A stretch of DNA of 64,000 bases, taken from positions 224,001 to 288,000 of the forward strand of contig CAVRJO010000002.1 of assembly GCA_963722255.1 (NCBI GenBank). The letters run 5' to 3'. Shown in pieces: positions 1 to 64,000 of the stretch. Source of the DNA: Candidatus Babeliales bacterium. Lineage in GTDB: Bacteria; Babelota; Babeliae; Babelales; JANWKD01. Below the pieces are notes generated by a model. It saw nothing but the letters and a program-made list of their open reading frames with translations, was not told the DNA's origin and made no database searches. Positions within the stretch are counted from its first letter, which is position 1; every line of letters starts with the position of its first letter. A program made the position numbers and the translations under genes.

Positions 1-2
1 GT

Positions 3-161
3 AATTTTCCAGCACAACACATTGCATTACTTTACGCTTGCATTCAAGAACGAAAAAAAAGAAATGGCAATATTTTTGAGCATTGTATCAATCTAACTGA
101 GCAAACAGGAGAATTGTTTGATCAATTACCTAAATCAATAAAGGCTTTTTTAATATCATAA
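3..161 (+). CDS. 3' end of a hypothetical protein truncated by the window edge
   Basis: Open frame NFPAQHIALLYACIQ...FDQLPKSIKAFLIS* ending at TAA 159-161. It resembles the QALLIYY...YNDLPQEIK segment of ORF 58651-61053. Confidence 0.55.
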   Translation, partial: NFPAQHIALLYACIQERKKRNGNIFEHCINLTEQTGELFDQLPKSIKAFLIS

Positions 162-193
162 AAAATAAAAATTCTGCATAAGAGATTCAATCA

Positions 194-223
194 AAAAAAA
201 AGACACCTTAAAAAGTGTCTTTT
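194..223. terminator. Probable bidirectional intrinsic terminator
   Basis: AAAAGACAC-loop-GTGTCTTTT hairpin between convergent ORFs, related in sequence to the rplQ terminator. Confidence 0.65.
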
Positions 224-270
224 AGATTTCATAGAATTAAAGCACTATTAAACAATAATAGGCACTTTTG

Positions 271-669
271 TTATTTTGATCGCGAAATTCCCATTAATCT
301 ATAATCATAGTTCATTAATTCTGAAGTTTCTTTAATTACTTGAAGCCTGTTAGCTTTTTGTCTTCTAAATTCAGCAATTTTAGGACCAACCTTCATTGCA
401 GTTTCATCATCAAGTTCAAAGAAAAACCTATTAATATTTTTATTAATAGCACCAGTTTTATATTCTTTATACAATAACTGACAAATCCATGTTGATTTGA
501 TTCTTGAACTCGTAAAAGAAAAAGGGTATTTGATCAAATTTAAGACTTTTGTGCCAAAACTTGGGGTAGAACCCAAACTTCCAGAATCAAGTCTATGCGA
601 ACTTCCAGCAAAAATGCTAAAATTTCCACACAATAAGATAATAACTATGCAAATTTTTTTTAATTTCAT
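271..669 (-). CDS. Small exported hypothetical protein, paralog of 2643-3065
   Basis: Signal-peptide-like N-terminus; shares EYKTGxINKxxNxxFFxL...K(V/I)GxxxAEFR with 2643-3065. Confidence 0.75.
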   Translation of the reverse strand: MKLKKICIVIILLCGNFSIFAGSSHRLDSGSLGSTPSFGTKVLNLIKYPFSFTSSRIKSTWICQLLYKEYKTGAINKNINRFFFELDDETAMKVGPKIAEFRRQKANRLQVIKETSELMNYDYRLMGISRSK

Positions 670-761
670 AAGAGCCCCATTTTCATTAGAAAAGAAATAT
701 CTTCACAATATAGAATATATTATTTTTAAAAAAAGTCAATTTGGAAATTTACTGCAAAAAT

Positions 762-842
762 AGATAAAAAAAGACACAATTTCAGGTGCCTTTTTTACGT
801 TTTTATATTTCTATAAAACTTAAACCCATTCAAGGCGCGCAA
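762..842. repeat. Direct repeat copy A of the rplQ 3' end plus terminator
   Basis: 81 bp matching 3579-3658 with 3 substitutions and one 1-nt indel; includes the last 23 nt of rplQ. Confidence 0.9.
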
Positions 843-843
843 A

Positions 844-1029
844 GGATTTGGTTCACAAGATGAAGATGGATTGATTCATATCATGGATGCTTTATATAAA
901 ATTCAAAATAGCTTTTGCAAAATAATTATTGTATCACATCTACCATCTATGAAAGATCAGTTTCCGGTACATTTTTTTGTTGAAAAAGGTATACAAGGGA
1001 GCAGTTTACGGGTTATTGAACAGGGATAA
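844..1029 (+). pseudogene. sbcC: Orphan C-terminal fragment of an SbcC/SMC-family ATPase
   Basis: Reads GFGSQDEDGLIHIMDALYKIQNSFCKIIIVSHLPSMKDQFP...EQG* (D-loop GFGSQD and H-loop IVSH). No start codon; begins right at the repeat edge. Confidence 0.8.
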
Positions 1030-1077
1030 AAAAAATCAAAATTTCAATAATATATAATACCCTATAGTGAAAAATTA

Positions 1078-1602
1078 TTATTTTTGCACTAAACGCATAC
1101 CAACTATGGTCGTAGTTAAAACAATTGAAGAAAATATACAGGCAAAATTCGGTATACACGCATGGCGATCAGTCGTTCTACCGAAAATCATAGTTTGTTC
1201 CTCTGTAATTATTTCGGGGTGTGTTTCAATGTATGCATTACCTTCACAAAACAATCTACCCATTTGACTAAATATTAAACCAAGTTCACCAAATAATATC
1301 GCACTTTTAATAATCGATAAACGCAACATCGATTCTTTAGGACCAATCAAAGCTGCGCATGCGACAGGCATTGAGCTGCAAATTCCCCAACAAATACCAC
1401 TGCCGATTGCTGCCATCGGTTTTACTTTCATAAATTCACCCTTTGAAATTAATGTTCCATATTTAAATGTTGCCCCTAATACAGCACCTGTTCCAATAAT
1501 TGATAAAGCGGGAGTAATTTTCCCTTCCAAAATTTCCATGCTCTTAGAATTATTAAAATTGCTTAAAACAAGAAATAACAGGATCAATTTTATCATATTC
1601 AT
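1078..1602 (-). CDS. Exported or membrane hypothetical protein
   Basis: Signal peptide ending SKS-ME, several hydrophobic segments, GAGG upstream. Confidence 0.7.
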   Translation of the reverse strand: MNMIKLILLFLVLSNFNNSKSMEILEGKITPALSIIGTGAVLGATFKYGTLISKGEFMKVKPMAAIGSGICWGICSSMPVACAALIGPKESMLRLSIIKSAILFGELGLIFSQMGRLFCEGNAYIETHPEIITEEQTMIFGRTTDRHACIPNFACIFSSIVLTTTIVGMRLVQK

Positions 1603-1716
1603 AAATACCTCAAATAATAATATCTGTTTAAAAATTCTATCTGTTCCGAGCTTTTATATTATCTTGGCTTAAAGCCTTACAATCAGGCATCGGTAAAGAA
1701 ATGTAGATTAATCAAT

Positions 1717-2628
1717 AGACCTCTTCTGAAACTATAAATTTTATGGCATAATCATAATCGATTTATAAAAAAAGGGTAAGCGATTATGAAGTATGAAAAA
1801 TTAAAAATTTCATCAGAAAAAAACTTTAGAAGAGTAACTGGAGTAAAACGAAAAACATTTGAAGTATTGGTTTCTATTTTAAAAGAAGCGCAAAAAATAA
1901 AAAAGGCAAAGGGAGGACGTCCAAATAAGCTCAGTATTGAAGAAATGCTTTTGATGACTCTTGAATATATACGGGAATATCGAACGTATCTTCATATTGC
2001 GACAAGTTATGGCATTGCTGAAAGCAATGCATTTGAAGCAATACGATGGGTTGAAAATACTCTTATTCAAAGCAAAGAATTTAGATTGCCTGGCAGAAAA
2101 GCGCTACTGAAAAGCGATAATGAATTTGAAGTTATTTTAATAGATGCAACTGAAAGTCCTATTGAACGTCCTAAAAAAAACAGCGGAAATTTTATTCCGG
2201 TAAGAAAAAACGTCATACTATAAAAACTCAGGTAGTTGTAAACAAAAAAACAAAAGAAATTGTTTGTACAAATTTTTCAGATGGTAAACGACATGATTTT
2301 AAACTCTTCAAAACTTCAAAAATTCACTTCGCAAAATCTACTGAAGTTCTTACAGATACAGGTTATTTAGGTCTAAAAAAAATTCATAATAATACTTCTA
2401 TGCCAAAGAAAAAAAGTAAAAAAAATCCTTTAACATTAACAGATAAACAACGAAATAGAGAATTATCAAGCCAGCGTGTTTTAAATGAGCATGTAATTGG
2501 TATGATAAAACGTTTTAAAATAGTTGCTGACAAATATCGCAATCGACGAAAAAGATTTGGGCTCCGTTTCAATCTTATTGCGGGTATCTATAATTTTGAG
2601 TTGGTTAAATGAGTTTCAGAAGAGGTCT
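1717..2628 (+). mobile_element. IS5-family (ISL2-group) insertion sequence, 912 bp, copy 1
   Basis: 17-bp terminal inverted repeats AGACCTCTTCTGAAACT / AGTTTCAGAAGAGGTCT, flanking AAT duplication, apparently identical inverted copy at 31649-32560. Confidence 0.93.
1786..2612 (+). CDS. DDE transposase expressed through a probable -1 shift at A8 (2173-2180)
   Basis: OrfA has GGRPNKLS and IDATESPIERPKK; the -1 frame continues QRKFYSGKKKRHTIKTQ...DTGYLG...RVLNEHVIG. The same A8 run is in both copies. Confidence 0.88.
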
Positions 2629-2642
2629 AATTACAAAATAGC

Positions 2643-3065
2643 TCATTTCCAAATGCAATCATATATTTGATTTAATGCGTCAATGCTACCATCAACACCT
2701 GATCTAAATTCTGCCATTAAGCCACCAATTTTCTTTTTATATTTTTTATTAAGAGAAAAAAAAGTCTTATTTGCTTTTTTATTAATTTTTCCCGTTTTAT
2801 ATTCATCAGTAAGATATCTATGCAAAAAAAATATCCTGACCTTCGGAATAAAAGAATTGGGAAAATTATTAAAAAAACCTAAATACGAAGGGGACAAAAC
2901 TCCGGTTGTATTTTCTGCATCAGACTTATGAAAAGAAAATTGCACTCTTCCCGTATAAACTGAGCTGTCATATCTGTGAAATAACCAAGCTAGAGGATTA
3001 TAAGGCAATACTAGTGGAAAGTTAATGCAAGTAATTATTATTAAAAAAAGAATCTTTAAATTCAT
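2643..3065 (-). CDS. Small exported hypothetical protein, paralog of 271-669
   Basis: Signal-peptide-like N-terminus; shared EYKTGKINK...AEFR motif. Confidence 0.75.
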   Translation of the reverse strand: MNLKILFLIIITCINFPLVLPYNPLAWLFHRYDSSVYTGRVQFSFHKSDAENTTGVLSPSYLGFFNNFPNSFIPKVRIFFLHRYLTDEYKTGKINKKANKTFFSLNKKYKKKIGGLMAEFRSGVDGSIDALNQIYDCIWK

Positions 3066-3101
3066 CTGTTTTTACTTACCTTTTTATTAGTATTTAAATA
3101 A

Positions 3102-3500
3102 TTAAGAGTTTTTTCTTTGAGCTAAAATATTTCGAATTTCAATTAAAATCTGACCCTTTTCTAAGCCACTATTTTCATATCTTAAAAGCAATTTTTTGAG
3201 TTTCTCTTTTTTAGTTAAGGGCAAACTGTTTTCCATCCAAGTCATAAACCTATCTGCCTTGTTACTAAGCTTTCTTTTGTCAGAAAATATACAATAAATG
3301 TACATGTCGATCATTACGTCATTTACAAAACGATAACCTAAATATAATAATCCAATACCAACTCCTGCGACTGCTGTGTATTTTGCAAGTTTGACACTGT
3401 TTTCACGGGTAAATAATGACAGATCTAAAGAAATAGCCTGTAAATTGCCTGAAAATACCAGAAAAAATAGGGCGCAAACCTTTAACATTCTATAATTCAT
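3102..3500 (-). CDS. Exported or membrane hypothetical protein
   Basis: Signal peptide (LQA), one further hydrophobic segment, GGAG RBS. Confidence 0.7.
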   Translation of the reverse strand: MNYRMLKVCALFFLVFSGNLQAISLDLSLFTRENSVKLAKYTAVAGVGIGLLYLGYRFVNDVMIDMYIYCIFSDKRKLSNKADRFMTWMENSLPLTKKEKLKKLLLRYENSGLEKGQILIEIRNILAQRKNS

Positions 3501-3578
3501 AAAAACTCCATTTTTAAGAATAAGTTGATTACCTATATATTAACAAATTATTTATATTTGTCAATATATTAGATTTAA

Positions 3579-3658
3579 AGATAAAAAAGACACCCTTTCA
3601 GGTGCCTTTTTTACATTTTTATATTTCTATAAAACTTAAACCCATTCAAGGCGCGCAA
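3579..3658. repeat. Direct repeat copy B (functional rplQ end plus terminator)
   Basis: Matches 762-842; contains the hairpin AAAAAAGACACC/GGTGCCTTTTTT. Confidence 0.9.
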
Positions 3659-3992
3659 TGGTAGCGGTATCGCTCACACGTTGGCCCATAGGAATAAGAC
3701 GAGTATACCCACCCGGTCTATCAACATACCCAGGGGCAATTTCTTTAAATAATTTTAAAATAGCCTCATTTTTATACGGCAATAATGAAAGAACTCTGCG
3801 ATGTGCGCTGAAAGTATGGCCAGTTCTTGCGATGGTAACACATTTTTCAGCCAACTTCTTAACTTCTTTAGCATTTGCTCTGGTTGTAACTAGATGTCCA
3901 TAGGTAATTAAGTGAATCACTTGATTACGCAACATAGACCTTCTATGAGGTGCTTTAAGATTTAATTTTTTTCTGCCTAATTGGTGTCTCAT
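3636..3992 (-). CDS. rplQ: 50S ribosomal protein L17
   Basis: MRHQLGRKKLN...RPGGYTR; intact. Confidence 0.97.
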   Translation of the reverse strand: MRHQLGRKKLNLKAPHRRSMLRNQVIHLITYGHLVTTRANAKEVKKLAEKCVTIARTGHTFSAHRRVLSLLPYKNEAILKLFKEIAPGYVDRPGGYTRLIPMGQRVSDTATIARLEWV

Positions 3993-4018
3993 TGTAATAA
4001 CCCTTATTAATAATGATG

Positions 4019-5078
4019 TTATGACTCTATAGAAGGCATTTCTGTCTTCATAAGCTTTTTTAAATCAGATTCTTTAATATTCATACCAAAAGAAACCCAA
4101 ATGCTTTAATGCATCTTTAACTTCATTTAATGATTTGCGACCAAAATTCTTAATTTTTAATGCATCATCATCAGAATAGTTAACTAAATCGATAATACGT
4201 TTAATACCTGCATTAATTAAACAATTATGAGCACGTACTGAAAGTTCCAATTCATCAATAGGTTTCAAGAGAAGCTCAACAGGAATCCCTTTAAACTAAA
4301 TCCTTCATTCTTTTGTTACCTGAACAGGTTTAACTTCTTCAGGCATTACGGAAATATCATTAAATGGAATTTCAGTATCTGCAAAGAAATGTTCAAGTTG
4401 CGTGCGCAAAACTGAAACAGCATAATGTAAAACTTCAACTGGAGTTTCAGAACCATCGGTATCAATGTAATAATTAGTTTATCATAATCAATATCGCTAC
4501 CAACACGTGTTTTTTCAACATCAAAAGTAACTTTACGAACAGGAGAAAACATTGCATCTAAATAAATACGATTATCTTCTTGCAAGTGCTTTATCCTGCA
4601 GGCCATTGAGCTGGTTGATAACCACGACCAGATTCAACAAAAAATTCAATATCAAGTGTACCGCCATGGTGCAACATGGGCAATAATATGATCTTTATTA
4701 ATAACTTCCAAATGATCATCGGCTTTAATATCTGCAACGCGTAGCAATAGCTTCTCCTTTTACGCTCAGATTCATTTTACCAGGTTTACCTTCTTTATTA
4801 CAACAACAATTTCTTTAATATTAAGAACAACTTGCATGGTATCTTCTAACAACACCAGGCAATGATGAAAATTCATTATTTACGCCTTTAATAATAACTG
4901 ATGTAACAGCAGAACCTTCTACACCCCCTAATAAGACTCGTCGTAATGCATTACCCAACGTAATACCAAAACCTGGCTCTAGCGGTTGAGCAACAAGCTC
5001 ACCAAAGGTGCTCGTCAATGTCTCTTTATTCCACGTCAGTTGTGGAATAGTTAAAGGTTTATACTCCTTTTTATCCAT
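4019..5078 (-). CDS. rpoA: RNA polymerase alpha subunit (frameshifted in this sequence)
   Basis: [26 protein letters not shown] and [14 protein letters not shown] in different frames. Confidence 0.93.
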
Positions 5079-5136
5079 ATAATCTCCTGAAAACTTATCC
5101 AATATACCATTGGATCAATACAAGCATTTTCTTTCA

Positions 5137-5703
5137 TTATTTAGAATACAACTCAACAATTAAATGTTCTTCAATTGGAACTTGAATATCAGAACGAACA
5201 GGTAAACGTAATACATTTCCTTTACGTTCTTTTTTATTCAACTCAAGCCATTCTGGAACTTTAACCCCCATATTAAATCTTTTATCAACTACTTGCTCTA
5301 AAAATTCTGTTTTATTGCAACATTAGGAGCAAAAGAAATTACATCATTAATAGATAACTAAATATGAAGGAGAATATACCTTCTTACCATTAACCAAAAC
5401 ATGTCCATGAACAATAATTTGACGTGCTTGAGCACGTGATATGTGCAAATTTTAAACGATAAACTACATTATCAAGACGTCTTTCAAGCAAACTTAATAA
5501 GTTTTCACCGGTAGCTTCCTGACTTTTTGCAGCAATTCTAAAAAAACGTTTAAACTGATTTTCACGCATACCATACATTTCTTTAACTTTTTGTTTTTCT
5601 TCTAGCTGCTTACCATATTCAGATAATTTTCTGCGTTCTGCTTTGAAGCAGCAGTCTTGCTGTTTGTTCTTGAGATCCTTGAGTAGGCTTCTTATTATTC
5701 CAT
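5137..5703 (-). CDS. rpsD: 30S ribosomal protein S4 (frameshifted)
   Basis: [29 protein letters not shown]; operon position. Confidence 0.9.
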
Positions 5704-5734
5704 AATGATACCTTAAATCCTAAAAAATATTTAC

Positions 5735-6118
5735 TTATACACGACGTTTTTTAGGCGCACGACAACCATTATGAGGCAAAGGAGTAACATCTCGCAAAAC
5801 CGAAATATTAAAACCTGAAGCTTGAAATGCACGAACAACTGAATCTCTTCCTGATCCGGTCCTTGCAAATTAACTTCAACATTTCTAATACCCAATCGCA
5901 GTCATTTCTTTAGCAAGAGTCGTACCAATTTGCGAAGCAGCAAAAGGAGTACCTTTACGAGCACCTTTAAATCCAAGCTTCCAGCACTACCTGCGCAACA
6001 AAACATCACCATCTTCGGTGGTAATAGAAACAAGCGTATTATTAAATGTAGATTTAACATGCGCAACAGCAGAATCAACTTGTCTTTTATTTTTTTTTGT
6101 TTTTTTTTTATAAGCCAT
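5735..6118 (-). CDS. rpsK: 30S ribosomal protein S11 (frameshifted)
   Basis: [27 protein letters not shown] pieces; position. Confidence 0.9.
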
Positions 6119-6150
6119 TGTAATCCTTTAACAGATAATAACATTATTAA

Positions 6151-6539
6151 TTATTTCTTAGTTACTTTACGTTTCAATGCAACTGCACACCAGCTTTACG
6201 TGGACCTTTACGAGTACGCGCATTAGTTTTAGTACGTTGACCACGAACTGGCAAGTCCTTTTTTATGACGCAACCCACGATAAGCACCAATTTCTTGAAT
6301 CGTTTAATATTCGCTAATTTCTTTGCGCAATTCACCTTCAATAATATAGTTGCTGGTAACTTCTTTTTGAATTGCAGCAACTTCTTCATCGGTAAGATCT
6401 TTAACACGTTTATCAAAATTAATTTTAACTTTATTTAAAATATCTTGAGACGCTTTTAACCCTATACCAAAAACATAGGGTAAGCCCATATTCAATTCTT
6501 TTATTCACTAGGTAAATTAACACCTTCTATTCTTGCCAT
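6151..6539 (-). CDS. rpsM: 30S ribosomal protein S13 (frameshifted)
   Basis: [10 protein letters not shown]...[20 protein letters not shown]. Confidence 0.92.
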
Positions 6540-6564
6540 AAAATTCCTTTAACGTTTAATCCAA

Positions 6565-6682
6565 TTAACCTTGACGTTGTTTATGTCGTAGGATTTTTTT
6601 TACAAATAACGCGAACAACCCCTTCACGTTTAACAATTCGACAATCATTACAAATTTTTTTTACTGATGTTCTTACTTTCAT
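6565..6682 (-). CDS. rpmJ: 50S ribosomal protein L36
   Basis: [14 protein letters not shown]...HKQRQG*, apparently with one extra base. Confidence 0.88.
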
Positions 6683-6713
6683 CAATATTCCTTTAATAAA
6701 CTGCTAATTATCA

Positions 6714-6943
6714 TTAATTTTTATATCGTAAAACAATTCTTCCACGTGTCAAATCATAAGGAGAAACTCCAAGAGCAACTTTATCTCCAGGTAAAATTCG
6801 AATATAATGCATACGCATTTTTCCTGAAACATGCCCTAAAACTACATGTCCACCTTCAATTTCAACACGAAACATAGCATTAGGCAAGTTTCTTTAACAA
6901 TGCCATCAACTTTTATAACATCTTCTTTTTGTTTGTATTTCAT
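6714..6943 (-). CDS. infA: Translation initiation factor IF-1 (frameshifted)
   Basis: [33 protein letters not shown]. Confidence 0.92.
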
Positions 6944-6956
6944 GCATCACTCTTAC

Positions 6957-7718
6957 TTATTCATAACTTCTTGTTAAAATATTCGGTCCATCTTCTGTAA
7001 TCATAATAGTATCTTCAACATGGCAGCCAAACTTTTATCAACAGTTTTAACCGTCCAACCATCATCCGTAACATAAACTTCATAATTTCCCATAGTAATC
7101 ATAGGCTCAATGGCAAATGCCATCCAGGCTTACAATACACGGTCCTTGACCTGGCTTACCATAATTTAAAATTTCTGGATCTTCATGCATCTTTTTACCA
7201 ATACCATGACCAGCAAAATCTCGTACTACCCCAAATCCATGACTGTTCAACTTCACTTTGAATTGCAGCAGAAATATCGATCAAATGATTTCCTGCGCGA
7301 GCTTTTTCAATTCCTTTATTCAATGCAGCTTTGAGCAACATCAACCAATTTTTTGACGTCATCTGTAGAACTGTACCAACAAAAAAACACGAGCCATATC
7401 AGCACAATAACCATCGCCATGAAGCACAAACATCAACTTTTACCAAATCACCATCTTTAAAATTTTATTTCACTACGGAACGCCATGAACAACTTCATCA
7501 TTAACCGAAATACAACTGACATGCTTATACCCACGATACCCCTTCATTTCTGAAATCAAGCTTTTTGCTCTTTAAGATGCTTCGATAAATGCATCAATTT
7601 CCAAGAGTAGAAATTCCAGGCTTAATAAATGATGCAAGCATCATCAAAAATACTCTGCCAATAACTGACCAGCTTTTTCCATTTTTGCAATCGAAGCTTT
7701 ATTTTTGATAGTAATCAT
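6957..7718 (-). CDS. map: Methionine aminopeptidase (frameshifted)
   Basis: SVNDEVVHG, GHGIGKKMHEDP, AIEPMI pieces. Confidence 0.9.
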
Positions 7719-7724
7719 AAAGCC

Positions 7725-8413
7725 TTAACTACTATTATCAAATTTTGAAAATCATCAAATACTTCATCAAGTGGCTTTTCAACATTTACATTCTTTATCA
7801 ACAAACCAGTCTTTATGATAAAATTCTAATAAATGCTTCTCATGCTATATGATACATTTGCAACCGATCTCTAACCGCAGTCTGCTGCATCATCATTTCT
7901 TCGTATCAAGTGCATCATCACAACTATCACATTTCATTGATTCTGATGGTTCTAATGCTTCACATGACTCAGAATAAACGTCTTGACAATCTTTATTACT
8001 GCAAACAAGACGGCTAACTAAGCTTATTTACAATAATTTCATCAGAAATAAAAAATTTTACAACTTTCAATTTAAAACTATGTAATTTCTACTCAACAAA
8101 ATTCATGCAATGCTTGCGCTTGTGCAATCGTTCGAGGAAAACCATCTAAAATAACAGCATCAAATTGATCAGCATTAGCTAAGCAACCATTCTTGACCAT
8201 AGCAATAATAAGACTATCAGAAACAAGTTTACCAGATTTTATAGCAAAATCTATCTGTTTGCCTATTTCTGTTTGTTCAGCAATATGCTTACGGCATAAA
8301 TTACCAGTTGAAATTGATTCCAACCAAACTTTTTTACACATAGATGGGATAATGTACCCTTTACCTGACCCTGGAGGCCCAATAAAAATATAAATATCTT
8401 TTTGTGAGTTCAA
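7725..8413 (-). CDS. adk: Adenylate kinase (frameshifted)
   Basis: GPPGSGKG, STGNLCR, LDGFPRT. Confidence 0.92.
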
Positions 8414-9735
8414 CGTACAGCCCTACTTTTTAATCTTCCTGTTGTTAAAAAGCCTTCATAACGATGCTCAATTAAATATGATTCTATCTGAGCAGATGTT
8501 TCTAAGAGCAACACCAACCACAATCAACAGTGAAGTTCCACCTAAATAAAATGGCATTCTGAACAAATGCATTTAAAATATTAGGTGCTAAGGACAAACA
8601 ATGCTAAATAAATTGCACCAACTAAACCAATACGAGTTAAAATATAATTAAAAAATTCAGCAGTTTTCTTACCTGGACGAATTCCCGGAATAAAGCCACC
8701 ACTTTTTTTAATATTTTCTGCCAAGTTCATCAGGATTAAATACCAAAGCAGTATAAAAGAATGAGAAAAAGATAATCAACACAAATTCAAAACATTAAAT
8801 AAAATTCCCTGTGGTGCAAACCATTCAGCAAATCTGTCTAAAAATTTCAACTTTTTGCAGATAAGCATAGCCTGCAATAATCAAAGGAATATTCAAAACT
8901 GAAGAAGCAAAAATTACAGGCATAACACCAGCAGTATTAATTTTAAAAGGAATATAAGTACTTTGACCACCATAAACACGTTGACCAACAACTCGACGAG
9001 CATATTGAACAGGAATTTTACGTTCACCTTTTTCAAGAAAAACAATACATGCCGTAATCATAATAAAAATAGCTAAAATAAGTAATGCTTGCCAAAGTTC
9101 TAAGCTTCCAGCATCAATTAATGCTTATTGTTTTAATAACATACTCAGGAAATCTAGCAACAATACCTGCAAAAATAATCATTGAACTACCATTACCAAT
9201 ACCAAAAATGAAATCTGCTCACCAAGCCACATAACAAACATAGAACCAACCGTTAATGAGAGAATAAACATAATTCTGAAAGCCCCATCCTGGAGTTAAA
9301 GACTAATCCTTGACTTTCAAGATAGACCGCATAACCAAAACTATACATAATACTCAAACCAGAACGTTAAATACCGTGTATATTGATTGATTATTTTACG
9401 ACCATATTCACCTTCTTTAAGCAAGTTGCTCAAGATAAGGAACTGTCATACTAAACATTTGCATCATAATAGATGCAGTAATATAAGGGCATAATACCTA
9501 AAGCAAAAAGGTACATGAAGCTAATGCACCGCCAGAAAAAATATCAAGATAACCTAAAAAACCACCCAAGACTCGTTGCTCGCTTCATATGTTCACCAAG
9601 CAAAGGAATATTAACCCCTATAACAGGAATAAACGTACCAAGACGATAAACAATCAGAACACCCAAGGTAAAAAATACTTTTCTTCTTAATTCTGGAATA
9701 AAAAATATATTTTTAAAATTTTTTAACAAAACCAC
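8410..9735 (-). CDS. secY: Preprotein translocase SecY (frameshifted)
   Basis: [40 protein letters not shown]. Confidence 0.93.
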
Positions 9736-9749
9736 TACTTTAACTCTCC

Positions 9750-10199
9750 TTAGTTAAATGAACTTCTCCACCACAACTTTCAATCTTTTCTGTTGCACTG
9801 TTTACTAAAAGCATCTGCCATAAACAATAAATTTTTTAGTAAAGTTCACCACTTCCCAAAATTTTAATTATGGCATTACTTTATACCTTTTACAAAGTCC
9901 TTTTTCAACTAAAAGTTCTTTAGTAATATCTGCACCATCTTCAAAAACTCGATCTAAATCATCCAAATTAACAATCGCATATTCTGTTGCAAAAGCTTAT
10001 TATTAAATCCTCGTTTTGGTAATACGACGAGCTAAAGGCATTTGACCTCCTTCAAAACCAAAGTCGAACTTTTAACACCACCTGAACGAGCTTTTTGTCC
10101 TTTATGCCCCTTACCAGAGGTACCACCTCGGCTACCACCACGACCAATTCTTTTTCTTTTTTTACACAGAGGGGTTAAATTATTAAGCTGTTGTACCAT
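9750..10199 (-). CDS. rplO: 50S ribosomal protein L15 (frameshifted)
   Basis: RKRIGRGG...GHKGQKARSG, FEGGQMPL. Confidence 0.9.
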
Positions 10200-10701
10200 G
10201 AGCATCCCTTTATAATTTGTTCAATTGTTTTACCTCTGAAATGAGCCAATATCCTGAACTGTTCTAATTTTGCAATGCATTCAATGTTGCTTTAACCACG
10301 TTTTGATCTGATTAGATAGATCCAAGAGATTTTGCCAAAATATCTTTAACTCCTAATGCTTCCATAACTGCACGAACTGCACCACCAGCAATAACTCCCG
10401 TACCTTTATATGCAGAACGAATAACAACTCGGCTTGCACCATGATGCCCATGAACATTATAAGGAATAGTTGTACCACGTAACGGATACAGCAATCATGC
10501 TCTTGCGAGCTTTTATTGTTGCTTTAGCAATAGCAGAAGAAACTTCTTTGCTTTTACCAACCCAATACCAATATTACCTTGTTGATCACCAGAAACAACA
10601 AAAGCTGAAAAAGAAAAACTTTTACCACCTTTAGTAACTTTTGTTACACGACTTACACTGACAACAGAATCTATAAATTCTTTTTCTTTGTTTTCAGCCA
10701 T
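10183..10701 (-). CDS. rpsE: 30S ribosomal protein S5 (frameshifted)
   Basis: [22 protein letters not shown]. Confidence 0.92.
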
Positions 10702-10727
10702 TTATATCCTATCTAAATATCGTACAA

Positions 10728-11082
10728 TTAAACTTGTAATCCACCTTCTCTTAATCCTTCAGCAAGATTTTACTCTTCCATGAAATAAGATAACTGTCCA
10801 CGATCAAAAACAACTCTTTTAATGCCTTTTTCTAAGCTCGTTTTGCCAATTCAAGACCAACAGCATTAGCAATATCTGTCTTATTACCAGAAAGATTCTT
10901 AAGTTCTAATGAAGAACAACTTACCAATGGTTTGATCCTTAGCATCATCAATAAGTTGGGCATAAATATGATTTAGACTTCTAAAAACAGAAACTCTTGG
11001 TAATTTACCAGGATTTTAATCTACTTCTAACACGCAATTGACGTCGTTTTAGTTCTTTGTTTAATACCTTTTTTAATGACAC
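10728..11082 (-). CDS. rplR: 50S ribosomal protein L18 (frameshifted)
   Basis: [23 protein letters not shown]; position. Confidence 0.88.
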
Positions 11083-11098
11083 GTTAAATACTCATCTC

Positions 11099-11642
11099 TT
11101 ATGCAGATTTTGTTTTACCAGCTTTACGCAATATAACTTCACCTTCTATATTTAATACCTGTACCTTTATAAGGCTCTGGCGGTCTTAATGCTCGAATTT
11201 TACTAGCAAACAAAACCAACTGCTTCTTTATCCATACCTTTTACTGTAATAAGTTGGCCTGTTTTATCAATTTCAATCGTAATCCCTTGAGGCAATATCA
11301 AAATCAATTTTATGACTAAACCAAAGAAAAAACAATTTTACTTCCGGTAGAATGCAGCTTTAAACCCAATCCATTAATTGATAACTTTTTGCTCAAAACC
11401 GTCTGAAACACCTTTAAGTTCATTAGCCAACAAAGCTCGATGCAAACCCCATAACACATTGTTTTCTCGAGCGTTCTATCTTCACATACAATTTTAATTG
11501 TTGATCGGTTAGTTCTGCTTTAAGAACAGCTGGAAGAACATGGACTCTGAACCCTTTTTCCCTTTGTAAGCTGTACTTCTTGTCCTTTAATCTCAATTTG
11601 TACATTATTACGATCTATTGGTTTTCTTCCAATCTTTGACAT
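11099..11642 (-). CDS. rplF: 50S ribosomal protein L6 (frameshifted)
   Basis: MSKIGRKPI...RPPEPYKGTGIKY. Confidence 0.9.
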
Positions 11643-11651
11643 ACTTTACCT

Positions 11652-12047
11652 TTACCAAACTGAACAAATTACTTCGCCACCAACAGACAATTCTTTAGCT
11701 TTTTTATCAGTCATAATCCCTTTATTTGTAGATAATACGGAAATCCCTAATTCACCAATAACCGGAAATAGTCTACCTGATTTGCATAAATACGTCTCCC
11801 TGGTTTACTTATTCTTGTAATTTCATGAATAACAGATTCACCATCAACATATTTAAAAAAACTTTAATCATTTTTTTTGATGTATCTTCTTCCATCACAG
11901 TAAAACTCTTTAATAAAGCCTTCTTCTTTCAAAATTTTTGCAATTTCTAACTTAATCTATAGAATAAGGAACTACTACTGAACGTTTAGATACCATTAAT
12001 CCATTGCGAATAATTGTTAAAAAATCTCCAATAGCATCAATTGACAT
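11652..12047 (-). CDS. rpsH: 30S ribosomal protein S8 (frameshifted)
   Basis: [27 protein letters not shown]. Confidence 0.9.
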
Positions 12048-12064
12048 TATTTCCTTCCTACAAT

Positions 12065-12250
12065 TTACCAACTAGTTTTCTTAACACCAGGAAGAACACC
12101 TGCTAAAGCAAGTTTTCTAAAACAAAGACGACACATCATAAAAAATCTCATATAACCACGCGGTCTTCCACAAAGCTTACATCTATTTCTTTGTCTAACA
12201 GAAAATTTTGGTGTTCTATTAGCTTTTTCAATCATTGCTTTTCTTGCCAT
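12065..12250 (-). CDS. rpsN: 30S ribosomal protein S14, zinc-binding type Z
   Basis: 61 aa, RCKLCGRPR...CRLCFR; intact. Confidence 0.95.
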
Positions 12251-12261
12251 TGCTCTACCTT

Positions 12262-12814
12262 CTATTTCTTAATTTTTTTAAACGGCATACCAAATCCTTT
12301 CAGCAATTCTAGTGCATAAGTCATCTTTGCCAGCAGTAGTATGAATGGTAATATTTAACCCATGTACATTTTCAAAAGAACTTTTTTCTGCTTCAGGGAA
12401 AATAGTCCATTCTTTTATTCCAAGATTATAGTTTCCACGACCATCAATCTTTAAAGATACCCTTGAAAATCTCTGACATTAGGCAATGACAAATTAATGA
12501 GCTTATCAAGAAAATTATACATGTTATCACTACGTAAGGTAACCATAACACCAATAGGCATGCCTTCACGAATCTTAAAACCTGCAATAGATTTCTTGGC
12601 AATAGTTCTCACTGGTGCTTGACCAGCAATTTTTTCAATAACATCAGCAACAATTTTTAAAACTTTACTATCAGCAACAGCTTCTTTCACCCCAACATTA
12701 AGAACAATTTTTGAAAGTTTGGGAACTTCCATAATATTATTTAATTCCCAATTTTGTTTTTAATTCAGGACGAATTTTTTTATTATATAGTTCTTCTAAA
12801 CGAGATTTTTCCAT
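12262..12814 (-). CDS. rplE: 50S ribosomal protein L5 (frameshifted)
   Basis: [26 protein letters not shown]. Confidence 0.92.
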
Positions 12815-12823
12815 TAAATATCC

Positions 12824-13155
12824 TTAATAATCAAAAAACTTCTTCACAACGATTACACATACGTGCTTTTTTATCCTTCAACCACTGTTGCATTTAAACG
12901 ACATGGTTTTTTACAAGAAGCACATATGGCATTACTTTAGAAACATCAATAATATCTTTCTTCTTTTTTAATAGCAGAAACTTCACCTTGTTTACGTGCT
13001 TTTGCATGCCGTAGCAACAAGACCAAGTCCTTGAATTCTTACTTTATTAACTTTACCTTTTTTTGATAAAACATCAATAACCTAACCTTGTTTATCTTTT
13101 TCTTTTCCTGAGATAACCACAACCGTATCATTTTTTTTTATACGCATCATGTCAT
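12824..13155 (-). CDS. rplX: 50S ribosomal protein L24 (frameshifted)
   Basis: RIKKNDTVVVISGKEK (KOW); position after rplN. Confidence 0.85.
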
Positions 13156-13166
13156 AAGCAAACCTC

Positions 13167-13558
13167 TTATAAAACTTCTGGTGCTAAAGAAAAATTTTTG
13201 AATAGCCTATCTCGTAATTCACGGCAACAGGACCAAAAATACGTGTTCCAATCGGTTCTGCTTCACCCTTTTATCATTTTTTCAAAATCACAGCAGCATT
13301 TTCACCAAAACGAATATAGCTGCCATCTTCCGTCGATATTCTTTTACTGTTCTCACAATAACCGCATCTAACAACTTCTTTCTTTTTTACCATTCCACCC
13401 GGAATTGCATCTTTTAACTGAAACAATTAACTATATCACCAATGTATGCAAAACGTTTTCCGGTACTACCTACCATTTGAATTCATTACACGAATTACCA
13501 TTACTTTTATGCACCTGAATTATCTGCAACTTCTACAACATGATTGTTCTTGTATCAT
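13167..13558 (-). CDS. rplN: 50S ribosomal protein L14 (frameshifted)
   Basis: VADNSGA, GTRIFGPVA, SLAPEVL*. Confidence 0.9.
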
Positions 13559-13570
13559 AATTATCTCCTC

Positions 13571-13845
13571 TTATCCTTGCACGATGCTTAACGACGCGAG
13601 ATAAGTACATATATTTTGTTTTTGAAACAGGACGACCTTCATAAAACTTCAACAATATCCCCAATTTTAGCTTGTTCATTTTCATCATGAACTTTATATT
13701 TTTTAATAGAATTCACAACTTTATGCAATAATGGCTCTTTGAAAGTTCGCTTCACTTTAACAACTATTGTTTTATCCATTTTATCAGAAACAACTTCTCC
13801 GACAATCGGTTTTTTAATTTTATCTGCTTTTTGATTAGCAACCAT
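13571..13845 (-). CDS. rpsQ: 30S ribosomal protein S17 (frameshifted)
   Basis: [19 protein letters not shown]. Confidence 0.92.
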
Positions 13846-13860
13846 TTGATTACCTTCATA

Positions 13861-14065
13861 TTATCGGACATTTATTCTTTTGATTCAAATACGTTAATGC
13901 TCGCGCAATATTTTTCTTTAATTTTGTTAAATTGAGAATAATCTTTAACATGCGTTGTAGCAACATTAAGTTTCAAACCAAAAAGTTCTTGTCTATAATG
14001 CTTCAACTTTTTCTTTGAAGTTGTTCTATGCTCATAGTCTTTAATTCATTTTTTTCTTTATTCAT
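13861..14065 (-). CDS. rpmC: 50S ribosomal protein L29 (frameshifted)
   Basis: ELFGLKL...KKNIARALT; position. Confidence 0.8.
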
Positions 14066-14477
14066 GCTCTTCTGCTCTCTTTACAATTTTAGTTTTCATC
14101 GGAAGCTTATAAGCTGCAAGTCGAAGAACATCTTTAGCTTCTTGTTCAGCTAAGCCCTTCAATTTCACAAATAACACGACCACGTTTTACAACAGCAACC
14201 CAAAATTCAGGATTACCTTTACCTTTACCCATACGAGTTTCAGCAGGTTTTTTGGTAACTGGTTTATCAGGAAAAACACGTAAAAACAATTTGCCAACTT
14301 TTTTCAATTACGTGAAATAGTAACACGCATTGCTTCAATTTGCTGAGCAGTAAGCCATGCAGGTTCAACTGCTTGTAAGCCCATAATCACCAAACGCAAC
14401 ATCACGAGCACCTTTAGAAAGACCTTTACGGTTCCTCTTTGAACTTTTCTATATTTAGTTTTTTTTGGCATTAACAT
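14058..14477 (-). CDS. rplP: 50S ribosomal protein L16 (frameshifted)
   Basis: [31 protein letters not shown]. Confidence 0.92.
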
Positions 14478-14499
14478 GATTTATATTCTTTCAACAATA

Positions 14500-15135
14500 T
14501 TAAACTAATTGGATATTCACCTTTACAAATCCATACTTTAACACCAATAATACCATAGGTAGTTATTGCTTCAGCAAATCCATAATCAATATCTGAACGT
14601 AAGGTATGCAAAGGAATTGAACCAACACGATACCATTCATCACGTGCAATTTCTGCACCACCTAAACGTCCTGCACAGCAAATTTTAACCCCTTTAGCAC
14701 CACTACGAATAGATGAAGCAGCTGCTCGTTTCATAGCTTTTTTAAAACTTGCTCGTTTTTCTAACTGATCTGCAATATTTTTAGCAACTAATGTAGCATC
14801 TAGTTCAGGACTTTTAACTTCTTGAACAGAAACTTCAACATTTGCACGATTTAAGAAGTTTAGCTAATTCTTTACGCAAGGTATCAATTTCTTGTCCTTT
14901 TTTACCAATAACAACACCAGGACGAGCAGAATGAATAATAACTTCGAACATTTTCACCAGCTTTTTCAATTTCAATACGTAGCAATTTCAGCAGTTTCAA
15001 GAACTTCTTCTAAAATTTTCTAATTTTTAAATCTTCAAGAACCTGCATTCCATACGATTTTCTTGCAAACCAACGAGCATCCCAATCGCGATAAACACCC
15101 AAACGAAATCCTATTGGATTAACCTTTTGTCCCAC
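14500..15135 (-). CDS. rpsC: 30S ribosomal protein S3 (frameshifted)
   Basis: GTG start [34 protein letters not shown]. Confidence 0.93.
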
Positions 15136-15146
15136 ACTATACCTCT

Positions 15147-15484
15147 TTAGCTTTCTAAAGTTACATCTTAATATGACTAAATCGTTTTCGTTAAAACAGT
15201 TGGCCGACCCATAGCACCTGGTTTAAAATACCGAAATATAGGACCTTGATCAACACGAAAATCTTTAATAACAAGATTTTCAGTTCAATACATTACTTAT
15301 ATTCTTTGCATTTGCAACAGCAGACTTCAAGCACCTTTTCTATAGGCTTCTGACACGTTGTGACCGAATAAGTTGCAAGCCAATTAAAAGCATACTGAGC
15401 ATTTTTTCCCCGTAATAACATCAACCAATGGTCGTAATTTATAAGGCGAATAATGTATATATTTGCTTTAGCTATAAATTGCAT
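15147..15484 (-). CDS. rplV: 50S ribosomal protein L22 (frameshifted)
   Basis: VDQGP, PGAMGR and SAVANA pieces; position. Confidence 0.85.
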
Positions 15485-15515
15485 TTTTATCCTTAATTAT
15501 GTATATTAAGCAGGA

Positions 15516-15800
15516 CTAGTTCCTTCGCAACCCAGCTTTTCGTTGACCACTATGCAATCTAAATGTTCTGGTTGGAGCAAATTCACCAAGATAATGTCCA
15601 ACCATATTTTCTGTAACAAACACTGGAATAAATTTTTTCCCATTATGTACAGCAATAGTCAACCCAACAAAATCAGGTATAACCATACTTCCGCGAGACC
15701 ATGTTTTAATAACTTCTCTTTTACCACTTGCTTTTAAACGTTCAACTTTTTCTAAGAAGCGATTCAGCAACAAAAGGACCTTTTTTGTTGATCTTGCCAT
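15516..15800 (-). CDS. rpsS: 30S ribosomal protein S19
   Basis: [23 protein letters not shown]. Confidence 0.95.
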
Positions 15801-15825
15801 ATTTTATTTATCTTTCTCAATCACA

Positions 15826-16651
15826 TTATTTTCTTCGTTTTCAAAATCAATGGATTTTTACGCTTACTTGTTCGTGTATCCTTTAGCACCTTTACCCCAT
15901 GGACTTTACTGGATGAGAACCAGATTTAGAACGACCTTCACCACCACCATGTGGGTGATCAACTGGGTTCATAGCCATACCACGAACTGTTGGTCTAATT
16001 CCCATATGACGCGATACTACCTGCTTTACCAATACAATATTCTTATAATCAGCATTACCCAAGAGTACCGACGGTAGCCCAACAATCCAAGGTGTAACAA
16101 TTCGAATTTCACCAGAAGGCATTTTTAAAGTTGCATACTCATCTGTTTTAGCCATAATCTGAACTGAAGTTCCAGCACTACGAGCAAATGTACCACCTGA
16201 ATTCTGGACTAATTTCAACATTATGAACCGTAAAACCAACTGGAATATTACGCAAAGGCAAACGAATTTCCGACTTTAGCTTCAGCATCAGCTGCATGCC
16301 AATATCGTATTACCAACTTTTAAACCTTCAGGCATCAAAATATATCTTTTAGCACCATTTTTAAAAACAACTAACGCAATATGAACATTACGATTTGGAT
16401 CATATTCAACAGCAGTAACTTTTCCTTCAACATCTCGATCAAGTACGTTAAAATCAATCATGCGATATTTTCTTGCAGCACCACCACCACGATGACGACG
16501 TTGTAATACGTCCATAAGCATTTCGTCCGCCCGTTTTTTTCAACCCGATAACAAGAGATTTTTCAGGACTTTTTTTTGTTAAGTCACTTGAATCGATAAA
16601 TGTTTGAAAACGTAAAGAAGCACTTCTTGGTTTTCTACTAATAATTGCCAT
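15826..16651 (-). CDS. rplB: 50S ribosomal protein L2 (frameshifted)
   Basis: EYDPNR, ARSAGT, RGMAMNPVDHPHGGGEG. Confidence 0.95.
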
Positions 16652-16666
16652 TATATATCCTTAAAA

Positions 16667-17025
16667 TCACTCTCGTGTTGTTTCGGTATCATTGGAAGCA
16701 GCATTGTTCCCATAACTAATCCTCCTGATACTAACTGTGCTAGTGTATCAAAAGATTGAGAATCTTTCAATGTGACAATTGCTTGCTTAATTAACGGACC
16801 TTATGATTTCACTCTTTTAAAAACTACGATTCTTACCTTTACGATCGTTAATATTAACGTTTTTAACTTTTACATTAAAAAGCTTTTCAAGGGCTTCCTT
16901 AACTAAAGCTTTATTTGCTTCAGGATGCAACTTCAAAAGTAATTTTTTGCTAATTTATTAATACGATCTGAAGCTTTTTCAGTAACAACAGGGCGTCGTA
17001 TAATAGTCATAAATTTTAAAGCCAT
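16667..17025 (-). CDS. rplW: 50S ribosomal protein L23 (frameshifted)
   Basis: IIRRPVVTEKA, ALEKLFNVKVKNV; position. Confidence 0.85.
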
Positions 17026-17677
17026 TTTGAAACCATTTCTTTAAAAACATGGTAAATCTTTTTGCAAAACAATCCAATGCTTACCATTCATCAAATCAAA
17101 TGCATTTAGCTTCATCAAATAATAACAACCTGGACATTAGGAATATTTATAAAAGAAGAATACACTAAAACATCATCCAAAGAAACAAATAGAACAACCT
17201 TTGTTATGAGCTAAATTAGCTTGTTTTAAAAGGTTATATGCATATGAAGTTTTAGGAGCATTATCCATCGAAATGCCCAAGGCAAAGATAAATCTTTCCC
17301 TTATCCAAATAATCACATACAGATATATTAAAAATACCACTGTCTTAGCTTTTTTGATACTTTTAAGCATTCTTACACGTGGTTGTGGTCCAAAAATCAC
17401 ACCACCACCTCGCCATAACGGAGATCGAGCTGACCCTGCACGTGCTCTACCTGTACCTTTTTGCTTCCAAGGTTTTCTGTTAGAGAAACTAACATCAGAT
17501 CTGCCTTTACAGCCAACAGTTCCTTGACGCCAATTTTGCAAAAGCTGACGAATATAAATAGCAAACACCAGCTGAAGCAATTTCTCTTTGTTGAATCTCA
17601 AATCCTAAGTCATTGCGTGTTAAAGCTGCACCGTTTAAGTCGCTTGAGTATTATTTGTTATTTTTCTGAGCAGACAT
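17016..17677 (-). CDS. rplD: 50S ribosomal protein L4 (frameshifted)
   Basis: [30 protein letters not shown]. Confidence 0.93.
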
Positions 17678-17680
17678 CGT

Positions 17681-18311
17681 TTACCTACACTTTTCGCATG
17701 AATACTAATGAACCAGATCTGCCAGGAACAGATCCCTTAATCAAAACAACATGTGCTTCCGGTTCAATTCTAATACCTTAAGATTTCGCATCACTCGTTG
17801 TACATCACCCATATGACCAGGCAGTTTCTTACCCTTAATAACACGTACCTTGAGATCTCATAAAACTCAATGATCCTGGAATTCTACCAAAGCGTGGACC
17901 GTGACTTGCGCGACCACCTGTGAAATCCATGACGTTTAACAACACCTTGAAATCCATGTCCCTTAGTTGTTCCAAACACATCAACAGTTATCACCAATTT
18001 GTAAACAGAGAACAAAATCAACTGGTTGCCCAACTACTGCATCTTTCGATATTTTCATGAGTATCAATTTCTCTTAATGCATAAAAATAATGCATTTGGC
18101 TTTTTTAACCCAATCATTTGAAAATTGCTTACCTGCATATTTTTTTCTGACAAGACCAATTTGCACAGCATCATAGCCATCTTTTTCTTTAGATTTAAAT
18201 TGAGTAACAACCCAATTATTCAACATCAATAACAGTAACAGGAACAACTTTATCGTTTTCAGAAAAAACTTGAGTCATTCCGATTTTTTTACCCAAAATA
18301 CCTTTTAACAT
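17681..18311 (-). CDS. rplC: 50S ribosomal protein L3 (frameshifted)
   Basis: [31 protein letters not shown]. Confidence 0.92.
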
Positions 18312-18329
18312 TGAAATACCTTTCTGATT

Positions 18330-18635
18330 CTATTTAATTTCTACATCAACACCAGATGATATATTCAATTTCATAAGAGCGTCCATAGTTTGATCTGAAG
18401 GAGAAACAATATCCAAAATACGTTTATGCGTAGTCAACTCAAATTGCTCCCGTGATTTTTTATCAACATGAGGTGATCTTAAAACAGTAAAGCATCGCTT
18501 TTTATTAGGCAAAGGAACAGGCCCCATAACTTCGGAGCCTGTTCTTTTTGCTGTCAAAACAATTTGTTTCACTGCTTTATCAAGCAATTGATGATCATAC
18601 GATTTCAAAGTTAAGCGAATTTTTTGTTTTTTCAT
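18330..18635 (-). CDS. rpsJ: 30S ribosomal protein S10
   Basis: GPVPLP...[14 protein letters not shown]; intact. Confidence 0.97.
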
Positions 18636-18650
18636 TACAGTTCCATTAAC

Positions 18651-19849
18651 CTATTTACTTTAATAATTTCAGTTACAACACCAGATCCAACAGTTCTACC
18701 ACCTTCACGAATAGCAAAATGTAAATCTTTTTCCATTGCAATTGGTGCAATCAAATCAACAGTCAAGTCAACGTTATCACCAGGCATAACCATTTCACGT
18801 CCTCAGTCTAAAGTTACAATACCAGTAACGTCTGTTGTTCTGAAATAGAATTGCGGACGATAGCCATTAAAGAATGGACTATGACGTCCACCTTCATCTT
18901 TAGACAAGAATGTAAACTTCACATTTGAATTTTTTATGAGGGTTACAGTACCTGGTTTTGCAATAACCATACCACGTTCAATATCTTCTTTTTTAACACC
19001 ACGAAGAGAAGACCCAACGTTATCGCCAGCTTGACCTTCTTTAAGTTCTTTTTTAAACATTTCAACGCCGGTAACCGTTGTTTTGATGTTATTACCAAAA
19101 CCAACAATTTCAACTTCTTCACCAACTTTAACTTTACCACGTTCAATACGACCAGTAGCAACAGTACCACGTCCAGAAATAGAGAATACACCTTCAACTG
19201 CCATCAAGAATGGTTTATCAATTTCACGAATTGGTTCAGGAATATAGGTATCAACAGCTTCCATCAATTTTATGAATAGCCTGGTTCACCAATTTCACTT
19301 TTATCGCCTTTTAATGCTTTAAGAGCTGAACCACGAATAAAAGGAATTTTATCACCAGGGAAATCATATTTTGTTAAAAGATCTCTGATTTCTTCTTCAA
19401 CCATATCCACCATTTCAGGGTCATCAACCATGTCAATTTTATTTAAGAAAGACAACAAATGAAGGAACGCCAACATTTTTTGCAAGCAAGATATGTTCAC
19501 GAGTTTGAGGCATAGCACCATCAGCTGCAGAAACAACCAAAATTGCACCATCCATTTGTGCTGCACCGGTGATCATGTTTTTTACATAGTCAGCGTGACC
19601 AGGACAGTCAACGTGCGCATAGTGACGTTTTTCTGTTTCATATTCAACGTGTGATGTAGCAATAGTAATACCACGAGCTTTTTCTTCAGGCGCATTATCA
19701 ATTTGATCATACGCTCTGGCTTGTGCCAAACCTTTTTCTGCTAATACTTTAGTAATAGCAGCGGTTAACGTTGTTTTACCATGGTCAACGTGACCAATAG
19801 TACCAATATTAACATGTGGTTTTTTACGTTCAAAAATTTCTTTTGCCAT
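18651..19849 (-). CDS. tuf: Elongation factor Tu (frameshifted)
   Basis: [32 protein letters not shown]. Confidence 0.96.
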
Positions 19850-19889
19850 TGTAATTTCTCCTAACAACCGTTTTACAATTAATTAAACA

Positions 19890-21965
19890 CTATTTCTTTT
19901 CAACAATCTTCTTCTTGGACATTCTTTGGAACTTCTCTATAACACTCAAATTCCATAGAATAACTCGCACGACCTTTAGTCATAGAACGTAATGCAGTTG
20001 CATAGCCAAGCATTTCCTCTAATGGTACTTCTGCAGCAATAACTTGAGCTGCCACCCTTTGCTTCCATTCCCAAGATTCTTCCTCTTCGAGAGTTAAATC
20101 GCCCATCACATCACCCATATATTCATCAGGTGTATCAACTTCAACCTTCATAATAGGCTCTAAAAGAACCGGAGATGCTTTTGACATACCAGCTTTAAAT
20201 GCCATGGATGCCAGCAATTTTAAATGCCATTTCAGAAGAGTCGACATCATGATATGAACCATCTGTTAATGTAACCTTTAACATCAACAACAGGATATCC
20301 ACCCAAAACACCAGCTGTAAGTGCTTCTTTAATACCTTTTTCAATGCCGGGAATAAATTCTCTAGGAATAGTACCACCAACAATTTTATCTTCAAAGATA
20401 AATCCTTTACCGCGTTCTAAAGGCTCAAGATTCAACCAAACATGTCCATATTGACCTTTACCACCAGATTGCTTAATATATTTACCTTCAGATTCAACTG
20501 GCTTTTGAATAGTTTCTTTATAGGCAACTTGCAATTTACCTTGAGCAACTTCAACTTTATGTTCTCGCTTTAAGCGATCAACAACAATTTCAAGATGCAA
20601 CTCACCCATTCCTGAAATAACTGTTTGAGCTGTTTCTTGATCATATGAGAATCTAAACGAAGGATCTTCTTGCATCATTTTTCGTAATGCAATCACCATT
20701 TTTTCATGGTCAGCCTTTATTTTTAGGCTCAATGGAAGTAGAAATAACTGGATGCAGGGATATCAATTGATTCAAGCAATAATGGATGACCTTCTTCAGC
20801 ACAAGAGTATTTCCCGTAATAACATCTTTAATACCCACAACTGCAGCAATATCGCCCGCTTCAGCTGATGCAATTTCTTCTCGCTTATTAGCATGCATCT
20901 TAACAAAACGGCTTACTCGTTCTTTATTGCCAGTACTTGCATTATAACATATGACCCAGATTTAACTTCTCCAGAATAAACACGAATAAAGGTAAGAACT
21001 CCAACAAAAGGATCTGTCATAATCTTAAATGCTAAAGCACAAAAAGGAGCTTTAGGATCAGCAGCTTCTCGTTTCTTCTTTATTTGTTTGAGGATTGATG
21101 CCTACAACAGGAGGAATATCAAGTGGCGAAGGCAAGATAATCAACAACACCATCAAGCATTAATTGAACACCTTTATTTTTAAAAGCAGTTCCAGCAAAA
21201 TGCCAATGCAATTTGACGTTTTAATCGTACCTTTACGCAATGCTGCTTTTATTTCTGGAATTGAAATTTCTTCTTCATTTAAATATTTTTCAGCTAAAAC
21301 ATCATCAAAATCGCAAGCTTTTTCAACAAGCTTATTACGTAAATCTTCTACTTGATCAACATATTCTGCAGGAACATCATGCCATGTAACAGCAATCCCT
21401 TGATCACCACCAAAAATTGCCATTTTGCGCGTCAACAAATCAATAATACCCGATAAAATTTTCTGATTCACCAACAGGAAGTTGCGCTGCAACAGCATTA
21501 ACCTTCAATTTTTCATTGATATCATCTAACAACACGAAGATAATTACCACCAATACGATCAAGCTTATTAACAAAAATAATTCTTGGAACACCATAACGA
21601 TTTGCTTGGCGCCAAACCGTTTCAGATTGAGGCTGAACTCCGGCAACCCCACAAAAAACACCGACCATCCCATCAAGCACACGCAAAGAACGACCCACTT
21701 CAATAGTAAAGTCTACGTGACCTGGCGTATCAATAATATTAATGGTAGTGTCTTTCCATTCACAAGTTGTTGCAGCAGATTGAATCGTAATACCACGCTC
21801 ACGCTCTTGCTCCATCCAATCCATGACCGTTTCACCTTCATGAACTTCACCAATCTTATGCGTTACGCCGGTATAAAACAAAATTCGTTCTGTTACGGTG
21901 GTTTTACCTGCATCAATATGAGCAGCAATACCTATATTTCTTAATTTTTCGAGCTTTGAACTCAT
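19890..21965 (-). CDS. fusA: Elongation factor G (frameshifted)
   Basis: [37 protein letters not shown]. Confidence 0.96.
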
Positions 21966-21979
21966 CAGATTCCTTTATA

Positions 21980-22464
21980 TTACCATGCATAATGAGAGAA
22001 TGCTCTGTTAGCTTCTGCCATTCTATGGACTTCAATTTTCTTTTTGATTGCGTTACCACGACCTTCAACAGCTCGCTTAACTCATTTGCTAATCTCATGC
22101 CCATCGTTTTATCAGTTCTTGATTTTGCAGCATCGATCAACCAACGAATGGCAAGAGCACGCTGCTCTTTCAGGGCGAACTTCCATAGGTATCTGATACA
22201 CACTACCACCTACACGTCGAGGACGAACTTCAACTGCTGGGATCAATTGCTCAAATGCTTTATAAAATGCATTAAGGCCTTTATTTTGTATCTCCGCCAT
22301 TTCTTTTTATTAGAACATCAATAGCTTCATACACAATTCTACGAGCAACATTTTTCTTACCACGCCACATAATTACATTAATAAGCTTTTGTACCAACTC
22401 TGATCCAAAACGCTCATCAGGCAGTAATTTCTCTTTTATAGCTGACAGCTTTACGCCTTGACAT
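21980..22464 (-). CDS. rpsG: 30S ribosomal protein S7 (frameshifted)
   Basis: [29 protein letters not shown]. Confidence 0.93.
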
Positions 22465-22486
22465 AATTCAGTTCCTCAATTATTTT

Positions 22487-22867
22487 TTAGGATTTTTTTG
22501 GTTTTTTTGCACCATACAATGAACGACCTTGCTTTCTATTTTCAACACCAGCTGTATCCAAGGCTCCACGAACAATATGATATTTTACACCTGGTAAATC
22601 TTTAACCTTTCCACCACGAACCAAAACCACAGAGTGCTCTTGCAAGTTATGACCTTCTCCTGGAATATACGCGGTCACTTCAGCTCCTGTTGAAAGTTTT
22701 ACACGAGCTACTTTTCGAAGTGCTGAGTTTGGTTTTCTGGGGGTCATTGTTTTTACTTGCAAACATACGCCACGAGCTTGAGGAGCACCTTTTAGGGCTG
22801 GACTCTTGGTTTTAAAAAGATGTTTTTTTGTGCGCCCTTTACGAGCAAGTTGTGTCACGGTAGGCAT
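22487..22867 (-). CDS. rpsL: 30S ribosomal protein S12
   Basis: [28 protein letters not shown]; intact. Confidence 0.97.
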
Positions 22868-23178
22868 AATTAAAAATTCCTAAATTAAATTGAAATTGAA
22901 CTAAAAATACTCATGTGTTTTATCGCCTGTTACCTGAATCTTGTTGATGAATCATATAGGAGGATGAGTTTATTTTAACCTTTTTATTAATTTTTTCAAG
23001 TGGAATTGAAAAAAGGTTTTTTATTACAGAGAAAGAATCTCTCTTGTAGCAGTGCCAAAAAATTAAACCTGGAATTTTTACCCGGGACTATGTTTACATA
23101 AATCCCTTCTTACATTACTCTAAATTTGCAATCCAATACGTAAAAATTCATATTAACAGATCTTTTGTAGGAGTATTT

Positions 23179-24339
23179 ATGTTTTCAGATCAACTTTTAT
23201 CACTAGCACAAAGCCTATTTTTTATTATTATTGGAATAATGGGAATTGGATTCTTAATTGGATTCCATGAATTTGGCCATTTTATTTTTTGTAAAATTTT
23301 TCACATAAGAACACCCTCATTTTCAATTGGAATGGGTCCACGTATTTTTAAAAAGAAAATAGGCGAAACTGAATTTGCACTCTCACTCTTGCCCCTAGGC
23401 GGTTATGTCGAAATTGCCGGGGCGGCTGAAGTCGGGCAAGGCGAACAAAAGGAAGCCTACAGCACAGATCAAAATTCATTTGCTTCTAAACCCTACTATC
23501 AAAAAATGCTTGTTATGGCAGGTGGCATAGTCTTTAATCTTATGTTTGCTTATGCAGCGCTTTCTTTCCTTTATTTTATTGGTATGCCAAAAACGTTGCT
23601 TTATCCCCTGCATGCATCTAACCAAATAAGTTCAATTGAACCCGAGACTCCTGCAGCTCACTCAAATCTTAAACCATTAGATAAAGTTTTAGAGATTGAT
23701 AATCGTTCGGTCAATAATGCCGCCGATATAATAGGGATTATACATACTATTCCCAATAAAACAGTTCATATGCTCATTGAACGGGATGGCAAACAGGAAG
23801 ATATTTCACTTACCATAGGATCTCGAGAAATAAATAAGAAGGAACTGGGCTTTCTAGGTGTTGAATTTTCCATTCCTAAGTTTGGGTTTGTAGAGTCAAT
23901 TAAAAATGGCATTCAAGCCACTAATTTCCTCATTAGCCACGTTGTAGGTGCATTCAAGAAGCTTTTCACAGGCAAGGAGCTTGAAAACCTTGGTGGACCA
24001 TTGATGGTAATTTCGCAAACAATAAAGGGAGCAGAAAAAGGTTTTAAAATATTTTTACTCCTTCTTGCTTTCATTAGCGTTAATTTAGCAATTTTCAATA
24101 TCATTCCTTTACCTATTATGGATGGTGGCCAGGCCTTATTTTATACCATTGAAGCTATCTTAAGAAGACCTCTTAATGAAAAAATACGTGAATATATTCA
24201 TATTGGTACCTGGATCCTTCTTCTAGTACTTGTTGTCTACTTAAGCATCAAAGATGTCATAATGATTTTTGGCTTAAAAGAAATTATGAGCGCTACATCA
24301 ACAAAAATTAAAGAATTAATCAGCATATTCTGGAAATAA
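23179..24339 (+). CDS. rseP: Site-2 intramembrane zinc metalloprotease with PDZ domain
   Basis: HEFGH, PLGGYV, PDZ-like middle region, NIIPLPIMDGG. Confidence 0.92.
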   Translation: MFSDQLLSLAQSLFFIIIGIMGIGFLIGFHEFGHFIFCKIFHIRTPSFSIGMGPRIFKKKIGETEFALSLLPLGGYVEIAGAAEVGQGEQKEAYSTDQNSFASKPYYQKMLVMAGGIVFNLMFAYAALSFLYFIGMPKTLLYPLHASNQISSIEPETPAAHSNLKPLDKVLEIDNRSVNNAADIIGIIHTIPNKTVHMLIERDGKQEDISLTIGSREINKKELGFLGVEFSIPKFGFVESIKNGIQATNFLISHVVGAFKKLFTGKELENLGGPLMVISQTIKGAEKGFKIFLLLLAFISVNLAIFNIIPLPIMDGGQALFYTIEAILRRPLNEKIREYIHIGTWILLLVLVVYLSIKDVIMIFGLKEIMSATSTKIKELISIFWK

Positions 24340-24355
24340 TTATTTCACATAAATT

Positions 24356-24404
24356 AAAAAGCAAACATCCTCAAAGTTGAATACTTTGAGGATGTTTGCT
24401 TTTT
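24356..24404. terminator. Long perfect hairpin terminator after rseP
   Basis: AAAAAGCAAACATCCTCAAAGT-tgaat-ACTTTGAGGATGTTTGCTTTTT. Confidence 0.85.
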
Positions 24405-24406
24405 AA

Positions 24407-26296
24407 ATCGGGTAGGAGCGAGTGATTAACTCGCGTCCTCCCACACCACCGTACGTACCGTTCGGTATACGGCGGTTCATGTCGATACTTTCGCGAGCAT
24501 CTCATAATATCTTTCAACAAGACTTACAAGCCCTTGCTCTCGCCAATAAGCGAGGCCGAGGGCTTTGTTTATTTGTGGAGTATTTGCCAGCCGCCAGTAT
24601 TTCTTGTCTGAGAATGCTATGCGTCCTGCCCATTTTCCTTCGATTCCTAGGTCTTTTAACTTTGCAAGCTTGGTTTTCCCTAACTTCCATTGTTTCAATA
24701 AACACATTCTCAATCTTCTGCGTATCCATTCGTCAAGTTCCTGGAGCACACTCTTTGTTTCGATAATACCGAAATATCCAATCCATCCAATGAGATACTC
24801 ATTGAGCTTCTTCAGTCGTTCTTTCATAGATATACCCCAATTGCGCTTCGTTAACTCGCGAATCTTCTCCTTAAACTTTATTCTGGTTTTGGGAGCGATT
24901 CGCAGCTTTACTTGCCAGCCAAAGGTGAATGAGAATCCTAGGAACTTTCTTCTCGATGGATAGTCTATTGCACTCTTTTGTACATTTATATTGAGCTTCA
25001 ATCGTTCTTGTAGAAACTTCATTATACTTGCATACACTCTTTGTCCCGCTCGCTTGCTTGCTACGTAGATGTTGCAGTCATCGGCGTATCGAACAAAAGA
25101 GTGTCCTCTTTGTGTAAGTTCTTTATCAAGATCATTCAGTATGATATTTGATAGCAGGGGACTTATTGGGCCACCTTGCGGTGTCCCGTCCTCTGATCTC
25201 ACATGACATCCATTGAGCATTACTCCCGATTGCAAGTATTTGCGGATAATTGCGTGTATGCGTTTATCTTCGACATGTTGTGCTATTTTCGACATCAGTA
25301 TGTCGTGATTTACACGGTCAAAGAATTTCTCGAGATCGATATCCACCACAATTTTCTTTCCGTGTTGGATATAGGTTTGGGCTTTATGCACAGCTTGCCG
25401 TGCACTTTTGCCTGGTCTAAATCCATAACTGAATTCTGAAAATGTAGCTTCAAATATTGGTGTCAAGACTTGTTGGATTGCCTGTTGGATAAAGCGATCA
25501 AGTACCGTTGGAATTCCTAATTCACGCACTCCACCGTCTTGTTTCGGAATTTCGACTCGACGTACGGGAGCTGGTTTATAGGTTCCGTCAAGAAGCTCTT
25601 GTTTGATGCGATTCCAATGCTCATTCAGATATGGAAGCAGTTCATTGACCTGCATATTATCCACACCCGCCGAGCCTTTGTTTCTTTCCACTCGTTTGAG
25701 TGCCTTCTTGAGATTATCGTACTCTACCACTTTCTCCATCAGTTGATTATTATGATTTGCCAAGATATGTTTGTTGATTTGTGTCATAAGTTTGCTCAGT
25801 ACCTCATCAGGACCTGGTAGAATTCACTACCGCCTCTCAGTGATGGTTCGATTTTTTTTTTTCGATTTTCTACTTTCATTGCATTCTCGATGTACGTATC
25901 AATCATATCTTTATCGCTCATGTTCAGGCCTTCCCGATTTTTTTTTTCGGTACTATGCCATCTGCTGACTTCTGTCCCTCAACCTCTATTTTCACAGAGG
26001 GTTGCCAACTTAGTCGGCGTGGAAACAGATCTCCCCGGGTAATTGCGCGCCCTTTCACCTCATCTACCTGCTCTATTTACTCTCGATAGTTTTGGCAACC
26101 ATGGCTTTTGTCTTACTTGGCAGACTCATCCGCTATCGCTAGCCTCGCATAGAGTTCGTATACCTCAGGCCAAGGTTTTGCTGCCGGCTTCCTTCAGATT
26201 TCACCTCGCGATGAACACCCTTGCCTTAGGCTAATGACTTCGTTGCCTTCGTCATTCCGGACTTTCACCGGTAGGTCGCGCCCATGCCGGGCGCAC
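24407..26296 (-). mobile_element. Group II intron, class C (IIC), about 1890 nt
   Basis: 5' end GTGCGCCCGGCATGGG directly after a terminator; short domain V GAACCGCCGTATACCGAACGGTACGTACGGTGGT with CGC triad; domain VI ending CTACCCGAT. Confidence 0.93.
24477..25787 (-). CDS. ltrA: Group II intron reverse transcriptase/maturase without endonuclease domain
   Basis: RELGIPTVLDR, SYGFRP, GTPQGGPISPLL, RYADD, then domain X; the stop codon abuts domain V. Confidence 0.95.
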   Translation of the reverse strand: MTQINKHILANHNNQLMEKVVEYDNLKKALKRVERNKGSAGVDNMQVNELLPYLNEHWNRIKQELLDGTYKPAPVRRVEIPKQDGGVRELGIPTVLDRFIQQAIQQVLTPIFEATFSEFSYGFRPGKSARQAVHKAQTYIQHGKKIVVDIDLEKFFDRVNHDILMSKIAQHVEDKRIHAIIRKYLQSGVMLNGCHVRSEDGTPQGGPISPLLSNIILNDLDKELTQRGHSFVRYADDCNIYVASKRAGQRVYASIMKFLQERLKLNINVQKSAIDYPSRRKFLGFSFTFGWQVKLRIAPKTRIKFKEKIRELTKRNWGISMKERLKKLNEYLIGWIGYFGIIETKSVLQELDEWIRRRLRMCLLKQWKLGKTKLAKLKDLGIEGKWAGRIAFSDKKYWRLANTPQINKALGLAYWREQGLVSLVERYYEMLAKVST

Positions 26297-26297
26297 C

Positions 26298-26326
26298 AAA
26301 AAAAAGGCGAAGAAAGATTCTTCGCC
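26298..26326 (-). terminator. rplM intrinsic terminator, the intron target site
   Basis: Minus strand GGCGAAGAA-TCT-TTCTTCGCC followed by a T tract, then G|GTGCG. Confidence 0.88.
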
Positions 26327-26351
26327 CTAAATTTACTGACCAGATTAAAAG

Positions 26352-26807
26352 TTATGCTTTTTTGATAGCTTCAGCTTTCTTTTCAGCATTAACTTGTGCT
26401 TGGTGAGGATGGTCTTTACCAATATACACTTTCAATTTATCTAACACGGCACGACCCATTTTAGACTTTGGCAACATTCTTTTTACTGCAAGTCTAATTA
26501 CTTCAGTAGCATCCTTTTCCATCATTTCTCTTGCGGTTTTAACTTTATAACCACCAATCCACCCTGAATAGCTATCATAAATTTTTGTATCTAATTTATT
26601 GCCACTCAAAACGATTTTTTCAGCATTCGTAACAATTACGTAATCACCGGCATCGGTATGAGGGGTATAACTTGGAAGATGTTTACCACGCAGCATATCT
26701 GCAATTTTTGTAGCAAGCCTACCCAAGATCTCGCCTTCTGCATCAAGCTCAATCCAATGAGGCGCTCTATCCTCTTTCCTGACATAGAATGTTCTATTCA
26801 TACTCAT
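26352..26807 (-). CDS. rplM: 50S ribosomal protein L13
   Basis: LGRLAT, LRGKHLPSYTPHTDAGDYV, AVKRMLPK. Confidence 0.96.
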   Translation of the reverse strand: MSMNRTFYVRKEDRAPHWIELDAEGEILGRLATKIADMLRGKHLPSYTPHTDAGDYVIVTNAEKIVLSGNKLDTKIYDSYSGWIGGYKVKTAREMMEKDATEVIRLAVKRMLPKSKMGRAVLDKLKVYIGKDHPHQAQVNAEKKAEAIKKA

Positions 26808-27010
26808 AGTAAAAAAATTCCTTACCGATAAATATTTGTTTAATTTTTAATTTTTTGCTTACAAACGAACAGGTTAATAGCTTTTATAGTAAATAAAATT
26901 TGGAACAAGGTCAAATAAATAGTTCAAAATACTATGCATACGCATTCTTTATTTATATACTATTAGTAATGTTAGTTTATTAAAGCATCATCCAATCTTA
27001 AGGAATTAGA

Positions 27011-28606
27011 ATGCACACCAGTTGGATTGTCCTTGTACCGCCTATTGCCGTCTTGGCAACGTCATTCATAACAAAAAAAATTTTACCATCGTTGATGCTT
27101 GGTATTGCGTTATCAGCATTCATTGTAAAAGATTTTAATCCTTTAAACACCTTATTAAAAATCGGTGCTGTTTTTCTAGAACAACTTACCACTTTAGATA
27201 CCCTCTATATTTTTCTTTTTTTGCTCTTTTTGGGTGCATTGATTTCTCTCATTACCATTACGGGCGGAACTCAAGCCTATGCAAATCTCATACAAAACAA
27301 AATTAAAACCGCTCGGGGGGCAGAATCAGCTACCATCCTTCTTTCACTTGTTCTTTTATTTGATGATTTTTTTAGCAGCATTACCGTTGGTTCTATTATG
27401 AAACCAATAACCGACACTTTTAGCATCGCTCGAGTAAAATTGGCCTTTTTGATCGATTCTATGGCAGCACCGCTTGTTGTCTTAATGCCCATTTCTAGTT
27501 GGATTGCAACGCTTACTATGCAACTTTCAAAAGCAGGCATCGGGCATAATCTCGCTCAAAATCCTCTTGTTCTAGGCGAACCTTATTGGATTTATCTTAA
27601 CATAATACCTTATATATTTTATTCACTTTTTCTAATTGTATCGGTATTTATTATTGTCACGCTGCAATTGTCATTTGGACCTATGAAACGGCACGAGCTC
27701 ATTGCTCAGCAAACTAAAGATCTTTTCGGCGGAAAAAAACCGGTAAGCAGTATTATTGAAACACTTCCATCACGCAAAGGCTCTTTAAGCGATTTTCTCA
27801 TTCCCTTAATAATGTTGCTTTTTACAACATTTTCTGCCCTACTTTATTCGGGAAACTACCGTTTATTCCATGGACATAATTCATTTTTACAATCGCTCCA
27901 TCAAGCAAATATTTTTTATTCTCTTTTCTTAGGAAGCCTCATTACCCTTGCTCTTTGCATTATCTATTTTTTAGCACAAAAAAAGATTAACTATTCGGAT
28001 GTTATTATCATTAACAAATCAAGTATAGATCTTATGGGAACTTCTATTGCAATTTTATTTTGCTCGTGGGCATTCAGTAGTCTTTTGCTTAATGACTTAC
28101 AAAGCGGTAGCTATCTAGCTCATCTTCTAATTGGAAACGTTTCAATTAACTTTTTGCCTTGCATTTTTTTTATTGCATCATCAATAACTTCAATTAGCAT
28201 CGGTTCATCGTGGGGTACGATTGCAATTTTAACACCCCTTGCAATTCCCATGCTCATTGATTTTGCTGCATTACAGACTCCAACAACCCCAGAAATGTTG
28301 CCTCTGCTTTTTCCACTGTTAGGTGCAATATTTGCAGGCGCCGTAGCAGGCGATCATGTTTCGCCGCTTTCTAGCACAACCATAATGTCAGCTCTAAGCA
28401 GCGGAACACATCTTGAAGACCATATACATACGCAAGCGCTTTACGCGCTTCCGGCATTTGTTGCAACAATCATAGCATATCTTTTAGCAGGATTTTTAGC
28501 ACCATATAACCGCACGCTAGGTTGGTTATTCAGTATTATTGTAGGACTCGTTATATGTGCATATCTCTTACTGCAAGCACATTATAGTTCAAAAAAATCA
28601 AAATAA
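27011..28606 (+). CDS. NhaC-family Na+/H+ antiporter-like transporter
   Basis: Polytopic; FDDF, LAFLIDSMAAP, GSSWGT, GAVAGDHVSPLSSTTIMS motifs. Confidence 0.85.
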   Translation: MHTSWIVLVPPIAVLATSFITKKILPSLMLGIALSAFIVKDFNPLNTLLKIGAVFLEQLTTLDTLYIFLFLLFLGALISLITITGGTQAYANLIQNKIKTARGAESATILLSLVLLFDDFFSSITVGSIMKPITDTFSIARVKLAFLIDSMAAPLVVLMPISSWIATLTMQLSKAGIGHNLAQNPLVLGEPYWIYLNIIPYIFYSLFLIVSVFIIVTLQLSFGPMKRHELIAQQTKDLFGGKKPVSSIIETLPSRKGSLSDFLIPLIMLLFTTFSALLYSGNYRLFHGHNSFLQSLHQANIFYSLFLGSLITLALCIIYFLAQKKINYSDVIIINKSSIDLMGTSIAILFCSWAFSSLLLNDLQSGSYLAHLLIGNVSINFLPCIFFIASSITSISIGSSWGTIAILTPLAIPMLIDFAALQTPTTPEMLPLLFPLLGAIFAGAVAGDHVSPLSSTTIMSALSSGTHLEDHIHTQALYALPAFVATIIAYLLAGFLAPYNRTLGWLFSIIVGLVICAYLLLQAHYSSKKSK

Positions 28607-28609
28607 TTG

Positions 28610-28882
28610 TTAGCTTTCAGCTGTAGTTTCAGCATATTTCTTTTCGAGCTCTTCCCATCTATTTTGCGCTTTTTCACCAAAATATGGAATTCCATTCACA
28701 AGCGCAAAATAGATTGCACCATCCTCGTACCGATATTGTTTTGCTGTATAAACCTCGTCATATAATGTCTTATAGATTATCCAATCATTGTATTCTACAT
28801 ACATGATTAGATCCCCTTCAGTAGCTCTCAAGGGCAACAAAAAAAATGACACTACAAAAGTAAGCTTTACTAATAACTTCAC
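28610..28882 (-). CDS. Small exported hypothetical protein
   Basis: GTG start with AAGGAG RBS; signal peptide (LRA). Confidence 0.65.
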   Translation of the reverse strand: MKLLVKLTFVVSFFLLPLRATEGDLIMYVEYNDWIIYKTLYDEVYTAKQYRYEDGAIYFALVNGIPYFGEKAQNRWEELEKKYAETTAES

Positions 28883-28962
28883 AAACGTCTCCTTTTATGA
28901 CTAACAAAGCAAACACAATTGTTTTATTCATTTCAATATTGATACTCTCAATTTTATTCTTT

Positions 28963-30267
28963 CTACTTTTTTTCTAATGCATAGGCAAGAGCTTTTTCAA
29001 TATCTTTTGATTCTTTCGGCAAATTTTCACTAAGGCAAAGAGCACCGTCAGACACAATCCAATAATCATCTTCAATACGTATACCGATAGATTCTTCAGG
29101 AATATAAATACCCGGCTCAATAGTAATGACATCACCCTACTTCAAAGGCTGAGAATAATCACCAACATCATGAACATCTAATCCTAAAAAGTGCCCTATA
29201 CCATGGATACAATATTCGCCATAGCCATGGTCCTCAATAAATTTTTTTGCTAAATGGTTAAGCGATTGATCCGGTTCATTTTTATTTGAAAGCCACACGC
29301 CCGGTTTTGCCAAATTTGCAATATATGCCTGTGTTTGCAAAACAAGTTCATATACTTCTTTTTGGCGTTGCGTGAAACTACCTGAAACGGGATATGTTCT
29401 TGTTAGATCAGCGCAATAGGAATTATAGCGTGCACCAATATCAACAACTACTAAATCTCCCGAAACAAGAGTTCGCTTATTTTCCATATAGTGTAAAATT
29501 GTTGAATTTTTTCCGCTTGCAACAATAGATGAAAATGCAGCAGTTGCACCGCTAATAGTATAATGATATTCAATAAGAGCCTGCAGCTCATTCTCTTTTT
29601 TACCCGGTTCCATCAACTGCATCGTCGCTTCTTGTGCATCAATAGTAATTTCAATTGCTTTATACAACTGCTCAATTTCAAATTTACTCTTTTTACGACG
29701 CATTTGAGCTACAAGAGAAGAAATATCACACAGTGATTGTTTTAGCGAGGGAATAATTTCTACAATTCGCTGTAGAACGAAACGCTGTTCAATATAGTCA
29801 CTGGCATTAGAAGGATTAAGCGTATAGAGTTTGCGTCCTTGTCCAATTGAATCTTCAATTAGTTTAAGCAACTGTTCATATTCACGATGTGTAAAAAAAG
29901 GATGGCATTGATAGCCAACACATTGATTACCAAGATATTTGATTTCATCAACGTGAAATTCTTGTGCTTTTTCTTCACTTGCTTCAATTGCATCCGCTAC
30001 CCATTTTGCACGTTCTTTTCCAAAATTTGGAACAAATAACGTCGATCTACCAGTCTCAATATCAATCCACAATGCCGCTGCAGGTTCTTGAAGGCCGGTA
30101 TAATAAAAAAACGAGGAATCTTGTTTGAAAACATATCCATCTCGTTCAAAATTAGCAAATAAAACTATTGTGCCTTGCGTGATTTCATATTTTTGTTTAA
30201 CCAATGCTATAAGTTCAGTACGTCGCTCATGAAACATATAAAATTTATGATGAGGTGATGATGTCAT
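28963..30267 (-). CDS. pepP: Xaa-Pro aminopeptidase (M24B) with an in-frame TAG at 29137-29139
   Basis: FKQDSSFFYYTG, DIGA, ADLTRT, HGIGHFLGLDVHD; the same frame continues GDVITIEPGIY...GIRIEDD past the TAG. Confidence 0.9.
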
Positions 30268-30365
30268 TGAAAACTCCAAAAAGTAGGTTATAATCTTTGT
30301 AAGTATTCCATTCCGATTTCTTTTTTGCAAATTATCAAAACAATAAAACAATGAAAGGATCTTTC

Positions 30366-30812
30366 GTGAAATTAGTACGATTTAGCCTACTATCAATTTT
30401 TTTTGCAACTTCTCTCACAAGCCTTAAAGCTATGCAAGGTAAACCGCCATGCGACTTAAGCGCAGTAGCCAGACCTCAGGACTTAAAATTCCTCGTCGGA
30501 GTTAATGCCTATAGCCCTAATCTTTTAAAAATTGACGCTTTAATCAATGCTTTGCTTAAAAGTACATATGAGGAAAAAATGGAAGAATTAGGAAAGTTTT
30601 CAAATACAGCTCTAGAAAATCTCGTATCAGCTATTGAACGAAATAAAAGTCTTCTTACAATAGATATTGAACGGAAAAAACATCTTTTTCAAGAAAAAGA
30701 AATCCAAGAAAAAATAGAAAATAGAAATCAACTCCGTTTTTTAGAGCTTTTCATACTCGAATATTTCATACATCCAAACAAAGATGTCACAGAAGCTGAA
30801 AAATCCTTGTAA
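30366..30812 (+). CDS. Exported hypothetical protein, paralog of 31032-31616
   Basis: GTG start with AAAGGA; signal peptide LKA-MQG; PPCDLSAVA motif. Confidence 0.75.
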   Translation: MKLVRFSLLSIFFATSLTSLKAMQGKPPCDLSAVARPQDLKFLVGVNAYSPNLLKIDALINALLKSTYEEKMEELGKFSNTALENLVSAIERNKSLLTIDIERKKHLFQEKEIQEKIENRNQLRFLELFILEYFIHPNKDVTEAEKSL

Positions 30813-30839
30813 ACTACAGCAAAAAAGTTTATGTACTAC

Positions 30840-30870
30840 AGCCGGCAAGAAATTTCTTGCCGGCTTTTTT
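30840..30870 (+). terminator. Intrinsic terminator
   Basis: AGCCGGCAAGAA-AT-TTCTTGCCGGCT followed by a T tract. Confidence 0.85.
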
Positions 30871-31031
30871 ATGTTATACAATCGTATCTGATTTCAATTT
30901 TAAAATAATAGGCGTCCTTAAAAACAGTAATTAATATAATAATATTTGTAATTTATTGAACTAGAATAGAAATATATGCTATACTAAAAAATAATAAAAT
31001 TATTTACCATTAATAATGTGAGGAGTTTATT

Positions 31032-31616
31032 ATGAAGCTATTTAAAACAACTTTTTTAATAACTGTTTTAGCTATTTCTTATGTTTCTATAGAAGCGATG
31101 GAAGGACAGCCTCCAAGGCAAAATCGACCTCCATGTGATATAAGCGCAGTCGCTCAACCTACTACTAAAGTACGTCATATTCAATATGGCTGGGAAGGAC
31201 CAATCGTATACGAGTCTCTCTCACCCTCAGAACTTGAAATTTTAGCACGTAAAAAAGAGCAAGAAGAAGCCGCTGAAAAAGCCGCAATCGAACGTCAAGA
31301 AGCCCGCGCGCTCCATGCAAGAACCATGAAACCATTACAACAAGGCTCGGCCAATGTTCTTATAGAAAATTTATTACAAAATCTTGATGACATTGATACA
31401 GTCCAAAATGCCGTCAACTCCTACGCATTAGCTATTAAAACATTACTTCTTGATCAAATTGAAACAAAAAAAGCACTTCTTGATATCAATAACGCAGAAG
31501 AAAAAAAGAAAATCGAAGAGCTGAATACTTTAGAATCTATTGTTAATCAAGCTTTAGAAAAAGAAAGCAAAGAAGCTGCAAAAGAAGAAGAAGAGTCAAC
31601 GGAAAAAGAACTTTAA
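31032..31616 (+). CDS. Exported coiled-coil hypothetical protein
   Basis: GAGGAG RBS; signal peptide IEA-MEG; PPCDISAVA motif. Confidence 0.8.
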   Translation: MKLFKTTFLITVLAISYVSIEAMEGQPPRQNRPPCDISAVAQPTTKVRHIQYGWEGPIVYESLSPSELEILARKKEQEEAAEKAAIERQEARALHARTMKPLQQGSANVLIENLLQNLDDIDTVQNAVNSYALAIKTLLLDQIETKKALLDINNAEEKKKIEELNTLESIVNQALEKESKEAAKEEEESTEKEL

Positions 31617-31648
31617 CAATAAAAATAAAGGCTTGCATAAAATATAAT

Positions 31649-32560
31649 AGACCTCTTCTGAAACTCATTTAACCAACTCAAAATTATAGATACCCGCAAT
31701 AAGATTGAAACGGAGCCCAAATCTTTTTCGTCGATTGCGATATTTGTCAGCAACTATTTTAAAACGTTTTATCATACCAATTACATGCTCATTTAAAACA
31801 CGCTGGCTTGATAATTCTCTATTTCGTTGTTTATCTGTTAATGTTAAAGGATTTTTTTTACTTTTTTTCTTTGGCATAGAAGTATTATTATGAATTTTTT
31901 TTAGACCTAAATAACCTGTATCTGTAAGAACTTCAGTAGATTTTGCGAAGTGAATTTTTGAAGTTTTGAAGAGTTTAAAATCATGTCGTTTACCATCTGA
32001 AAAATTTGTACAAACAATTTCTTTTGTTTTTTTGTTTACAACTACCTGAGTTTTTATAGTATGACGTTTTTTCTTACCGGAATAAAATTTCCGCTGTTTT
32101 TTTTAGGACGTTCAATAGGACTTTCAGTTGCATCTATTAAAATAACTTCAAATTCATTATCGCTTTTCAGTAGCGCTTTTCTGCCAGGCAATCTAAATTC
32201 TTTGCTTTGAATAAGAGTATTTTCAACCCATCGTATTGCTTCAAATGCATTGCTTTCAGCAATGCCATAACTTGTCGCAATATGAAGATACGTTCGATAT
32301 TCCCGTATATATTCAAGAGTCATCAAAAGCATTTCTTCAATACTGAGCTTATTTGGACGTCCTCCCTTTGCCTTTTTTATTTTTTGCGCTTCTTTTAAAA
32401 TAGAAACCAATACTTCAAATGTTTTTCGTTTTACTCCAGTTACTCTTCTAAAGTTTTTTTCTGATGAAATTTTTAATTTTTCATACTTCATAATCGCTTA
32501 CCCTTTTTTTATAAATCGATTATGATTATGCCATAAAATTTATAGTTTCAGAAGAGGTCT
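31649..32560 (-). mobile_element. IS5-family (ISL2-group) insertion sequence, copy 2 (inverted)
   Basis: Same terminal repeats, 912 bp, AAT duplication, ORF translations identical to copy 1. Confidence 0.93.
31665..32491 (-). CDS. DDE transposase (probable -1 frameshift)
   Basis: Same translations as 1786-2612. Confidence 0.88.
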
Positions 32561-32580
32561 AATGCAAGCCTTGGACTATT

Positions 32581-33971
32581 CTATAACTCAGACTTCAACT
32601 TCTGAATGCACTTATTAATCTTTCCAGCGCCTTGCAATAACACTAAATCATCAGGTTCAACAATAGAATCTAAATAGTTTTTAATACCGCTAAATTCAGT
32701 ATCATAAGGAATATAGGTTATTCTATATCCCGGTTTTAAAGCTTCTAATTCACGCGCAAATCGTTCAGCAGTAATATCTGCAATCGGCAATTCACTTGCT
32801 GCATAAATATCAGTTACCACCAAATTATCTAAAGGAAAATCTTTAAAGGTTTCTAAAAACAGATTCCATAGTTTATCAGTTCTTGTATACCGATGAGGCT
32901 CAAAAACAACGGTTAATTTCTTTTTTTTCTTTTATAAGCAACGGCAATAGTATTTTTTATCTCTTCTGGATGATGCCCATAATCATCAAAAAGTTCAGCA
33001 CCTTTATATAATCCGTTATAACTAAAGCGTCGTTCAACGCCTTTAAATGATTCCAGTGCTTTTTGAATAACATCACAAGAGATTTCCAATTCCAAAGCGA
33101 GTGCAATAGCAGCTAAACTATTTAAAACGTTATGACGGCCTGGCATATTTGTTGTAAATAGCCCCAAGAACTCATTTTTATAATATAATGAAAACTGTGA
33201 ATGATCCGATTCAAGCACAACTTCTTGAGCATAACAATCGGCCCAGCTTTCAAATCCATAGGTAATTGTTTTACTATGCGTTAAAGGTAACAATGATCGA
33301 ACCTGTTCATTATCAACACACACTATAGCAACACCATAAAATGGTAAGTTATCTAAAAATTGTTTAAAAGTCGCTTTAATATCATCAATATCTTTATAGG
33401 TATCTAAATGCTCCAAATTAATATTGGTCACTACCGCAATTGTTGCTTGTAAATGCACCAATGAACGATCACTCTCATCTGCTTCTGCAACTAAAAAATC
33501 TCCTAATCCAAACTGTGCATTCGTTGAAATAGTTTTTAATCGACCGCCAATAATTACGGTAGGGTCCTTTTGTGCTTCAATAAGAATATGGGATATCAAT
33601 GATGTTGTCGTCGTTTTACCATGGCTTCCGGCAATAGCGATACTATATTTGGTACGCATTAATTCTGCTAACATCAATGCACGTGGGATCGTGGGTATTT
33701 TTCTTTCTTGTGCCGCAACAATCTCCGGATTATCTGCTTGAATTGCAGAAGAATAGACCAAAACATCAATTGAATGATCTTTACATGCTGAGGAATTATT
33801 TCCCTGATAAATAGTACACCCTATACTTTCTAAATCATGGATACTTTGTTGATCGACATCATTATCGCATCCTGATATTATATAGCCTTGGTAGCGCAAA
33901 ATCTTTGCAATACCACTCATGCCTATACCACCAATGCCAATAAAATGCACGTGAACTTTTTTTCTATACAT
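32581..33971 (-). CDS. murC: UDP-N-acetylmuramate--L-alanine ligase, with one frameshift in an A run near 32920
   Basis: GIGGIGMSG, GSHGKTTT, EADESD, DDYGHHP; continues KLTVVFEPHRYTRT...GAG in another frame. Confidence 0.93.
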
Positions 33972-34072
33972 TCATTTTCCTAATCTGTAATAATTCTGTA
34001 ATTCCTTTTAAAATAACAAAAATATACAGATGAGAAAACTAATAAAAGACGACAAAGTACAAAAAAAATAAA

Positions 34073-34441
34073 CTACAGCATTTCTCGAAACTTAATAAGC
34101 TTTTTTTGTAACTCAACAAGGTCGCTCATAATTGATAATGGCTTTTCATGAACTTTACTTACAACCGATTCATTATCCATTGTTGTCATTTCTGCGACCG
34201 TATATGATTTCTCATTTTTTAATGCCTCTTTTGCACCTGCAATAGTAAATTTTTTGTCATATAAGAGTTCTTTTATCTTCTGAAAAGCCGAAAGATGTTT
34301 TTGATCATAAAAGCGTTGCCCACCTTCAGAACGCGAAGCCTTTATATTAAACTCTTTTTCCCAAAAACGAATAACAAATGATTCAACATTTAAATTATGC
34401 GCTAATTGACCTATACGAAAGCGTTGTTTACCCATTTTCAT
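34073..34441 (-). CDS. MerR-family transcriptional regulator
   Basis: FRIGQLA...VIRFWEKEF...RSEGGQRFY...FTIAGAK. Confidence 0.88.
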   Translation of the reverse strand: MKMGKQRFRIGQLAHNLNVESFVIRFWEKEFNIKASRSEGGQRFYDQKHLSAFQKIKELLYDKKFTIAGAKEALKNEKSYTVAEMTTMDNESVVSKVHEKPLSIMSDLVELQKKLIKFREML

Positions 34442-34590
34442 TTTTTTACTCCTTTTGTAACATTAATCAATTTTATCATTCATTACATCTCTCTAGTACA
34501 AACTAATTTCCTTCTAGCCCAAAAAGCAATTCTTTGCTATCTTAAGCATGTCCAATTAAAGCAAAAACGTATAAATAAAGGTTTATCTGT

Positions 34591-36165
34591 ATGAATTTTA
34601 AAGAACTTCTTGTTCCCTTATCATTAGCGCTTATTACCACATGGGCGTTTCAATACTTTTTTAGTGCACGCAAAACTGGTCTTGAGCCAAAGACAGAACA
34701 AACAGTTTCCTCAGGCATGTTTGTTAAAGCGCCTAAGGACACGCATATTGAAGTTCACCAACCCCTTAAACTTGAAGTCAATTTCATTGAAAAATCTCCA
34801 ACAAAGAAACCTGCCACTACTAAAGTAGAAACAGATCAAGTTCGTTACATTTTTTCAAGCGAAGGTGCTTCACTTGAAAGCCTTGAGTTTAAACGTAAAT
34901 GGGGAGGCAAAGAAAGTTATCTCAATACCATTTTCCCTCCAAATAGTGCCGATCGAGAACAACGCTGCTTTCTTGTAGCACTCGACGCTAATACTCCCTA
35001 CCATTTTGACCTCATTAAGCAAAGCCAGGATGATGAAACAGCCCATTTAGTCTATCAAGCGACATTTCCTGAAGGCACTCTTACTAAAGAATTTTCGGTA
35101 TTCAAGCATGAATTTCGTATAGATTTGATCATTACTCTTTCCCCCGCACAAGGACTACAAGGGACTTTACAACCGCGTATATCGTTTCCTTCCCCTTTGG
35201 TGCCACAGCTGGGTAAAGATGATTGGATAAAAGGAATTGTTGCTGATGCAAACAACAAAATTCATCTCTATGAAAAAACCGAAGATATTTTAACAGGATA
35301 CTGGACAAAGCCGTCTCTTTTTGGAACTCAAGACCGTTACTTTATTAATGCTTTATATGCTGACCATAATAACTTCATACAGCGGGCATATTACAAAGTT
35401 TTTGATTTAGAGAATATGTATTCAATTCTTGAAGGAACACCCGTTTCTACTGCTGCTACATGGAAACTTTCCTTCTATTTTGGTCCTAAAGAAGATCATG
35501 CAATAAAAAAAGTTGATGAACGATTAACGCAAGTACTCAATTATGGTTGGCTTGCCCCAATTTCAAGACCGGTTTCAAAAATTTTACTGGATATTCTCAA
35601 CGTTATTAATGATTATGTTCATAATTATGGTATTGCAATAATTATTTTAACATTACTTATGAAGCTCCTTATGCTTCCGTTTACATTCCGTAGTGAGCAA
35701 GGAATGAAAAAACGTGCCGAATTCCAAAAGAAGCTTAACTATATCCAAACAAAGCATAAAAATGATAAAGAAGCCTTAGATCTTGCACGTGCAGATTTAG
35801 TACGTAAACATGGTATGCCAGGCCTCGCAGGTTGTCTGCCAATTTTATTGCAAATTCCATTGTTTATAGCCCTAAGTTGGGTTTTGGGAAATTCAATAGA
35901 ACTCTATATGTCACCATTCTTATGGATTAAAGATCTATCGGCTGCTGACCCCTATTATATTTTGCCAATTCTGCTTGGTATATCGATGTTGTTTCATAAT
36001 CCTACTCAAACAACTGATCCTAAACAGAAAATTTCAGTATTTGCCATGGCAATTATTTTTGCTGCATTTACTACAAGTTTATCAGCCGGATTAGTGCTCT
36101 ATATTCTTACCAGCACACTTCTTGGTATTTTACAAACAACCATTGCACGTAGATTTCCTGTATGA
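34591..36165 (+). CDS. yidC: Membrane protein insertase YidC
   Basis: N-terminal TM, large periplasmic domain, NYGIAIIILT, GCLPILLQIP, FLWIKDLSAADPYYILP. Confidence 0.93.
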   Translation: MNFKELLVPLSLALITTWAFQYFFSARKTGLEPKTEQTVSSGMFVKAPKDTHIEVHQPLKLEVNFIEKSPTKKPATTKVETDQVRYIFSSEGASLESLEFKRKWGGKESYLNTIFPPNSADREQRCFLVALDANTPYHFDLIKQSQDDETAHLVYQATFPEGTLTKEFSVFKHEFRIDLIITLSPAQGLQGTLQPRISFPSPLVPQLGKDDWIKGIVADANNKIHLYEKTEDILTGYWTKPSLFGTQDRYFINALYADHNNFIQRAYYKVFDLENMYSILEGTPVSTAATWKLSFYFGPKEDHAIKKVDERLTQVLNYGWLAPISRPVSKILLDILNVINDYVHNYGIAIIILTLLMKLLMLPFTFRSEQGMKKRAEFQKKLNYIQTKHKNDKEALDLARADLVRKHGMPGLAGCLPILLQIPLFIALSWVLGNSIELYMSPFLWIKDLSAADPYYILPILLGISMLFHNPTQTTDPKQKISVFAMAIIFAAFTTSLSAGLVLYILTSTLLGILQTTIARRFPV

Positions 36166-36761
36166 TTGAACATTTGCCAACATTAGTACAACTCATAAGG
36201 CACTTACAACAAGTGCCTTATCTTGCCTCAAAAAATATTTATCGAGTTGCTGATTATATCGTTTCGTTAGACCCACAAAAAGCTGAGCAGCTTTGCAAAG
36301 CAATCCTTGATGCAAAAAAAAATATCATTCAATGTAATGAATGTTGCAGCTGGCAAGAAATAAATAAAAATTGCGTATATTGTAGTTCGCCAAAACGAGA
36401 CCGTTCCATTATTTGTGTTGTTGAAACATGGCAAGAACTTATCAGTATAGAAAAAACTGCAGGATATCAAGGTGTGTATCACGTTTTGGGAGGCGTAATA
36501 AGCCCGCTTGATGGCATTGGGCCAGAGGATTTAACTATTGATCATTTGGTACAACGCATCAATGATTCAACCAAAGAGATTATTCTTGCAACCAATCAAA
36601 CCCCTGAAGGCGAAGCAACGGCTGCATTTATCGCAAGTAAGCTTAAAAAATTTCCGGTCATTATTTCATGTTTAGCTCGCGGTATTCCTGTCGGATCCTC
36701 GCTTGAATATATTGATAAATTAACCGTCTATAAGGCACTTTCTGAACGTCGTCCTTTTTAA
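36162..36761 (+). CDS. recR: Recombination mediator RecR
   Basis: Cys4 zinc finger, ICVVE, YHVLGGVISPLDGIGP, EGEATA, LARGIPVG. Confidence 0.95.
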   Translation: MIEHLPTLVQLIRHLQQVPYLASKNIYRVADYIVSLDPQKAEQLCKAILDAKKNIIQCNECCSWQEINKNCVYCSSPKRDRSIICVVETWQELISIEKTAGYQGVYHVLGGVISPLDGIGPEDLTIDHLVQRINDSTKEIILATNQTPEGEATAAFIASKLKKFPVIISCLARGIPVGSSLEYIDKLTVYKALSERRPF

Positions 36762-36836
36762 ATCATATAATTTGATTGTAATTGCATAAGAGTTTTTGTA
36801 TCTTCTTACTAAATAAAAATAGAACAGGAGATCGAA

Positions 36837-37724
36837 ATGAAAAAACTTATGCTCATTATAGTTACCTTAGCATTAACAATTCCCTATAAAAATTACCCAA
36901 TGGAAACTCTTACTGCCCTTCCCTCATATTGTTATGAGTATTTCAAAACATGTGATCTTACCAAAACTATTCTTGTTGCAACGGTTGGCATATTGGTCAT
37001 TGACAAATTTTATCCTATTTTTCCAAGAAAAAAACAAATAGTGCAACCATCCCCGACATTTGATCGAACAGAAATGATCGAACAAATTAATAGCAAAATA
37101 AACGAATATTCAGAAATTATAGCAATGCCTACAATTGCGGGAGTTATTGAAAGATTAAATGATTACGTATCTTTACAAACTTTTAATGAGAAGGTCAGTT
37201 TCTTTGAACAAGAAAATAATGGAGTACAACAATATCTCAGAGATCATGATTACAAATCGGAGATAGAAAGAATTTCTATAGCAATTGAGGCTTTTACCAA
37301 ACCGCCTCGAATACAACTTCCTTTACCAAAGGATTCATTGGAGATGTATGAAGTTGTTGGTAATAAAGACATAGAATTTCAGCTTAAAACATTCCGTGCA
37401 GAACTTGCAGAATATCAAAAAACAGCTAATTCAATCCAAGGTTATTTAGAACTAATTAGTGAACAAGGAAAAGCTACCACACCGCGCACGTATACAAGTG
37501 ACGACGATAACAATAATAGTACAATACTAGGTTTTATTGCTGAAGAAGAAGAAGAAGAAGAAAACAACGAGCCTCCTTTTGGAACATTAGTCCCACCTCT
37601 TAAGCTTGAAGATCTTAAATTAAATAGTTCTGCAAGTCTAAAAGTGGATGAATCTAATCAGAATAGCCCTACTTCTGTAACTCCGGCACCTAATTCATAT
37701 TCATATGTGCACATAAGTAACTAA
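36837..37724 (+). CDS. Exported or membrane hypothetical protein with acidic tail
   Basis: AGGAG RBS; signal peptide NYP-MET; second hydrophobic segment; poly-Glu. Confidence 0.75.
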   Translation: MKKLMLIIVTLALTIPYKNYPMETLTALPSYCYEYFKTCDLTKTILVATVGILVIDKFYPIFPRKKQIVQPSPTFDRTEMIEQINSKINEYSEIIAMPTIAGVIERLNDYVSLQTFNEKVSFFEQENNGVQQYLRDHDYKSEIERISIAIEAFTKPPRIQLPLPKDSLEMYEVVGNKDIEFQLKTFRAELAEYQKTANSIQGYLELISEQGKATTPRTYTSDDDNNNSTILGFIAEEEEEEENNEPPFGTLVPPLKLEDLKLNSSASLKVDESNQNSPTSVTPAPNSYSYVHISN

Positions 37725-38305
37725 TCTACTTTACCAACAGCATCAATCTTTTTACCAAGAATGATGAAAAAGATAATAGAAAATAAGTAGCTAACAATGT
37801 ATTGAAAAATATGCATTCTTAAAATCCCTGCTTTCAAGGCCGGACTTGTTTTTATAATTGTTTCAGTTGAACTTTTTACTACTGTTATATTTTCGGCATT
37901 GGTAAAATCCCTAATAGCCTGTAATACCACAGGATAATAGTGTATACTGACCAACAGCCCAACTATCAAAACAAAAATCGTTCCAAGTAATAAATAAACA
38001 CCTAAACGAATGCCAACCGGAAATCCCAAACAAATAAACCGTTCTATAAAATTTTTATTATCATTTTTTTGATTTATATAAAAACAATGCTGAAATCCCC
38101 ACACAAGAATACCCACTTGAACACCAAAAAAAAGAGGCTTAATAAGCATTTCATACGGATTCACCGGCGTAAATGTAGAGGCTTGTTGAAAGGCAAAGAG
38201 CTGTAAAAAAGAGGTAGCCAACAAATACCTCATTTTCTCAACCTCTGTAACAATATCAGCGCGTAAATCTTTAACTAACTGATCAACATTCCAAAAATAA
38301 AACAT
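37721..38305 (-). CDS. Hypothetical membrane protein
   Basis: About four hydrophobic segments; AAGGAG RBS before MFYFWN. Confidence 0.75.
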   Translation of the reverse strand: MFYFWNVDQLVKDLRADIVTEVEKMRYLLATSFLQLFAFQQASTFTPVNPYEMLIKPLFFGVQVGILVWGFQHCFYINQKNDNKNFIERFICLGFPVGIRLGVYLLLGTIFVLIVGLLVSIHYYPVVLQAIRDFTNAENITVVKSSTETIIKTSPALKAGILRMHIFQYIVSYLFSIIFFIILGKKIDAVGKVD

Positions 38306-38329
38306 ATAATCTCCTTTCAAAAAATATCA

Positions 38330-38560
38330 TTAGTGAGGAAAATCTTTTGATTCAGCCCAAGCATCATCATTATACATAGAACAGTTACATGCCCGAACAC
38401 ATTCATCAGAAACAAAACGTCCTGCTTTGCAACATTGGGCACAATCAATTTCCGTAAAAGGACAACTACCATCGACACACTCAGTTCTAATTTGTAGTAT
38501 AGAAAATGATTGTACTATCAAAAAACCTACTATAACTATTTTTTTTACAAAATTTTTCAT
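38330..38560 (-). CDS. Small secreted cysteine-rich, defensin-like peptide
   Basis: AAGGAG RBS; signal peptide; 8 Cys with CxxxC and CxC spacing. Confidence 0.65.
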   Translation of the reverse strand: MKNFVKKIVIVGFLIVQSFSILQIRTECVDGSCPFTEIDCAQCCKAGRFVSDECVRACNCSMYNDDAWAESKDFPH

Positions 38561-38778
38561 CGTAACACTCCTTCTTTTCAAACTTAATTAATTCTTTTGA
38601 GTATTATAAGCAATACCCTTCCAGTCTCAATAGTACCAAAATTAAAATTCAAATATCAATAGTTTTAAAAAATATTTATTTATATAATTCCTTGCAGTAT
38701 TGATACATCACCCTTGCTTTTGGTATCTTAATAATGATCACAGTGATCATTTTGTACCTTAATAAAGGAGTAATTATC

Positions 38779-39279
38779 ATGAAAAGAATACTGTTATTAC
38801 TATTTTTTACCCTTCTATCCTTTACACAAATCTCTTCTAGAGATAGCTTTGCAGGCGGATTTATTGGTGGATTTAGCGGAAGTTTTATTGGTAATGCTAT
38901 AAGCCAACCCCGACAATCACGTAGCGAATGCGTTTATCAGCAACCGGTACAAACACGCGTCGTTGAAGTTCATAAACCAACATACGTTGTACAAGAACCC
39001 CGACAAAACTATAGAAAAAAAGAAAAGAGAAGACGACGCCAACAAGAAGAAGATATATTACGCGAACAAAGATTGCGAGAAATTGCAAACAAGCGACCTG
39101 CACGTGAACGCACTGCATTTACTGAACCCTCTGTTGAACAGCGAATGCAAGAGTTAGCTTGTAAAGAAAAAGAAGTTGAAGCTAAAAAGTTAGAAGCAGA
39201 GCTTGCCAAGGTGCAAGCAGAAAATGCGCAACTCAAACTTAAACTACAACAGAACGAGATGAGAGAATCCAAGAAATAA
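38779..39279 (+). CDS. Exported protein with glycine-zipper motif and coiled coil
   Basis: AAGGAG RBS; signal peptide; FAGGFIGGFSGSFIG; charged heptad C-terminus. Confidence 0.75.
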   Translation: MKRILLLLFFTLLSFTQISSRDSFAGGFIGGFSGSFIGNAISQPRQSRSECVYQQPVQTRVVEVHKPTYVVQEPRQNYRKKEKRRRRQQEEDILREQRLREIANKRPARERTAFTEPSVEQRMQELACKEKEVEAKKLEAELAKVQAENAQLKLKLQQNEMRESKK

Positions 39280-39373
39280 ATAGTTTCTTTTTTGACAACA
39301 TTCCCAAGATTTTGATAAAGTTATGCCCAATTATTAGTGTGCAACAAAAAAAATTTTGGGAGCGTTTGTTTAT

Positions 39374-40840
39374 ATGAAGCAACGTATATCATTCTATTCT
39401 CTTATTCTTCTTCTCGTTATTTTTACCATTGACGCAAAATTTTTTAGTCGACAAGAAGAGCATTGGGATTGGTCAAAAATTCCATTTCTAGACGTTGAAT
39501 TCCCTTCAACTTTTTTATGGGGAACCTCAGAATCAGCTATGCAAGCTGAAGGCGATGTTTCAGCGCTCGGTAAAAGAACTCGAAATTCATGGACTCTCTG
39601 GGAATCGCAAGAAATTGTCATAAATGGCATAAAACAACCTCGCGTTCCCCTTGATAAACGTGTTGGTGATGCATGTCAACGCTGGACACGTTATAAAGAG
39701 GATGTGCAGCTCATTAAAAAACTTGGCATGAATGCACACCGGTTTTCAATTGAATGGAGTAAAATAGAACCCGAAAAAGGCGTTTTTGATACTGATGCAA
39801 TGGATCATTATATCGATTATGCTGAAGAAATGATAAAAAACGGTATTCTACCCATTCCTACACTTTTTCATCACACTATGCCTGCTTGGCTCATAGATGT
39901 TCCAGCACCTCGAATGCCTGGCTTTGAAGATACACAAACTATTCAAGATTTTGTAGCATATGCTTTATTTGTTATACAAGCATTTCAAAAAGCCGGTCTT
40001 CTTGAAAAAATACCTTTCTGGATCACCATTAATGAACCCCTCGCCATTCCACTATCTGGTTACATTTATAATGTATTCCCTCCCGGCAAAAAATTTAAGG
40101 TACGTACTGCAGGAATAGTTGCAAAAAATATGCTTGATGCGCACATTGCAACCTATGATGCTTTTAAGAAAATCGATCCTACCCTTATGGTAGGCTTCAC
40201 GCATATAATGCAACCAATACAGCCCTATCGTCCCTGGAATCCACTTGATCAAATTCCCGCAACAATTTTTGATTATCTTGTAAATGATGTTGCACTCGAA
40301 TATTTCAAAACCGGCTACTTTAACTGGGTTTGGCTTGTAAGGGATTATAATGAAAACGCTATAAATAAGCTTGATTTCATTGGCATTAACTATTATACCC
40401 ACACGCTTATTAGTATGTTTAAAGAGCGTGCACGACCTGACGAAAAACTCTCTGAAGCTTATGGCGGAAAAAAGATCAAGGCTATTTATCCTGAAGGGCT
40501 CTATGATTCATTGCAAAAAGTTGCCACACTGGGAGTTCCTATTATAATTACCGAAAATGGCTTTGCTTATGATAATGTTGAGCTTCGTGATGAGTATATA
40601 AAAAAACATATCTATGTTCTTTATAAAGCAATGCAAGAAGGTATTGATATCCGAGGATATCTCTTTTGGACCTTAACGGATTGTTTTGGCTGGACCAGCG
40701 CGCATCAGAGCACCCATGGTATCTATAAGGTTGATTTTGAAACACAAGAAAGGACATTTAGGCCCAGTGCTCAATATCTTGTTGATGTTATTGCTCATAA
40801 AAGTTCATCCTCAACGTTAACACACCGACTTGGAAGCTAA
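39374..40840 (+). CDS. Exported glycoside hydrolase family 1 protein (copy 1)
   Basis: FPSTFLWGT, RFSIEWSKIEP, TINEP (acid/base), INYY, ITENG (nucleophile); signal peptide IDA. Confidence 0.93.
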   Translation: MKQRISFYSLILLLVIFTIDAKFFSRQEEHWDWSKIPFLDVEFPSTFLWGTSESAMQAEGDVSALGKRTRNSWTLWESQEIVINGIKQPRVPLDKRVGDACQRWTRYKEDVQLIKKLGMNAHRFSIEWSKIEPEKGVFDTDAMDHYIDYAEEMIKNGILPIPTLFHHTMPAWLIDVPAPRMPGFEDTQTIQDFVAYALFVIQAFQKAGLLEKIPFWITINEPLAIPLSGYIYNVFPPGKKFKVRTAGIVAKNMLDAHIATYDAFKKIDPTLMVGFTHIMQPIQPYRPWNPLDQIPATIFDYLVNDVALEYFKTGYFNWVWLVRDYNENAINKLDFIGINYYTHTLISMFKERARPDEKLSEAYGGKKIKAIYPEGLYDSLQKVATLGVPIIITENGFAYDNVELRDEYIKKHIYVLYKAMQEGIDIRGYLFWTLTDCFGWTSAHQSTHGIYKVDFETQERTFRPSAQYLVDVIAHKSSSSTLTHRLGS

Positions 40841-41017
40841 AGGTAATAAATAATAGCATAAAATAGGTAAAACCACAGAATTTAAGACCTACGGAAATTA
40901 ATCAGTTTTGCTTCATAAACATTATTTACAAATAGGGCTTTTGCTTCTTTATTACTATTACTATATACTAAAAGGAAAATAGTAGTTTTAATAACCTTAT
41001 ACAGAGGCAACCTTTCT

Positions 41018-42649
41018 ATGAAGAAAATTTTACTTATACTAAGTTCAATCATATGTACCTCCTTACATGCTTTTGGAGTGCATAGTCTTGTAGATCAAAT
41101 AGGTACAACAATAAAAGATCATCCTTACGCAACAGCAGCATTTGTGGGCTCAACAATAGCCCTTGGAAGCCCCTGCTTCTATTTTCGTAACCATACTCTT
41201 GAAGAGCGATGGGATTGGGATTCTATCGATACAAGCAAAGTAAAATTTCCTCAAAATTTTGTGTGGGGTACCGCAGATTCAGCCTTCCAAACCGAGGGAA
41301 TTGAAACAGCCAACAATAAAACTATACAAAACACCTGGACAGCTTGGGAAGAAAAGCTTGTTTCTGAAAAATACTCACTCTTTACCCCGACTGGGGTCCT
41401 TAAAAAATTAGGAATACTTAATGTTGAAAAACAGCCACGAACCCCGGTAGAAGACCGAGCAGGGTACGCCTGTCATCGCTGGACTCACTATAAAGAAGAT
41501 GTCAAATTACTCAAAAAAATTGGCGTAAAAATTCACCGCTACTCTATTGAATGGGCTAAAATTGAGCCTGAAGAAGGTATTTATGATCCTGATGCACTTC
41601 AGCATTATATAGACTTCACTTGGGAATTAATCAACAATGGCATTATACCCTGCCCTAACCTTTTCCATCATACCTTGCCGTTATGGTATGCAACCAAGGG
41701 AGGATTTGAAAAGTCTGAAAATATCGAAAAGTTTGTTGAATACGCCGTCTTTATTTTCACAGCATTCCAAAAAGACGGATTACTTGAAAAAACAAAAATA
41801 TGGTTTGCCTTTAATGAAGCCATTGGGGTTGCTTTAGCTGGTTATGTTGATGGCAAAATACCTCCTGGAAAAAAAATGCAACTAATACTAGCTGGTACTG
41901 TTGCCAAGAATATGCTTGATGCTCATATCAGGATTTATGATGAATTTAATAAAATTGATAATTCAATCAAACTTGGCTTCATTCACGTTATGATGCCCAT
42001 AACAGCCTACAACCCGCACAACCCAGTTCATCAACTCTTTGCACAAACCTTTAATCATCTTGTTAATGATGTTGCTCTTGAGTATTTCAAATCAGGGACA
42101 TTCAACTGGCTCAATCTTGTTAAAGATAACAATCCAAATGCTCTTAACAAGATAGATTTCATTGGTGTAAACTATTATTCTCACTTACTTCTCTCATTAA
42201 CGGGCCCAGCAATCAGGCCTGATGAAGTGTGTGCTGATGGATATCCTGGAGCAAAACGAACAAAACCAATATATGCTGAAGGATTATATCAAACTTTAAA
42301 ACATGCTGCTTCATACGGATTCCCGCTGGTTATTACAGAAATTGGTTTTGCAGCAAAGCTTGAAAGCGTTGATCTAAGAACTGAATATTTCAAAAAACAT
42401 TTTTATGCAATGCACAAGGCAATGCAAGAAGGTGTTGATTTGAGAGGTTGTTTCATTTGGACTGCTTTTGATTGCTTCGGATGGAATTCAGGACAACATA
42501 GTACTCATGGTATTTATGCAGTAGATCATAAAACGCAGGAAAGAACATTAAAGAAAAATGCTTGGTATATTGTTGAAATGTTTAATAAGCCGTTTTCAGA
42601 AAAACAAATTGAGCCTCTTGAAGCTATAAAGAAACAAACTACCATTTAG
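41018..42649 (+). CDS. Exported glycoside hydrolase family 1 protein (copy 2)
   Basis: FPQNFVWGT, RYSIEW, FNEA, VNYY, ITEIG; signal peptide plus a second hydrophobic segment. Confidence 0.92.
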   Translation: MKKILLILSSIICTSLHAFGVHSLVDQIGTTIKDHPYATAAFVGSTIALGSPCFYFRNHTLEERWDWDSIDTSKVKFPQNFVWGTADSAFQTEGIETANNKTIQNTWTAWEEKLVSEKYSLFTPTGVLKKLGILNVEKQPRTPVEDRAGYACHRWTHYKEDVKLLKKIGVKIHRYSIEWAKIEPEEGIYDPDALQHYIDFTWELINNGIIPCPNLFHHTLPLWYATKGGFEKSENIEKFVEYAVFIFTAFQKDGLLEKTKIWFAFNEAIGVALAGYVDGKIPPGKKMQLILAGTVAKNMLDAHIRIYDEFNKIDNSIKLGFIHVMMPITAYNPHNPVHQLFAQTFNHLVNDVALEYFKSGTFNWLNLVKDNNPNALNKIDFIGVNYYSHLLLSLTGPAIRPDEVCADGYPGAKRTKPIYAEGLYQTLKHAASYGFPLVITEIGFAAKLESVDLRTEYFKKHFYAMHKAMQEGVDLRGCFIWTAFDCFGWNSGQHSTHGIYAVDHKTQERTLKKNAWYIVEMFNKPFSEKQIEPLEAIKKQTTI

Positions 42650-42662
42650 AAATAGGATATTT

Positions 42663-44327
42663 ATGAAAATTATGAAACTAGTAGTAGCGCTTATTGCGCT
42701 CATTCCCTTATACACAGAGCCAATGCAAAGCGAAAAGCTTATTTCCTTTGCAAAAATTTTACCATCGCAAGCAAAACAGCTTGCCTGCATGTATCCTAAA
42801 ACAACTGCTGCCCTCTTGGCAACCACCGCTTTAGGTACTACCTGGTATTATGCAAATGGCTACGAAAGGCGTGAAGATTGGGACAATCAAGAATTGGATA
42901 TGACTAAATTCCCTAAGGAAACCACTTGGGGAACCGCCAACTCAGACCTTCAATTATGTGGTGTTCAAACAGTAAAGGGCAAAAAGGTAAAAAATAGTTG
43001 GACAAAATGGCAAAAAGAATTGATTACACCAAAAGACAATCGTCCTTGGTGGCAGAAATTTTTCTATGAAAATCCAAACAGTACAAAAGTTCCTCGTATC
43101 CCTAAAAAACAAAGGATGGGAACCGCAACAGGCCACTGGGATAACTATCAAGAAGATTTTAAATTGTTAAAAGAAGCGGGAATTGAAACATTTCGAACAT
43201 CAATTGAATGGAGCAAAATTCAACCAGATTCTCATAATGAGTATGATACTAAGGCAATGAAATATTATAATGACTATCATAAAGTATCAACTGAAGCATT
43301 TAAAGAAGTTACCATCAATGGATTCCATCATGCTTGGCCCGATTGGTTTGATGAGCTCGGCGCTTTTGAAAAAAAGGAAAATATTAAATATTATGTCGAC
43401 TATTATCTTTGGATGGTTGATCAATTGGCTCAAGAAGGCAATCTTAACGAAATTAAGCGATTTTTAACCTTCAATGAACCTGCAGGTTATGTACTCGCTG
43501 CGTATGTTTATGGCAAATATCCTCCTGGCGAAAAAATGCAGCTCAAAAAAGCTGGAATTGTCTTAAAAAACATGCTTGATGCCCACGTTGAAATTTATCA
43601 TAAACTTAAAGAAAAATATCAAGAACTACAGATAAGCATTGCTCATATGATGCAGCCATTACAACCTTACAATCCTTGGAATCCTCTCGATGTATTAACA
43701 GCGAAGCTATTTAATCATTTATTAAATAATGTCACCTTAGAATATCTTTCTACCGGTAAATTTAAATGGTTATGGTACATAAATGAAACAAATGAGAAAG
43801 CTAAAGGAACTTTAGATTTTGTAGGTGTTAATTATTACACCCATACACTCCTAAACTGGTTTAAGCCAAAAGTTCGCCCTACTGAGATTAGTTCTGATGC
43901 TTATGAAGGTGAAGAAGGAAAAGCACTCTATGCAGAGGGTTTCTATGATTCCCTTAAAACGGTTCATCGTTACTTTCCAGACAAGCCTATCATGATTACA
44001 GAATTAGGTTTTGCCTCAGAGAATAATGAAAAACGAACTGAAGCTTTCAAAAGATTTTTCCTTGTTCTACAAAGAGCAATACATAAAGATAACATGAAAA
44101 TTCTTGGCGTTGAAATCTGGGAATCATTTGCCGGTTATGGCTGGAACCAAGGGAATGGTGGCAAACATGCTCTTTTTGATGTCGATTATACTCAAGAAGA
44201 TAAACCACGAAAACTCAAACCAAGTTCCGAGGGTGTTTTAAATCTAATTGCTCAACATAAAAATTCTCGTAATGATCAACAGCAAAAAGAAACTGATACC
44301 TCAATAAACCTGGAAATAAAAACATGA
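42663..44327 (+). CDS. Exported glycoside hydrolase family 1 protein (copy 3)
   Basis: RTSIEWSKIQP, TFNEP, VNYY, ITELG; signal peptide plus hydrophobic segment; overlaps the next gene (ATGA). Confidence 0.92.
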   Translation: MKIMKLVVALIALIPLYTEPMQSEKLISFAKILPSQAKQLACMYPKTTAALLATTALGTTWYYANGYERREDWDNQELDMTKFPKETTWGTANSDLQLCGVQTVKGKKVKNSWTKWQKELITPKDNRPWWQKFFYENPNSTKVPRIPKKQRMGTATGHWDNYQEDFKLLKEAGIETFRTSIEWSKIQPDSHNEYDTKAMKYYNDYHKVSTEAFKEVTINGFHHAWPDWFDELGAFEKKENIKYYVDYYLWMVDQLAQEGNLNEIKRFLTFNEPAGYVLAAYVYGKYPPGEKMQLKKAGIVLKNMLDAHVEIYHKLKEKYQELQISIAHMMQPLQPYNPWNPLDVLTAKLFNHLLNNVTLEYLSTGKFKWLWYINETNEKAKGTLDFVGVNYYTHTLLNWFKPKVRPTEISSDAYEGEEGKALYAEGFYDSLKTVHRYFPDKPIMITELGFASENNEKRTEAFKRFFLVLQRAIHKDNMKILGVEIWESFAGYGWNQGNGGKHALFDVDYTQEDKPRKLKPSSEGVLNLIAQHKNSRNDQQQKETDTSINLEIKT

Positions 44328-44878
44328 AAATAATCAATACAAATTATTTCACTTCGTTGCTTGGCTTATTATTTGGCATAAGCCTTCTAATGCCAATATC
44401 AGCATTTGAACGCAAAGCAGGCTATTGGAATGGTCCTTCTGATGAAAACAACACCAGCTTTTTTGGTACATTAACTAACCCTAAAAGCCAACGGGAAGAT
44501 TGGTATAAGGTTACTCCCTATATTGCCGAATTTTGGTGTACCATTTCAAACATTGGATTTATAGCTGCCGGGATCCACTGCAAATCTCCTGAACTTTTAT
44601 TTGCAGGAGCTGCTTCGATTGTAAGTCATAGTATTCCTAAACAATGGCTTCTCTATGTTGATAAAATCGGTGTACTCATTGTTCTTTCCAAAGTTATTAG
44701 AGAACATAAGACGTTGACCAATAATCCTTGGCTTCTAATTCCAGTGGGTATTGCTGGCGCCATCAATGTAACAGATGCATATCTTGCACGAAATAAAGGG
44801 TTAACATGGCCTCATGTGGTTTGGCATTTATCTTCGGCATTATTAGCCTATGATTTTTTACGACGCACACAACAATAA
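44324..44878 (+). CDS. Alkaline ceramidase-like membrane hydrolase (CREST superfamily)
   Basis: GYWNGP and YKVTPYIAEFWCTISN (compare ACER3 GYWGP...YSVTWYIAEFWNTVSN); SxxxH (SIVSH), conserved Asp, HxxxH (HVVWH). Confidence 0.82.
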   Translation: MKIINTNYFTSLLGLLFGISLLMPISAFERKAGYWNGPSDENNTSFFGTLTNPKSQREDWYKVTPYIAEFWCTISNIGFIAAGIHCKSPELLFAGAASIVSHSIPKQWLLYVDKIGVLIVLSKVIREHKTLTNNPWLLIPVGIAGAINVTDAYLARNKGLTWPHVVWHLSSALLAYDFLRRTQQ

Positions 44879-44936
44879 TTTACGTGAATTCGACGTAAGC
44901 AAAAACTAAAAAAAGAATATTATTCAATAACGGAAA

Positions 44937-45053
44937 TGTCACCCAGAGGGCCTTCATGCAATGAAGCCCGTGGGGTCCAGCTATAAAAAAAGGTCAAAAT
45001 AATAAATCTATAAACTGGATTCCACGGATTTCGATGAAATCCTCTGAATGACA
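44937..45053. repeat. Palindromic cruciform element (REP/RPE-like)
   Basis: TGTCA...TGACA ends; stems TGTCACCCAGAGG/CCTCTGAATGACA and CCGTGGGGTCCAG/CTGGATTCCACGG; two side hairpins. Confidence 0.7.
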
Positions 45054-45071
45054 ATTGTCAATGTATAAAAA

Positions 45072-45213
45072 GCTTCCGGTAGCTACACGTGGTCCCGAAA
45101 ACTTAATGCTGTAAGCATTAATGTTGAAGTGGGCCATATTGGAGCGGGAGAGCAATCCAACAGCATGTTGGTGTCCTTGTAGTTAAGGTATATTGGACAC
45201 ACAATATACCTTT
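45072..45213 (+). ncRNA. Candidate structured RNA, family not recognised
   Basis: GC-enriched intergenic stretch with nested stems whose G-U pairs favour the + strand, ending in the hairpin AAGGTATATTG/CAATATACCTT. Confidence 0.35.
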
Positions 45214-45282
45214 AATAAAAAAATTTTAGACAAGTAAAATACTGTTAAATAAAATTCTTTTTTTGTAGTTAAGGAAAGATCT

Positions 45283-45316
45283 AAAAGAAAACGCCCTAAT
45301 ATGGACGTTTTCTTTT
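45283..45316 (-). terminator. Terminator of the rplS-lipoprotein pair
   Basis: Minus strand AAAAGAAAACGTCC-atatta-GGGCGTTTTCTTTT. Confidence 0.7.
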
Positions 45317-45719
45317 AATCATAGTTTTTCTGGCCAATAAAAATAATCACTCGAGAGATTTTTTTCAAAGGCCGAATAGAAATTGAGCAATACTTATTTG
45401 GCTTTTCAAAATTTAAAAGCGTTTCTGAACCCTTAAAGGCAGCAGTTTGCCACCAACCAAGACGCTCCATCTCTTCTTGATAATAAATCGCAATAGATTC
45501 ATGAGAGACTTCAGCTTCATATGAAATAATGCTGCTTTCATCAACACATGCTGTATTATTTATATTTTGCACCAATTGAGCGTTCAAAAGCACAGGCACA
45601 TCATATAACCTCGCTTCAAGATGCTTACTTTTCCAGCGTTTTGCAACAAGATCTTTATCTTTCTTGCATGAACTCAGAATAAGTATCATTACGCAAAGGG
45701 ACAGAAATCGAATTTTCAT
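45315..45719 (-). CDS. Putative lipoprotein
   Basis: Lipobox LSSC after a hydrophobic signal. Confidence 0.75.
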   Translation of the reverse strand: MKIRFLSLCVMILILSSCKKDKDLVAKRWKSKHLEARLYDVPVLLNAQLVQNINNTACVDESSIISYEAEVSHESIAIYYQEEMERLGWWQTAAFKGSETLLNFEKPNKYCSISIRPLKKISRVIIFIGQKNYD

Positions 45720-45723
45720 CTAG

Positions 45724-46104
45724 TTAAGCAGCTTGAATACCGGTTAGAACCTTAGGTTTAACACGGGCAGCTTTACCAACTCGGCCTCTCATATAATAGA
45801 GCTTTGCTCTTCTAATTTTACCGGATCTTACAAACTTAATAGAATCAATAAGCGGTGAGAAATAAGGGAAAATCTTTTCAATAGCAACGGTATTTGAACC
45901 AATTCTACGAACCATAAAGGTCGTTGAAATACCATTATTATTGAAAGCAATAACATCGCCTTCAAAATCTTGGATACGTTCTTTATCGCCTTCTTTAATT
46001 TTTTGGGAGACTATGACGGTATCTCCAATCGTAAACTTCGGAAAGTTACGATCTGTCATACCGATATTTTTAATGGTTTCTTTTGTATATTTTTTAGCCT
46101 TCAT
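45724..46104 (-). CDS. rplS: 50S ribosomal protein L19
   Basis: GDTV...IKEGDKERIQDFEG...RRAKLYYMR. Confidence 0.96.
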   Translation of the reverse strand: MKAKKYTKETIKNIGMTDRNFPKFTIGDTVIVSQKIKEGDKERIQDFEGDVIAFNNNGISTTFMVRRIGSNTVAIEKIFPYFSPLIDSIKFVRSGKIRRAKLYYMRGRVGKAARVKPKVLTGIQAA

Positions 46105-46258
46105 GAAGCTTTTTCCTCGAGTGAATAGTTTACCTTACTAGTAACAATTAATTTGTATATATACAGTATATGCAAAAACTTTACTTCTGCCAATAACTGT
46201 CGCGATAATTTTTAATCACCAACAAAACCACTCATTTTGTATATTTTCAGCTTGTAAT

Positions 46259-48229
46259 TTAAACCTGGGTCCATTCCTGTTCTTCATTGCTCCATTCTTC
46301 ATTTTTTCGAGCTTCCTCCTCATATTCCTTAACCTTTGCCATCAACTGTCTATCAAAAGAATTAGAACCTGTACCTTCCGCAATTGGTTGCACCCTACCA
46401 ATCTGCGGCTTCAAAAGAAGCAATGCTGCAAGAGCATCTACATGATCTTGATTAGGAATAAGCGCTTGCGTTTTAATATCTAAAAGAAACTGCTCTAAGG
46501 CTGTTTTATAGTTCTTGTTTTTTGCATTAACTCTTACTCGTTGATTATTACCAAGGAGGTTAATTGCTTCAACATTTCCATGCTTTAAAGCATAATAAAA
46601 CAAGGAATTCTCTGGTTCATCAACTGCATTCCAATTGCACTCTTCCTGTAAAAGCAGTTCTAATTTTTGATTATCGCGCTTTTCTAAAAGCTTGATCGGA
46701 GAAATTTTAGAACGAAGCGCTCCCTTTGCTCTTAATACATCAATTGCTGCTTTACAATTATAACTATACGCATAATCCAACAATGAATTACCCAGTTCAT
46801 CAGCACAGCGAAGCGAAAAATTCATTTTTTCAAACTTTTTAATCAATTTCTCAATTTGATCTGGCATTTCTCTCGATAACGCCTGCAAATAACTCTTCCG
46901 TAACATTTCTAATCTCGGATTTTTTAAGCGATATTTATATGATGGAACGCCATTAAAAGTTTCATTAAAATATACTCGGGTAGAATTAAAGAGTTCTTTA
47001 TATTTTTCTTTTTCATCCCTATTATATTGAGTACCAAAAATTAAACTTGTTATCTTTTCATTATAACAAGGTGCAATATTAAGGCCTTTCATAGTACCAA
47101 AATTTTCATATATAATATTGCGAACAATCTGCGCATGCTCCTTTCCTGTAGCTGGATACAAGGCGATTATTGGTACAATGCCGTCGCAACTACGTTCTTG
47201 CAATTGCTGTGCAATCTCTTTTGATGATAACGAAAAATCTACATCCGTATAAACTTTGAAGAGGCTTAGAGACTCCCGAAATTGTTTATTATTTTTTACA
47301 AGATTTATTAATGAATAAATTAAAAATATATAATCTTCTAAAGATTTTGGCATTAAATGTTCTTTATAATTTCCACTTACCCGGCTCACAAGTTCTAAGT
47401 CAATTCTTCTATTAATCTTATTATTCACCAAGTTTTTTAAATCACCTTCGCGATCATCTCGTATGCCCTCAAAAAGTTTTGTTTGACGAGTTGAATCATT
47501 ACCAAATATAAGATAATGTTTATAATATAAAACAGTTATTCCATAGTGAGAAAATTCCAGATCTTTTTTTATATTTTTAACAATCTGTGCAAGAGGCTGA
47601 ACCAGCCTTCCTTTTATACATGAACCAAAATCATCAATAACATCTTCTTTGAGTTGATGCAATGGCGCAGAAATAGTTCCTACTGTGCTCATTGTATTTG
47701 GTATATTGCCCAACATAGAATCTATACCTTCAGGTAGAGGTAGATAATTCTCAATGGGCTCTATTGATGCTCTTATTAATTGCGATTCAACACCCAAGGC
47801 GGGAATTATGCTTTCCTCAATAGATACTTGCTGCGGCTCAATGCATAATGCACTGTGATATTGCTTTGGAGCATTAAAGGCAAATGGTACATTATGATCA
47901 ATATCCTTCTTTGTATGCCTCAACCAGAAAAAATTCGAACTCTTAAACCATGACCAACGCTTAAACAGATCATTTGTAAAAGTAAGAGTGTATCTTTTTG
48001 GCACTTCCTCTTGCTTTTTGGATTGATCCCCCGATGTATACCAGTTTTTTATGGCAACCATAGAATAAATGGCATAGTGTGCTACAAAACTGTTTTTGAT
48101 CCTATCGCGATAAGGTTGAGTCAAACCTGGAATAATAGAAAAAGTCGTTTTAGTCGCAAAAAGTAACCCTGCAATGAGGATACCACAATACAAGCGATAT
48201 TTTTTACTATAATGGTAATTTATTTTCAT
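46259..48229 (-). CDS. Exported protein with C-terminal ankyrin repeats
   Basis: Hydrophobic N-terminus; GNSLLDYA, ENSLFYYALKHGNVEAINLL, VNAKNKNYKTAL. Confidence 0.75.
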   Translation of the reverse strand: MKINYHYSKKYRLYCGILIAGLLFATKTTFSIIPGLTQPYRDRIKNSFVAHYAIYSMVAIKNWYTSGDQSKKQEEVPKRYTLTFTNDLFKRWSWFKSSNFFWLRHTKKDIDHNVPFAFNAPKQYHSALCIEPQQVSIEESIIPALGVESQLIRASIEPIENYLPLPEGIDSMLGNIPNTMSTVGTISAPLHQLKEDVIDDFGSCIKGRLVQPLAQIVKNIKKDLEFSHYGITVLYYKHYLIFGNDSTRQTKLFEGIRDDREGDLKNLVNNKINRRIDLELVSRVSGNYKEHLMPKSLEDYIFLIYSLINLVKNNKQFRESLSLFKVYTDVDFSLSSKEIAQQLQERSCDGIVPIIALYPATGKEHAQIVRNIIYENFGTMKGLNIAPCYNEKITSLIFGTQYNRDEKEKYKELFNSTRVYFNETFNGVPSYKYRLKNPRLEMLRKSYLQALSREMPDQIEKLIKKFEKMNFSLRCADELGNSLLDYAYSYNCKAAIDVLRAKGALRSKISPIKLLEKRDNQKLELLLQEECNWNAVDEPENSLFYYALKHGNVEAINLLGNNQRVRVNAKNKNYKTALEQFLLDIKTQALIPNQDHVDALAALLLLKPQIGRVQPIAEGTGSNSFDRQLMAKVKEYEEEARKNEEWSNEEQEWTQV

Positions 48230-48415
48230 ATTTTAGCTTACTTCTATAGCTTTTTTTCAAGACTATTCTATACAACACTACCATAAATTCTGCAAAGAGG
48301 AAAATAAATGGAACTTCTTCAAAAAATACTATACGCTATTCCCGCTTGTTTTATTGATTAATTCACATTAAAACGGTGTTTATCAATAATTTAATAGTTT
48401 TTGAAACCCTAAGCT

Positions 48416-51400
48416 ATGCACAACAGATCAAAACTCATACTTATTCCTTTATTTCCTCTTTTCTTTCAACTCTTTGCTATGGAAAAAGAGCTCGGAAATG
48501 ACTTCTATTTAAGTCAACTGGAAAAACAGGTACAACCTGCCCTGGGTCACAGATTATATGTACCAGGATTTAACAGCTCTATAAAAGAATCAAAAGATAA
48601 AAAAAAGCAAGAAGATCAGTCTCAACTTGATCCTTTTAAAAGCCAACCATTCAAGCATTTAAAATATCAAAACAAAGCAGTAGGCAAAGTTACAAAATTT
48701 TCTGATAATTTCAGCGAAGGAGTTTCATCACATGATCAACCAATGTCTTTGGATTCTTTTATTAGCGGACTAGCCAATGTAAGTGCAAATATTATCATTA
48801 CCAGAGCAGTGGGTCCTTATGCAAGTGCGGCGATTAGCGCATGCTCAGAAGCCAAATATCTCAGAGAGAAATTTGATGAATTAAATACTGAAATCAGTAA
48901 TAACGCAATAACTGATAATTGGTGCACAATGAATCTTGGATGTACATACCAAGAATCAATTGAAGCTCTTAGAGTCGTTCTTAGTGCAGCAGAAAAACTC
49001 GATCAACAAAAAAGAAAAGTTATTGAAACACATAAAGCAAAGCTCAGGCAATTTGCTGATTTTGTTCTCGAAGGTTATAAATCTGCTCAAGAAAATTATC
49101 CGGAGCTATTTAAAACAAAAGTAAAAAAAGACAATAGTTTGAGAATTTCTAACATCCCCGAATTTGATCTTGAAAAATCTCACCAAGAATATTGGGCGCA
49201 GCATCAACGAGACATACAACAATTTGAAAAAGAATCAAAAGTTCGCATTGCTACATCTAAAAGCAAAAAACCAGCAAATTCAAAATCACAAAAAACTAGC
49301 GCAAAAAAAGATAGTAATAGCAAAAATGCAGCAGCAACTGACACACCTCAAATGCTCACTCCTGAAATGCTTGAAGAACATGCTAAAATTTTTGCTGAAC
49401 AAATAAAAAAACTAGACGCGTTGTCCAAATATAATGAATTCAAATCAGAAATGGAATATCAAGAAACAATGGGCAACATTGCGGGTGGGTTCAATGGCAT
49501 AGCGGCCATTGCAGGTATTTTTGGTCACAAAAAAGAAGCGTACGCGATTAGAACTTTTGGTGCTGCAGGAATTCAAGCTGTTGATAGTATGCGAACTATT
49601 ATGCAAAAAGGTCTGGCTGGCGCCGGAATTCATCCTTATGTTGGCATACTTATGGCAGTTGAAGGGTTATGTGAGTTAATGTTTCAAGAAGAAGATGATT
49701 CTCAAGCAAAAAATACAGAAGCAATCATTAATGCCATAACACAAGGCATTATGCATTTATCACAACAAATGTACCAAATGCGTGAAGAAATGCGCGAACA
49801 GTTTGAAGAAGTTCGCAAAAGGGACACCAAGCATCATTTTATTGTACTTGAAAAATTCTTTGCGCTTCATTTAGATCAAAAAAATATCTTGCACAACTTA
49901 CAAGATCTGCATAACTATATAGCTCACAACCACAAAGCAATTCAAAGTGGCCTTGAAGCATTGCATGCACGAGTTGATAGTAATTTTAGAATGACTCTTG
50001 ATAACTTAAATGGTTTGCGCGTAGAAGATATTGATGATGATATTCAAGAAGCATTATTGTTACCCGATGATGCTTCACCTGAAGAATTTGGTAAATGCAT
50101 ACAAAATCTCTTTATCAAAGGAACAAGTCGCGCTTCGGCCGATTCATTAACGGGCGGTTCGATTGATATACATTCGCCAACGGCACTCCAAACAACACTG
50201 GAAGGCCCTATAGTTCAACAAAATATTTTTGGGCATCCTGCTTTTCCAAATGTTAATCTTTTAAGCAGATATCTTGAAGGAAATTTTAACAATTTTAAAC
50301 ATGAAAAGTTAGTTAATCCTTTAATTTGGATTAAATGCGTCGATACGATTGTGCCTATGCTTAGTCAAAAACTTGCGCGTGATAAAGAATATCCTCCAAC
50401 AAAAAACATGAAAGATTCAGATATCGAAAAATTACTGCTTCTCAAAAAACAAGGGAAAAAAATACGCGCGTTTATTAACAGAGTTTACGAGAATAACTAT
50501 TTAGAGAAAATTGCTCAAAAATATTACAAGGCTTTATCGCAACTTTCTGCAGCAGTTCAGCAGGAGCAAGAAAACTTTGAAAAAAAAGGTAAGAAACTAC
50601 TTCGTAGAGAACTAAGCGCTACTATAGAAGCTGAAAAATCAAAAACAAATGGAATAGTAAATTCGTATGAATGTAAAAAATGCGTTGAATATATAACCAA
50701 TGCATTAAAAAACGCAAAGACAGCAAACGCTTATACCGTACAAGTACAAGGAGCGGGATACTCCTGTCCAACTTATTTGAAAGGACAATCAAAACGAATT
50801 GATTATAAAGAATCAAAATTGATAACAGTAGAAGATGTTCATCAACCCTCTGAAAATTTTAAACGGATCTATGAAGAATACCTAGATGAAAGACAAGCAA
50901 AGAACGAATCGTTACTCAAAGCAACAAAAGTTGACCTTGAGCAAAGTTCTTTCAAACCTATTGGAGATGGTATGAGCACTCTGATCTATCCAGCTGGACA
51001 AAATAGTGATTTGCCTAAACTTATGCGACCTCGCCAGCCATTACCTATAAACCCATTATATATTATAGCAGAAAATAAAGGCCTAGGAATTATTACACAT
51101 ACCTATCATCTTACAGATGAACGTTTCCACCTTGAATCTTTTTTTTGCTTTAAAACAGATGATCCTAAAATAAAAATTTTACATTTATCTTTAGAGCATG
51201 ATTTTCAAAAAGAGATGTATACGCTCAATGAAAATATAAACCACTTCTGGGAAGGAGGACGTTTTCCAAAGTCTATTGATACTTTTACAACTAACGGAGT
51301 ATATCCTAGTAGTGCTTTTACAGTACGGTTTGATGGTGCTCTTGGCCTTATATCTTCAGGGTATTTTCCGCCTGATTGCCCATATCCAGCAGCACGAGAT

Positions 51401-53305
51401 ACTTTTGTCAGTAAAGCGCGCAACGAAAGCGATCAAGCCGACCAGTTTTTGCCTTTCTTTCAACAATTAATACAAGAAGATGAACCGTGCATTCATTTGG
51501 GACCCACCACCCACAAAAGATCTAATCAATCACAAGATTTTTTGCCCTTAGTTCAACAGTTGATACAAGAAGATCAACAAGAAAAAAGATTGCAGTTTAA
51601 CCAAGAAATAATGACGCAGGTAAGTTCAAAATCACCAACTTCGGATATTTTTAAAGCAGCACAACAAGTCGATGTTAGTTTTAAAATTTTGGATAGCTTG
51701 TTAACGCTTATGTATCATGATTTTATGAACGAAGGTCAACGCAAAAAGCATCCAGAGCTTGCAACAATTACAGGCAATGATGATAAATATTGCATTAAAA
51801 ATAATGCTGCATTAACACGATATTTACAAAATTATTCTTCAAAGCATGATTCAGAACATAAACAAGGTGACTATCTTCCCTACCACTTAAAATATAATAC
51901 ATTCTATAAACTGAGAAGAGCACTTGGTACTATTACTAAAACACACTTTCAACCCCAGTTTAAGGCTGTAACACAAGTGATTGATAACATTAATATGCTT
52001 GTTGCTAATTATACAAAGAGAAAAATTACGCCAGGAACAATAGCAATAGCCCCCAAAAAAATTCATGAAGACTCTCAGTTATTGGCAATTGTAATCCAGC
52101 AAATTAAAGAAAAAGATAAAAAAATTGATCAACTCATACAAAGCAACGAAGAGCTCGAACAAAGTAATAAAAAGCTCGCAACAGAAACAAAAGGACTTAA
52201 ACAAGAAGTCGCAGGATTGAATGAACAGATGCAGAAGATGATGGCATTGTTAATAGCTATGAACAATGGAAAACAAACAACCGACAATCTTTCTAATGTT
52301 TATCTTGCTCAAAAACCTTCTGTTGTTGATAGAAAATCTTCACCTTCGCGATACATTATTAAATCCTATATAACTCATGTAAAAAGAGTTAAACAGCAAG
52401 TAGCAGCGGAATGCGGTTATCATGCACTTTTCAATGCATTAGGATGTTTTACAAGCGATATTTTATTTGAACAGTTTATGCAAGAAAATAAGCAACACAT
52501 TAAAGACTCCCGTCATTCTGCTGATGATCAATGGTTAAGCGAAGATGAGGTTGCCGCTTTAGTACAAAAAAACAAAACAGAAACAATGAACATCACGGTG
52601 ATTCCTGATATTACACGCTATAAAGATGGTAAAAGTGGACTTGAACATTCTGTCTTGGTTGCTTTTGCTCAATCGCAAGCTGCTCTAGGAAACAGACCGG
52701 AATTGTATAAACATGTTTTTATACTGCGCACGGGAAAAACAGACGAAACAAGAACTCACTGGGTTGCTGTTGAACAAACGATAAAAAAGGATAGTACTAC
52801 AGAGTATGCGATTATGAATTCACTACCCGGTCATGCTTATAAAGAATATGTAACTATGCTTCAAGATATCTTACATAACCGCGACAACCAATATGCCATT
52901 TCAGTATTCGATCCAATGGTTGAAGAAACACTATCATATGCAATTTCTCAGTTACACTTAAGTACGATTTTTAAAGCACGATCATATGCCCGCACGGGCG
53001 AATCAAAGGCTTCTGATTATCGAATTGTTGATAAAAATCATGAAAAGATTGTTGATGATATTCTTCAAGCTGCACAACAACTGCTTGATATAACAGAAGG
53101 TTTAAGCTTTTGGTCAACTTGTGGACATATTGAACCAAACATATCAGTTCTAGATGCACTTAGCCATATAGTGGATTGTGATGGTGAAGCTCTTACTTAT
53201 AAAAATAGTATTGATGATAAAGAAGAACATAAAACTGTTTTACACATAACAAATGAGCAAAACCGACATATCGAAAATCTTATAAGTTCATTAGAGAATC
53301 TTTAA
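48416..53305 (+). CDS. Large exported multidomain protein (1629 aa) with coiled coils and a C-terminal cysteine-protease-like domain
   Basis: Signal peptide LFA-MEK; Gly/Ala hydrophobic stretch; heptad repeats; QQVAAECGYHALFN...HWVAV...MNSL. Confidence 0.8.
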   Translation: MHNRSKLILIPLFPLFFQLFAMEKELGNDFYLSQLEKQVQPALGHRLYVPGFNSSIKESKDKKKQEDQSQLDPFKSQPFKHLKYQNKAVGKVTKFSDNFSEGVSSHDQPMSLDSFISGLANVSANIIITRAVGPYASAAISACSEAKYLREKFDELNTEISNNAITDNWCTMNLGCTYQESIEALRVVLSAAEKLDQQKRKVIETHKAKLRQFADFVLEGYKSAQENYPELFKTKVKKDNSLRISNIPEFDLEKSHQEYWAQHQRDIQQFEKESKVRIATSKSKKPANSKSQKTSAKKDSNSKNAAATDTPQMLTPEMLEEHAKIFAEQIKKLDALSKYNEFKSEMEYQETMGNIAGGFNGIAAIAGIFGHKKEAYAIRTFGAAGIQAVDSMRTIMQKGLAGAGIHPYVGILMAVEGLCELMFQEEDDSQAKNTEAIINAITQGIMHLSQQMYQMREEMREQFEEVRKRDTKHHFIVLEKFFALHLDQKNILHNLQDLHNYIAHNHKAIQSGLEALHARVDSNFRMTLDNLNGLRVEDIDDDIQEALLLPDDASPEEFGKCIQNLFIKGTSRASADSLTGGSIDIHSPTALQTTLEGPIVQQNIFGHPAFPNVNLLSRYLEGNFNNFKHEKLVNPLIWIKCVDTIVPMLSQKLARDKEYPPTKNMKDSDIEKLLLLKKQGKKIRAFINRVYENNYLEKIAQKYYKALSQLSAAVQQEQENFEKKGKKLLRRELSATIEAEKSKTNGIVNSYECKKCVEYITNALKNAKTANAYTVQVQGAGYSCPTYLKGQSKRIDYKESKLITVEDVHQPSENFKRIYEEYLDERQAKNESLLKATKVDLEQSSFKPIGDGMSTLIYPAGQNSDLPKLMRPRQPLPINPLYIIAENKGLGIITHTYHLTDERFHLESFFCFKTDDPKIKILHLSLEHDFQKEMYTLNENINHFWEGGRFPKSIDTFTTNGVYPSSAFTVRFDGALGLISSGYFPPDCPYPAARDTFVSKARNESDQADQFLPFFQQLIQEDEPCIHLGPTTHKRSNQSQDFLPLVQQLIQEDQQEKRLQFNQEIMTQVSSKSPTSDIFKAAQQVDVSFKILDSLLTLMYHDFMNEGQRKKHPELATITGNDDKYCIKNNAALTRYLQNYSSKHDSEHKQGDYLPYHLKYNTFYKLRRALGTITKTHFQPQFKAVTQVIDNINMLVANYTKRKITPGTIAIAPKKIHEDSQLLAIVIQQIKEKDKKIDQLIQSNEELEQSNKKLATETKGLKQEVAGLNEQMQKMMALLIAMNNGKQTTDNLSNVYLAQKPSVVDRKSSPSRYIIKSYITHVKRVKQQVAAECGYHALFNALGCFTSDILFEQFMQENKQHIKDSRHSADDQWLSEDEVAALVQKNKTETMNITVIPDITRYKDGKSGLEHSVLVAFAQSQAALGNRPELYKHVFILRTGKTDETRTHWVAVEQTIKKDSTTEYAIMNSLPGHAYKEYVTMLQDILHNRDNQYAISVFDPMVEETLSYAISQLHLSTIFKARSYARTGESKASDYRIVDKNHEKIVDDILQAAQQLLDITEGLSFWSTCGHIEPNISVLDALSHIVDCDGEALTYKNSIDDKEEHKTVLHITNEQNRHIENLISSLENL

Positions 53306-53313
53306 TCTATGAC

Positions 53314-53390
53314 TTGACGTTAAAAACCCAGAAAAGCTATAATAAAAGCCAAAGGTAAGGTTTTTTCTGACCTTTGGCTTTTATTTATAG
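53314..53390 (+). promoter_or_regulatory. Sigma70-type promoter with overlapping inverted-repeat operator upstream of abiE
   Basis: TTGACG (53314-53319), 18 nt, TATAAT (53338-53343); 16-bp perfect inverted repeat 53341-53356 / 53370-53385. Confidence 0.7.
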
Positions 53391-53408
53391 TACTATGGAG
53401 GAATTCAT

Positions 53409-54002
53409 ATGAAAAGAAATTTTTTGCAAGAACTATTGCGATCACCGGAAACAGTATTTTCTTTTAAAGAGCTGTTGCTCAGATTCAGAACCACAGATGT
53501 TCAAACGCTTAAATCCAAATTAAATTACCATGTAAAAAATGGGGATTTACATCATATTCGTCGTGGTCTCTATTCAAAAGATGCCAATTATAATCACTTA
53601 GAATTAGCAACAAAAATCTTAACGCCATCTTATATAAGCTTTGAAACAGTTCTTAGTTCAGCAGGAATCATTTTTCAATATTATAGTCAAATATTTGTTG
53701 CTTCATATCAATCAAGAGATATCATGTGCGATGGAACGACCTATACATTTAGAACAATAAAATCTGCGATCCTTACAAATTCACTGGGAGTTGAAATAGT
53801 TCAAACATACAGTATTGCTACACCCGAAAGAGCTTTTTTAGACAGTATATATTTGAATAAAAATTATCATTTTGACAATCTTCAGCCATTGAATTGGGAT
53901 AAAGTCTATGAGATAGTACCAATATATAAAAATAAAAATATGCAAAAAAGAGTTGATCTGTACTATGATTCATTTAAAAAAGAAGTAGGAAAACTCTCAT
54001 GA
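53409..54002 (+). CDS. AbiEi-like type IV antitoxin / transcriptional regulator
   Basis: N-terminal wHTH (IRRGLY), PSYISFETVL, IATPERAFLD; overlaps the toxin gene by 4 nt. Confidence 0.85.
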   Translation: MKRNFLQELLRSPETVFSFKELLLRFRTTDVQTLKSKLNYHVKNGDLHHIRRGLYSKDANYNHLELATKILTPSYISFETVLSSAGIIFQYYSQIFVASYQSRDIMCDGTTYTFRTIKSAILTNSLGVEIVQTYSIATPERAFLDSIYLNKNYHFDNLQPLNWDKVYEIVPIYKNKNMQKRVDLYYDSFKKEVGKLS

Positions 54003-54700
54003 CAATAGACATAATCACTCATAAAACTATTCTTATTAAGATCCTTAAAGACATTTTTACTGAGCCAAACATAGCACAATATTTAGGGTTTAAAGGCGGG
54101 ACTGCGGTTCTTTTATTTTATAATTTGAGTCGTTTTTCAGTTGACCTCGATTTTGACCTTTTGGATAAAGAAAAAGAAGATCTTGTTTTTACTACGATCA
54201 ATGAAATTTTAATAAAACATGGCCAAGTCAAAGCACAAAAAAAAAGGTATAGTTTATTTTTTTTATTGTCATATAAAGATAAATCATATGGTGCTCAAAA
54301 TATAAAAGTAGAAATCAATAAAAGATCTTTTGGATCAAGATACGAAGTAAAACAATATTTAGGTATAGCTATGCAAGTCATGGTTAAAGAAGATATGGCC
54401 GCTAATAAATTGGTAGCAATGCATGAAAGAATTGGTAAAACTAATCGTGATATTTTTGATGTTTGGTTCTTCTTACATAATAATTGGCCTATTAACAAAA
54501 AAATCGTTGAATTAAGAACCAATATGACCTACAAAGCTTTTTTGCAAATATGTATCAATGATCTTGAAAAGATGAGTAATCGCAACATATTATCTGGTAT
54601 AGGTGAACTTTTAGATGAAAAACAAAAAGTTTGGGCAAAATCAAAATTGATACCAGAAACCTTATTTCTATTAAAATTGGCCCTTAGCAATGAAAATTAA
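53999..54700 (+). CDS. AbiEii-family nucleotidyltransferase toxin
   Basis: FKGGTA, RFSVDLDF, ANKLVA, RDIFD. Confidence 0.9.
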   Translation: MTIDIITHKTILIKILKDIFTEPNIAQYLGFKGGTAVLLFYNLSRFSVDLDFDLLDKEKEDLVFTTINEILIKHGQVKAQKKRYSLFFLLSYKDKSYGAQNIKVEINKRSFGSRYEVKQYLGIAMQVMVKEDMAANKLVAMHERIGKTNRDIFDVWFFLHNNWPINKKIVELRTNMTYKAFLQICINDLEKMSNRNILSGIGELLDEKQKVWAKSKLIPETLFLLKLALSNEN

Positions 54701-54866
54701 TAACATTTTAGAACCTAATAAACTCATGAGGTACCGGCTAATTTTTGAAGTTAATTACACTTTAATAAGCACAGGGCAAACGCATCAAAAATTCAGGTTT
54801 TAAGCTTACTATATTAACATAAGATTATTGTGATTTATCAAAGCAAAGTTAACAAATTAACCACAA

Positions 54867-55047
54867 TGTCATCACGAGGAACACAGTGACGTGGTGACCC
54901 AGTGATTAAAATGAGAAGTCTTCATAACTGGGTTGCCCAGCCTCCACTTATCCACGCCTTCAGGCTTGGCAAGTTTCGGCGGGCAGGCCGCGCCCGCTTT
55001 GCGTGTCCGAGCGAAGCCTTGGCGAAGTCGAATCGCTCGCAATGACA
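54867..55047. repeat. Composite GC-rich palindromic element (REP/RPE-like, with nested palindromes)
   Basis: Ends TGTCATCACGAG / CTCGCAATGACA; inner GACCCAG/CTGGGTT stem; embedded CGAAGCCTTGGCGAAG unit. Confidence 0.7.
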
Positions 55048-55222
55048 ATCGTGAATTTAGCTGCCGTTCCAAACGTATTTTTCTCTCATTAATTCAATCT
55101 TTATAGTGCGGTTGCCCTGTTGCATATATGCCTTGAATTAGGCAGTTCTCAACATCTTTAGATTATTACCTATTATGTAGAATCAATCAGAATTCTGCTA
55201 TCTTGATTTAGATGATTTTTTA

Positions 55223-55250
55223 TATATACTTGTATATAAGTTTGTATATA
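55223..55250. promoter_or_regulatory. Putative PadR operator
   Basis: Palindrome TATATAC-TT-GTATATA plus a repeated TTGTATATA just upstream of padR. Confidence 0.45.
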
Positions 55251-55275
55251 AATATTTATAAAATAGAGGTATATT

Positions 55276-55830
55276 ATGGCATCCCCCGCGCGTTTATTAG
55301 TATTAGGAATCCTTAACTTCGAGCCCGAAAAACCAAAAAATGGCTATGAAATATTACAAACTTTGGTTTCATGGGACGCAGAAAATTGGACAACAATTAC
55401 CTATGGCTCTATCCATTTTGCGCTAAAAAAAATGGCGCAAGAAGGGTTAGTTAGAATTACCAATGATTCAACTATAGAAGATTCAGGCTGTATCCTCTAC
55501 CAGATAACTCCTGAAGGCCAAGAAGAATTTAAAAAAAGGTTACGCCAACAATGGTGGGAGGTTAAGCCGCACATCGATTCTCTTCAAGTAGCTGTGGTGT
55601 TTATGCATCAAATGCCAAGAGAAGACCTTTTATTGGCTTTAGAACATCGCGAACAACAGTTAAATTATATGGTTAAATCGATGAAATACCTTATTCCAGT
55701 TAAAATGGAAAGGACTGGAGCTCCACGACATATAGAAGAGTTGTTTGCCATTACTGAAGCACATATGAATACTGAGCTTGCTTGGATTGAAAAGGTAAAA
55801 AATAAGATTCATAACAACCAATTGCCCTAA
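55276..55830 (+). CDS. PadR-family transcriptional regulator
   Basis: LLVLGIL...GYEI...GSIHFALKKMAQEGLV...YQITPEG. Confidence 0.88.
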   Translation: MASPARLLVLGILNFEPEKPKNGYEILQTLVSWDAENWTTITYGSIHFALKKMAQEGLVRITNDSTIEDSGCILYQITPEGQEEFKKRLRQQWWEVKPHIDSLQVAVVFMHQMPREDLLLALEHREQQLNYMVKSMKYLIPVKMERTGAPRHIEELFAITEAHMNTELAWIEKVKNKIHNNQLP

Positions 55831-55866
55831 TTTTTAGTTTATATAAGTCGTAATGGAAGGCTATTT

Positions 55867-58480
55867 ATGTTAAGAAAAAATTTTGTTTGTACTATTTGTA
55901 AAGATGTCATATCCGTTATTCGTAAACCAGATACTATTCTCGTTCATGGTGCAAAAGAGCGCAATTTAAAAAATATTTGTTTTGAATTTCCCAAAGGCAA
56001 ATTAATTGCATTAACGGGACCCTCAGGGTCAGGTAAATCCTCTATTGCAACGGGCATCTTGCAAAAAGAATGCATACGGCAATATTTGGAATCACTGGGC
56101 ATGGTTACGGATCATATAGAAAAAGCAAAAGTAGATATAATTATGGGGCTATCCCCTTCTATTGGCGTTACGCAGCGAGTAACGGATTTTAACCCCCGTT
56201 CCACGGTCGGCACAAGATCAGGTATTCTTACCATTTTAAGGAATATGTTTGCGGCTATGGGGCATCAGCCGTGTACAGGTTGTGGAAAAATCGTCAAACA
56301 ACCCTTGCAAGACAAAAATAAATTAACAACCATTGAGATAGAAAAAGATGAAACAAGTTCTTCTTCAAAGAAAATAAAAAAAAGCTATTTTAATTGTCCG
56401 CATTGTTGCCGGCAGCTAGAAAAATTGAAAATGAATCATTTTTCATTCAATGCGTTAGCGGGAGCTTGTGAGACTTGTAAAGGAGTCGGCCAAATCATCA
56501 GCGTTGATCTATCGCGTTTACTTAACGAAGAAAAAACGATGAGAAACGGCGGAGCGGATTTTTGGGGCGAATCGCTTGCAAAGTATTACGAGAGCGTTAT
56601 CCTTGCTGCAAGTAAGCATTATAATTTTCCCTTTGATCCAGCTATTCCAATAAAGAATTATACTAAAGAACAGAGAAATTTTTTACTTTATGGAATCACG
56701 TTTCCAGATTTTGTAAAGGCATACAAGAATATCCAAACGCCTAAAAAAGTGAGTGAAGGAAATTTTGAAGGTATAATTCCGCATTTACTCAATCTCTATA
56801 AGAAGAATCCTGCAAATGCTTCAAATGATGTCAAGAAATATATTGTACATGAGCCGTGTACCGAGTGTAAAAATTCACGGTTGGCAAGACTTGGAAGAGA
56901 AGTAACAGTCAGTGGAAAAACTATTATTGATCTGGTCGGACTTAATCTACGTGAACTGCTCCAATGGATACAAGAGTTGGATCACCATGTTCCAGAGGAT
57001 GAATTGCAAGTTCTTTCAGCCCTTTCAGGCGCATTGAAAGAACGAACATCACATTTAATTGAAGTTGGGCTGGATTATCTAACATTAGAACGTACACTTC
57101 CTTCGCTTTCAGCAGGAGAGTCTCAACGAGTAAGGTTAGCTGGTTTACTTGGTAGCGGTCTTACCGGAGTTTTATATGTTCTTGATGAACCAACCACAGG
57201 TCTACATCCTCATGATAATGCAAAATTATTAAAAACAATGAGGATGATACAAGAAACCGGCAACACCGTTTTAATCATTGAACATGACATGGATATTGTT
57301 AAGCATGCTGATTACATACTCGATGTAGGGCCTGGAGGAGGCAGCAAAGGCGGGAAAATCGTGGTTTCTGGCACACCCGCTGATGTTATGGCTTGTGAAA
57401 CATCTATTACTGGCACCTATTTGGCTAAAAAAGCGGCTATTAAACTAAATCATCCTTCTGCGAAAAAATAAAGCTTTAATTATACGTGGTGCTTGCGAAC
57501 ATAATCTACGAAATATTGACGTTAGTATTCCTATAAAGCAGCTTGTTGTAATGACCGGTGTATCCGGTTCAGGAAAATCAACGCTCCTATTTGATATTTT
57601 GGATAAAGTGGCAAGAAAGCATTTCAATCATGCAAGTGAAGTTCCGGGAAAATATGCTTCTGTTGAAGGCTTAGATTATTTTAATCGCGTAGTAACCGTC
57701 GACCAAGTCACGATAGGCAGCTCAAAATCAACACGTTCCAATGTAGCAACCTATACAAAACTTTTTGATTTGATTCGAGATTTATTTGCTTCTATGCCGG
57801 AAGCAAAAGCTCGTAGCTTTAGTGCGGAGACATTTTCCTTCAATACATCCGATGAACGCTGTGAGAACTGTAATGGCGCAGGCGTAGTAGATGTTGACAT
57901 GACCTTCATGCCTGATATTGAAACAGAATGTCCTGTCTGCAATGGGATGCGATTCACTGATGAACTGTTATCAATACAATTTCAAGGACATACTATCGCG
58001 AACATTTTAGATATGACGATAAGCGATGCTATCCCCCTCTTTAGGCAAGAAAAGAAGATTTTTGCACTCCTAGATTTAATGAGACAAGTTGGTTTAGAAT
58101 ATTTGACATTAGGGCAGTCTACTTCGACATTATCAGGAGGAGAAGCGCAACGAATAAAATTGGCGACTGAACTATCCAAATCTGAAACGGGAAATACGTT
58201 GTACTTATTGGATGAGCCAACAACAGGATTGCACCCACAGGAAGTGGAAAAATTGCTTAATATCTTGAGAAAGCTAGTATCCAAAGGAAATACGGTGGTA
58301 GCAATTGAGCATAACTTAGATGTTATTTGTAATGCGGATACGATTATTGATTTTGGTCCAGGTGGTGGGCTTGCAGGTGGAAAAATTGTTGCAACAGGTA
58401 CACCTCAAGAAATTATTGCAAATAAAGATTCGTTAACTGGGCAATGCTTGAAGGCTTATATAGCAGATAATCAATCATAA
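55867..58480 (+). CDS. UvrA-like ABC ATPase (short, class II/DrrC-like), with one frameshift in an A run near 57465
   Basis: Two Walker A motifs (GPSGSGKS, GVSGSGKS), LSAGESQR and LSGGEAQR, two LDEPTTGLH, Cys zinc fingers. Confidence 0.88.
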
Positions 58481-58650
58481 TATTGTCTATGCTAATCAAT
58501 ATTATTCCTTAACATTTGCTGAAAAAGTATTTACCAATCGACAACAAGAGCTGCATGAACATTTGTATTCTGTTTGTTTTAAGTTAGCAAAGATTCATGA
58601 AGAACGCTCAGCTTTACGTGATCAAGGAAACAAATAAACACTTATTTTCA

Positions 58651-61053
58651 TCAATCTTTTTTACGACTTTGAGCTCGTTTAGCTTGTGATGCTTTTGATC
58701 GCCTTAATCTCTTAGCATAATCCGTTTCCTTCAATTTCTTAACAACTTCCTTTGCTTGTTCTTCTATAAAGCGCTTTTGTCGCTTAGCTTTCATGTGCGC
58801 TTCTTTTGATTCCCTTAATTTTTCAGCATATCCAATCTCCTCCAATTGCTTAACAGCTCCCTTTGCTTTCTCTTGTATAAATTTCTGATTATGAGCTTCT
58901 ACCATTGTTTTAATTTCTTGTGGCAGATCGTTATAGCCAAGCTTAATAAGAGGATCGATAGAAATAAATTTATCTTTTGCTAGATCTATCGATCTGAAAA
59001 TATAATATATTAGTAACGCCTGATCTAAGGGAACATAGGGTTGATTAAGAAAAGAAAGAATTAATACTGGGGAAATATCAAGACACAACAGTTTATTTTC
59101 ATTAACTGTAGCATATAAAAAATTATTTTTTAATGTTAAAAATTTACTTTCATATTCAGAAACATTTTTTGAATATTCAAATTCTGATAACATTCTTCCT
59201 GTATTTCGATCAAAGAAATTAATTAAAAAATCACCAGATAAAGCTACATCAAAAGGACTACGATATAATCCACATGCTAAAATAGAGGGTGATACAAAAT
59301 ACACATCAACTACTCTTTGTCCTTTAGAAATATTCCTCTTCCATAGCTCTTTTTTTGTAGACAAATCAATACACATGATCGTATTGTCAGCAGTTGCAAT
59401 AAAGATTTCCTGGCCATCTGGCGAAAAAAGAGTTCCCCGCACAATAATTGGCCGCGCCCATACCGCGTGCTGAGCATTCACATTAAGAACAACAACAATT
59501 GCTTCCCTTTTTGATACCACTGAAAACAGGCTATTATCTTTTGAAAAGGAGCCTATATAAGGAACGTTAGAAAGTGGCTTTTTAAATGGCCAGGCTATAG
59601 CCCCTTCATCGTTGAAACTATTTTCCACCCTCACTAGTTCTTGAGAAAGGGAGATAATTTTTTTTCCATTAGGCGAAATATAATAACGCTCTATAGCAGT
59701 ATTTGCCTTAATTTTAATGGTATGACCGTTAGTAATATCAAGGATCCAATATGACCTCAACTCCTCAGGCCATTTCATCAATGCAAGGCTTAATGTTTTT
59801 GAATCTGAATCGTAATAACTATTTTCGGCAATTTGGCCTCTTTCTGGAAATGGTTTTTCAAATACCACGTTGCCAGTGCCAGCATCTAATACCATTATCT
59901 TTCCGCTTTTACGATCTTCCATAACAATTCGATTAACATCAGAAAAAAATCTCAAAGGCCGTACTGTTGGGAAATCAAAAGAATTTGTAGTCTTTAAAAG
60001 CTCACCATTCTTAACATCAAATATTGTTATTGGTGATGGTAATTCATGATAAAGTAAGATTTTCGAACTATCCGACGAAAACAGGAGATTGCCAAAAATA
60101 TAGGGTTTTTTCCATAACAAGAGATTTGTTGCGATATCTATAACTAGCATTGTAAGATTTTTTGCTTTTATAATCATTGTCTTTACATCAGGAGATATAA
60201 TTATTTTTCCGTTATATTCCCTCTCCCAAACACGTTTTATTATTGATTCTGGTAAGATTTTAAAAATTGATTTCGCTTCAGCGCATATTTTTTGAGATAG
60301 AGGAATTTGCATTTCTTCTGGCAATCCTTGCACGAGATTAAGATAATGATGCAGTTTTTTTTCTGTATTAATAGCTTTTAAACGCTCTAATAAAAGAGTT
60401 CTATATTTTTTTAGTAACTTCTTGCTATCTAAATAGTTTGCTGTATTAAGCATATCAATTAGATTTTCATCAGATAACGGATCAACATCATACGGAATAT
60501 TCGTTAAATCTTTATGAACATATTCAAAAATAGACACAAACTCATTAGGAATTGGTATTGGAATAGTATAATCTTCTACATCATTAAGAATATTTTTGAG
60601 CGTTACCGACTTCTTTGCTTTCGCTAACGACAAAACGTACTCAACCTCACCAACGATAATGGTAATATCAATTCCTCGATCAGTAATAACTTCAGAATAT
60701 TTCTCAATCAATTGTGGAATTTTTAAAATCGATGCTCCAGCCAATAAACGATTTATCATTGTATCATCAAGATCATTCTCATCATACTTTTGGCCGACTA
60801 AATCTTTATAAATATATGCAAAAACCTCTGGAGAAATGGTATCCGATAAGTCGAGAGGCACTTCAAAGTCTTTATGCCTTCTCATCATAGCTGCTAAAAT
60901 TTCTGATTTCCGAGCCTGATTCTTAGTTAATTCATAACTACGATCACCAACTTTGATTTTAACACTTTCTTCCTGCTTCTCCATTGCATAAAAAACAGAA
61001 ACAAAAAATAAAAAACTGCTGAACACACTTATAATTCTTTTACTATTCATCAC
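58651..61053 (-). CDS. Exported protein with tandem Skp1/BTB-like domains and a beta-propeller
   Basis: Signal peptide FYA-MEK; two repeats (ARKSEILAAMM...LLAGASILKI; AKKSVTLKNIL...MLNTANYLD); ISPD/FSSD/ISPN/FSPD propeller blades. Confidence 0.75.
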   Translation of the reverse strand: MMNSKRIISVFSSFLFFVSVFYAMEKQEESVKIKVGDRSYELTKNQARKSEILAAMMRRHKDFEVPLDLSDTISPEVFAYIYKDLVGQKYDENDLDDTMINRLLAGASILKIPQLIEKYSEVITDRGIDITIIVGEVEYVLSLAKAKKSVTLKNILNDVEDYTIPIPIPNEFVSIFEYVHKDLTNIPYDVDPLSDENLIDMLNTANYLDSKKLLKKYRTLLLERLKAINTEKKLHHYLNLVQGLPEEMQIPLSQKICAEAKSIFKILPESIIKRVWEREYNGKIIISPDVKTMIIKAKNLTMLVIDIATNLLLWKKPYIFGNLLFSSDSSKILLYHELPSPITIFDVKNGELLKTTNSFDFPTVRPLRFFSDVNRIVMEDRKSGKIMVLDAGTGNVVFEKPFPERGQIAENSYYDSDSKTLSLALMKWPEELRSYWILDITNGHTIKIKANTAIERYYISPNGKKIISLSQELVRVENSFNDEGAIAWPFKKPLSNVPYIGSFSKDNSLFSVVSKREAIVVVLNVNAQHAVWARPIIVRGTLFSPDGQEIFIATADNTIMCIDLSTKKELWKRNISKGQRVVDVYFVSPSILACGLYRSPFDVALSGDFLINFFDRNTGRMLSEFEYSKNVSEYESKFLTLKNNFLYATVNENKLLCLDISPVLILSFLNQPYVPLDQALLIYYIFRSIDLAKDKFISIDPLIKLGYNDLPQEIKTMVEAHNQKFIQEKAKGAVKQLEEIGYAEKLRESKEAHMKAKRQKRFIEEQAKEVVKKLKETDYAKRLRRSKASQAKRAQSRKKD

Positions 61054-61173
61054 TATCCCCTACATTATTTACCATCAAATTATTGTTTTGTAGTATAATA
61101 AGGAATTGAATACCCAATTTGCAATGAAAAAAAACAGAATAAGAAGTATTTAATCCTTTATTTTGGAGTAGCG

Positions 61174-61668
61174 ATGGCTATTATAAGAACTTTTTTTGAT
61201 ATTTTTAAGAGTATTATTCATGCAATTATTAAGTACTTTGAAAAAATTTTTGATAAAAAATCAAGCACAGATCAACCTCAAAAAAACGAATTGGTTCAAA
61301 GTGGAACTCGTAACATACAGGTTAATGGCAATAGCAATACAATTACAGCGTATGTTTCTCTTGAACCAAAGTATATTGATCAGCATAATGCTGCAGAAAA
61401 GATTCGTTCTACAATTAGAAGTGCTAAATATCAAATAAACTCTTATTTCAGTAAATCACCACCGTATGCAGGAAATATTCAATCGAGCTGGCATAAAGAT
61501 AAGTCCAAATTAATAGAGTCTATTAAAACTAATGCTTCACAGTTTAGTTCAAATGATCAAGAAGAACATGTAAAATTAGCTAAACAATTAATGAAAGCGT
61601 CTTTAGATAATAAAAGTGAAATTAACGATATTTTTACTCAGATAGAATCATTATTAAATAAGTATTAG
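61174..61668 (+). CDS. Hypothetical protein
   Basis: 164-aa ORF with GGAG RBS. Confidence 0.65.
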   Translation: MAIIRTFFDIFKSIIHAIIKYFEKIFDKKSSTDQPQKNELVQSGTRNIQVNGNSNTITAYVSLEPKYIDQHNAAEKIRSTIRSAKYQINSYFSKSPPYAGNIQSSWHKDKSKLIESIKTNASQFSSNDQEEHVKLAKQLMKASLDNKSEINDIFTQIESLLNKY

Positions 61669-61880
61669 TATACAAACGTAAATTCCGCGCAAGCAGTGAT
61701 GGAAAACGCATCGAATAATTTTGATATTCAATTCCTGATGCAATCGCTTCTGTAAAGGCTTTTGTTTCAGTAAAATCAATAGTAAAAGAAGAAAAAAGAT
61801 GACACAAGGCAATAAAAAATACAATCTCTCTTATTTTCATTTTAGAGAGATTGTATTGTAATTCACGTAAAAGAAATACT

Positions 61881-62528
61881 CTATTTATTATCATATTGTT
61901 TGAGTAGTTCTAAAACTTTGGTAGTCTCTTGATCAATGAGTTTTCTCTCTCCCATTAATTTACAAATTGTTTCTACCAAGAACTTTGTGCTTGCAAAATC
62001 TCTTGTACGCATCCACTCTTTATATGCAGACATTTGCATTTTGGTATCTTTAAAAAATACCTCCTGGTTAGGGCCAAAATCACTATAAATTCTTTTTTTA
62101 GCCTGTGTTACATCATAGTTTTTCAAAATTTCTTTTTTTTCTTTTTTCCAAGCATCGTCAAGATTAGCGTAAAGATATTCACGGATATAATCAGCATCTT
62201 CACCTGCTTCTACGGCGCCTCTTTCAATAAGCATATTATAGTATCTCTCTTCTCCTACTTTATACATATGAAATTCTGCAAAAAAGTTCCCATAAGCAGC
62301 CAACAATGCGGGATTATCATTATAATCGTCGTTAGATAGAATAGTTCTGCCTCTTTGTATAACAATTGAATCAGTCTCTACATTCAATAGCTCATTAAGC
62401 CGTTCAGTTACAGCTATATCTTTGTTAACAACTTCTTTAGCTTCGCCTTTCTTTTTTTCCATAGCGTTCATACTATTCATTGAAGCGACACAAAACATAA
62501 GCATCAGACTTTGTTTGTAATTAATCAT
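61881..62528 (-). CDS. Exported hypothetical protein
   Basis: Signal peptide MNA-MEK; purine-rich RBS. Confidence 0.75.
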   Translation of the reverse strand: MINYKQSLMLMFCVASMNSMNAMEKKKGEAKEVVNKDIAVTERLNELLNVETDSIVIQRGRTILSNDDYNDNPALLAAYGNFFAEFHMYKVGEERYYNMLIERGAVEAGEDADYIREYLYANLDDAWKKEKKEILKNYDVTQAKKRIYSDFGPNQEVFFKDTKMQMSAYKEWMRTRDFASTKFLVETICKLMGERKLIDQETTKVLELLKQYDNK

Positions 62529-62723
62529 GGAAACCCTTCCTTAAATATGTTGTAAAAAATATAACAAAAACTACAAAATCTAGGTAAAGAATAACGCCAT
62601 TAATTACTCATGTCTAGATCAATTGATCGACTAGATCAGCAAAATGATTAACTCGTTTCAAATTTTATTATTTCTTGTAAACTAATATAAAATAAATATA
62701 ATTATCAGGTTCGAGGAAAAATT

Positions 62724-63476
62724 ATGAAAATACTCAATTCAGCATTTTATTTCTTAACAATTTTCTATGCAACTTCATCTTATGCAATGGAACAAAATAA
62801 TCGCATATCACAACAAAAGTTTAACAATCCTACTTTTTTAGAAAAAATCTGTAAATCTGATGGAGTATTATTAAGAGCAGCTTTAGACCAAGGGCTTTCA
62901 CCAAATGCTCACATGTATCCTTATGTACAATTATTGACCTATGTTTTAGATCATTCCTATTCACATTCAGTTAACAATGCAAAAGAATTAGTAAACCGTG
63001 GTGCGATTGTTAGATCTTCACATGTCTATGAATCTATAAAATTTCATGATATAGAACTATTCACTATCTTGCTTAATGCATGTACAGACTTTGATATAGA
63101 AGAAGACAAACAACATGGGTACCATGGTTATACACTTTTACATAGTGTAGCGGCTAGGGGAGGGAATTATGAACTGGTAGAAAAATGTATGCAATTAGGT
63201 TATAACATAGAGGCACAAGATGATAAAGCTGGCAATACTCCGTTATTTGAAGCAATATTAAAACTTAAAATACCTGCTATAAGAGCATTGATTGCTCATG
63301 GAGCAAACCTTCATGCAAAAAATAAATCTGGTAAAACCATTTTAATGTGCGCAGAACAAAATTCAACGTTGATTGCTAAAAATATAAAAATGCATTTGAG
63401 AGTGCAAACTTATCTTGGGTTAGGTAAACAGTTACCAGTTGAAATAACTGACCATATCGCCAGTTTCTATAAGTAG
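62724..63476 (+). CDS. Exported ankyrin-repeat protein with C-terminal F-box-like motif
   Basis: Signal peptide SYA-MEQ; GYTLLH, GNTPLFEA, GKTILM; ends LPVEITDHIASFYK*. Confidence 0.8.
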   Translation: MKILNSAFYFLTIFYATSSYAMEQNNRISQQKFNNPTFLEKICKSDGVLLRAALDQGLSPNAHMYPYVQLLTYVLDHSYSHSVNNAKELVNRGAIVRSSHVYESIKFHDIELFTILLNACTDFDIEEDKQHGYHGYTLLHSVAARGGNYELVEKCMQLGYNIEAQDDKAGNTPLFEAILKLKIPAIRALIAHGANLHAKNKSGKTILMCAEQNSTLIAKNIKMHLRVQTYLGLGKQLPVEITDHIASFYK

Positions 63477-63502
63477 ATCAAATATTCGCTTATGATTAAG
63501 CG

Positions 63503-64000
63503 CTAAATTATTTTTGGAGGCAAATTAAATTCAGCTTCATACTTCTTTAGTTCAGCAAGCATCATGCGCGCTTTAAAACATTTAAATTTAGATTCATTAG
63601 AATTTTTTGATCGATCTGAACAAAAGCACTCGATGTTATTTTTTAAAAGATTTTCAACAGAATCCGATTTATCTTTATGAGCAGATTTATAAATATCCGG
63701 ATTGAATTGAAGCAAAGTAAAAAATGCTTCTAATTTTAAGTCTTCAGCTGCCTCCTGCAATAATGTTTGATTAGTTGAATAATAAGTCTCACGATGCATA
63801 GTAGACATTTTAGAATTAACTAATTCAGGTGCTTTAGTAAGCAGCAATGAAATAACGATTCCATCGTCTGCCTCAACGGCATTCGAAATGGTGTGAATAT
63901 CGGGATATACCCCTGCTTTAAGAGCAATTTTAACTAGATGAGCATTATCTGAATAATGCCAAAGAGGAAAATCATCAAGGGAACCATAACGATTTTTATA
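63503..64000 (-). CDS. Degenerate ankyrin-like protein, 5' part outside the window
   Basis: The frame stays open upstream of the listed ORF (…HLVKIALKAGVYPD…TLLQEAA…LLQFNPD). Confidence 0.55.
   Translation of the reverse strand, partial: YKNRYGSLDDFPLWHYSDNAHLVKIALKAGVYPDIHTISNAVEADDGIVISLLLTKAPELVNSKMSTMHRETYYSTNQTLLQEAAEDLKLEAFFTLLQFNPDIYKSAHKDKSDSVENLLKNNIECFCSDRSKNSNESKFKCFKARMMLAELKKYEAEFNLPPKII

Follow-up and report, generated by a model that had tools for sequence, protein, structure and literature searches.

Family 1 glycoside hydrolases (GH1) hold their catalytic glutamates in the NEP and TENG motifs (PMC11978721), and a published account of the family's sugar-binding site (PMC4013033) describes a pair of coupled positions, 451 and 460 in Spodoptera numbering, which is E/F in beta-glucosidases and S/Y in 6-phospho enzymes, with Glu-451 binding O4/O6 of unmodified glucose or galactose. 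For the human alkaline ceramidase ACER3, the structural account (PMC6303388) reports that S77, H81, D92, H217 and H221 bind zinc and hold the catalytic water, that D-W-C-E-x-N and A-E-F are the Ca2+ motifs, and that the enzyme is unable to accommodate glucosylceramide. The members of the CREST superfamily are described as having seven core membrane segments in common (PMC3146951, PMC13562381). The window, i.e. the whole 64,000-nucleotide stretch of a Candidatus Babeliales contig analysed here, places a small ceramidase-like gene directly behind three GH1 genes, with the following features.

39292..39321, + strand: promoter-like site (TTGACA, 18 nt, TAAAGT, with TG), just 5' of GH1a
39374..40840, + strand: GH1a, family 1 glycoside hydrolase of 488 aa, ATG start, export-type N-terminus
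41018..42649, + strand: GH1b, GH1 paralogue of 543 aa with a longer N-terminal region
42663..44327, + strand: GH1c, GH1 paralogue of 554 aa, the most divergent of the three
44324..44878, + strand: mini alkaline-ceramidase-like (CREST) gene, 184 aa, with a signal-like N-terminus followed by five membrane helices

The ORF coordinates, all on the + strand, agree with an earlier note on this DNA, which had described three co-oriented GH1 genes, a 13-bp spacing between GH1b and GH1c and an ATGA overlap (4 bp) between GH1c and the 184-aa ORF; GH1a and GH1b are separated by 177 bp. A TTG at 39356, upstream of the ATG of GH1a, is likewise open as an alternative start. Because of the 4-bp overlap, the 184-aa gene, at the 3' end of the array, is probably co-transcribed with the GH1 genes, and this position makes a shared glycolipid substrate possible. 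The composition of the gene is native (GC 0.378, GC3 0.286), similar to that of its neighbours. The promoter-like site is a consensus match only, the region holding 29 such sites in total against 24.8 expected from shuffles, and it hints weakly at a real promoter.

The GH1 enzymes and their sugar-binding site

The assignment of the three genes to GH1 is borne out by near full-length matches to PF00232 (about 3-451 of 453 profile positions; 4-451 in GH1a), with Pfam E-values of 1e-69, 6e-59 and 8.2e-45 and scores of 235.6, 200.1 and 153.5 bits for GH1a, GH1b and GH1c, against a gathering score of 22.6, and these three are the only GH1 matches in the whole 1.62-Mb genome. Both catalytic glutamates are present in each protein, as had been claimed, the acid/base in NEP, NEA and NEP and the nucleophile in TENG, TEIG and TELG of GH1a, GH1b and GH1c, respectively, with which the enzymes would keep the machinery of retaining glycosidases. 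GH1b is 51% identical to GH1a, and GH1c is 38% identical to GH1a and 39% to GH1b. The solved structures nearest to GH1a are generic bacterial and archaeal beta-glucosidases (best E 6.6e-63), and nearly all of the best 60 solved-structure matches listed for GH1 are named beta-glucosidase or beta-glycosidase. None of these 60 is named as GBA3 or lactase-phlorizin hydrolase, two enzymes that presumably retain the glycone-binding Glu. All NCBIfam equivalog scores fall far under their cut-offs (BGL 234 vs 478.5; 6-phospho-beta-galactosidase 191 vs 610).

Each GH1 begins with a signal-peptide-like hydrophobic stretch (19-residue Kyte-Doolittle means of 1.93, 1.82 and 1.68 for GH1a, GH1b and GH1c), so that the signal peptides proposed earlier stand as sequence features, and from them we infer that all three enzymes are exported. 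The additional N-terminal hydrophobic segment that had been noted in the second and third copies also exists, and its position is conserved among relatives, but it is weakly hydrophobic (residues 38-56 of GH1b, mean 1.26; GH1c, below 1.0) and is for this reason doubtful as a true membrane span.

At the sugar-binding site, position 451 (the Glu of the FEW motif) is Gly and the coupled position 460 is His in all three enzymes. Neither the beta-glucosidase subtype (Glu 451 and Phe 460) nor the 6-phospho-beta-glycosidase subtype (Ser 451 and Tyr 460) fits this pair, and the NCBIfam 6-phospho models also stay far under cut-off; some relatives in the clade have Ser at 451 with His or Tyr at 460. We aligned the three array GH1s with 117 of the 120 listed homologues, each 400 aa or longer, and the FEW-Glu column of these 120 sequences contains G 48, S 31, E 22, C 9, N 7, A 2 and Y 1. 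The Glu is found in none of the first 60 rows, which are those closest to GH1a (identity at least 45%), and the 22 rows that have it are only 35-43% identical to GH1a. The alignment thus places the window GH1s in a clade of Babeliales enzymes from which the usual glycone-binding Glu has gone, and this loss argues mildly against plain glucosyl- or galactosylceramide as their substrate. Since the Glu is replaced by Gly and the coupled position is His, their likeliest substrates are beta-glycosides with a modified sugar or one that differs at O4/O6. The rebuilt sugar-binding site of this exported Babeliales clade may indicate that an unusual host glycoside serves as a nutrient.

Of 61 related genomes, 22 have GH1 genes, frequently in tandem arrays, and the three genes here would be a tandem expansion, local to this site, of an exported GH1 clade found widely in Babeliales. 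The GH1a counterpart in relatives is 82% identical and those of GH1c are 52-53% identical. A genome of the same genus, G001, has a syntenic three-gene array, bounded as here by yidC, recR and the pair of genes beyond 45315, and lacks the ceramidase-like gene; its syntenic site instead holds a cassette of O-methyltransferase, MFS transporter and GntR genes, which marks the site as variable. Among 11 other Babeliales GH1 loci, some have adjoining genes that encode GH3 (four loci), HAD-like hydrolases with hydrophobic N-termini (three loci, two of the HAD matches being at or under the Pfam cut-off) or GT28-type glycosyltransferases (two loci).

The ceramidase-like protein

The 184-aa protein scores 21.8 bits on PF05875, over residues 58-85 only, and so remains below the gathering score of 32.5. 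Within its family, 30 of 48 members match PF05875 at E <= 0.01 (best 5.6e-13), the family profile finds human ACER3 (PDB 6g7o) as the best of the solved structures (E 8.4e-14), and hhalign gives a profile-profile probability of 98.2% against a 263-aa ceramidase which itself scores 149 bits on PF05875. The AlphaFold2 model (pLDDT 88.7; helices 70-86, 89-103, 107-133, 135-158 and 162-183) has ACER3 as its top fold match (Z 12.7, rmsd 2.5 A, 143 residues aligned, 20% identity). Other CREST folds follow at Z 8-9.5 (Myomaker 9.5, SIDT2 9.0, AdipoR1 8.7; the range covers SIDT1/2 and AdipoR1/2) and bacteriorhodopsin reaches 8.8, so that the ACER3 match alone is clear of generic helical bundles. The CREST-family identity proposed for the fourth gene is upheld by profile, hhalign and fold, although the protein is under the Pfam ceramidase cut-off.

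Eight residues (E58, E69, S98, H102, D113, D151, H164 and H168) do not vary among 48 diverse family members, down to 22% identity, and of these S98, H102, D113, H164 and H168 align with the ACER3 residues S77, H81, D92, H217 and H221. The CREST motifs, S-x3-H, Asp and H-x3-H, are thus invariant on a CREST-like helical fold in the model, and the aligned sequence keeps the full Ser/His/Asp/His/His set of a zinc-dependent hydrolase. Seven membrane helices, as in ACERs, were sought and the model has five after the signal-like segment; hhalign opens a single gap, some 55 residues long, behind TM3 against the 263-aa ceramidase, which places the deletion at TM4-TM5. The N-terminal Ca2+ site and the Cys21-Cys196 disulfide of ACERs were likewise not recovered, D, W, C and N falling on S, Q, R and W when the printed alignment is extended to the 184-aa protein; A-E-F and the Glu of D-W-C-E-x-N persist as remnants of the site. 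The description of the gene as a eukaryote-like alkaline ceramidase therefore holds for its kinship with ACERs, but not for its architecture, with five helices in place of seven and most of the Ca2+ motif gone. Judged on sequence and model, this is a real but atypical alkaline ceramidase homologue.

By analogy with ACER3, the protein is most likely a metal-dependent hydrolase working within the membrane, where it would release an acyl chain from a membrane lipid by cutting an amide or ester bond, with an active site that would face the periplasm. Two helices lining the lipid pocket of ACER3 are missing, however, and the role could have changed to a non-hydrolytic one. The earlier note had asked whether the genome lacks FASII, and neither the ketoacyl-synthase domain (PF00109) nor FabA/FabZ (PF07977) has a match in this 93%-complete genome, while a PlsC-type acyltransferase is present. 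Without FASII, removal of acyl chains by the 184-aa protein would aid the harvest of host acyl chains.

The family is small and consists of short proteins, with 205 representatives among 1.84 billion sequences, and the gene is carried by 10 of 261 Dependentiae genomes and by 4 of 300 genomes of the phylum of a chlamydial carrier. Seven forms in the family list reach at least 421 aa; five of them are fused to an alpha/beta-hydrolase-type domain, which fits lipid or ester hydrolysis, and four of these five score above the Pfam ceramidase cut-off. Where carrier records are named, they are Dependentiae or Chlamydiae MAGs. Both groups are host-associated intracellular bacteria of protists. As a lead only, a language-model look-up pointed to short giant-virus proteins.

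Linkage of the two gene types and readings of the pairing

Among 18 informative loci from other organisms, i.e. those with at least 2 kb upstream of the mini-ceramidase gene, a GH1 gene is adjacent in one, the locus L031 of a close relative. Here the GH1c counterpart, 53% identical to GH1c, and the ceramidase-like gene are 4 bp apart, and a further contig probably has the same arrangement, judging by the equal length (6481 bp) of contigs P0002 and P0176. The ATGA overlap in the window and the 4-bp gap in L031 argue for co-expression with GH1c and run counter to separate functions, as does the survival of the arrangement through considerable divergence of GH1c. Operon partners often have a pathway in common.

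Elsewhere, no GH1 gene stands beside the mini-ceramidase gene at nine species-representative genome loci, where it is mostly solitary with unrelated neighbours, and no adjoining GH1 was found in G033, G054, G082, G140, G214, G231, G260 or G061-G065. In the Dependentiae carriers, GH1 lies 25 kb (G033), 160 kb (G054) or about 800 kb (G260) from the gene, is on other contigs (G140, G214, G231) or is missing (G082), and two larger carrier genomes, one of them from Chlamydiae, gave no GH1 match anywhere. Across the 61 relatives, GH1 occurs somewhere in the genome of 3/3 carriers vs 19/58 non-carriers, and in 3/5 and 4/5 further carriers, some genomes probably being counted twice; conversely, 3 of the 22 GH1-positive genomes have the mini-ceramidase gene. 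Co-occurrence across genomes is thus weak, and the genomes are kin, not independent. The earlier note would have taken a lack of conserved linkage elsewhere as a refutation, and this lack is largely what we see: the pairing occurs, among the loci and genomes examined, only in the window genome and one or two close relatives, is absent at the syntenic site of G001 and does not recur in independent lineages. Linkage of the mini-ceramidase to GH1 is a narrow-lineage trait, not a general one.

On balance we lean towards two independent scavenging functions whose genes have come to adjoin in the lineage of one host-dependent Babeliales (Dependentiae) bacterium, and against a conserved two-step pathway; the pairing would then be a mini-ceramidase gene at the 3' end of a GH1 array in this lineage, and a common glycolipid substrate may exist. 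The earlier note had instead proposed a dedicated operon, in which exported GH1s deglycosylate host glycosylceramide and the ceramidase-like protein yields a sphingoid base and a fatty acid. Because ACER3 cannot take glucosylceramide (PMC6303388), deglycosylation ahead of a ceramidase step is chemically coherent, and the tight co-oriented genes with their ATGA overlap, the arrangement kept in L031 and probably on the second contig, the predicted periplasmic side of both activities and the need for host acyl chains where FASII markers are missing all speak for it. Such an operon is nevertheless unlikely, since the linkage is absent from 17 of the 18 informative loci, from G001 and from all other carrier genomes checked, most GH1-bearing relatives have no ceramidase-like gene, other Babeliales GH1 arrays adjoin GH3 or HAD-like hydrolases, the GH1s are without the Glu that binds O4/O6 of unmodified glucose or galactose (PMC4013033), and the hhalign alignment leaves out two of the seven ACER helices, including the pocket-lining TM5. 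The two-step pathway is unsupported, though possible, and a glycosphingolipid operon should not be cited as an established fact.

In another reading the GH1s would act on a glycolipid that is substituted or not a sphingolipid, e.g. a steryl glycoside, a glycosyl-diacylglycerol or a glycan head group with phospho, phosphono or acyl substituents, while the mini-CREST protein would attack the lipid moiety as an esterase or lipase, an activity proposed for other CREST members of the Per1/PGAP3 type: Gly 451 and His 460 match neither the E/F nor the S/Y pair (PMC4013033), and a small residue at 451 gives room for a 6-substituent. The HAD-like and GT28-type neighbours of other GH1 loci, the alpha/beta-hydrolase fusions of five of the seven long relatives, and the proposal that CREST members hydrolyse acyl groups in amide or ester linkage (PMC3146951) point the same way. 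This module suffers from the same want of conserved linkage, however, and two HAD matches are at or under the Pfam cut-off, which leaves it improbable. It is also doubtful that the mini-CREST protein is unconnected with the GH1s and serves to remodel envelope lipids of the bacterium itself, for instance by stripping an acyl chain from an amide or ester linkage on the periplasmic side, its gene having come to lie at the end of a GH1 array by an accident of insertion. Its solitary state at nine genome loci, the variable site and its native composition would suit this, but a core envelope role should be commoner than 10/261 and 4/300 genomes, the named carriers suggest a host-related substrate, and the ATGA overlap suggests co-expression with GH1c. 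We give little credence, taken as a whole, to a reading in which a previously undescribed minimal ceramidase/CREST form, built of five helices on a core of about 150 residues and retaining the full zinc-hydrolase residue set, was recruited behind the exported GH1 array, the two jointly dismantling a host ceramide-based glycolipid and feeding acyl chains to a bacterium unable to make fatty acids. Amoebal lipophosphonoglycan is an example of a ceramide-based glycolipid with substituted sugars, and is perhaps the target.

Comparison with described enzymes

If the five-helix protein is active, no smaller catalytic core would be known for the ceramidase/CREST fold, and it would offer a compact model for intramembrane lipid hydrolysis and show that the fold can do without two of its 'seven core' helices. 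Host-dependent carriers and the missing markers of fatty-acid synthesis in this genome together suggest an unnoticed route for the exploitation of host membrane lipids. Compared with known GH1 beta-glucosidases, the window enzymes share the full-length domain and both catalytic glutamates, but differ in bearing export-type N-termini; with GBA3 and lactase-phlorizin hydrolase they have the glycoside hydrolase family in common, and no specific similarity beyond it emerged among the 60 matches listed. The resemblance of the 184-aa protein to ACER3 extends over YIAEFW-x-T-x-SN before TM1, S-x3-H, the Asp of TM3 and H-x2-W-H of the last helix, all of which align, whereas ACER3 has about 267 aa and seven helices, and the protein described here is bacterial, has a signal-peptide-like N-terminus and carries Arg in place of the disulfide Cys. 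Set against the CREST superfamily at large (alkaline ceramidase, PAQR/AdipoR, Per1, SID-1, TMEM8/Myomaker), the mini-family holds the five signature residues invariant, but on five membrane helices in place of the seven core segments.

The gene array and its family-1 glycosidases

Three family-1 glycoside hydrolase genes (GH1a, GH1b and GH1c) and a fourth gene, encoding a small ceramidase-like protein (the mini-ceramidase), form the array described in the earlier note, and that description holds: the four open reading frames are co-oriented, the catalytic Glu residues are kept, and the 13-bp gap and ATGA overlap are present.

39292–39321, promoter-like site; such sites are no commoner here than in shuffled sequence
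39374–40840, + strand, GH1a, 488 aa, near-full GH1 domain (Pfam, E 1e-69)
41018–42649, + strand, GH1b, 543 aa, near-full GH1 domain (Pfam, E 6e-59)
42663–44327, + strand, GH1c, 554 aa, near-full GH1 domain (Pfam, E 8.2e-45)
44324–44878, + strand, mini-ceramidase-like ORF, 184 aa

GH1a and GH1b are 177 bp apart, GH1b and GH1c 13 bp, and GH1c overlaps the fourth gene by 4 bp. The source genome (1.62 Mb in two contigs, 93% complete) gives no GH1 matches beyond these three, whose pairwise identities (51% between a and b, 38–39% between c and either) mark them as old paralogues. Each has both catalytic motifs intact (NEP/TENG in a, NEA/TEIG in b, NEP/TELG in c) and starts with a hydrophobic, signal-like stretch (Kyte-Doolittle means 1.68–1.93, 19-residue window); all three are predicted to be exported. 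The extra N-terminal hydrophobic segment that had been noticed in the second and third copies does exist, at a position conserved among relatives, but it is only weakly hydrophobic (Kyte-Doolittle 1.26 in GH1b, <1.0 in GH1c), and for this reason we do not take it as a membrane span.

The best solved relatives of these enzymes are ordinary bacterial and archaeal beta-glucosidases (~30% identity), and all NCBIfam equivalog models fall far under cut-off. When aligned to the best-matching structure, the window GH1s have Gly in place of the glycone-binding Glu of its conserved N-F-E-W stretch. Across the three window proteins and 117 homologues that reach 400 aa or more (drawn from a list of 120), this column holds G 48, S 31, E 22, C 9, N 7, A 2 and Y 1, and the position coupled to it is mostly His. 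Glu occurs in none of the 60 listed rows closest to GH1a (at least 45% identity); the 22 rows with Glu lie at 35–43%. According to one study (PMC4013033), beta-glucosidases pair E451 with F460 and 6-phospho-beta-glucosidases S451 with Y460, the smaller residue at 451 giving room for the O6 phosphate. The G/H pair of the window GH1s is neither of these. We infer that the glycone site has been rebuilt, perhaps to take a sugar that is 6-substituted or differs in another way. In the apparently exported clade around the window genes (homologues P0098–P0217, the named members Babeliales), the glycone-binding Glu is replaced by G, S, C, N or A, and with mostly His at the coupled position the clade carries the signature of neither beta-glucosidases nor 6-phospho-beta-glycosidases.

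Of 61 related genomes, 22 have GH1 genes, which often form tandem arrays of 2–5. In the 11 GH1 loci from other Babeliales, no ceramidase-like gene was found. Beside GH1 there stand GH3 glycosidases in four loci (L058, L062, L063, L065), GT28-type glycosyltransferases in two (L061, L062) and HAD-like hydrolases with hydrophobic N-termini in three by Pfam (L060, L064, L066; one above cut-off), with a fourth by BLAST clustering. Such neighbours hint at a wider exported glycoside-processing set. A four-gene GH1 array in genome G022 is adjoined by a 286-aa match to the mitochondrial carrier family (L058 7250–8110; PF00153, 35.8 bits, above cut-off), a eukaryotic family. Four distant GH1 homologues of 604–629 aa (P0209, P0211, P0213, P0216) carry thioredoxin/redoxin/AhpC-type domains in precomputed Pfam annotation, a fusion unusual for GH1.

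Occurrence of the mini-ceramidase gene and of its pairing with GH1

The linkage of GH1 and ceramidase genes described earlier is mostly not conserved in the comparative data. None of nine species-representative genome loci, taken with flanks of up to 10 kb, has a GH1 gene near the mini-ceramidase gene, and no conserved neighbours were recognised in these nine, where the neighbours vary by locus. Among 23 metagenome loci the pairing occurs once, in the close relative L031. At least 2 kb of upstream sequence is available for 18 of the 32 loci, and L008 and L038 look like the same contig, which puts the pairing at 1/18 informative loci, or 1/17 minus the duplicate. L031 has the same four genes and flanks as the window, with identities of 82% (GH1a), 77% (GH1b), 53% (GH1c) and 76–83% (fourth gene); 4 bp separate its GH1c from its fourth gene. 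A second case may come from a Logan contig of 6481 bp. This is the length of the contig carrying P0002, which is 87% identical to the fourth-gene product, and of that carrying P0176, a GH1c-like protein with 52% identity across its whole length; the two probably share one contig. The fourth-gene proteins of the window and L031 group with P0002 in the only supported clade (100/99) of a 20-row tree. Nearby on the window's minus strand (46259–48229), a 656-aa protein gives weak, sub-threshold ankyrin-repeat matches and has a partial relative at the equivalent place in L031.

In the other genomes examined the two genes are not neighbours. Only three of the 61 related genomes have the mini-ceramidase gene, at 25 kb from GH1 in G033 and 160 kb in G054. 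Of ten more carrier handles, three (G063, G064, G082) have no GH1; in the rest it sits on a different contig or no closer than 43 kb. Two pairs of handles, G062/G231 and G065/G202, probably each denote a single genome. In G001, a 99%-complete genome of the same genus, a three-GH1 array lies between flanking genes shared with the window, with the fourth gene replaced. Its site (L054 10540–13785) is occupied, in opposite orientation, by genes for an O-methyltransferase, an MFS transporter and a GntR/FCD regulator. We take the 3′ end of the GH1 array to be a variable spot.

The mini-ceramidase gene is rare and patchy among the genomes searched: it occurs in 10 of 261 Dependentiae genomes (9 of 145 genera) and in 4 of 300 genomes of a chlamydial carrier's phylum, one of these being a weak partial match. 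Where sources name the organisms of homologues, these are Candidatus Dependentiae or Babeliales; Chlamydiae is a further name among homologues of the fourth gene. Neither cross-phylum transfer nor its direction can be drawn from the 20-row tree, in which the core clade is unresolved and 10 of 16 inner forks are open, and the composition of the fourth gene (GC 0.378, GC3 0.286) is neighbour-like, with no sign of recent acquisition. A scan of IMG/VR with the less diverse of two family alignments returned no giant-virus relatives; protein-atlas matches to viral clusters (scores 0.77–0.85) are leads only. A look for RNA evidence of co-transcription turned up no RNA run among the sequencing runs listed; only two soil DNA runs shared sequence words, at a share of 0.06. 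The source genome contains a second mini-ceramidase-like copy outside the window and not beside GH1 (G000:C2:90939–91446; L055 4937–5411, minus strand), which resembles another subgroup of the family. It is split over two frames between helices 1 and 2 (profile positions 18–82 and 80–186), which reflects a frameshifted pseudogene or else an error in the assembly.

Acyl supply and the function of the array

The lack of fatty-acid synthesis (FASII) that the earlier note had raised is borne out by its markers. The ketoacyl-synthase domain PF00109, found in 14 of 14 control genomes, and the FabA/FabZ domain PF07977, found in 9 of 14, have no match in the source genome, which does encode a PlsC-type acyltransferase. 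With both domains missing, and within the limits of a 93%-complete assembly, the bacterium appears to depend on external acyl chains.

We lean, by a modest degree, towards the view that the GH1s and the mini-ceramidase serve two separately evolved scavenging functions that would be co-expressed in this lineage. The earlier proposal was a two-step glycosphingolipid pathway, in which exported GH1s yield ceramide and the ceramidase-like protein splits it into fatty acid and sphingoid base. This is chemically coherent and fits the missing FASII markers; however, the argument for it is adjacency in one narrow lineage, comparative genomics lends it no support and the altered sugar site of the GH1s counts mildly against it, and we regard it as improbable. 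We give similarly little credence to joint action of the GH1s and the mini-ceramidase on another glycolipid; the sugar site may suit a different sugar. There is likewise only a slim chance that the mini-ceramidase remodels the envelope, unconnected with the GH1s.

A five-helix relative of alkaline ceramidases

The 184-aa protein falls below the Pfam Ceramidase cut-off (21.8 bits against 32.5, residues 58–85) and matches no NCBIfam model. A large protein collection holds 97 homologues of 105–230 aa, which rules out a chance ORF, and 205 representatives at E ≤ 0.001, nearly all short, were found among 1.84 billion searched. Against human alkaline ceramidase 3 (ACER3), a profile from 35 close members gives E 0.0021 and one from 48 diverse members E 8.4e-14, values that depend on the family alignments from which the profiles were built. 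The 48-member profile also matches proteins above the Pfam ceramidase cut-off, one a fungal alkaline phytoceramidase, and hhalign against one such above-cut-off ceramidase gives a probability of 98.2%. The AlphaFold2 model (pLDDT 88.7, pTM 0.80) has five membrane helices after a signal-like segment, and its top structural match is ACER3 (Z 12.7, rmsd 2.5 Å, 143 residues, 20% identity), followed within the CREST superfamily by Myomaker (Z 9.5), SIDT2 (9.0) and AdipoR1 (8.7). Only the ACER3 match stands clear, because generic seven-helix proteins such as bacteriorhodopsin also reach Z 8.8. Foldseek alone returned nothing at E ≤ 0.001, with ACER3 on top at E 0.025. A homodimer prediction for residues 26–184 (two copies) scored 0.00, which speaks neither for nor against a dimer.

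According to the ACER3 structural report (PMC6303388), H81, H217 and H221 are the zinc ligands, S77 and D92 hold the catalytic water, the Ca2+ site consists of D19-W-C-E-x-N24 and A-E33-F, C21 forms a disulfide with C196 of TM6, and the lining of the lipid pocket includes TM5 and TM6. S98, H102, D113, H164 and H168 of the fourth protein align with S77, H81, D92, H217 and H221. Together with E58, E69 and D151 they are invariant in 48 members, down to 22% identity, which rules out a broken or decaying gene. Unlike ACER3, the protein keeps from the Ca2+ motif just two Glu and A-E-F, and the Cys position is Arg. The profile-profile alignment has a single gap of ~55 residues after TM3 and places family helix 4, with D151, on ceramidase helix 6 (W-x2-D-x3-C motif), so that TM4–TM5 are likely the missing helices; this is less than certain, since the HMMER local alignment to ACER3 instead extends into TM4. 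What had been called a eukaryote-like alkaline ceramidase is thus a ceramidase/CREST homologue, but one below the Pfam cut-off, with five helices and a Ca2+ motif mostly lost; the comparisons and the model identify it as a predicted minimal form with an intact catalytic set.

The N-terminus is signal-like (Kyte-Doolittle 1.87, small-residue motif before F28), and this, with the odd number of helices, would place the conserved segment before TM1, and with it the metal site, towards the periplasm, in the compartment into which the GH1s would be exported. That the catalytic residues stay invariant between such distant members suggests an active hydrolase dependent on metal. The substrate range of ACER3 is not transferable because helices have been lost. 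Among the matches listed, seven family members reach at least 421 aa; five of them include an alpha/beta-hydrolase-type domain, which is Peptidase_S9 in four (above cut-off) and Hydrolase_4 in one (below it). One 403-aa member has phosphatase-type matches. The long members P0253, P0269, P0299, P0303 and P0344 are fusions with Peptidase_S9, BAAT_C or Hydrolase_4, and P0359 is fused to a dual-specificity-phosphatase-like region. The long-member fusions would fit general lipid or ester hydrolysis and do not point to glycosidases.

In the full text of open papers, we found no description of a five-helix ceramidase/CREST form, none pairing a ceramidase with Dependentiae, and none joining alkaline ceramidase, Chlamydiae and amoeba. 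The fourth gene is of more interest than a routine annotation, as a putative five-helix minimal ceramidase/CREST form with its catalytic set intact. CREST members, according to PMC3146951 and PMC13562381, have seven conserved core segments, whereas the mini-ceramidase family has five helices.
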